Source: Eledone cirrhosa
Lineage: Eukaryota
Reading direction: 5' to 3'
Assembly (NCBI GenBank): GCA_964016885.1
Contig: CAXHJY010000078.1
Span: 62,001-126,000 of the forward strand
Length of the DNA: 64,000 nt
Shown one piece after another: positions 1 to 64,000 of the stretch (positions are counted from its first letter, which is position 1; each line of letters starts with the position of its first letter). Made by a program: the position numbers and the translations under genes. Under the pieces are notes generated by a model. It was not told the DNA's origin, did no database searches, and was given only the letters and a program-made list of their open reading frames with translations.

Positions 1-3000
1 CCAACACCAACACACACCAACACCAACATACTTCAACACACACCAACACCAACACACACCAACACCAACATACTTCAACACACACCAACACCAACACACA
101 CCAACACCAACAAACACCAACAAACAGCAACACCAACAAACACCAACACCAAGAAACACCAACACCAACACCAACAAACACCAACACCAACACACACCAA
201 GAAACACTAACACACACCAACACAAACACCAACACACACCAACACACACCAACACACACCAACACACACCAACAAACACCAACACCAACACACACCAACA
301 CCAACACACACCAACACCAACAAACGCCAACACCAACACACACCAACACCAACACACACCAACACCAACACACAACAACACCAACACACACCAACACACA
401 ACAACACCAACACACACCAACACCAACACACACCAACACCAACACACACCAACACCAACACACACCAACACCAACAAACACCAACACCAACACACACCAA
501 CACCAACACACACCAACACACACCAACACCAACACACACCAACACACACCAACACCAACACACACCAACACCAACACACACCAACACCCAACAAACACCA
601 ACAAACACCAACAAACACCAACACCCAACAAACACCAACACCAACAAACACCAACACCAAGAAACACCAAGAAACACCAACACCAACACCAACAAACACC
701 AACACCAACACACACCAAGAAACACTAACACACACCAACACAAACACCAACACACACCAACACCAACACACACCAACACACACCAACAAACACCAACACC
801 AACACACACCAACACCAACAAACACCAACACCAACACACACCAATACCAACACACACCAATACCAACACACACCAACAAACACCAACACCAACAAACACC
901 TACACCAACACACACCAACACGAACACACACCAACAAACACCAACACACACCAACACCAACACACACTAACACCAACACACCAACACCAACACACACCAA
1001 CACACAACAAACACCAACACACACCAACACCAACACACACCAACACCAACAAACACCAACACCAACAAACACCAACACCAACACACACCAACACCAACAC
1101 ACACCAACACCAACACACACCAACACCAACACACACCAACACCAACACACACCAACACCAACACACACCAACACCAACACACACCAACACCAACACACAC
1201 CAACACCAACACACACCAACACCAACACACACCAACACCAACACACACCAACACCAACACACACCAACACCAACACACACCAACACCAACACACACCAAC
1301 ACCAACACACACCAACACACACCAACACCAACAAATACCAACACCAACACACACCAACAACAACAAACACCAACACCAACACACACCAACAACAACAAAC
1401 ACCAACATCAACACACACCAACACCAACACACACCAACACACACCAACACACACCAACACCAACAAACACCAACACCAACAAACACCAACACCAACACAT
1501 ACCAACACCAACAAACACCAACACCAACAAACACCAACAAACACCAACACCAACAAACACCAACAAACACCAACAAACACCAACAAACACCAACAAACAC
1601 CAACACACACCAACACACACCAACACCAACACACACCAACACCAACACACACCAACACCAACACACACCAACACCAACACACACCAACACCAACACACAC
1701 CAACACACAACAACACCAACAAACACCAACACCAACAAACACCAACACACACCTACACCAACACACGCCAACACCAACACATGCCAACACCAACACATGC
1801 CAACACCAACATACACCAACACACTCCAACACCAACACACTCCAACACCAACACACACCAACACCAACAAACACCAACACCAACAAACACCAACACCAAC
1901 AAACACCAACACCAACAAACACCAACACCAACAAACACCGACACCAACAAACACCAACACACACCAACACCAACTCACACCAACACACACCAACACCAAC
2001 AAACACCAACACCAACACACACCAACACACACCAACACACACCAACACCAACACACACCAATACCAACACACACCAACAAACACCAACAAACACCTACAC
2101 CAACACCAAGACACACCAACACCAACACACACCAACACCAACACACACCAACACACACCAACACACACCAACACCAACACACACCAACACCAACACACAC
2201 GAACACCATCACACACGAACACCAACAAACACCAACACCAACAAACACCAACAAACACCAACACCAACCAACACCAACAAACACCAACACCAACAAACAC
2301 CAACACCAACCAACACCAACAAACACCAACAAACACCAACACCAACAAACACCAACACCAACAAACACCAACACCAACAAACACCAACACCAACAAACAC
2401 CAACACCAACACACACAAACACCAACACACACAAACACCAACACACACAAACACCAACACACACCAACACCAACACACACAAACACCAACACACACAAAC
2501 ACCAACACACACAAACACCAACACACACAAACACCAACACACACAAACACCAACACACACAAACACCAACACACACAAACACCAACACACACCAACACCA
2601 ACACACACCAACACACACAAACACCAACACACACCAACACCAACACACACCAACACCAACACACACCAACACCAACAAACACCAACACCAACAAACACCG
2701 ACACCAACAAACTCCAACACCAACTCACACCGACACCAACACCGACACCAACACCAACAAACACCAACACCAACACACACCAATACCAACACACACCAAC
2801 AAACACCAACAAACACCTACACCAACACACACCTACACCAACACACACCAACACCAAGACACACCAACACCAAGACACACCAACACCAACACACACCAAC
2901 ACCAACACACACCAACACCAACACACACCAACACCAACACACACCAACACCAACACACACCAACACCAACACACACCAACACCAACAAACACCAACACCA

Positions 3001-6000
3001 ACAAACACCAACACCAACAAACACCAACACCAACAAACACCAACACCAACAAACACCAACACCAACAAACACCAACACCAACAAACACCAACACACACCA
3101 ACACCAACTCACACCAACAAACACCAACACCAACAAACACCAACACCAACAAACACCAACACCAACAAACACCAATACCAACACACACCAACAAACACCA
3201 ACACCAACAAACACCAACACCAACAAACACCAACACACACCTACACCAACACACGCCAACACCAACACACGCCAACACCAACAAACACCAACACCACCAA
3301 CACCTACACACGCCAACACCAACAAACACCAACACACGCCAACACCAACAAACACCAACACACACCAACACACACCAACACCAACACACGCCAACACACA
3401 CCAACACACACCAACACCAACACACACCAACACCAACACACACCAACACACACCAACACCAACACACGCCAACACCAACAAACACCAACACCACCACCAC
3501 CTACACACGCCAACACCAACAAACACCAACACACGCCAACACCAACAAACACCAACACACACCAACACACACCAACACCAACACACGCCAACACACAACA
3601 ACACCAACACACAACAACACCAACACACACCAACACCAACACACACCAACACACGCCAACACACACCAACATCAACACACAACACCAACAAACACCAACA
3701 CCAACAAACACCAACACCAACAAACACCAACACCAACAAACACCAACACCAACAAACACCAACACACACCAACACACACCAACACCAACAAACACCAACA
3801 CACACCAACACACACCAACACCAACACACGCCAACACACACCAACACCAACACACGCCAACACACACCAACACCAACACACAACAACACCAACAAACACC
3901 AACACCAACAAACACCTACACCAACAAACACCTACACCAACAAACACCAACACACACCAACAAACACCAACACCAACACACAACAACACCAACACACAAC
4001 AACACCAACACACACCAACACACACCAAACATACACCAACACACACCAACACACACCAACACACACCAACACACACCAACACCAACAGACACCAACACCA
4101 ACAAACACCAACACCAACACACACCAACACCAACACACACCAACACCAACACACACCAACACACACCAACACCAACACACACCAACACCAACAAACACCA
4201 ACACCAACAAACACCAACACCAACACACACCAACAAACACCATCACCAACAAACACCATCACCAACAAACACCAACACACACCAACATACACCAACACAC
4301 ACCAACACACACCAACACACACCAACACCAACACACGCCAACACACACCAACACCAACACACACCAACACCAACACACGCCAACACACACCAACACCAAC
4401 ACACAACAACACCAACAAACACCAACACACAACAACACCAACAAACACCAACACCAACAAACACCAACACACACCAACAAACACCAACACACACCAACAC
4501 ACACCAACACCAACACACGCCAACACACACCAACACCAACACACAACAACACACACCAACACCAACACACACCAACACCAACACACGCCAACACACACCA
4601 ACACCAACACACAACAACACCAACAAACACCAACACCAACAAACACCAACACCAACAAACACCAACACCAACAAACACCAACAAACACCAACACCAACAA
4701 ACACCAACACACACCAACACCAACAAACACCAACACCAACACACACCAACACCAACAAACACCAACACACACCAACACACACCAACACCAACAAACACCA
4801 ACACCAACACACACCAACAAACACCATCACCAACAAACACCATCACCAACAAACACCAACACACACCAACACACACCAACACACACCAACACACACCAAC
4901 ACACACCAACACACACCAACACACACCAACACACACCAACACCAACAGACACCAACACCAACACACGCCAACACACACCAACACCAACACACAACAACAC
5001 CAACAAACACCAACACCAACAAACACCAACACCAACAAACACCAACACCAACAAACACCAACACCAACAAACACCAACACACACCAACACCAACAAACAC
5101 CAACAAACACCAACAAACACCAACAAACACCAACAAACACCAACACACACCAACACACACCAACACCAACACACACCAACACCAACACACGCCAACAGAC
5201 ACCAACAAACACCAACACCAACAAACACCAACAAACACCAATACCAACACACACCAACAAACACCAACACACACCAACACCAACACACGCCAACACCAAC
5301 AAACACCAACACACACCAACACCAACACACGCCAACACCAACACACACCAACACCACCAACACCTACACACGCCAACACCAACAAACACCAACACCAACA
5401 CACACCAACACCAACACACACCAACACCAACACACGCCAACACACACCAACACCAACACACGCCAACACCAACACCCGCCAACACCAACACACACCAACA
5501 CCAACAAACACCAACACACACCAACACCAACAAACACCAACACCAACAAACACCAACACACACCAACACCAAAACACGCCAACATCAACACACACCAACA
5601 CCAACAAACACCAACACACACCAACACTAAAACACACCAACACACACCAACACTAAAACACACCAACACCAACAAACACCAACACACACCAACACCAACA
5701 AACACCAACACACACCAACACCAACAAACACCAACACCAACACACAACAACACCAACAAACACCAACACACACCAACAAACACCAACACCAACAAACACC
5801 ATCACCAACAAACACCATCACCAACAAACACCAACACACACCAACACACACCAACACACACCAACACACACCAACACACACCAACACACACCAACACCAA
5901 CACACACCAACACCACCAACAGCTACACACGCCAACACACACCAACACCAACACACACCAACAAACACCAACAAACACCTACACCAACACACAACAACAC

Positions 6001-9000
6001 CAACAAACACCAACACCAACAAACACCAACACACACCTACACCAACACACACCTACACCAACACACACCTACACCAACACACACCAACACCAACACACAC
6101 CAACACCAACAAACACCAACACCAACAAACACCAACACCAACAAACACCAACAAACACCAACACCAACAAACACCAACACACACCAACACCAACTCACAC
6201 CAACACCAACACACACCAACACCAACAAACACCAACACCAACATACTTCAACACACACCAACACCAACACACACCAACACCAACAAACACCAACACCAAC
6301 AAACACCAACACACACCAACACCAACACACACCAACACCAACACACACCAACACCAACACACACCAACACACACCAACACCAACACACACCAACACACAC
6401 CAACACCAACACACACCAACACCAACAAACACCAACACCAACAAACACCAACACACACCAACACCAACACACACCAACACCAACACACACCAACACCAAC
6501 ACACACCAACACCAACACACACCAACACCAACACACACCAACACCAACACACACCAACACCAACACACACCAACACCAACATACATCAACACCAACACAC
6601 ACCAACACACACCAACACCAACACACACCAACACCAACACACACCAACACCAACACACACCAACAAACACCAACACCACCAACACCAACACACACCAACA
6701 CCAACACACACCAATACCAACACACACCAATACCAACACACACCAACAAACACCAACACCAACAAACACCTACACCAACAAACACCAACACGAACACACA
6801 CCAACAAACACCAACACACACCAACACACACCAACACCGACAAACACCAACACCAACCAACACCAACAAACACCAACACTAACAAACACCAACACCCACA
6901 CACACCAACACCAACACACACCAATACCAACACACACCAACAGCAACACACACCAGCACCAACACACACCAACAAACACCAACACACACCAACAGCAACA
7001 AACACCAACACACACCAACACCAACAAACACCAACACCAACAAACACCAACAAACACCAACACCAACACACACCAACACCAACACACACTTACACCAACA
7101 CACACTTACACCAACACACACCAACACCAACACACACCAACACCAACACACACCAACATCAACACACACCAACACCAACACACACCAACACACACCAACA
7201 CCAACACACATCAACACCAACAAACACCAACACCAACAAACACCAACACCAACAAACACCAACACCAACACCAACAAACACCAACACCAACACCAACAAA
7301 CACCAACACCAACAAACACCAACACCAACAAACACCAACAAACACCAACACCAACAAACACCAACAAACACCAATACACACCAACACCAACAAACACCAA
7401 CACCAACAAACACCAACAAACACCAACACCAACAAACACCAACAAACACCAACACCAACAAACACCAACACCAACACCAACAAACACCAACACCAACACA
7501 CACCAACAAACACCAACAAACACCTACACCAACACACACCATCACCAACACACACCAACACCACCACACACCAACACCAACACACACCAACACCAACAAA
7601 CACCAACACCAACAAACACCAACACCAACAAACACCAACACCAACTCACACCAACACACACCAACACCAACAAACACCAATACCAACACACACCAACAAA
7701 CACCAACACACACCAACACCAACACACGCCAACACCAACAAACACCAACACACACCAACACCAACACACGCCAACACCAACACACACCAACACCACCAAC
7801 ACCTACACACGCCAACACCAACAAACACCAACACCAACACACACCAACACCAACACACACCAACACCAACACACGCCAACACACACCAACACCAACACAC
7901 GCCAACACCAACACCCGCCAACACCAACACACACCAACACCAACAAACACCAACACACACCAACACCAACAAACACCAACACCAACAAACACCAACACAC
8001 ACCAACACCAAAACACGCCAACATCAACACACACCAACACCAACAAACACCAACACACACCAACACTAAAACACACCAACACACACCAACACTAAAACAC
8101 ACCAACAAACACCAACACACACCAACACCAACAAACACCAACACACACCAACACCAACAAACACCAACACCAACACACAACAACACCAACAAACACCAAC
8201 ACACACCAACAAACACCAACACCAACAAACACCATCACCAACAAACACCATCACCAACAAACACCAACACACACCAACATACACCAACACACACCAACAC
8301 ACACCAACACACACCAACACCAACACACACCAACACCACCAACAGCTACACACGCTAACACACACCAACACCAACACACACCAACACCACCAACAGCTAC
8401 ACACGCTAACACACACCAACACCAACACACACCAACAAACACCAACAAACACCTACACCAACACACAACAACACCAACAAACACCAACACCAACAAACAC
8501 CAACACACACCTACACCAACACACACCTACACCAACACACACCTACACCAACACACACCAACACCAACAAACACCAACACCAACAAACACCAACACCAAC
8601 AAACACCAACAAACACCAACACCAACAAACACCAACACCAACAAACACCAACACACACCAACACCAACTCACACCAACACCAACACACACCAACACCAAC
8701 AAACACCAACACCAACATACTTCAACACACACCAACACACACCAACAAACACCAACACCAACAAACACCAACACCAACACACACCAACACCAACACACAC
8801 CAACACCAACACACACCAACACACACCAACACCAACACACACCAACACACACCAACACACACCAACACCAACAAACACCAACACACACCAACACCAACAC
8901 ACACCAACACCAACACACACCAACACCAACACACACCAACACCAACACACACCAACACCAACACACACCAACACCAACACACACCAACACCAACATACAT

Positions 9001-12000
9001 CAACACCAACACACACAAACACACACCAACACCAACACACACCAACACCAACACACACCAACACCAAAATACACCAACAAACACCAACACCAACACACAC
9101 CAACACCAACACACACCAACACCAACACACACCAATACCAACACACACCAACAAACACCTACACCAACAAACACCAACACGAACACACACCAACAAACAC
9201 CAACACACACCAACACACACCAACACCGACAAACACCAACACCAACCAACACCAACAAACACCAACACCGACAAACACCAACACCAACCAACACCAACAA
9301 ACACCAACACTAACAAACACCAACACCCACACACACCAACACCAACACACACCAATACCAACACACACCAACAGCAACACACACCAGCACCAACACACAC
9401 CAACAAACACCAACACACACCAACAGCAACAAACACCAACACCAACAAACACCAACACCAACAAACACCAACAAACACCAACACCAACACACACCAACAC
9501 CAACACACACTTACACCAACACACACTTACACCAACACACACCAACACCAACACACACCAACACCAACACACACCAACACCAACACACACCAACACCAAC
9601 AAACACCAACACACACCAACACCAACAAACACCAACACCAACAAACACCAACACCAACAAACACCAACACCAACACCAACACACACCAACACCAACACAC
9701 ACTAACACCAACACACACTAACACCAACACACACTAACACCAACACACACTAACACCAACACACACTAACACCAACACACACCAACACCAACACACACCA
9801 ACACCAACACACACCAACACCAACACACACCAACACACACCAACACCAACACACACCAACACCAACAAACACCAACACCAACAAACACCAACACCAACAC
9901 ACACCAACACCAACACACACCAACACGAACAAACACCAACACGAACAAACACCAACACCAACAAACACCAACACCAACAAACACCAACAAACACCAATAC
10001 ACACCAACACCAACACACACCAACACCAACACACACCAACACCAACACACACCAACACCAACACACACCAACACCAACACACACCAACACCAACAAACAC
10101 CAACACCAACAAACACCAACACCAACAAACACCAACACACACCAACACCAACTCACACCAACAAACACCAACACACACCAACACCAACAAACACCAACAC
10201 CAACAAACACCAACACCAACAAACACCAACACACACCAACACCAACTCACACCAACACCAACAAACACCAACGAACACCAACAAACACCAACACCAACAC
10301 ACACCAACACCAACTCACACCAACACCAACACACACCAACACCAACACACACCAACACACACCAACACCAACACACACCAATACCAACACACACCAACAA
10401 ACACCAACAAACACCTACACCAACACACACCAATACCAAGACACACCAACACCAACACACACCAACACCAACACACACCAACACACACCAACACACACCA
10501 ACAAACACCAACACACACCAACACACGCCAACACCAACAAACACCAACACACACCAACACCAACACACGCCAACACCAACACACACCAACACCACCAACA
10601 CCAACACACACCAACACCACCAACACACACCAACACCAACAAACGCCAACACCAAAACACACCAACACCAACACACACCAACACCAACAAACACCAACAC
10701 CAAAACACACCAACACCAATACACACCAACACCAAAACACACCAACACCAACAAACACCAACACACACCAACACCAACACACACCCCAACACTAACACAC
10801 ACCAACACCAAAACACACCAACACCAACAAACACCAACACACACCAACACCAACACACACCAATGCCAACAAACACCAACACACACCAACTCCAACACAC
10901 ACCAACACCAACACCAACCAACACCAACACCAACCAACACCAACTCCAACACACACCAACACCAACACCAACACACACCAACACACACCAACACACACCA
11001 ACACACACCAACACCAACACACACCAACACCAACACACACGAACACCAACAAACACCAACACCAACAAACACCAACACCAACAAACACCAACACCAACAA
11101 ACACCAACACCAACAAACACCAACACCAACAAACACCAACACCAACAAACACCAACACCAATACACACCAACACCAATACACACCAACACCAACACCAAC
11201 ACACTCCAACACCAACACACACCAACACCAACAGACAGCAACACCAACACACACCAACACCAACAGACAGCAACACCAACACACACCAACACCAACACAC
11301 ACCAACACCAACACACACCAACACCAACACACGCCAACACCAACAAACACCAACACCACCAACACCTACACACGCCAACACCAACATACACCAACACACG
11401 CCAACACCAACAAACACCAACACACACCAACACACACCAACACCAACACACGCCAACACACACCAACACCAACACACGCCAACACACACCAACACCAACA
11501 CACACCAACACCAACACACACCAACACCAACACACGCCAACACCAACAAACACCAACACCACCAACACCTACACACGCCAACACCAACAAACACCCACAC
11601 ACGCCAACACCAACAAACACCAACACACACCAACACACACCAACACCAACACACGCCAACACACACCAACACCAACACACACCAACACCAACAAACACCA
11701 ACACCAACAAACACCAACACCAACAAACACCAACACCAACAAACACCAACACCAACAAACACCAACACACACCAACACCAACAAACACCAACACACACCA
11801 ACACACACCAACACACACCAACACCAACACACGCCAACACACACCAACACCAACACACACCAACACACAACACACACTAACACACGCTAACACACACCAA
11901 CACCAACACACAACAACACCAACAAACACCAACACCAACAAACACCAACACCAACAAACACCTACACCAACAAACACCTACACCAACAAACACCTACACC

Positions 12001-15000
12001 AACAAACACCAACACACACCAACACCAACAAACACCAACACCAACACACACCAACACACACCAACATACACCAACACACACCAACACACACCAACACACA
12101 CCAACAGACACCAACACCAACAAACACCAACACCAACACACACCAACACCAACAAACACCAACACACACCAACACCAACACACACCAACACCAACACACA
12201 CCAACACCACCACACACCAACACCAACAAACACCAACACCAACAAACACCAACACCAACACACACCAACAAACACCATCACCAACAAACACCATCACCAA
12301 CAAACACCATCACCAACACACACCAACATACACCAACACACACCAACACACACCAACACACACCAACACACACCAACACACACCAACAGACACCAACACC
12401 AACACACGCCAACACACACCAACACCAACACACACCAACACCAACACACGCCAACACACACCAACACCAACACACAACAACACCAACAAACACCAACACC
12501 AACAAACACCAACACCAACAAACACCAACACACACCAACACCAACAAACACCAACAAACACCAACACACACCAACACACACCAACACCAACACACGCCAA
12601 CACACACCAACACCAACACACACCAACACCAACACACACCAACACCAACACACACCAACACCAACACACGCCAACACACACCAACACCAACACACAACAA
12701 CACCAACAAACACCAACACCAACAAACACCAACACACACCAACACCAACAAACACCAACACCAACACACACCAACACACAACAACACCAACACACACCAA
12801 CACACACCAACACACAACAACACCAACACACACCAACACACACCAACACACACCAACAAACACAAACACCAACACACACCAACACCAACAAACACCAACA
12901 CACACCAACACCAACACACACCAACACACACCAACACCAACAAACACCAACAAACACCAACACCAACACACACCAACAAACACAATCACCAACAAACACC
13001 ATCACCAACAAACACCAACACACACCAACATACACCAACACACACCAACATACACCAACACACACCAACATACACCAACACACACCAACATACACCAACA
13101 CACACCAACACACACCAACACACACCAACACACACCAACACCAACAGACACCAACACCAACACACGCCAACACACACCAACACCAACACACACCAACACC
13201 AACACACACCAACACCAACACACGCCAACACACACCAACACCAACACACAACAACACCAACAAACACCAACAACAACAAACACCAACACCAACAAACACC
13301 AACACCAACAAACACCAACACCAACAAACACCAACACACACCAACACCAACAAACACCAACACACACCAACACACACCAACACCAACACACGCCAACACA
13401 CACCAACACCAACACACACCAACACCAACACACACCAACACCAACACACGCCAACACACACCAACACCAACACACAACAACACCAACAAACACCAGCACC
13501 AACAAACACCAACACCAACAAACACCAACACCAACAAACACCAACACCAACAAACACCAACACCAACAAACACCAACACCAACAAACACCAACACCAACA
13601 AACACCAACACACACCAACACCAACAAACACAAACACCAACACACAACAACACCAACACACACCAACACACACCAACATACACCAACACACACCAACACA
13701 CACCAACACACACCAACACCAACAGACACCAACACCAACAAACACCAACACCAACACACACCAACACCAACACACACCAACACACACCAACACACACCAA
13801 CACCAACACACACCAACACCAACACACACCAACACCAACACACACCAACACCAACAAACACCAACACCAACAAACACCAACACACACCAACAAACACCAT
13901 CACCAACAAACACCAACACACACCAACATACACCAACATACACCAACACACACCAACACACACCAACACACACCAACACACACCAACACACACCAAAACC
14001 AACAGACACCAACACCAACAAACACCAACACCAACACACACCAACACACACCAACACCAACACACACCAACACCAACACACACCAACACCAACACACACC
14101 AACACCAACACACACCAACACCAACACACACCAACACCAACAAACACCAACACCAACAAACACCAACACCAACAAACACCAACACCAACAAACACCAACA
14201 CACACCAACACACACCAACACCAACACACACCAACACCAACACACACCAACACCAACACACACCAACACCAACAAACACCAACACCAACAAACACCAACA
14301 CCAACAAACACCAACACCAACAAACACCAACACCAACACACACCAACACCAACACACACCAACACCAACACACACCAACACCAACATACATCAACACCAA
14401 CACACACCAACACCAACATATTTCAACACACACCAACACCAACACCAACAAACACCAACAAACACCAACAAACACCAACACCAACATACACCAACACCAA
14501 CTCTAACAAACACCAACACCAACACACACCAACACAAACACCAACACACACCAACACAAACACCAACACACACCAACACCAACACACACCAACACACACC
14601 AACACACACCAACACACACCAACACACACGAACACACACCAACACACACCAACACACACCAACACACACCAACACACACCAACAAACACCAACACCAACA
14701 AACACCAACACCAACAAACACCAACACCAACAAACACCAACACCAACAAACACCAACACCAACACACACCAACACCAACAAACACCAACACCAACACACA
14801 CCAATACCAACACACACCAACAAACACCTACACCAACCAACACCAACACACACCAACAAACACCAACACACACCAACACACACCAACACACACCAACAAA
14901 CACCAACACACACCAACAAACACCAACACACACCAACACACACCAACACACACCAACAAACACCAACACACACCAACACACACCAACACACACCAACACC

Positions 15001-18000
15001 AACACACACCAACACCAACAAACACCAACACTAACAAACACCAACACCAACAAACACCAACACCAACAAACACCAACACCAACAAACACCAACACACACC
15101 AACACCAACACCAACACACACAAACACCAACACACACCAACACCAACACACACCAACACCAACACACACCAACACCAACACACACCAACACCAACACACA
15201 CCAACACCAACACACACCAACACCAACACACACCAACACCAACACACACCAACACCAACACACACCAACACACACCAACACCAACAAACACCAACACCAA
15301 CAAACACCAACACCAACAAACACCAACACCAACAAACACCAACACCAACAAACACCAACACCAACACACACCAACACCAACACACACCAACACCAACATA
15401 CACCAACACACACCAACACCAACACACACCAACACCAACAAACTCCAACACCAACAAACACCAACACCAACAAACACCAACAAACACCAACACCTACAAA
15501 CACCAACACACACCAACACCAACAAACACCAACAAACACCAACACCTACAAACACCAACACACACCAACACCAACACACACCAACACCAACACACACCAA
15601 CACCAACACACACCAACACCAACAGACACCAACACCAACAAACACCAACACCAACACACACCAACACCAACAAACACCAACACACACCAACACCAACACA
15701 CACCAACACCAACACACACCAACACCAACACACACCAACACCAACACCAACAAACACCAACACCAACAAACACCAACACCAACAAACACCAACACACACC
15801 AACACACACCAACACCAACACACACCAACACCAACATACATCAACACACACCAACACCAACACACACCAACACCAACAAACACCAACACCAACAAACACC
15901 AACACCAACAAACACCAACACCAACAAACACCAACACCAACAAACACCAACACCAACAAACACCAACACCAACACACACCAACACCAACACACACCAACA
16001 CCAACACACACCAACACCAACACACACCAACACACACCAACAAACACCAACACACACCAACACCAACACACACCAACACCAACACACACCAATACCAACA
16101 AACACCAACACACACCAATACCAACAAACACCAACACACACCAACACCAACACACACCAACACCAACACACACCAACACCAACACACACCAACACACACC
16201 AACACCAACCAACACCAACACACACCAACAAACACCTACACCAACACCAACAAACACCAACACACACCAATACCAACAAACACCAACGCACACCAACACC
16301 AACACACACCAACACCAACACACACCAACACCAACACACACCAACACACACCAACACACACCAACACCAACCAACACCAACACACACCAACAAACACCTA
16401 CACCAACACACACCAACACCAACACACACCAACACCAACACACACCAACACACACCAACAAACACCAACACCAACACCAACACACACCAACACACGCCAA
16501 CAAACACCTACACCAACACACACCAACACCAACACACACCAACAAACACCTACACCAACACACACCTACACCAACACACACCAACACCAACACACACCAA
16601 CACCAACACACACCAACACCAACACACACCAACACCAACACACACCAACACCAACAAACACCAACACACACCAACACACACCAACACACACCAACACCAA
16701 CACACACCAACACCAACACACACCAACAAACACCAACAAACACCAACACACACCAACACACACCAACACCAACACACACCAACACCAACATACATCAACA
16801 CACACCAACACCAACACACACCAACACCAACAAACACCAACACCAACAAACACCAACACCAACAAACACCAACACCAACAAACACCAACACCAACAAACA
16901 CCAACACCAACAAACACCAACACCAACACACACCAACACCAACACACACCAACACACACCAACAAACACCAACACACACCAACACCAACACACACCAACA
17001 CCAATACCAAGCAACACCAACACACACCAACACACACCAACACCAACACACACCAATACCAACACACACTAACACACGCCAACAAACACCTACACCAACA
17101 CACACCATCACACACCAACACCAACACACACCAACACCAACCAACACCAACACACACCGACACACACCAACACCAACACACACCAACACCAACACACACC
17201 AACACCAACACACACCAACACCAACCAACACCAACACACACCAACAAACACCAACACCAACACACACCAACACCAACACACACCAATACCAACACACACC
17301 AACACACGCCAACAAACGCCTACACCAACACACACCAACACCAACACACACCAACACCAACACACACCAACACCAACACACACCAACACACACCAACACC
17401 AACACACACCAACACCAACACACACCAACACCAACACACACCAACACCAACACACACCAACACCAACACCAACCAACACCAACACCAACCAACACCAACA
17501 CACACCAACACCAACCAACACACACCAACACCAACACACACCAACACCAACACACACCAACACCAACCAACACCAACACACACCAACACCAACACACACC
17601 AACACCAACCAACACCAACACCAACCAACACCAACACACACCAACACACACCAATACCAACACACACCAACAAACACCAACAAACACCAACACCAACACA
17701 CACCAACACCAACACACACCAACACACACCAACACCAACACACACCAACACACACCAACACCAACACACACCAACACCAACCAACACCAACACACACCAA
17801 CACACACCAACACCAACACACACCAACACCAACACACACCAACACCAACCAACACCAACACACACCAACACACACCAACACCAACACACACCAACACACA
17901 CCAACACCAACACACACCAACACACACCAATACCAACACACACCAACAAACACCAACACCAACAAACACCTACACCAACAAACACCTACACCAACACACA

Positions 18001-21000
18001 CCAACACCAACACACACCAACACCAACACACACCAACACACACCAACACCAACACACACCAACACCAACACACACCAACACCAACACACACCAACACCAA
18101 CCAACACCAACACACACCAACACCAACACACACCAACACCAACACACACCAACACCAACACACGCCAACACACACCAACACCAACACCAACACACACCAA
18201 CACACACCAACACCAACACACACCAACACACACCAACGCCAACACACACCAACACCAACACACACCAACACCAACACACACCAACACACACCAACACCAA
18301 CACATGCCAACACCAACACACGCCAACACCAACACACACCAACACCAACACACACCAACACACACCAACACCAACACACGCCAACACCAACAAACACCAA
18401 CACCAACACACGCCAACACCAACACACACCAACACCAACACACGCCAACACCAACACACACCAACACCAACACACGCCAACACCAACAAACACCAACACC
18501 AACACACATCAACACACGCCAACACCAACACACACCAACACCAACACACGCCAACACCAACACACACCAACACACACCAACACCAACACACACCAACACC
18601 AACACACACCAACACACACCAACACCAACACACGCCAACACACACCAACACCAACACACACCAACACCAACACACACCAACACCAACACACACCAACACC
18701 AACAGACACCAACACACACCAACACCAACACCAACACACACCAACACCAACACACGCCAACACCAACACACACCAACACACACCAACACCAACACACACC
18801 AACACACACCAACACCAACACACACCAACACCAACACACACCAACACCAACATACACCAACACCAACACACACCAACACACACCAACACCAACACACACC
18901 AACACCAACATACACCAACACCAACACCAACAAACACCAACACCAACAAACACCAACACCAACACACACCAACACCAACACACACCAACACCAACATACA
19001 CCAACACCAAGACACACCAACACCAACAAACACCAACACCAACACACACCAACACCAACACACACCAACACCAACATACACCAACACCAACACCAAGACA
19101 CACCAACACCAACACACACCAACACCAACATACACCAACACCAACACCAACACACACCAACACCAACATACACCAACACCAACACCAACACACACCAACA
19201 CCAACACACACCAACACCAACACACACCAAAACCAACACCAACAAACACCAACACCAACAAACACCAACACCAACAAACACCAACACCAACACACACCAA
19301 CACACACCAACACCAACACACACCAACACCAACAAACACCAACACCAACAAACACCAACACCAACAAACACCAACACCAACAAACACCAACACCAACAAA
19401 CACCAACACCAACAAACACCAACACCAACAAACACCAACACCAACAAACACCAACACCAACAAACACCAACACACACCAACACCAACATACATCAACACA
19501 CACCAACACCAACACACACCAACACCAACAAACACCAACACCAACAAACACCAACACCAACAAACACCAACACCAACAAACACCAACACCAACAAACACC
19601 AACACCAACACACACCAACACCAACACACACCAACACCAACACACACCAACACCAACACACACCAACACCAACACACACCAACACACACCAACAAACACC
19701 AACACACACCAACACCAACACACACCAACACCAACACACACCAAAACCAACACACACCAACACACACCAACACACACCAACACCAACACACACCAATACC
19801 AACAAACACCAACACACACCAACACCAACACACACCAACACCAACACACACCAACACCAACACACACCAACACCAACCAAAACCAACCAACACCAACACA
19901 CACCAACAAACACCTACACCAACACACACCAACACCAACACACACCAACACCAACACACACCAACACACACCAACAAACACCAACACCAACACCAACACA
20001 CGCCAACAAACACCTACACCAACACACACCAACACCAACACACACCAACAAACACCTACACCAACACACACCTACACCAACACACACCAACACCAACACA
20101 CACCAACACCAACACACACCAACACCAACACACACCAACACCAACAAACACCAACACACACCAACACACACCAACACCAACACACACACCAACACCAACA
20201 AACACCAACACACACCAACACACACCAACACCAACACACACCAACACCAACACACACCAACACCAACACACACCAACACCAACACACACCAACACCAACA
20301 CACACCAACACCAACACACACCAACACCAACACACACCAACACCAACACACACCAACAAACACCAACACCAACAAACACCAACACACACCAACACACACC
20401 AACACCAACACACACCAACACCAACATACATCAACACACACCAACACCAACACACACCAACACCAACACACACCAACACCAACAAACACCAACACCAACA
20501 AACACCAACACCAACAAACACCAACACCAACAAACACCAACACCAACAAACACCAACACACACCAACACACACCAACACCAACACACACCAACACCAACA
20601 TACATCAACACACACCAACACCAACACACACCAACAAACACCAACACCAACAAACACCAACACCAACACCAACACCAACACACACCAACACCAACACACA
20701 CCAACACACACCAACACCAACACACACCAACACACACCAACACCAACACACACCAACACACACCAACACACACCAACACCAACACACACCAATACTAACA
20801 AACACCAACACACACCAACACACACCAACACCAACACACACCAACACCAACACACACCAACACCAACACACACCAACACCAACCAACACCAACACACACC
20901 AACAAACACCTACACCAACACACACCAACACCAATACACACCAACACCAACACACACCAACACACACCAACAAACACCAACACCAACACCAACACACACC

Positions 21001-24000
21001 AACACACGCCAACAAACACCTACACCAACACACACCAACACCAACACCAACACACACCAACAAACACCTACACCAACACACACCTACACCAACACACACC
21101 AACACCAACACACACCAACACACACCAACACCAACAACCACCAACACACACCAACACACACCAACACCAACACACACCAACACCAACACACACCAACACC
21201 AACACACACCAACACCAACACCAACACACACCAACAAACACCAACACCAACAAACACCAACACACACCAACACACACCAACACCAACACACACCAACACC
21301 AACAGACACCAACACCAACACACACCAACACCAACACACGCCAACACCAACACACACCAACACACACCAACACCAACACACACCAACACACACCAACACC
21401 AACACACACCAACACCAACACACACCAACGCCAACATACACCAACACCAACACACACCAACACACACCAACACCAACACACACCAACACCAACATACACC
21501 AACACCAACACCAACAAACACCAACACCAACAAACACCAACACCAACACACACCAACACCAACACACACCAACACCAACATACACCAACACCAACACCAA
21601 GACACACCAACACCAAGACACACCAACACCAACAAACACCAACACCAACACACACCAACACCAACACACACCAACACCAACATACACCAACACCAACACC
21701 AAGACACACCAACACCAACACACACCAACACCAACATACACCAACACCAACACCAACACACACCAACACCAACACACACCAACACCAACACACACCAACA
21801 CCAACAAACACCAACACCAACAAACACCAACACCAACAAACACCAACACCAACAAACACCAACACCAACAAACACCAACACCAACAAACACCAACACCAA
21901 CAAACACCAACACCAACAAACACCAACATCAACAAACACCAACACACACCAACACCAACATACATCAACACACACCAACACCAACACACACCAACACCAA
22001 CACACACCAACACCAACAAACACCAACACCAACAAACACCAACACCAACAAACACCAACACCAACAAACACCAACACCAACACCAACACACACCAACACC
22101 AACACACACCAACACCAACACACACCAACACCAACACACACCAACACCAACACACACCAACACCAACACACACCAACACCAACACACACCAACACACACC
22201 AACAAACACCAACACACACCAACACCAACACACACCAACACCAACACACACCAACACCAACACACACCAACACCAACACACACCAACACACACCAACACA
22301 CACCAACACCAACACACACCAATACCAACAAACACCAACACACACCAACACCAACACACACCAACACCAACACACACCAACACACACCAACACCAACCAA
22401 CACCAACCAACACCAACACACACCAACAAACACCTACACCAACACACACCAACACCAACACACACCAACACCAACACACACCAACACACACCAACAAACA
22501 CCAACACCAACACCAACACACGCCAACAAACACCTACACCAACACACACCAACACCAACACACACCAACAAACACCTACACCAACACACACCTACACCAA
22601 CACACACCAACACCAACACACACCAACACCAACACACACCAACACCAACACACACCAACACCAACAAACACCAACACACACCAACACACACCAACACCAA
22701 CACACACCAACACCAACACACACCAACACCAACACACACCAACACCAACACACACCAACACCAACACACACCAACACCAACACACACCAACAAACACCAA
22801 CACCAACAAACACCAACAGACACCAACACACACCAACACCAACACACACCAACACCAACATACATCAACACACACCAACACCAACACACACCAACACCAA
22901 CACACACCAACACCAACAAACACCAACACCAACAAACACCAACACCAACAAACACCAACACCAACAAACACCAACACCAACAAACACCAACACCAACAAA
23001 CACCAACACACACCAACACACACCAACACCAACACACACCAACACCAACATACATCAACACACACCAACACCAACACACACCAACAAACACCAACACCAA
23101 CACACACCAACACCAACACACACCAACACCAACACACACCAACACACACCAACACACACCAACACCAACACACACCAATACTAACAAACACCAACACACA
23201 CCAACACACACCAACACCAACACACACCAACACCAACACACACCAACACCAACACACACCAACACCAACCAACACCAACACACACCAACAAACACCTACA
23301 CCAACACACACCAACACCAATACACACCAACACCAACACACACCAACACACACCAACAAACACCAACACCAACACCAACACACACCAACACACGCCAACA
23401 AACACCTACACCAACACACACCAACACCAACACCAACACACACCAACAAACACCTACACCAACACACACCTACACCAACACACACCAACACCAACACCAA
23501 CACACACCAACACACACCAACACCAACAAACACCAACACACACCAACACCAACAAACACCAACACACACCAACACACACCAACACCAACACACACCAACA
23601 CCAACACACACCAACACCAACACACACCAACACCAACACCAACACACACCAACAAACACCAACACCAACAAACACCAACACACACCAACACACACCAACA
23701 CCAACACACACCAACACCAACATACATCAACACACACCAACACCAACACACACCAACACCAACAAACACCAACACCAACAAACACCAACACCAACAAACA
23801 CCAACACCAACAAACACCAACACCAACAAACACCAACACCAACAAACACCAACACCAACACACACCAACACCAACACACACCAACACACACCAACAAACA
23901 CCAACACACACCAACAAACACCAACACACACCAACACCAACACACACCAACACCAACCAACACCAACACACACCAACACACACCAACACACACCAACACA

Positions 24001-27000
24001 CACCAACACCAACACACACCAATACCAACACACACCAACACACGCCAACAAACACCTACACCAACACACACCAACACCAACACACACCAACACCAACACC
24101 AACCAACACCAACACACACCGACACACACCAACACCAACACACACCAATACCAACACACACCAACAAACACCACCAACACCAACACACACCAACACACAC
24201 CAACACCAACACACACCAACACCAACCAACACCAACACACACCAACAAACACCAACACCAACACACACCCACACCAACACACACCAACACACACCAACAA
24301 ACACCAACACCAACACCAACCAACACCAACACACACCAACACACACCAACACCAACACACACCAATACCAACACACACCAACACACGCCAACAAACACCT
24401 ACACCAACACACACCAACACCAACACACACCAACACCAACACACACCAACACCAACACACACCAACACCAACACACACCAACACCAACACACACCAACAC
24501 CAACACACACCAACACCAACCAACACCAACACCAACCAACACACACCAACACCAACCAACACCAACACACACCAACACACACCAACACCAACCAACACCA
24601 ACACCAACACACACCAACACCAACACACACCAACACCAACCAACACCAACACACACCAACACCAACCAACACCAACACACACCAACACCAACCAACACCA
24701 ACACACACCAACACACACCAACACCAACACACACCAACACCAACACACACCAACACCAACCAACACCAACACACACCAACACCAACCAACACCAACACCA
24801 ACCAACACCAACACACACCAACACCAACCAACACCAATACCAACACACACCAACAAACACCAACAAACACCAACACCAACACACACCAACACCAACCAAC
24901 ACCAACACACACCAACACACACCAACACCAACACACACCAACACCAACACACACCAACACCAACCAACACCAACACACACCAACACCAACCAACACCAAC
25001 ACCAACCAACACCAACACACACCAACACCAACCAACACCAACACACACCAACACACACCAATACCAACACACACCAACAAACACCAACACCAACACACAC
25101 CAACACCAACACACACCAACACCAACACACACCAACACACACCAACACCAACACACACCAACACCAACCAACACCAACACACACCAACACACACCAACAC
25201 CAACACACACCAACACCAACACACACCAACACCAACCAACACCAACACACACCAACACACACCAACACACACCAATACCAACACACACCAACAAACACCT
25301 ACACCAACACACACCAACACCAACACACACCAACACCAACACACACCAACACCAACCAACACCAACACACACCAACACACACCAACACCAACACACACCA
25401 ACACCAACACACACCAACACCAACCAACACCAACACACACCAACACCAACCAACACCAACACACACCAACACCAACACACACCAACACCAACACACACCA
25501 ACACACACCAACACACACCAACACACACCAACACACACCAACACCAACACCAACACACACCAACACCAACACACGCCAACACACACCAACACCAACACCA
25601 ACACACACCAACACACACCAACACCAACACACACCAACACACACCAACGCCAACACACACCAACACCAACACACACCAACACCAACACACACCAACACAC
25701 ACCAACGCCAACACACACCAACACCAACACATGCCAACACCAACACACGCCAACACCAACAAACACCAACACCAACACACGCCAACACCAACACACACCA
25801 ACACCAACACACGCCAACACCAACACACACCAACACACACCAACACCAACACACGCCAACACCAACAAACACCAACACCAACACACACCAACACACGCCA
25901 ACACCAACACACACCAACACCAACACACGCCAACACCAACACACACCAACACACACCAACACCAACACACACCAACACCAACACACACCAACACACACCA
26001 ACACCAACACACGCCAACACACACCAACACCAACACACACCAACACCAACAGACACCAACACACACCAACACCAACACACACCAACACCAACACACGCCA
26101 ACACCAACACACACCAACACACACCAACACACACCAACACCAACACACACCAACACCAACACACACCAACACCAACATACACCAACACACACCAACACAC
26201 ACCAACACCAACACACACCAACACCAACATACACCAACACCAACACCAACAAACACCAACACCAACACACACCAACACCAACACACACCAACACCAACAT
26301 ACACCAACACCAACACCAACACACACCAACACCAACACACACCAACACCAACACACACCAACACCAACACACACCAACACCAACACACACCAACACCAAC
26401 ATACACCAACACCAACACACACCAACACCAACACACACCAACACCAACACACACCAACACCAACACACACCAACACCAACACACACCAACACCAACACAC
26501 ACCAACACCAACAAACACCAACACACGCCAACACCAACACACACCAACACCAACACACGCCAACACCAACACACACCAACACCAACACACACCAACACCA
26601 ACACACACCAACACCAACACACGCCAACACCAACACACGCCAACACCAACACACACCAACACCAACACACGCCAACACCAACACACACCAACACCAACAC
26701 ACACCAACACCAACACATGCCAACACCAACACACACCAACACCAACACCAACACACGCCAACACCAACACACACCAACACCAACACACGCCAACACCAAC
26801 ACACACCAACACCAACACACACCAACACCAACACACACCAACACCAACACACACCAACACCAACACACACCAACACCAACACACACCAACACCAACACAC
26901 ACCAACACCAACACACGCCAACACCAACACACGCCAACACCAACACACGCCAACACCAACACACACCAACACCAACACACACCAACACCAACACACACCA

Positions 27001-30000
27001 ACACCAACACACACCAACACACACCAACACCAACACACGCCAACACACACCAACGCCAACACACACCAACACCAACACACACCAACACCAACACACACCA
27101 ACACCAACACACACCAACACCAACACACACCAACACCAACACACACCAACACCAACACACACCAACACCAACACACACCAACACCAACACACACCAACAC
27201 CAACACACACCAACACCAACACACACCAACACCAACACACACCAACACCAACACACACCAACACCAACACACGCCAACACCAACACACACCAACACCAAC
27301 ACACACCAACACCAACACACACCAACACACACCAACACACACCAACACCAACACACACCAACACAAACCAACACCAACACACACCAACACCAACACCAAC
27401 ACACACCAACACCAACAAACACCAACACCAACAAACACCAACACCAACAAACACCAACACCAACAAACACCAACACACACCAACACCAACACACACCAAC
27501 ACCAACACACACCAACACCAACACACACCAACACCAACATACATCAACACCAACACACACCAACACCAACACACACCAACACACACCAACACCAACACCA
27601 ACCAACACCAACACCAACAAACACCAACACACACCAACACCAACACCAACCAACACCAACATACACCAACACACACCAACACACTCCAACACCAACACAC
27701 TCCAACACCAACAAACACCAACACCAACACACACCAACACCAACAAACACCAACACCTACAAACACCAACACACACCAACACCAACAAACACCAACACCA
27801 ACAAACACCAACACCAACAAACACCAACACCAACACACACCAACACCAACACACACCAACACCAACACACACCAACACACACCAACACCAACACACACCA
27901 ACACACACCAACACCAACACACACCAACACCAACACACACCAACACCAACACACACCAACACCAACACACACCAACACACACCAACACCAACATATTTCA
28001 ACACACACCAACAGCAAGAAACACCAACACCAACTCCAACAAACACCAACACCAACACACACCAAGAAACACTAACACACACCAACACAAACACCAACAC
28101 AAACACCAACACACACCAACACCAACACACACCAACACACACCAACACACACCAACACACACCAACACACACCAACAAACACCAACACCAACACACACCA
28201 ACACCAACAAACACCAACACCAACACACACCAATACCAACACACACCAACAAACACCTACACCAACACACACCAACACCAACACACACCAACAAACACCA
28301 ACACACACCAACACACACCAACAAACACCAACACACACCAACACACACCAACAAACACCAACACACACCAACACACACCAACACACACCAACACACACCA
28401 ACACACACCAACACCAACACACACCAACACCGACAAACACCAACACCAACCAACACCCACACACACCAACACCGACAAACACCAACACCAACCAACACCA
28501 ACACCAACCAACACCCACACACACCAACACCAACACACACCAACGCCAACACACACCAACACCAACAAACACCAACAAACACCAACACACACCAACACCA
28601 ACAGACACCAACACACACCAACACACACCAACAAACACCAACACCAACACCAACACACACCAACACACACCAACACACACCAACAAACACCAACACCAAC
28701 AAACACCAACACCAACACACACCAACACCAACAAACACCAACACCAACAAACACCAACACCAACACACACCAATACCAACACACACCAACAAACACCTAC
28801 ACCAACACACACCAACACCAACACACACCAACAAACACCAACACACACACCAACACACACCAACACACACCAACAAACACCAACACACACCAACAAACAC
28901 CAACACACACCAACACACACCAACACACACCAACACCAACACACACCAACACCGACAAACACCAACACCAACCAACACCAACAAACACCAACACTAACAA
29001 ACACCAACACCCACACACACCAACACCAACACCCACACACACCAACACCAACACCAACACACACCAACACCAACACACACCAACACCAACACACACCAAC
29101 ACCAACACACACCAACACCAACACACACCAACAGCAACACACACCAGCACCAACAAACACCAACACCAACAAACACCAACACCAACAAACACCAACACCA
29201 ACACCAACACCAACACACACAAACACCAACACACACAAACACAACACCAACAAACACCAACACCAACACACACCAACACCAACACACACCAACACACACC
29301 AACACCAACACACACCAACACCAACACACACCAGCACCAACACACACCAACAAACACCAACACCAACAAACACCAACACCAACAAACACCAACACCAACA
29401 AACACCAACACCAACAAACACCAACACCAACAAACACCAACACCAACATACACCAACACACACCAACACCAACACACACCAACACCAACACACACCAACA
29501 CCAACAAACACCAACACCAACAAACACCAACACCAACACACACCAACACCAACAAACACCTACAAACACCAACACACACCAACACCAACAGACACCAACA
29601 CCAACAAACACCAACACCAACACACACCAACACCAACAAACACCAACACACACCAACACCAACACACACCAACACCAACACACACCAACACCAACACACA
29701 CCAACACCAACAAACACCAACACCAACAAACACCAACACCAACAAACACCAACACACACCAACACACACCAACACCAACACACACCAACACCAACATACA
29801 TAAACACACACCAACACACACCAACACCAACAAACACCAACACCAACAAACACCAACACCAACAAACACCAACACACACCAACACACACCAACACCAACA
29901 CACACCAACACCAACATACATCAACACCAACACACACCAACACACACCAACACCAACACACACCAACAAACACCAACACACACCAACACACCAACAAACA

Positions 30001-33000
30001 CCAACACACACCAACAAACACCAACACACACCAACACCAACAAACACCAACACCAACACACACCAACACCAACACACACCAACACCAACACACACCAACA
30101 CCAACACACACCAACACCAACAAACACCAACACACACCAACACACACCAACACCAACATACACCAACACCAACATACATCAACACCAACACACACCAACA
30201 CACACCAACACCAACACACACCAACACCAACAAACACCAACACCAACAAACACCAACACCAACAAACACCAACACCAACACACACCAACACCAACATACA
30301 TCAACACCAACATACACCAACACACACCAACACCAACAAACACCAACACCAACAAACACCAACACACACCAACAAACACCAACACCAACACCAACAAACA
30401 CCAACACCAACAAACACCAACACCAACAAACACCAACACCAACAAACACCAACACCAACAAACACCAACACCAACAAACACCAACAAACACCAACACACA
30501 CCAACACACACCAACACACACCAACACCAACACACACCAACACCAACACACACCAACAAACACCAACACACACCAACACCAACACACACCAACACCAACA
30601 CACACCAACACCAACACACACCAACAAACACCAACACACACCAACACCAACACACACCAACACCAACACACACCGACACCAACACCAACAAACACCAACA
30701 CACACCAACACACACCAACAGACACCAACACACACCAACACACACCAACACCAACACACACCAACACCAACACCAACACACACCAACACCAACACACACC
30801 AACAAACACCAACACACACCAACACCAACATGCATCAACACCAACACACACCAACACACACCAACACCAACACACGCCAACACCAACACACACCAACACC
30901 ACCAACACCTACACACGCCAACACCAACAAACACCAACACCAACACCAACAAACACCAACACCAACACACACCAACACCAACACACACCAACACCAACAC
31001 ACGCCAACACCAACAAACACCAACACACACCAACACCAACTCACACCAACACCAACTCACACCAACACACACCAACACCAACACACACCAACACCAACAC
31101 ACACCAACACAAACACACACCAACACCAACAAACACCAACAAACACCTACACACACCAACACCAACACACACCAACACCAACTCACACCAACACCAACAC
31201 ACACCAACACCAACAAACACCAACACACACCAACACCAACAAACACCAACACCAACACCAACACCAACACACACCAACACACACCAACACACACCAACAC
31301 ACACCAACACACACCAACACACACCAACACCAACACACACCAATACCAACACACACCAACAAACACCAACAAACACCTACACCAACACACACCAACACCA
31401 AGACACACCAACAAACACCAACACCAACACACACCAACACACACCAACAAACACCAACACACACCAACACCAACACACACCAACACACCAACACACACCA
31501 ACACACCAACAAACACCAACACACACCAACAAACACCAACACACACCAACAAACACCAACACACACCAACACCAACACACACCAACACCAACACTCACCA
31601 ACACCAACACACACCAACACCAACACACACCAACACCAACACACTCCAACACCAACAAACACCAACACCAACAAACACCAACACCAACACACACCAACAC
31701 CAACACACACCAACACCAACAAACACCAACACACACCAACACACACCAAAACACCAACAAACACCAACACACACCAACAAACACCAACACACACCAACAA
31801 ACACCAACAAACACCAACACACACCAACAAACACCAACACACACCAACAAACACCAACACACACCAACACCAACAAACACCAACACACACCAACACCAAC
31901 AAACACCAACACCAACAAACACCAACACCAACAAACACCAACACCAACAAACACCAACACCAACAAACACCAACACCAACAAACACCAACACCAACAAAC
32001 ACCAACACCAACAAACACCAACACCAACGCCAACACCAACACGCACCAACACCAACAAACACCAACACCAACAAACACCAACACCAACAAACACCACCAA
32101 CACACCAACACCGACAAACACCAACACCAACCAACACCAACAAACACCAACACCAACAAACACCAACACCAACAAACACCAACACCAACTAACACCAACA
32201 CCAACAAACACCAACACCAACAAACACCAACACACGCCAACACCAACACACGCCAACACCAACAAACACCAACACCAACAAACACCAACACCAACAAACA
32301 CCAACCAACACCAACAAACACCAACACACACCAACACCAACACCAACAAACACCAACACGCACCAACACCAACAAACACCAACACCAACAAACACCAACA
32401 CCAACAAACACCAACACCAACAAACACCAACAAACACCAACACCAACAAACACCAACACCAACAAACACCAACAAACACCAACACCAACAAACACCAACA
32501 CACACCAACACCAACACACACCAACACCAACACACACCAACACCAACACACACCAACACACACCAACACCAACACACACCAACACCAACACACACCAACA
32601 CCAACATGCATCAACACCAACACACACCAACACACACCAACACCAACACACACCAACACACCAACACCAACAAACACCAACACCAACAAACACCAACACC
32701 AACAAACACCAACACCAACACACACCAACACACACCAACACCAACACACACCAACACCAACATACACCAACACCAACACACACCAACACCAACACACACC
32801 AACACCAAAAAACACCAACACCAACAAACACCAACACCAACAAACACCAACACCAACAAACACCAACACCAACAAACACCAACACCAACAAACACCAACA
32901 AACACCAACACCAAGAAACACCAACACACACCAACACCAACAAACACCAACACCAAGAAACACCAACACACACCAACAGCAACAAACACCAACACACACC

Positions 33001-36000
33001 AACACCAACACACACCAACACCAAAAAACACCAACACCAACAAACACCAACACCAACACACACCAACACCAACATACACCAACACCAACATACACCAACA
33101 CCAACACACACCAACACCACCACACACCAACACCAACAAACACCAACACCAACAAACACCAACAAACACCAACACACACCAACACCAACACACGCCAACA
33201 CCAACACACACAAACACCAACACACACCAACACCAACAAACACCAACACCAACAAACACCAACACCAACAAACACCAACACCAACACACACCAACACACA
33301 CCAACAAACACCAACACACACCAACACACACCAACACACACCAACACACACCAACAAACACCAACACCAACAAACACCAACACCAACAAACACCAACACC
33401 AACAAACACCAACACCAACAAACACCAACACACACCAACACACACCAACACCAACAAACACCAACAAACACCAACAAACACCAACACCAACAAACACCAA
33501 CAAACACCAACACCAACACACACCAACACCAACACACACCAACACCAACACACACCAACACCAACACACACCAACACCAACACACACCAACACCAACAAA
33601 CACCAACACACACCAACGCCAACAGACACCAACACCAACAAACACCAACACCAACAAACACAAACACCAACAAACACCAACACACACCAACACCAACACC
33701 AACAAACACCAACACCAACAAACACCAACACCAACAAACACCAACACACACCAACACCAACACACACCAACACCAACACCAACAAACACCAACAAACACC
33801 AACAAACACCAACACCAACATACACCAACACACACCAACACCAACACACACCAACACCAACACACACCAACACCAACACACACCAACACCAACACACACC
33901 AACACCAACACACACCAACACCAACAAACACCAACACACACCAACGCCAACAGACACCAACACCAACAAACACCAACACCAACAAACACAAACACCAACA
34001 AACACAAACACCAACACACACCAACACCAACACACACCAACACCAACAAACACCAACACACACCAACACCAACAAACACCAACACCAACACACACCAACT
34101 CCAACAAACACCAACAAACACCAACACCAACAAACACCAACACACACCAACACCAACACACACCAACACCAACATACATCAACACCAACACACACCAACA
34201 CACACCAACACCAACACACACCAACACCAACACACACCAACACACACCAACACCAACACACACCAACACAAACACCAACACCAACAAACACCAACACCAA
34301 CAAACACCAACAAACACCAACACCAACACACACCAACACCAACATACTTCAACACCAACACCAACACACACCAACACACACCAACACACACCAACACCAA
34401 CAAACACCAACAAACACCAACAAACACCAACAAACACCAACACCAAGAAACACCAACACCAACAAACACCAACACCAACACACACCAAGAAAAACTAACA
34501 CACACCAACACAAACACCAAAACACACCAACACCAACACACACCAACACACACCAACACCAACACACACCAACACACCAACACACACCAACAAACACCAA
34601 CGCCAACACACACCAACACCAACACACACCAACACACACCAACACACACCAACACACACCAACACACACCAACACACACCAACACCAACACACACCAACA
34701 CCAACACACACCAACACCAATACTCACCAACACCAACACACACCAACACCAACACACACCAACACCAAAAAACACCAACACCAACAAACACCAACACCAA
34801 CAAACACCAACACCAACAAACACCAACACACACCAACACCAACAGACACCAACACCAACATACTTCAACACCAACACCAACACACACCAACACACACCAA
34901 CACCAACAAACACCAACAAACACCAACAAACACCAACAAAGACCAACACCAACAAACACCAACAAACACCAACACCAACAAACACCAACAAACACCAACA
35001 CCAAGAAACACCAACACCAACACCAAGAAACACCAACACCAACACACACCAACACCAACAAACACCAACACACACCAACACCAACAAACACCAACACCAA
35101 CAAACACCAACACCAACAAACACCAACACCAACAAACACCAACACACACCAACACCAACAAACACCAACACACACCAACACCAACACACACCAACACCAA
35201 CACACGCCAACACCAACACGCACCAACACCAACAAACACCAACACCAACAAACACCAACACACACCAACACCGACAAACACCAACACCAACAAACACCAA
35301 CACTAACAAACACCAACACCCACACACACCAACACCAACATACACCAACACACACCAACACCAACACACACCAATACCAACACACACCAACACCAACACA
35401 AACTAACAAACACCAACACCAAGAAACACCAACACACACCAACAGCAACAAACACCAACACACACCAACACCAAAAAACACCAACACCAACAAACACCAA
35501 CACCAACACACACCAACACCAACATACACCAACACCAACACACACCAACACCACCACCACACACCAACACCAACAAACACCAACACCAACAAACACCAAC
35601 ACACACCAACACCAACACACGCCAACACCAACACACGCCAACACCAACACACACCAACACCAACAAACACCAACACCAACAAACACCAACACACACCAAC
35701 ACCAACACACACCAACACCAACAAACACCAACACACACCAACAGACACCAACACCAACAAACACCAAAACCAACAAACACCAACACCAACACACACCAAC
35801 ACCAACAAACACCAACACCAACAAACACCAACACCAACAAACACAAACACCAACACACACCAACAAACACCAACACACACCAACACCAACAAACACCAAC
35901 ACCAACAAACACCAACACCAACAAACACCAACACCAACACACACCAACACCAACACACACCAACACCAACACACACCAACACCAACAAACACCAACAAAC

Positions 36001-36859
36001 ACCAACACCAACAAACACCAACACCAACAAACACCAACACCAACAAACACCAACACCAACACACACCAACACCAACATACTTCAACACCAACACCAACAC
36101 ACACAAACACACACCAACACCAACAAACACCAACAAACACCAACAAACACCAACACCAACACACACCAAGAAACACTAACACACCAACACAAACACCAAA
36201 ACACACCAACACCAACACACACCAACACCAACACACACCAACACCAACACACACCAACACACACCAACACACACCAACACACACCAACACACACCAACAA
36301 ACACCAACGCCAACACACACCAACACCAACACACCAACATCAACAAACACCAACACCAACACACACCAACACCAACACACACCAACACCAACACACACCA
36401 ACAAACACCAACACACACCAACACACACCAACAAACACCAACACACACCAACACACACCAACACACACCAACACCAACACACACCAATACACACCAACAC
36501 CAACACTCACCAACACCAACACTCACCAACACCAACAAACACCAACACCAAAAAACACCAACACCAACAAACACCAACACCAACAAACACCAACACCAAC
36601 AAACACCAAAACCAACAAACACCAACACCAACAAACACCAACACCAACAAACACCAACAGACACCAACACCAACATACTTCAACACCAACACACACCAAC
36701 AAACACCAACAAACACCAACAAACACCAACACCAAGAAACACCAACACCAACACCAAGAAACACCAACACCAACACACACCAAGAAACACTAACACACAC
36801 CAACACAAACACCAACACACACCAACACCAACACACACCAACACCAACACACACCAACA

Positions 36860-39800
36860 CACACCAACACACACCAACACACACCAACAAACACCAACGC
36901 CAACACACACCAACACCAACAAACACCAACACCAACAAACACCAACACCAACACACACCAACACCAACACACACCAACACCAACACACACCAACACACAC
37001 CAACACACACCAACACACACCAACACCAACACACACCAACACCAACACTCACCAACACCAACACACACCAACACCAACACACACCAACACCAACACACAC
37101 CAACACCAACACACACCAACACCAACACACACCAACACCAACACACACCAACACCAACACACACCAACACCAACAAACACCAACACCAACAAACACCAAC
37201 ACCAACAAACACCAACACCAACAAACACCAACACCAACAAACACCAACAAACACCAACACCAACAAACACCAACACCAACAAACACCAACACACACCAAC
37301 ACACACCAACACCAACAAACACCAACACCAACAAACACCAACACCAACAAACACCAACACCAACAAACACCAACACCAACAAACACCAACACCAACAAAC
37401 ACCAACACCAACAAACACCAACACACACCAACACCAACAAACACCAACACACACCAACACCAACAAACACCAACACCAACACACACCAACACCAACACAC
37501 ACCAACACCAACACACACCAACACCAACACACACCAACACCAACAAACACCAACACCAACACACACCAACACCAACATACACCAACACCAACACACACCA
37601 ACACACACCAACACCAACACCAACACACACCAACACCAACATACATCAACACCAACACACACCAACACACACCAACACCAACACACACCAACACACACCA
37701 ACACCAACACACACCAACACACACCAACACCAACAAACACCAACACCAACCAACACCAACACCAACCAACACCAACACCAACAAACACCAACACCAACAC
37801 ACACCAACACCAACATACTTCAACACCAACACGCACCAACACACACCAACACCAACAAACACCAACAAACACCAACAAACACCAACAAACACCAACACCA
37901 AGAAACACCAAGAAACACCACCAACAAACACCAACACCAACACACACCAAGAAACACAAACACCAAAACACACCAACACCAACACACACCAACACCAACA
38001 CACACCAACACACACCAACACACACCAACAAACACCAACACCAACACACACCAACAGCAACAAACACCAACGCCAACACACACCAACACCAACACACATC
38101 AACACCAACACACACCAACAAACACCAACACACACCAACACCAACACACACCAACACACACCAACACACACCAACAAACACCAAAACACACCAACACACA
38201 CCAACACACCAACACCAAAACTCACCAACACCAACACACACCAACACCAACACACACCAACACCAACAAACACCAACACCAACAAACACCAACACCAACA
38301 AACACCAACACCCACAAACACCAACAAACACCAACACACACCAACACACACCAACACCAACACACACCAACACCAACACACACCAACACCAACACACACC
38401 AACACACGCCAACACCAACACACACCAACACGCACCAACACCAACAAACACCAACGCCAACAAACACCAACACCAACAAACACCAACACCAACCAACACC
38501 AACAAATACCAACACTAACAAACACCAACACCCACACACACCAACACCAACATACACCAACACCAACACACACCAACACCAACACCAACACACACCAACA
38601 CCAACACACACCAACACCAACACACACCAGCACCAACACACACCAACACCAACAAACACCAACACACACCAACACCAACAAACACCAACACCAACAAACA
38701 CCAACACCAACAAGCACCAACACACACCAACACCGACAAACACCAACACCAACCAACACCAACAAACACCAACACTAACAAACACCAACAAACACCAACA
38801 CTAACAAACACCAACACCCACACACACCAACACCAACATACACCAACACCAACACACACCAACAGCAACAAACACCAACACACACCAACACCAACAAACA
38901 CCAACACCAACAAACACCAACACCAACAAACACCAACACCAACCAACACCAACATACACCAACACCAACATACACCAACACCAACAAACACCAACACCAA
39001 CAAACACCAACACCACCAACACCAACACACGCCAACACCAACACACGCCAACACCAACACACGCCAACACCAACACACGCCAACACACACCAACACCAAC
39101 AAACACCAACACCAACAAACAACAACACACACCAACACCAACACACACCAACACCAACAAACACCAACACCAACACACACCAACACCAACAAACACCAAC
39201 ACACACCAACACACACCAACACCAACACCAACACCAACAAACACCAACACGCACCAACACCAACAAACACCAACACCAACAAACACCAACACCAACAAAC
39301 ACCAACACGAACAAACACCAACACCAACAAACACCAACACACACCAACACCAACAAACACCAACACCAACAAACACCAACAAACACCAACACACACCAAC
39401 ACACACCAACACACACCAACACCAACAAACACCAACACCAACAAACACCAACACCAACAAACACCAACACACACCAACACCAACAAACACCAACAAACAC
39501 CAACACAAACACCAACAAACACCAACACAAACACCAACAAACACCAACACAAACACCAACACACACCAACACCAACACACACCAACACACACCAACACCA
39601 ACAAACACCAACACACACCAACACCAACACACACCAACACCAACACACACCAACACCAACAAACACCAACACCAACACACACCAACACCAACACACACCA
39701 ACACCAACACACACCAACACCAACACACACCAACACCAACACACACCAACACACACCAACACCAACACACACCAATACCAACAAACACCAACTCCAACAA

Positions 39801-42800
39801 ACACCTAGACCAACACACACCAACACCAAGACACACCAACGCCAACACACACCAACACACACCAACACACACCAACACCAACAACACACCAACAAACACC
39901 AACACACACCAACAAACACCAACACACACCAACACACACCAACACCAACACACACCAACACCAACACACACCAACACCAACACACACCAACACCAACACA
40001 CACCAACACCAACAAACACCAACACCAACAAACACCAACACCAACAAACACCAACACACACCAACACACACCAACACCAACAAACACCAACACACACCAA
40101 CACCAACACACACCAACACACGCCAACACCAACACGCACCAACACACGCCAACACCAACACGCACCAACACCAACACGCACCAACACCAACAAACACCAA
40201 CACCAACAAACACAAACACCAACAAACACCAACACCAACAAACACCAACACCAACAAACACCAACACGCACCAACACCAACACGCACCAACACCAACAAA
40301 CACCAACACCAACAAACACCAACACCAAAAAACACCAACACCAACAAACACCAACACCGACAAACACCAACACCAACCAACACCAACAAACACCAACACT
40401 AACAAACACCAACACCCACACACACCAACACCAACATACACCAACACACACCAACACACACCAACACCAACACACACCAACACCAACACACACCAACACC
40501 AACACACCAGCACCAACAAACACCAACACACATCAACAGCAACACACACCAACAGCAACACACACCAACAGCAACAAACACCAACACACACCAACACCAA
40601 CAAACACCAACACCAACAAACACCAACACCAACACACACCAACACACACCAACACCGACATACACCAACACCAACATACACCAACACCAACACCAACACA
40701 CACCAACACCAACACACACCAACACCAACAAACACCAACACCAACAAACACCAACACCAACAAACACCAACACCAACAAACACCAACACCAACCAACACC
40801 AACAAACACCAACAAACACCAACACCAACACCAACCAACACCAACAAACACCAACACCAACAAACACCAACAAACACCAACAAACACCAACACCAACCAA
40901 CACAAACAAACACCAACACACACCAACACACACCAACACACACCAACACACACCAACACCAACAAACACCAACACCAACACACACCAACACACACCAACA
41001 CACACCAACAAACACCAACGCCAACACACACCAACACCAACAAACACCAACACCAACAAACACCAACACCAACACACACCAACACCAACACACACCAACA
41101 CCAACACACACCAACACACACCAACACACACCAACACACACCAACACCAACACACACCAACACCAACACTCACCAACACCAACACACACCAACACCAACA
41201 CACACCAACACCAACACACACCAACACCAACACACACCAACACCAACACACACCAACACCAACACACACCAACACCAACACACACCAACACCAACAAACA
41301 CCAACACCAACAAACACCAACACCAACAAACACCAACACCAACAAACACCAACACCAACAAACACCAACAAACACCAACACCAACAAACACCAACACCAA
41401 CAAACACCAACACACACCAACACACACCAACACCAACAAACACCAACACCAACAAACACCAACACCAACAAACACCAACACCAACAAACACCAACACCAA
41501 CAAACACCAACACCAACAAACACCAACACCAACAAACACCAACACACACCAACACCAACAAACACCAACACACACCAACACCAACAAACACCAACACCAA
41601 CACACACCAACACCAACACACACCAACACCAACACACACCAACACCAACACACACCAACACCAACAAACACCAACACCAACACACACCAACACCAACATA
41701 CACCAACACCAACACACACCAACACACACCAACACCAACACCAACACACACCAACACCAACATACATCAACACCAACACACACCAACACACACCAACACC
41801 AACACACACCAACACACACCAACACCAACACACACCAACACACACCAACACCAACAAACACCAACACCAACCAACACCAACACCAACCAACACCAACACC
41901 AACAAACACCAACACCAACACACACCAACACCAACATACTTCAACACCAACACGCACCAACACACACCAACACCAACAAACACCAACAAACACCAACAAA
42001 CACCAACAAACACCAACACCAAGAAACACCAAGAAACACCACCAACAAACACCAACACCAACACACACCAAGAAACACAAACACCAAAACACACCAACAC
42101 CAACACACACCAACACCAACACACACCAACACACACCAACACACACCAACAAACACCAACACCAACACACACCAACAGCAACAAACACCAACGCCAACAC
42201 ACACCAACACCAACACACATCAACACCAACACACACCAACAAACACCAACACACACCAACACCAACACACACCAACACACACCAACACACACCAACAAAC
42301 ACCAAAACACACCAACACACACCAACACACCAACACCAAAACTCACCAACACCAACACACACCAACACCAACACACACCAACACCAACAAACACCAACAC
42401 CAACAAACACCAACACCAACAAACACCAACACCCACAAACACCAACAAACACCAACACACACCAACACACACCAACACCAACACACACCAACACCAACAC
42501 ACACCAACACCAACACACACCAACACACGCCAACACCAACACACACCAACACGCACCAACACCAACAAACACCAACGCCAACAAACACCAACACCAACAA
42601 ACACCAACACCAACCAACACCAACAAATACCAACACTAACAAACACCAACACCCACACACACCAACACCAACATACACCAACACCAACACACACCAACAC
42701 CAACACCAACACACACCAACACCAACACACACCAACACCAACACACACCAGCACCAACACACACCAACACCAACAAACACCAACACACACCAACACCAAC

Positions 42801-45117
42801 AAACACCAACACCAACAAACACCAACACCAACAAGCACCAACACACACCAACACCGACAAACACCAACACCAACCAACACCAACAAACACCAACACTAAC
42901 AAACACCAACAAACACCAACACTAACAAACACCAACACCCACACACACCAACACCAACATACACCAACACCAACACACACCAACAGCAACAAACACCAAC
43001 ACACACCAACACCAACAAACACCAACACCAACAAACACCAACACCAACAAACACCAACACCAACCAACACCAACATACACCAACACCAACATACACCAAC
43101 ACCAACAAACACCAACACCAACAAACACCAACACCACCAACACCAACACACGCCAACACCAACACACGCCAACACCAACACACGCCAACACCAACACACG
43201 CCAACACACACCAACACCAACAAACACCAACACCAACAAACAACAACACACACCAACACCAACACACACCAACACCAACAAACACCAACACCAACACACA
43301 CCAACACCAACAAACACCAACACACACCAACACACACCAACACCAACACCAACACCAACAAACACCAACACGCACCAACACCAACAAACACCAACACCAA
43401 CAAACACCAACACCAACAAACACCAACACGAACAAACACCAACACCAACAAACACCAACACACACCAACACCAACAAACACCAACACCAACAAACACCAA
43501 CAAACACCAACACACACCAACACACACCAACACACACCAACACCAACAAACACCAACACCAACAAACACCAACACCAACAAACACCAACACACACCAACA
43601 CCAACAAACACCAACAAACACCAACACAAACACCAACAAACACCAACACAAACACCAACAAACACCAACACAAACACCAACACACACCAACACCAACACA
43701 CACCAACACACACCAACACCAACAAACACCAACACACACCAACACCAACACACACCAACACCAACACACACCAACACCAACAAACACCAACACCAACACA
43801 CACCAACACCAACACACACCAACACCAACACACACCAACACCAACACACACCAACACCAACACACACCAACACACACCAACACCAACACACACCAATACC
43901 AACAAACACCAACTCCAACAAACACCTAGACCAACACACACCAACACCAAGACACACCAACGCCAACACACACCAACACACACCAACACACACCAACACC
44001 AACAACACACCAACAAACACCAACACACACCAACAAACACCAACACACACCAACACACACCAACACCAACACACACCAACACCAACACACACCAACACCA
44101 ACACACACCAACACCAACACACACCAACACCAACAAACACCAACACCAACAAACACCAACACCAACAAACACCAACACCAACAAACACCAACACACACCA
44201 ACACACACCAACACCAACAAACACCAACACACACCAACACCAACACACACCAACACACGCCAACACCAACACGCACCAACACACGCCAACACCAACACGC
44301 ACCAACACCAACACGCACCAACACCAACAAACACCAACACCAACAAACACAAACACCAACAAACACCAACACCAACAAACACCAACACCAACAAACACCA
44401 ACACGCACCAACACCAACACGCACCAACACCAACAAACACCAACACCAACAAACACCAACACCAAAAAACACCAACACCAACAAACACCAACACCGACAA
44501 ACACCAACACCAACCAACACCAACAAACACCAACACTAACAAACACCAACACCCACACACACCAACACCAACATACACCAACACACACCAACACACACCA
44601 ACACCAACACACACCAACACCAACACACACCAACACCAACACACCAGCACCAACAAACACCAACACACATCAACAGCAACACACACCAACAGCAACACAC
44701 ACCAACAGCAACAAACACCAACACACACCAACACCAACAAACACCAACACCAACAAACACCAACACCAACACACACCAACACACACCAACACCGACATAC
44801 ACCAACACCAACATACACCAACACCAACACCAACACACACCAACACCAACACACACCAACACCAACAAACACCAACACCAACAAACACCAACACCAACAA
44901 ACACCAACACCAACAAACACCAACACCAACCAACACCAACAAACACCAACAAACACCAACACCAACACCAACCAACACCAACAAACACCAACACCAACAA
45001 ACACCAACAAACACCAACAAACACCAACACCAACCAACACAAACAAACACCAACACACACCAACACACACCAACACACACCAACACACACCAACACCAAC
45101 AAACACCAACACCAACA
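36860..45117. repeat. Tandem higher-order duplication, period 4121 bp (4137 after one extra 16-bp unit)
   Basis: Rare variants recur at a fixed offset: cacctagac ~39805/43926, plus ORF-track twins 37049/41170, 37820/41941, 38222/42343, 38515/42636 (4121) and 40399/44536, 40533/44670 (4137). Boundaries are approximate. Confidence 0.9.
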
Positions 45118-48100
45118 AACACCAACAAACACCAACACCAACAAACACCAACAAACACCAATACACACCAACACACACCAACAACAACCAACACCAACAC
45201 ACACCAACACACACTAACACCAACACACACCAACACCAACACACACCAACACCAACAAACACCAACACCAACACACAGCAACACCAACAAACACCAACAC
45301 CAACAAACACCAACAAACACCAACACCAACAAACACCAACACCAACAAACACCAACAAACACCAACACCAACAAACACCAACAAACACCAACACCAACAA
45401 ACACCAACACACACCAACACCAACACACACCAACACACACCAACACCAACACACACCAACACCAACAAACACCAACACACACCAACACCAACAAACACCA
45501 ACACACACCAACACCAACACACACCAACACCAACACACACCAACACCAACACACACCAACACCAACACACACCAACACCAACACACACCAACACCAACAC
45601 ACACCAACACCAACACACACCAACAAACACCAACAAACACCAACACACACCAACACCAACACACACACACACACACACACACAAACACCAACACACACCA
45701 ACACCAACACACACCAACACCAACACACACCAACACCAACAAACACCAACACACACCAACACCAACACACACCAACACCAACACACACCAACACCAACAC
45801 ACACCAACACCAACACACACCAACACACACCAACACCAACACCAACACCAACAAACACCAACACCAACAGACACCAACACCAACAAACACCAACACCAAC
45901 AAACTCCAACACACACCAACACCAACACACACCAACACCTACACCAACAAACACCAACATCAACAAACACCGACACCAACACACACCAACACCAACAAAC
46001 ACCAACACCAACACCAACAAACACCAACACACACCTACACCAACACACGCCAACACCAACACACGCCAACACCAACATACACCAACACACTCCAACACCA
46101 ACACACACCAACACCAACACACACCAACAAACACCAACACCAACAAACACCAACACACACCAACACCAACACACGCCAACACCAACACACGCCAACACCA
46201 ACACACGCCAACACCAACACACGCCAACACCAACACACACCAACACCAACAAACACCAACACCAACACACACCAACACACGCCAACAACAACACAAACCA
46301 ACACCAACAAACACCAACAACTACACACGCCAACACCAACAAACACCAACACCAACAAACACCAACACCAACAAACACCAACAAACACCAACACCAACAT
46401 ACACTAACACCAACAAACACCAACACCAACACACACACCAACCCCAACAAACACCAAAACCAACAAACACCAAAACCAACAAACACCAACACCAACACAC
46501 ACCAACACCAACACACACCAACACACACCAACACACACCAACACCAACACCAACACACACCAACACCAACAAACACCAAGACCAACAAACGCCAACACAC
46601 CAACACCAACACACACCAACACACACCAACAAACACCAACACCAACACACACCAACACCTACAAACACCAACACCAACAAACACCAACACCAACAAACAC
46701 CAACACCAACAAACACCAACAAACACCAACACACACCAACACACACCAACACCAACACAGACCAACACCAACACACACCAGCACCAACACACACCAACAC
46801 CAACAAACACCAACACACACCAACAGCAACAAACACCAACACACACCAACAGCAATAAACACCAACAAACACCAACACCAACAAACACCAACACCAACAA
46901 ACACCAACACACACCAACACACGCCAACACCAACACACGCCAACACCAACACACGCCAACACCAACACACACCAACACCAACAAACACCAACACCAACAA
47001 ACACCAACACCAACACACACCAACACCAACACACACCAACACCAACACACACCAACGCCAACACACACCAACACCAACACACACCAACACCAACAAACAC
47101 CAACACACACCAACACACACCAACACCAACACCAACACCAACAAACACCAACACGCACCAACACCAACAAACACCAACAGCAACAAACACCAACACCAAC
47201 AAACACCAACACCAACAAACACCAACACCAACAAACACCAACACACACCAACACCAAGACACACCAACACCAACACACACCAACACCAACACACACCAAC
47301 AAACACCAACACACACCAACACCAACACACACCAACACACCAACAAACACCAACACACACCAACAAACACCAACACACACCAACACACACCAACACACAC
47401 CAACACACACTAACACCAACACTGACCAACACCAACACTGACCAACACCAACACACACCAACACCAACAAACACCAACACACACCAACACCAACACACAC
47501 CAACACCAACACACACCAACACCAACAAACACCAACACCAACAAACACCAACACCAACAAACACCAACACACACCAACAAACACCAACACCAACAAACAC
47601 CAACACACACCAACACACACCAACACCAACACACACCAACACACACCAACACCAACAAACACCAACACACACCAACACACACCAACACACACCAACACCA
47701 ACAAACACCAACACCAACAAACACCAACACCAACAAACACCAACAAACACCAACAAACACCAACAAACACCAACACAAACACCAACACACACCAACACCA
47801 ACACACACCAACACCAACACACACCAACACCAACACACACCAACACCAACAAACACCAACACCAACACACACCAACACCAACACACACCAACACCAACAC
47901 ACACCAACACACACCAACACCAACACACACCAACACCAACAAACACCAACACCAACACACACCAACACACACCAACACCAACAAACACCAACACCAACAA
48001 ACACCAACACCAACAAACACCTACACCAACACACACCAACACCAAGACACACCAACACCAACACACACCAACACACACCAACAAACACCAACACACACCA

Positions 48101-48299
48101 ACACCAACACACACCAACACACCAACAAACACCAACAAACACCAACACACACCAACACACACCAACACACACCAACACACACCAACACACACTAACACCA
48201 ACACTGACCAACACCAACACTGACCAACACCAACACACACCAACACACGCCAACACCAACACGCACCAACACCAACACGCACCAACACCAACAAACACC

Positions 48300-50375
48300 A
48301 ACACCAACAAACACCAACACCAACAAACACCAACACCAACAAACACCAACACACACCAACACCGACAAACACCAACACCAACCAACACCAACAAACACCA
48401 ACACTAACAAACACCAACACCCACACACACCAACACCAACATACACCAACACCAACACACACCAACACCAACAAACACCAACACACACCAACACACACCA
48501 ACACCAACAAACACCAACACACACCAACACCAACACACACCAACACACGCCAACACCAACACGCACCAACACACGCCAACACCAACACGCACCAACACCA
48601 ACACGCACCAACACCAACAAACACCAACACCAACAAACACAAACACCAACAAACACCAACACCAACAAACACCAACACCAACAAACACCAACACGCACCA
48701 ACACCAACACGCACCAACACCAACAAACACCAACACCAACAAACACCAACACCAAAAAACACCAACACCAACAAACACCAACACCGACAAACACCAACAC
48801 CAACCAACACCAACAAACACCAACACTAACAAACACCAACACCCACACACACCAACACCAACATACACCAACACACACCAACACACACCAACACACACCA
48901 ACACCAACACACACCAACACCAACACACACCAACACCAACACACCAGCACCAACAAACACCAACACACATCAACAGCAACACACACCAACAGCAACACAC
49001 ACCAACAGCAACAAACACCAACACACACCAACACCAACAAACACCAACACCAACAAACACCAACACCAACACACACCAACACACACCAACACCGACATAC
49101 ACCAACACCAACATACACCAACACCAACACCAACACACACCAACACCAACACACACCAACACCAACAAACACCAACACCAACAAACACCAACACCAACAA
49201 ACACCAACACCAACAAACACCAACACCAACCAACACCAACAAACACCAACAAACACCAACACCAACACCAACCAACACCAACAAACACCAACACCAACAA
49301 ACACCAACAAACACCAACAAACACCAACACCAACCAACACAAACAAACACCAACACACACCAACACACACCAACACCAACACACACCAACACACACCAAC
49401 ACCAACAAACACCAACACCAACAAACACCAACAAACACCAACACCAACAAACACCAACAAACACCAATACACACCAACACACACCAACAACAACCAACAC
49501 CAACACACACCAACACACACCAACACACACTAACACCAACACACACCAACACCAACACACACCAACACCAACAAACACCAACACCAACACACACCAACAC
49601 CAACAAACACCAACACCAACAAACACCAACACCAACAAACACCAACACCAACAAACACCAACACCAACCAACACCAACAAACACCAACAAACACCAACAC
49701 CAACACCAACCAACACCAACAAACACCAACACCAACAAACACCAACAAACACCAACAAACACCAACACCAACCAACACAAACAAACACCAACACACACCA
49801 ACACACACCAACACCAACACACACCAACACACACCAACACCAACAAACACCAACACCAACAAACACCAACAAACACCAACACCAACAAACACCAACAAAC
49901 ACCAATACACACCAACACACACCAACAACAACCAACACCAACACACACCAACACACACTAACACCAACACACACCAACACCAACACACACCAACACCAAC
50001 AAACACCAACAGCAACACACAGCAACACCAACAAACACCAACACCAACAAACACCAACAAACACCAACACCAACAAACACCAACACCAACAAACACCAAC
50101 AAACACCAACACCAACAAACACCAACAAACACCAACACCAACAAACACCAACACACACCAACACCAACACACACCAACACACACCAACACCAACACACAC
50201 CAACACCAACACACACCAACACCAACAAACACCAACACACACCAACACCAACAAACACCAACACACACCAACACCAACACACACCAACACCAACACACAC
50301 CAACACCAACACCAACACACACCAACACCAACACACACCAACAAACACCAACAAACACCAACACACACCAACACC

Positions 50376-50411
<36 letters not shown>

Positions 50412-52915
50412 CCAACACACACCAACACCAACACACACCAACACCAACACACACCAACACCAACACACACCAACACCAACACACACCAACACCAACACAC
50501 ACCAACACCAACACACACCAACACCAACACACACCAACACCAACAAACACCAACACACACCAACACCAACACACACCAACACCAACACACACCAACACCA
50601 ACACACACCAACACACACCAACACCAACACACACCAACACACACCAACACCAACACCAACACCAACAAACACCAACACCAACAGACACCAACACCAACAA
50701 ACACCAACACCAACAAACTCCAACACACACCAACACCAACACACACCAACACCTACACCAACAAACACCAACATCAACAAACACCGACACCAACACACAC
50801 CAACACCAACAAACACCAACACCAACACCAACAAACACCAACACCAACAAACACCAACACCAACAAACACCAACACCAACAAACACCAACACACACCAAC
50901 ACCGACAAACACCAACACCAACCAACACCAACAAACACCAACACTAACAAACACCAACACCCACACACACCAACACCAACATACACCAACACCAACACAC
51001 ACCAACACCAACAAACACCAACACACACCAACACACACCAACACCAACAAACACCAACACACACCAACACCAACACACACCAACACACGCCAACACCAAC
51101 ACGCACCAACACACGCCAACACCAACACGCACCAACACCAACACGCACCAACACCAACAAACACCAACACCAACAAACACAAACACCAACAAACACCAAC
51201 ACCAACAAACACCAACACCAACAAACACCAACACGCACCAACACCAACACGCACCAACACCAACACGCACCAACACCAACAAACACCAACACCAACAAAC
51301 ACCAACACCAAAAAACACCAACACCAACAAACACCAACACCGACAAACACCAACACCAACCAACACCAACAAACACCAACACTAACAAACACCAACACCC
51401 ACACACACCAACACCAACATACACCAACACACACCAACACACACCAACACCAACACACACCAACACCAACACACACCAACACCAACACACCAGCACCAAC
51501 AAACACCAACACACATCAACAGCAACACACACCAACAGCAACACACACCAACAGCAACAAACACCAACACACACCAACACCAACAAACACCAACACCAAC
51601 AAACACCAACACCAACACACACCAACACACACCAACACCGACATACACCAACACCAACATACACCAACACCAACACCAACACACACCAACACCAACACAC
51701 ACCAACACCAACAAACACCAACACCAACAAACACCAACACCAACAAACACCAACACCAACAAACACCAACACCAACCAACACCAACAAACACCAACAAAC
51801 ACCAACACCAACACCAACCAACACCAACAAACACCAACACCAACAAACACCAACAAACACCAACAAACACCAACACCAACCAACACAAACAAACACCAAC
51901 ACACACCAACACACACCAACACCAACACACACCAACACACACCAACACCAACAAACACCAACACCAACAAACACCAACAAACACCAACACCAACAAACAC
52001 CAACAAACACCAATACACACCAACACACACCAACAACAACCAACACCAACACACACCAACACACACCAACACACACTAACACCAACACACACCAACACCA
52101 ACACACACCAACACCAACAAACACCAACACCAACACACACCAACACCAACAAACACCAACACCAACAAACACCAACACCAACAAACACCAACACCAACAA
52201 ACACCAACACCAACCAACACCAACAAACACCAACAAACACCAACACCAACACCAACCAACACCAACAAACACCAACACCAACAAACACCAACAAACACCA
52301 ACAAACACCAACACCAACCAACACAAACAAACACCAACACACACCAACACACACCAACACCAACACACACCAACACACACCAACACCAACAAACACCAAC
52401 ACCAACAAACACCAACAAACACCAACACCAACAAACACCAACAAACACCAATACACACCAACACACACCAACAACAACCAACACCAACACACACCAACAC
52501 ACACTAACACCAACACACACCAACACCAACACACACCAACACCAACAAACACCAACAGCAACACACAGCAACACCAACAAACACCAACACCAACAAACAC
52601 CAACAAACACCAACACCAACAAACACCAACACCAACAAACACCAACAAACACCAACACCAACAAACACCAACAAACACCAACACCAACAAACACCAACAC
52701 ACACCAACACCAACACACACCAACACACACCAACACCAACACACACCAACACCAACAAACACCAACACACACCAACACCAACAAACACCAACACACACCA
52801 ACACCAACACACACCAACACCAACACACACCAACACCAACACACACCAACACCAACACACACCAACACCAACACACACCAACAAACACCAACAAACACCA
52901 ACACACACCAACACC

Positions 52916-52951
<36 letters not shown>

Positions 52952-53400
52952 CCAACACACACCAACACCAACACACACCAACACCAACACACACCAACAC
53001 CAACACACACCAACACCAACACACACCAACACCAACACACACCAACACCAACACACACCAACACCAACACACACCAACACCAACACACACCAACACCAAC
53101 AAACACCAACACACACCAACACCAACACACACCAACACCAACACACACCAACACCAACACACACCAACACACACCAACACCAACACACACCAACACACAC
53201 CAACACCAACACCAACACCAACAAACACCAACACCAACAGACACCAACACCAACAAACACCAACACCAACAAACTCCAACACACACCAACACCAACACAC
53301 ACCAACACCTACACCAACAAACACCAACATCAACAAACACCGACACCAACACACACCAACACCAACAAACACCAACACCAACACCAACAAACACCAACAC
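48300..53400. repeat. Tandem higher-order duplication, period ~2546 bp, each copy containing a 428-bp internal duplication
   Basis: Marker offsets 48970/51516, 49530/52076, 49958/52504 (2546); 49530/49958 and 52076/52504 (428). Boundaries are approximate. Confidence 0.82.
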
Positions 53401-56400
53401 ACACCTACACCAACACACGCCAACACCAACACACGCCAACACCAACATACACCAACACACTCCAACACCAACACACACCAACACACACCAACAAACACCA
53501 ACACCAACAAACACCAACACACACCAACACCAACACACGCCAACACCAACACACGCCAACACCAACACACGCCAACACCAACACACGCCAACACCAACAC
53601 ACACCAACACCAACAAACACCAACACCAACACACACCAACACACGCCAACAACAACACAAACCAACACCAACAAACACCAACAACTACACACGCCAACAC
53701 CAACAAACACCAACACCAACAAACACCAACACCAACAAACACCAACAAACACCAACACCAACATACACTAACACCAACAAACACCAACACCAACACACAC
53801 ACCAACCCCAACAAACACCAAAACCAACAAACACCAAAACCAACAAACACCAACACCAACACACACCAACACCAACACACACCAACACACACCAACACCA
53901 ACACACACCAACACCAACACCAACACACACCAACACCAACAAACACCAAGACCAACAAACGCCAACACACCAACACCAACACACACCAACACACACCAAC
54001 AAACACCAACACCAACACACACCAACACCTACAAACACCAACACCAACAAACACCAACACCAACAAACACCAACACCAACAAACACCAACAAACACCAAC
54101 ACACACCAACACACACCAACACCAACACAGACCAACACCAACACACACCAGCACCAACACACACCAACACCAACAAACACCAACACACACCAACAGCAAC
54201 AAACACCAACACACACCAACAGCAATAAACACCAACAAACACCAACACCAACAAACACCAACACCAACAAACACCAACACACACCAACACACGCCAACAC
54301 CAACACACGCCAACACCAACACACGCCAACACCAACACACACCAACACCAACAAACACCAACACCAACAAACACCAACACCAACACACACCAACACCAAC
54401 ACACACCAACACCAACACACACCAACGCCAACACACACCAACACCAACACACACCAACACCAACAAACACCAACACACACCAACACACACCAACACCAAC
54501 ACCAACACCAACAAACACCAACACGCACCAACACCAACAAACACCAACAGCAACAAACACCAACACCAACAAACACCAACACCAACAAACACCAACACAC
54601 ACCAACACCAAGACACACCAACACCAACACACACCAACACCAACACACACCAACAAACACCAACACACACCAACACCAACACACACCAACACACCAACAA
54701 ACACCAACAAACACCAACACACACCAACACACACCAACACACACCAACACACACTAACACCAACACTGACCAACACCAACACTGACCAACACCAACACAC
54801 ACCAACACCAACAAACACCAACACACACCAACACCAACACACACCAACACCAACACACACCAACACCAACAAACACCAACACCAACAAACACCAACACCA
54901 ACAAACACCAACACACACCAACAAACACCAACACCAACAAACACCAACACACACCAACACACACCAACACCAACACACACCAACACACACCAACACCAAC
55001 AAACACCAACACACACCAACACACACCAACACACACCAACACCAACAAACACCAACACCAACAAACACCAACACCAACAAACACCAACAAACACCAACAA
55101 ACACCAACAAACACCAACACAAACACCAACACACACCAACACCAACACACACCAACACCAACACACACCAACACCAACACACACCAACACCAACACACAC
55201 CAACACCAACAAACACCAACACCAACAAACACCAACACCAACACACACCAACACCAACACACACCAACACCAACACACACCAACACACACCAACACCAAC
55301 ACACACCAACACCAACAAACACCAACACCAACACACACCAACACACACCAACACCAACAAACACCAACACCAACAAACACCTACACCAACACACACCAAC
55401 ACCAAGACACACCAACACCAACACACACCAACACACACCAACAAACACCAACACACACCAACACCAACACACACCAACACACCAACAAACACCAACAAAC
55501 ACCAACACACACCAACACACACCAACACACACCAACACACACCAACACACACTAACACCAACACTGACCAACACCAACACTGACCAACACCAACACACAC
55601 CAACACACGCCAACACCAACACGCACCAACACCAACACGCACCAACACCAACAAACACCAACACCAACAAACACCAACACCAACAAACACCAACACCAAC
55701 AAACACCAACACACACCAACACCGACAAACACCAACACCAACCAACACCAACAAACACCAACACTAACAAACACCAACACCCACACACACCAACACCAAC
55801 ATACACCAACACCAACACACACCAACACCAACAAACACCAACACACACCAACACACACCAACACCAACAAACACCAACACACACCAACACCAACACACAC
55901 CAACACACGCCAACACCAACACGCACCAACACACGCCAACACCAACACGCACCAACACCAACACGCACCAACACCAACAAACACCAACACCAACAAACAC
56001 AAACACCAACAAACAGCAACACCAACAAACACCAACACCAACAAACACCAACACGCACCAACACCAACACGCACCAACACCAACAAACACCAACACCAAC
56101 AAACACCAACACCAAAAAACACCAACACCAACAAACACCAACACCGACAAACACCAACACCAACCAACACCAACAAACACCAACACTAACAAACACCAAC
56201 ACCCACACACACCAACACCAACATACACCAACACACACCAACACACACCAACACCAACACACACCAACACCAACACACACCAACACCAACACACCAGCAC
56301 CAACAAACACCAACACACATCAACAGCAACACACACCAACAGCAACACACACCAACAGCAACAAACACCAACACACACCAACACCAACAAACACCAACAC

Positions 56401-57297
56401 CAACAAACACCAACACCAACACACACCAACACACACCAACACCGACATACACCAACACCAACATACACCAACACCAACACCAACACACACCAACACCAAC
56501 ACACACCAACACCAACAAACACCAACACCAACAAACACCAACACCAACAAACACCAACACCAACAAACACCAACACCAACCAACACCAACAAACACCAAC
56601 AAACACCAACACCAACACCAACCAACACCAACAAACACCAACACCAACAAACACCAACAAACACCAACAAACACCAACACCAACCAACACAAACAAACAC
56701 CAACACACACCAACACACACCAACACCAACACACACCAACACACACCAACACCAACAAACACCAACACCAACAAACACCAACAAACACCAACACCAACAA
56801 ACACCAACAAACACCAATACACACCAACACACACCAACAACAACCAACACCAACACACACCAACACACACTAACACCAACACACACCAACACCAACACAC
56901 ACCAACACCAACAAACACCAACACCAACACACAGCAACACCAACAAACACCAACACCAACAAACACCAACAAACACCAACACCAACAAACACCAACACCA
57001 ACAAACACCAACAAACACCAACACCAACAAACACCAACAAACACCAACACCAACAAACACCAACACACACCAACACCAACACACACCAACACACACCAAC
57101 ACCAACACACACCAACACCAACAAACACCAACACACACCAACACCAACAAACACCAACACACACCAACACCAACACACACCAACACCAACACACACCAAC
57201 ACCAACACACACCAACACCAACACACACCAACACCAACACACACCAACACCAACACACACCAACAAACACCAACAAACACCAACACACACCAACACC

Positions 57298-57335
<38 letters not shown>

Positions 57336-60300
57336 CCAACACACACCAACACCAACACACACCAACACCAACACACACCAACACCAACACACACCAACAC
57401 CAACACACACCAACACCAACACACACCAACACCAACACACACCAACACCAACAAACACCAACACACACCAACACCAACACACACCAACACCAACACACAC
57501 CAACACCAACACACACCAACACCAACACACACCAACACACACCAACACCAACACCAACACCAACAAACACCAACACCAACAGACACCAACACCAACAAAC
57601 ACCAACACCAACAAACTCCAACACACACCAACACCAACACACACCAACACCTACACCAACAAACACCAACATCAACAAACACCGACACCAACACACACCA
57701 ACACCAACAAACACCAACACCAACACCAACAAACACCAACACACACCTACACCAACACACGCCAACACCAACACACGCCAACACCAACATACACCAACAC
57801 ACTCCAACACCAACACACACCAACACCAACACACACCAACAAACACCAACACCAACAAACACCAACACACACCAACACCAACACACGCCAACACCAACAC
57901 ACGCCAACACCAACACACGCCAACACCAACACACGCCAACACCAACACACACCAACACCAACAAACACCAACACCAACACACACCAACACACGCCAACAA
58001 CAACACAAACCAACACCAACAACTACACACGCCAACACCAACAAACACCAACACCAACAAACACCAACAAACACCAACACCAACATACACTAACACCAAC
58101 AAACACCAACACCAACACACACACCAACCCCAACAAACACCAAAACCAACAAACACCAAAACCAACAAACACCAACACCAACACACACCAACACCAACAC
58201 ACACCAACACACACCAACACCAACACACACCAACACCAACACACACCAACACCAACAAACACCAAGACCAACAAACGCCAACACACCAACACCAACACAC
58301 ACCAACACACACCAACAAACACCAACACCAACACACACCAACACCTACAAACACCAACACCAACAAACACCAACACCAACAAACACCAACACCAACAAAC
58401 ACCAACAAACACCAACACACACCAACACACACCAACACCAACACAGACCAACACCAACACACACCAGCACCAACACACACCAACACCAACAAACACCAAC
58501 ACACACCAACAGCAACAAACACCAACACACACCAACAGCAATAAACACCAACAAACACCAACACCAACAAACACCAACACCAACAAACACCAACACACAC
58601 CAACACACGCCAACACCAACACACGCCAACACCAACACACGCCAACACCAACACACACCAACACCAACAAACACCAACACCAACAAACACCAACACCAAC
58701 ACACACCAACACCAACACACACCAACACCAACACACACCAACGCCAACACACACCAACACCAACACACACCAACACCAACAAACACCAACACACACCAAC
58801 ACACACCAACACCAACACCAACACCAACAAACACCAACACGCACCAACACCAACAAACACCAACAGCAACAAACACCAACACCAACAAACACCAACACCA
58901 ACAAACACCAACACACACCAACACCAAGACACACCAACACCAACACACACCAACACCAACACACACCAACAAACACCAACACACACCAACACCAACACAC
59001 ACCAACACACCAACAAACACCAACACACACCAACAAACACCAACACACACCAACACACACCAACACACACCAACACACACTAACACCAACACTGACCAAC
59101 ACCAACACACACCAACACCAACAAACACCAACACACACCAACACCAACACACACCAACACCAACACACACCAACACCAACAAACACCAACACCAACAAAC
59201 ACCAACACCAACAAACACCAACACACACCAACAAACACCAACACCAACAAACACCAACACACACCAACACCAACACACGCCAACACCAACACACGCCAAC
59301 AAACACCAACACCAACAAACACCAACACACACTAACAAACACCAACACACACCAACACCAACAAACACCAACACCAACAAACACCAACACCAACACACAC
59401 CAACACCAACACACTCCAACACCAACATACACTAACACCAACAAACACTAACACCAACACACACCAACACCAACACACGCCAACACCAACACACGCCAAC
59501 AAACACCAACACCAACAAACACCGACACCAACAAACACCGACACGAACAAACACCAACACACACCAACACCAACACACACCAACACCAACACACACCAAC
59601 ACACACCAACACCAACAAACACCAACACCAACACACACCAACACCAACAAACACCAACACCAACACACACCAACACACACCAACACCAACACACACCAAC
59701 ACACACCAACACCAACACACACCAACACCAACAAACACCAACACCAACACACACCAACACCAACAAACACCAACACCAACACACACCAACACCAACAAAC
59801 ACCAACACACACCAACACCAACAAACACCAACACACACCAACACACGCCAACACCAACACACACCAACACCAACAAACACCAACACCAACACACACCCAC
59901 ACCAACAAACACCAACACCAACAAACACCAACAAACACCAACACCAACAAACACCAACACCAACACCAACAAACACCAACACCAACAAACACCAACACAC
60001 ACCAACACCAACAAACACCAACACCAACACACACCCACACCAACAAACACCAACACCAACACCAACAAACACCAACACCAACACACACCCACACCAACAC
60101 ACACCAACACCAACAAACACCAACAAACACCAACACCAACACACACCCACACCAACAAACACCAACACCAACAAACACCCACACCAACAAACACCAACAC
60201 CAACAAACACCAACACCAACACACACCCACACCAACACACACCAACACCAACAAACACCAACACCAACAAACACCAACACCAACACACACCAACACCAAC

Positions 60301-60511
60301 AAACACCAAAACCACCAACCTAATTGAAATAGTTATATAGTTGACAATCAGTATATCATCATCGTCATCAGTACGATCTGAGTTTCTGTTGGTAAATTGT
60401 GCGTGACTCTTTAAAATAGACGACGGCTGAAGAACGGAGAATTGTGGTCAACAGATGTGACGATGGTGGGAACACCAGCTTGTTGCTTGGCTCACTATTG
60501 TCTGTGTGTGT

Positions 60512-60514
<3 letters not shown>

Positions 60515-60564
<50 letters not shown>
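60515..60564. repeat. (TA)25 microsatellite
   Basis: Pure TA run. Confidence 0.97.
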
Positions 60565-60565
<1 letters not shown>

Positions 60566-60757
60566 CGAAGGAAGTGTGGTAAGGAACCAGGTGGACCATA
60601 ACGCACCCGAGTACACGATACTTTGGGTGGTAGAGTGGGTAATAGGAAAAGAGTCAGGACCCCGACGGCAGAACTCAAGCCGTTTTGACAGCTATTTCTG
60701 AACTGAAATAGCTGTCGAAACGGGTTGAGCTCTGCCGTCAGGGTTCTGACTATTGTC
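60565..60757 (-). mobile_element. Short fold-back interspersed element, family F1, copy A
   Basis: 60565-60648 is the reverse complement of 60847-60930 (75/84 by manual alignment) and is also homologous to 62612-62710. Contains a hairpin 60652-60698/60705-60751 (42/47, loop TGAACT). Flanked by (TA)n. Strand is assigned by inference. Confidence 0.75.
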
Positions 60758-60776
60758 ATATATATATATATAGCAG

Positions 60777-60929
60777 CGAGTAGGACCCCGACGGCTGAGC
60801 TCAAGCCGTTTCGACGGCTTGAGTTCAGCCGTCGGGGTCCTACTCGTTCCTATTACCCACTCTACTACGCTAAGTATTGAGTACTTTGGTGCGTTATGGT
60901 CCACCTGGTTCATTACCACATTTCCTTCG

Positions 60930-60930
<1 letters not shown>
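60777..60930 (+). mobile_element. Short fold-back interspersed element, family F1, copy B
   Basis: GC-rich hairpin 60777-60809/60814-60846 (32/33, loop TTCG), followed by the shared F1 tail ending CCTTCGT and then (TA)n. Confidence 0.75.

Positions 60931-60960
<30 letters not shown>
60931..60960. repeat. (TA)15 microsatellite
   Basis: Pure TA run. Confidence 0.96.
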
Positions 60961-60966
<6 letters not shown>

Positions 60967-61023
60967 TAAAAAAATAATGAATAAAACAATGAAACAGTTC
61001 CTTATATTAAACAAAAAAAGTTC

Positions 61024-61172
61024 ATTATTTAACGATCGTTTCTAGGATATATATGTGTTAGAATTGGCATGCATATTCAACAGATCTATGTACAAAATTA
61101 TACAAAATTATACAAACTATCAAAATTAAATATACATACCAAACACATATATATGCCGTCTTCAGAAATATT
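61024..61172 (-). ncRNA. Type I hammerhead ribozyme fold, mirror copy
   Basis: On the - strand: TATTT-CTGAAGA (61165>61159), long stem II, GAAA (61042>61039), CGATCGT, T (61031), AAATA. Stem I is 5 bp followed by an A.A mismatch. Confidence 0.6.
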
Positions 61173-61179
61173 ATATTAG

Positions 61180-61328
61180 ATTATTTCTGAAGACGGCATA
61201 TATATGTGTTTGGTATGTATATTTAATTTTGATAGTTTTTTTATTTTTGTATAATTTTGTACATAGATCTGTTGAATATGCATGCCAATTCTAACACATA
61301 TATATCCTAGAAACGATCGTTAAATAAT
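61180..61328 (+). ncRNA. Type I hammerhead ribozyme fold with extended stem II
   Basis: Stem I ATTATTT (61180-86)/AAATAAT (61322-28); core CTGAAGA (61187-93); stem II 61198-61210/61293-61305 (13 bp) plus 61211-26/61272-87 (16 bp, 3 G.U); GAAA (61310-13); stem III AC-GATC-GT; cleavage triplet GTT (61319-21). Confidence 0.72.
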
Positions 61329-61531
61329 GAACTTTTTTTGTTTAATATAAGGAACTGTTTCATTGTTTTATTCATTATTTTTTTAATATTTTATCTTGAC
61401 TCTGTATTCCGTTTATCTTTCACCGAAAGTGATTTTTCATTGCATCTCTTCTTTCCATGATATCCGGATTATATTGAGTTCTTCATACGGATTGGACACT
61501 ACCGTAAACTCTTGGTAGATTTATCTACATA

Positions 61532-61556
61532 ATATATATATATATATATATATATA
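61532..61556. repeat. (TA)n microsatellite
   Basis: Pure AT alternation. Confidence 0.95.
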
Positions 61557-61714
61557 GGGTGCGGACGATATTTGTTCGCAATTTTTCAACTGCTAATTTT
61601 ATGGAGTTTTTTTTTTACCTGTCTTCATAAAAACTGACTATATTTCCATCATTTAAAACTACTGTGTTATTGTCACCTAGACAGTAATCTTGCGAACAAA
61701 TATCGTCCGCACCT

Positions 61715-61716
<2 letters not shown>
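61555..61716. mobile_element. 162-bp MITE, Tc1/mariner-like
   Basis: Perfect 24-bp TIR GGTGCGGACGATATTTGTTCGCAA (61558-81 / 61690-713). Termini TAGGGTG and CAAGGTG (reverse complement) are each one change from CAGGGTG. TA on both sides; no ORF. Confidence 0.8.

Positions 61717-61783
<67 letters not shown>
61717..61783. repeat. (TA)33 microsatellite
   Basis: Pure TA run. Confidence 0.97.
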
Positions 61784-61784
<1 letters not shown>

Positions 61785-61785
<1 letters not shown>

Positions 61786-61970
61786 GTAAATATCTTTAAG
61801 TCGTTTGGAAGCCTCGACAATACAAATGGGTACACCCACTTACATCTCTCTCTCCACCACCGGACCTTGTTACCCGGAGATTTACCCATTTGCATTGTCG
61901 AGGCTTCCAAACGACTTAAATATCTTTACCTATTATTCCACAATGCTTCAAGCAAACTTCAATACTCTCT
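61785..61970. mobile_element. (TA)n-flanked inverted-repeat element (48-bp arms, 50-nt spacer, 40-nt unpaired tail)
   Basis: 61785-61832 versus 61883-61930 match 45/48 as reverse complements. The left arm abuts (TA)n and the right arm is followed by 40 nt, then (TA)n. Confidence 0.6.
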
Positions 61971-61985
61971 TATATATATATATAT

Positions 61986-62137
61986 GAGTCGGGACCCGAC
62001 GGCTGAGCTCTTGCCGTCTCAACATGTGTGTGTTGTTGGCGGGCGAGATAAAAGTGTACTCAATACCGAAGTAGAGTTTAATTACTCCTTTATTATAGCT
62101 AAGTAGTGGAGTTTCACCTACACACGCAGGTTCATCA
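61986..62137 (-). mobile_element. F1-related element fragment carrying a hammerhead core
   Basis: 61986-62023 GAGTCGGGACCCGACGGCTGAGCTCTTGCCGTCTCAAC matches the F1 core (60651-60689). GTACTCAATAC..GTAGAGT (62056-62077) resembles the F1 tail. (TA)n on both sides. Confidence 0.6.
62083..62137 (-). ncRNA. 5'-truncated hammerhead ribozyme core (relic)
   Basis: The - strand reads TGATGA-ACCTGC-GTGT-GTAGGT-GAA-ACTCC-(19 nt)-GGAGT-A: stem II 6 bp, stem III 5 bp, triplet GTA. C3 and the 5' strand of stem I are replaced by (TA)n. Confidence 0.68.
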
Positions 62138-62180
62138 TATATATATATATAATATATATATATAATATATATATATATAT

Positions 62181-62304
62181 TGTTTCTCCTATTGGCACAA
62201 GGCCAGCAAATACCCAGTACATTACTGGTACTTTATTTTATCGACCCCGTAAGGATGAAAGGCAAAGTTAACCTCGGCGGGATTTGAACTCAGTCCGTAA
62301 AGGG
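62181..62304 (-). mobile_element. tRNA-derived SINE fragment (5'-truncated)
   Basis: The - strand has B-box GAGTTCAAATCCC followed by CTTTCATCCTTACGGGGTCGATAAAATAAAGTACCAG. It is homologous to 62914-62991 and resembles from memory the abundant octopus SINE / MetaSINE central domain. Confidence 0.8.
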
Positions 62305-62354
62305 ACAATGTTATATTTATATGTGTGTATGTGTCTGTGTGTGTATATGTGTAT

Positions 62355-62355
<1 letters not shown>

Positions 62356-62444
<89 letters not shown>
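62356..62444. repeat. (CA)44 microsatellite
   Basis: Pure CA run. Confidence 0.98.
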
Positions 62445-62447
<3 letters not shown>

Positions 62448-62527
62448 TGCTCTTCGTAACAGGTGAAGCATCAACGTAATTATACCACTATCGAGTGAGA
62501 AATTCCTTCCTCTCTCTCTGTCACATA

Positions 62528-62530
<3 letters not shown>

Positions 62531-62572
<42 letters not shown>

Positions 62573-62602
62573 CATATATAATATATATATATATATTATA
62601 TA
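62531..62602. repeat. (TA)n microsatellite, degenerate at its 3' end
   Basis: TA run with interruptions. Confidence 0.93.
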
Positions 62603-62611
62603 GGGAGAGAG

Positions 62612-62715
62612 TCAGCCGTCGGGGTCCTGATTCTTTTCCTATTACCCACTCTACTACCCTAAATATCGAGTACTCTGGTGCGATATGGTCTACCTTGTAC
62701 CTTACCACACATTGT
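62612..62715 (+). mobile_element. Family F1, copy D (5'-truncated, no fold-back)
   Basis: TCAGCCGTCGGGGTCCTGATTC...CTTACCACAC aligns to copy A's - strand at about 88/99 and is followed by (TA)n. Confidence 0.8.
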
Positions 62716-62854
62716 TATATATATACGAACACACAGACACCCAATTGAGATGAAAGAGTTAAGAGTGTCTCGGACTGAAAAGGCCCCTTACGTCCTGGGG
62801 GAAGGCTGACATGATATCCACCAGTTACAACACTGATCTACAATACAGCTGATA

Positions 62855-62991
62855 GCCTGATTGGTAGTATCGGTAAAGGGTCAGACACCATGGTTTGTGG
62901 CATGTAGTTATGGCCCTTTACGCTCGGAGTTCAAATCCCGCCGAGGTGAACTTTGTTTTCATCATTACGGGGTCGATAAATAAAGTACCAG
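62855..62991 (+). mobile_element. tRNA-derived SINE fragment (3'-truncated)
   Basis: A-box-like TGGTAGTATCGG (62862-73), B-box GAGTTCAAATCCC (62927-39), then TTTCATCATTACGGGGTCGATAAATAAAGTACCAG. It is an inverted homolog of 62225-62304. Confidence 0.78.
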
Positions 62992-63818
62992 GTCAGTGTG
63001 TGACAGACTCTACACCTAGGTCAGAGTGTGACACTCTACACCTAGGTCAGAGTGTGACAGACTACACCTAGGTGAGTGTGACAGACTCTACACCTAGGTC
63101 AGAGTGTGACAGACTCTACACCTAGGTCAGAGTGTGACAGACTCTACACCTAGGTTAGTGGGTGACACTCTACACCTAGGTCAGAGTGTGACAAACTCTA
63201 CACCTAGGTCAGTGTGTGACAGACTCTACACCTAGGTCAGTGTGACACTACACCTAGGTCAGTGTGTGACAGACTCTACACCTAGGTGAGAGTGTGACAG
63301 ACTCTACACCTAGGTGAGAGTGTGACAGACTCTACACCTAGGTGAGTGTGACAGACTCTACACCTAGGTGAGAGTGTGACAGACTCTACACCTAGGTCAG
63401 AGTGTGACAGACTCTACACCTAGGTTAGTGTGTGACAGACTCTACACCTAGGTCAGAGTGTGACAGACTCTACACCTAGGTTAGTGTGTGACAGACTCTA
63501 CACCTAGGTCAGAGTGTGACAGACTCTACACCTAGGTCAGTGTGTGACAGACTCTACACCTAGGTCAGTGTGTGACAGACTCTACACCTCGGTCAGAGTG
63601 TGACCGACTCTACACCTAGGTGAGTGTGACAGACTCTACACCTAGGTCAGTGTGTGATAGACTCTACACCTAGGTCAGTGTGTGACAGACTCTACACCTA
63701 GGTGAGTGTGACACTCTACACCTAGGTCAGAGTGTGACAGACTCTACACCTAGGTCAGAGTGTGACAGACTCTACACCTAGGTCAGCGTGTGACAGACTC
63801 TACACCTAGGTCAGAGTG
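62991..63818. repeat. 28-bp minisatellite, ~30 copies, consensus GGTCAG(A/T)GTGTGACAGACTCTACACCTA
   Basis: 30 CACCTAGG-type junctions counted. Variants are mostly 2-bp deletions and point changes. No unique spacers. Confidence 0.97.
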
Positions 63819-64000
63819 GTGTTTCGTCTGCGGACAATGGCCAACGACACCTACTGCAAAATAATATTTATGATAGGAAGTGGGATATGTGAATTAATAC
63901 AAAATATAGAGGCACAAATATTTCTATTTCACCCTGATCAGTCACAAACGTTGTTCTGCTCTGGGCCATAGGAGAGTGGTTAGCGGGTCCCGTGTTCAGC

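Follow-up and report, generated by a model that had tools for sequence, protein, structure and literature searches.

A 574-bp non-coding insertion in Eledone cirrhosa DNA with two head-to-head hammerhead ends and a one-sided tail, likely mobilised by a Penelope-type enzyme

The window, that is the whole 64,000-nt stretch of Eledone cirrhosa DNA analysed here, contains a 574-bp insertion (60958-61531) that belongs to a non-coding repeat family and carries two head-to-head hammerhead ends and a 137-nt tail within (TA)n sequence. The insertion was likely made in trans by the reverse transcriptase (RT) and GIY-YIG endonuclease of a Penelope-like element (PLE), probably of the Hydra clade, a reading to which we assign a probability of roughly 80%. 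The insertion is composed of a short inverted arm, a long arm and the one-sided tail, and two (TA)n tracts flank it. Its features are located as follows.

60931-60959, no strand: left (TA)n tract, the presumed target, recognised from the sequence; it shares its last 2 nt with the end of the palindrome
60958-61170, minus strand: short inverted arm, which stops at the position mirroring 61392-61394, the short end of the family
61024-61172, minus strand: minus-strand hammerhead, with core 61165-61159, GAAAC 61042-61038 and a predicted cut after 61031
61163-61189, no strand: fold-back centre, an 8-bp self-complementary stem with an 11-nt loop (-5.4 kcal/mol) at the 5' end of the hammerhead
61180-61328, plus strand: type I hammerhead with a 7-bp stem I, CUGAAGA, GAAA and a predicted cut after 61321
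61194-61309, plus strand: stem II of 116 nt, defined by folding and family variants
61329-61394, plus strand: T-rich spacer reaching the short end (61392-61394), where many family copies join (TA)n
61395-61531, plus strand: one-sided tail of 137 nt, terminating at the family's long end (61526-61533)
61398-61480, plus strand: ACTC-hairpin-TT-GAGT, a bulged stem whose apical part is enlarged and which begins 4-6 nt beyond the short end
61532-61556, no strand: right (TA)n tract, recognised from the sequence

Anatomy of the insertion and its repeat family

The palindrome forms the larger part of the insertion and has two arms of 218 nt each (60958-61175 and 61177-61394), which are 98% complementary. 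Two of the five arm mismatches are located in the 11-nt centre (61171-61181), and the other three are at 61239, 61241 and 61244. Counted outside the centre, this is the same result as in the initial annotation, which described 213-bp arms with three mismatches; the boundaries drawn there were too narrow, since the element continues to 61531. The three outer mismatches all fall inside a T-run in apical stem II (61231-61250). At 61239 the left-arm letter predominates in other copies, so that the right arm carries either a private change or an assembly slip at this position.

The two outer ends of the insertion, at 60958 and 61531, are unrelated to each other, and the inverted repeat stops at 61394, so terminal inverted repeats are not found at both ends. 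The insertion has an inverted, 5'-truncated end of PLE type, with a head-to-head junction at a short palindrome that recurs in three sequencing runs (X6, X8 and X23). In addition, its one-sided tail is held between two fixed ends, 61394 and 61526-61533, which is also of PLE type. No target-site duplication is discernible around the 574-bp insertion.

The stretch or part of it is present in 19 of the 24 runs listed, under 16 organism labels from 15 studies. No RNA run is among those listed, which gives no evidence about expression. Copies were compared in eight of these 24 runs against 61170-61545, and seven of them contain close matches as pieces or reads. Matches to this segment comprise 1,968 contigs in X1, where contig depths are not equal to copy numbers, and 5,251 reads in X23, while X4, X6, X7, X8 and X9 contain closely matching pieces. 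X1, which may be the source sample, has the same species label as X23. The 18 reads obtained from X20 (Hi-C, of which about 1% was read) are all partial and less than 90% alike and were discarded as spurious.

Both ends of the family are found joined to microsatellite. The short end at 61394 forms such junctions in at least seven contigs of X1, at least two contigs of X4 and at least 431 reads of X23, and one contig of X9 covers exactly 61181-61394. The long end at 61526-61533 does so in at least one contig of X4, at least two contigs of X1 and at least 669 reads of X23. Moreover, the fold-back at 61180-61182 recurs in at least one contig each of X6 and X8 and in at least four reads of X23 with two different starts, hence in three organisms. 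X4 also holds copies in which non-palindromic sequence precedes the same 8-bp hairpin.

X23 is a restriction library with reads beginning at a GCATGC site, and its allele shares are therefore biased. Its reads also have heterogeneous loose ends at 61287, 61331 and 61354, which were not taken as element ends. These are likely digestion-ligation products, because in this restriction library their positions coincide with AATT or with AACT, which differs from it by a single letter; a C>T at 61332, present among family copies, turns AACT into AATT. Alternatively, 61331 and 61354 may be true ends, situated 10 and 33 nt beyond the predicted ribozyme cut.

The window contains no ORF for an RT or a GIY-YIG endonuclease and no evident coding gene. 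A near-open frame at 61323-61529, with X placed at its single stop, has 0 matches among 1.84 billion proteins; it was rejected as coding, since, in addition, family variants fall in it without codon periodicity, judged by eye, and single-nucleotide deletions are frequent. Tandem retrozyme units were not seen either: each arm holds one unit, and no joint from the 3' end to 61180 occurs among the joints listed for the eight runs. The element is accordingly not classed as an autonomous PLE, for lack of an RT/endonuclease ORF, nor as a MITE, because its insertion ends are asymmetric, nor as a retrozyme, because it has no tandem units. The evidence supports an insertion that is non-coding, occurs in multiple copies, has the anatomy of a PLE and carries a hammerhead on each strand. 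The initial label of a non-autonomous, Penelope/retrozyme-like insertion is supported in its Penelope half; its retrozyme half is not shown, as tandem units were not seen.

Hammerhead cores and the long stem II

In the plus-strand hammerhead, 61180-61186 and 61322-61328 form stem I with seven Watson-Crick pairs. The core is made up of CTGAAGA (61187-61193) and GAAAC (61310-61314), followed by GATC, GT and T61321 at position H17. Helix III consists of 2 bp inside a 10-nt palindrome and could reach at least 8 bp in a dimer. On the minus strand, stem I has five contiguous pairs plus one, being shortened because the centre mismatch lies in it. The type I core (C3-A9, G12-A14, A15.1-U16.1 and H17, in type I order) is found on both strands. 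The canonical G10.1-C11.1 pair is absent, and its place is occupied by C·A at 61194/61309, which is invariant among the variant rows listed. This copy has G at 61179, compared with C in 141 of the 147 X23 reads reaching that position. The G therefore seems private to this copy, and C would lengthen stem I to 8 bp.

A search allowing a long stem II, as proposed with the initial annotation, recovers the motif. The relaxed type I descriptor requires at least five pairs in stem I, a palindromic helix III and a stem II region of at most 150 nt. When 61170-61531 is shuffled with its dinucleotides kept, it matches 2 of 20,000 sequences, none of them as strongly as the observed motif. When the 3.7-kb non-satellite part of the window is shuffled, the corresponding numbers are 5 of 2,000 and 0 of 2,000. 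The complete plus-strand hammerhead with stems in register, as first described, is thus upheld by a 7-pair stem I and by the shuffles, and its minus-strand mirror copy retains the core and GAAAC with only five contiguous stem I pairs. Rfam models run over 58000-64000 gave 65 matches (E up to 5), none of which is a hammerhead, the hits being sub-threshold hairpins of miRNA type. This result suggests that standard models miss hammerheads with a long stem II, so that their number in such genomes may be underestimated. Motif scans of metagenome contigs and of viral contigs returned no matches.

Stem II is a 116-nt hairpin, a feature that was overlooked at first. Its foot contains C·A, G·U, G-C and C·C. 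Above the foot, a 5-nt bulge separates a 13-bp helix from a 16-bp helix, which includes four G·U pairs and leads to an apical domain. On the hammerhead strand it folds with -38.2 kcal/mol (z -8.4), compared with -19.6 kcal/mol (z -3.4) on the opposite strand. The fold of the opposite strand is much weaker because the four G·U pairs of the outer helix turn into mismatches.

The variants among family copies follow the same strand. Among the variants listed, which include 40 of the 104 rows of the comparison covering X23, and with those seen only in X20 excluded, pairing is kept or gained by 7 of the 8 that fall in hammerhead helices (null 0.31, P about 0.002); this count includes two gains at mismatches that were added to the pair tables post hoc, excludes 61211 as ambiguous, and draws on unphased variants from few subfamilies, which are not independent. 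Read on the opposite strand, only 4 of the same 8 keep or gain a pair. The stem II variant at 61273 breaks a pair. The preservation of the helix on the hammerhead strand is a strand-biased constraint at the RNA level. A-to-G changes in the stem could alternatively come from A-to-I editing of an RNA intermediate. H17 alternates only between U and A among the variant rows listed, and both are permitted. The 17 core nucleotides hold 0 of the 32 variant places among the variants listed, which is not significant (P = 0.20).

One subfamily departs from the reference at 61207-61209 and returns to it at 61294-61296 (119 joint reads and 621 loose ends). Its loose consensus has ATATACATACC, by eye the exact complement of 61212-61222. 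Judged from these letters, the subfamily seems to retain the long basal helix with a different apical stem II.

The predicted energies of the ribozyme place its active fold above other structures. For the plus monomer, the active form is at -35.6 kcal/mol and the predicted minimum at -39.7 kcal/mol; the active form lies 4 kcal/mol above a misfold in which the GAAA side is paired with the first part of the core. A plus-strand dimer joined through the palindromic helix III has -86.0 kcal/mol in its active form, compared with -79.4 kcal/mol for two monomers and -90.4 kcal/mol for a misfolded dimer. With the minus copy, two monomers (-87.8 kcal/mol) are more favourable than the active dimer (-86.6 kcal/mol). 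Neither as monomer nor as dimer is the active fold predicted to be the ground state. According to this folding model, cleavage after 61321 would require two same-sense RNAs to dimerise and would probably be weak unless assisted by protein. The energies fit the low activity of such ribozymes alone and the protein-assisted cleavage reported in PMC4209133 and PMC11167929, respectively.

As the two hammerheads point apart on opposite strands, dimer pairing within one transcript is impossible. A transcript reading through both arms is predicted to form a duplex of 209 pairs with -309 kcal/mol, in agreement with the long duplex anticipated in the initial annotation. Furthermore, both arms span the cut site, which means that the copied RNA was either uncut at this ribozyme or re-ligated.

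Tail, mechanism of insertion and alternative explanations

The bulged ACTC/GAGT stem is located at the start of the tail, and we infer that it is a candidate signal for the start of reverse transcription. The motif ACTC-hairpin-NN-GAGT occurs twice in 60320-64000, at 61399-61479 in the tail and at 60859-60882. The latter lies about 6-9 nt beyond the point that matches the short-arm end of the neighbouring fold-back family. By comparison, the motif begins in the first 9 nt of 9 of 50,000 shuffled tails. Four of five variants in the tail helix preserve pairing (P about 0.05) and the variant at 61408 breaks a pair; the family consensus C at 61472 converts a G·U into a G-C pair. The tail folds as well on one strand as on the other (z -2.7 and -2.9). 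Two small hairpins, 61486-61505 and 61514-61528, lie at its end, with a fold that is not significant (z -1.1).

In the mechanism that we propose, a PLE enzyme would nick both strands of the (TA)n tract, and each nick would prime the copying of an RNA that is uncut at the ribozyme or re-ligated. Copying would begin at two places, for one cDNA at the short site, which lies 4-6 nt ahead of the bulged stem, and for the other at the long site near 61531; the sequence between them would become the tail. Both cDNAs would then reach the RNA 5' end and be joined head to head via the 8-bp self-complementary end.

Counterparts are found in published PLEs. Insertions with an inverted 5'-truncated pLTR, junction palindromes, a tail and trans-mobilisation of pLTR-only units are described in PMC3846280, and the (TA)n preference and hammerheads of Hydra-clade PLEs in PMC8557442. 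The in vitro work on Poseidon_Ac (PAc) in PMC11167929 reports that both strands are nicked, that two internal RT starts define the tail, that uncleaved RNA is the main template and that the ribozyme is protein-assisted. Opposite-strand hammerhead pairs 100-700 bp apart, with low activity alone, appear in PMC4209133, and Penelope-13_HM in File S2 of PMC8557442 has one hammerhead per strand. That the twin arrangement is special is not supported, since it has published precedent (PMC4209133 and Penelope-13_HM), and given the inverted end, the tail, the (TA)n target and the opposite-strand hammerheads of published PLEs, it is likely a by-product of insertion and not a device. The twin-ribozyme palindrome is likely an ordinary footprint of Penelope-type elements, and as an expected footprint it is of little import in itself.

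The family may further represent a Hydra mini-element made of cis-signals. Its hammerhead, unrecognised by the Rfam models, would be active in spite of the 116-nt stem II, more than four times as long as in any Hydra example compared, its ACTC/GAGT stem would set the RT start 4-6 nt upstream despite a loop insert of ~65 nt, and its tail would correspond to the distance between two such signals. We put this extension forward tentatively, with odds falling somewhat short of even.

The same PLE origin could have produced the palindrome by self-priming, in which one cDNA folds on its 8-bp terminal hairpin and copies itself, as proposed in PMC3846280. The hairpin is located exactly at the centre, and in the X4 copies it stands behind non-palindromic sequence, so it may pre-exist in the template. 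Both arms carry identical alleles at every polymorphic family site, an identity that does not discriminate self-priming from double priming. However, self-priming alone leaves the fixed end of the inverted arm (61392-61394, in several organisms) unexplained, whereas two RT starts, as reported in PMC11167929, explain it. We consider self-priming unlikely, though a serious contender.

A truncated tandem non-LTR retrozyme, replicating via a small circular RNA that is made by dimer cleavage and ligation, is rather improbable. It would agree with both arms crossing the cut site, like copies of a re-ligated circle, and with the lack of an ORF; the X4 sequence upstream of the hairpin could be the remaining monomer, and retrozymes have been proposed as PLE derivatives (bioRxiv 10.64898/2026.07.22.740005). 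Yet each arm has a single unit, and the eight runs list no 3'-end-to-61180 joint, the latter being a weak argument since a longer monomer would exceed a read.

It is very improbable that the insertion is a TA-targeting MITE or foldback DNA element whose hammerhead either matches by chance or was captured and is now inert. The long inverted repeat, the TA flanks, the adjoining TIR-type element (61551-61720), the non-significant core conservation and the lack of an Rfam hammerhead match would all suit such an element, but the ends at 60958 and 61531 are not mutual inverted repeats, the family has two distinct 3' ends, no shuffle of 20,000 equals the motif, and pairing is preferentially kept on one strand.

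We give almost no credence to the twin as a selected switch, with both ribozymes hidden in a 213-bp duplex on read-through and freed in outward transcripts: the predicted 209-pair duplex (-309 kcal/mol) and the head-to-head form in at least three organisms would accord with it, but the insertion mechanism already predicts recurrence, the neighbouring fold-back family at 60565-60930 has the same shape without a hammerhead core, and the locus lies within a repeat nest beside 60 kb of satellite.

Comparison with known elements and the surrounding repeats

With the insertions of endonuclease-bearing PLEs the element shares the head-to-head inverted end, the junction palindrome, the one-sided tail and microsatellite targeting (PMC3846280, PMC8557442). 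It differs from the insertions published there in having no ORF, no discernible target-site duplication and a tail of 137 nt, compared with 30-40 nt (31 nt in Pen2a_Av). PAc likewise has two copy ends separated by a tail, an AT-rich target and a template uncut by the ribozyme. Its starts, however, are inside the ORF at an AC-rich stem-loop, whereas those of the present family are in a non-coding region marked by the bulged stem (PMC11167929).

With the Hydra clade the element has in common the (TA)n preference, an unpaired stem II foot and a GUU/GUA triplet, found in 22 of the 26 Hydra rows in File S2 of PMC8557442 (GUU in 10 and GUA in 12, counted by eye). A non-pairing stem II foot, U·U or U·C, is present in 15 of these 26 rows by eye, and PLE-X1_cBra in the same file has C·A there. 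The C·A pair and the GUU triplet were initially treated as caveats, and these precedents among PLE hammerheads weaken both. A stem of the form [AG]CTC-hairpin-NN-GAG[TC] stands behind the ribozyme in 2 of the 6 new Hydra consensi of PMC8557442 (Hydra-2_Amil and Hydra-2_Ajap, by eye); Hydra-1_Crog has it with one mismatch, and in the other three it is not evident by eye. The (TA)n targeting, the hammerhead style and the bulged stem may support membership of the Hydra clade but do not define it, and helix III differs in style.

In contrast to these relatives, the stem II domain of 116 nt far exceeds the longest one in File S2, about 53 nt, and the longest among its Hydra rows, about 26 nt, and the bulged stem encloses about 65 nt here compared with about 15 in the Hydra consensi (PMC8557442). 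Helix III is a perfect even palindrome, unlike that in most Hydra rows. The type I core, a very short palindromic helix III, the dimer model and opposite-strand pairs are shared with metazoan PLE hammerheads in general (PMC4209133, PMC6765202), the dimer model for PLE hammerheads with a palindromic helix III being reviewed in PMC6765202. Their conserved G10.1-C11.1 is absent in the present family, which has C·A followed by G·U or A-U, and helix II extends far beyond their 7-8 bp (PMC4209133).

Metazoan non-LTR retrozymes are also non-coding, with a type I hammerhead and a high copy number (PMC7229834; bioRxiv 10.64898/2026.07.22.740005), and the axolotl HHR_Amex2 retrozyme has U·U at the base of helix II (PMC7229834). 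They are defined by tandem units and circular RNAs, in contrast to the one unit per arm of this element (PMC7229834).

Two 10-nt family motifs were not found in the supplement of PMC8557442, where line breaks could mask them. We found no published account of this family, of the long stem II or of the bulged stem in the sources consulted; one may stand in subscription papers, in Repbase/Dfam or in the supplementary files of the bioRxiv preprint and PMC4209133. Against the published examples compared, the sequence differs from known PLE ends in scale, namely in its 116-nt stem II and 137-nt tail. The family therefore offers a natural size variant for two questions about PLEs, namely how the RT start is positioned and what role the hammerhead plays when the copied RNA is uncut.

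The insertion is located in a region rich in other repeats. About 60 kb of the window (1-60320) is a C/A-rich satellite with 10- and 16-nt units and a GC skew of about -0.97, and the last 3.7 kb is a nest in which (TA)n and (CA)n tracts stand between short elements. Two fragments in this nest, 62185-62300 and 62905-62995, belong to what we take to be a SINE-like repeat from octopus genomes. Another fold-back family has two insertions between (TA)n tracts at 60565-60930, with related pieces at 61985-62125 and 62612-62716; in each insertion a long arm bearing a one-sided tail of roughly 80 nt faces a shorter, inverted one, and there is no hammerhead core. A further fold-back element lies between (TA)n tracts at 61782-61971. 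It also lacks a hammerhead core; its arms measure 51 nt and its spacer 50 nt, and its one-sided tail of roughly 40 nt has the textbook length of a PLE tail. The element at 61551-61720 is symmetric, with terminal inverted repeats of about 26 nt separated by 108 nt, lies in (TA)n and resembles a true MITE. At the far end of the nest, 62990-63815 is a minisatellite with about 30 copies of 26-28-nt units.
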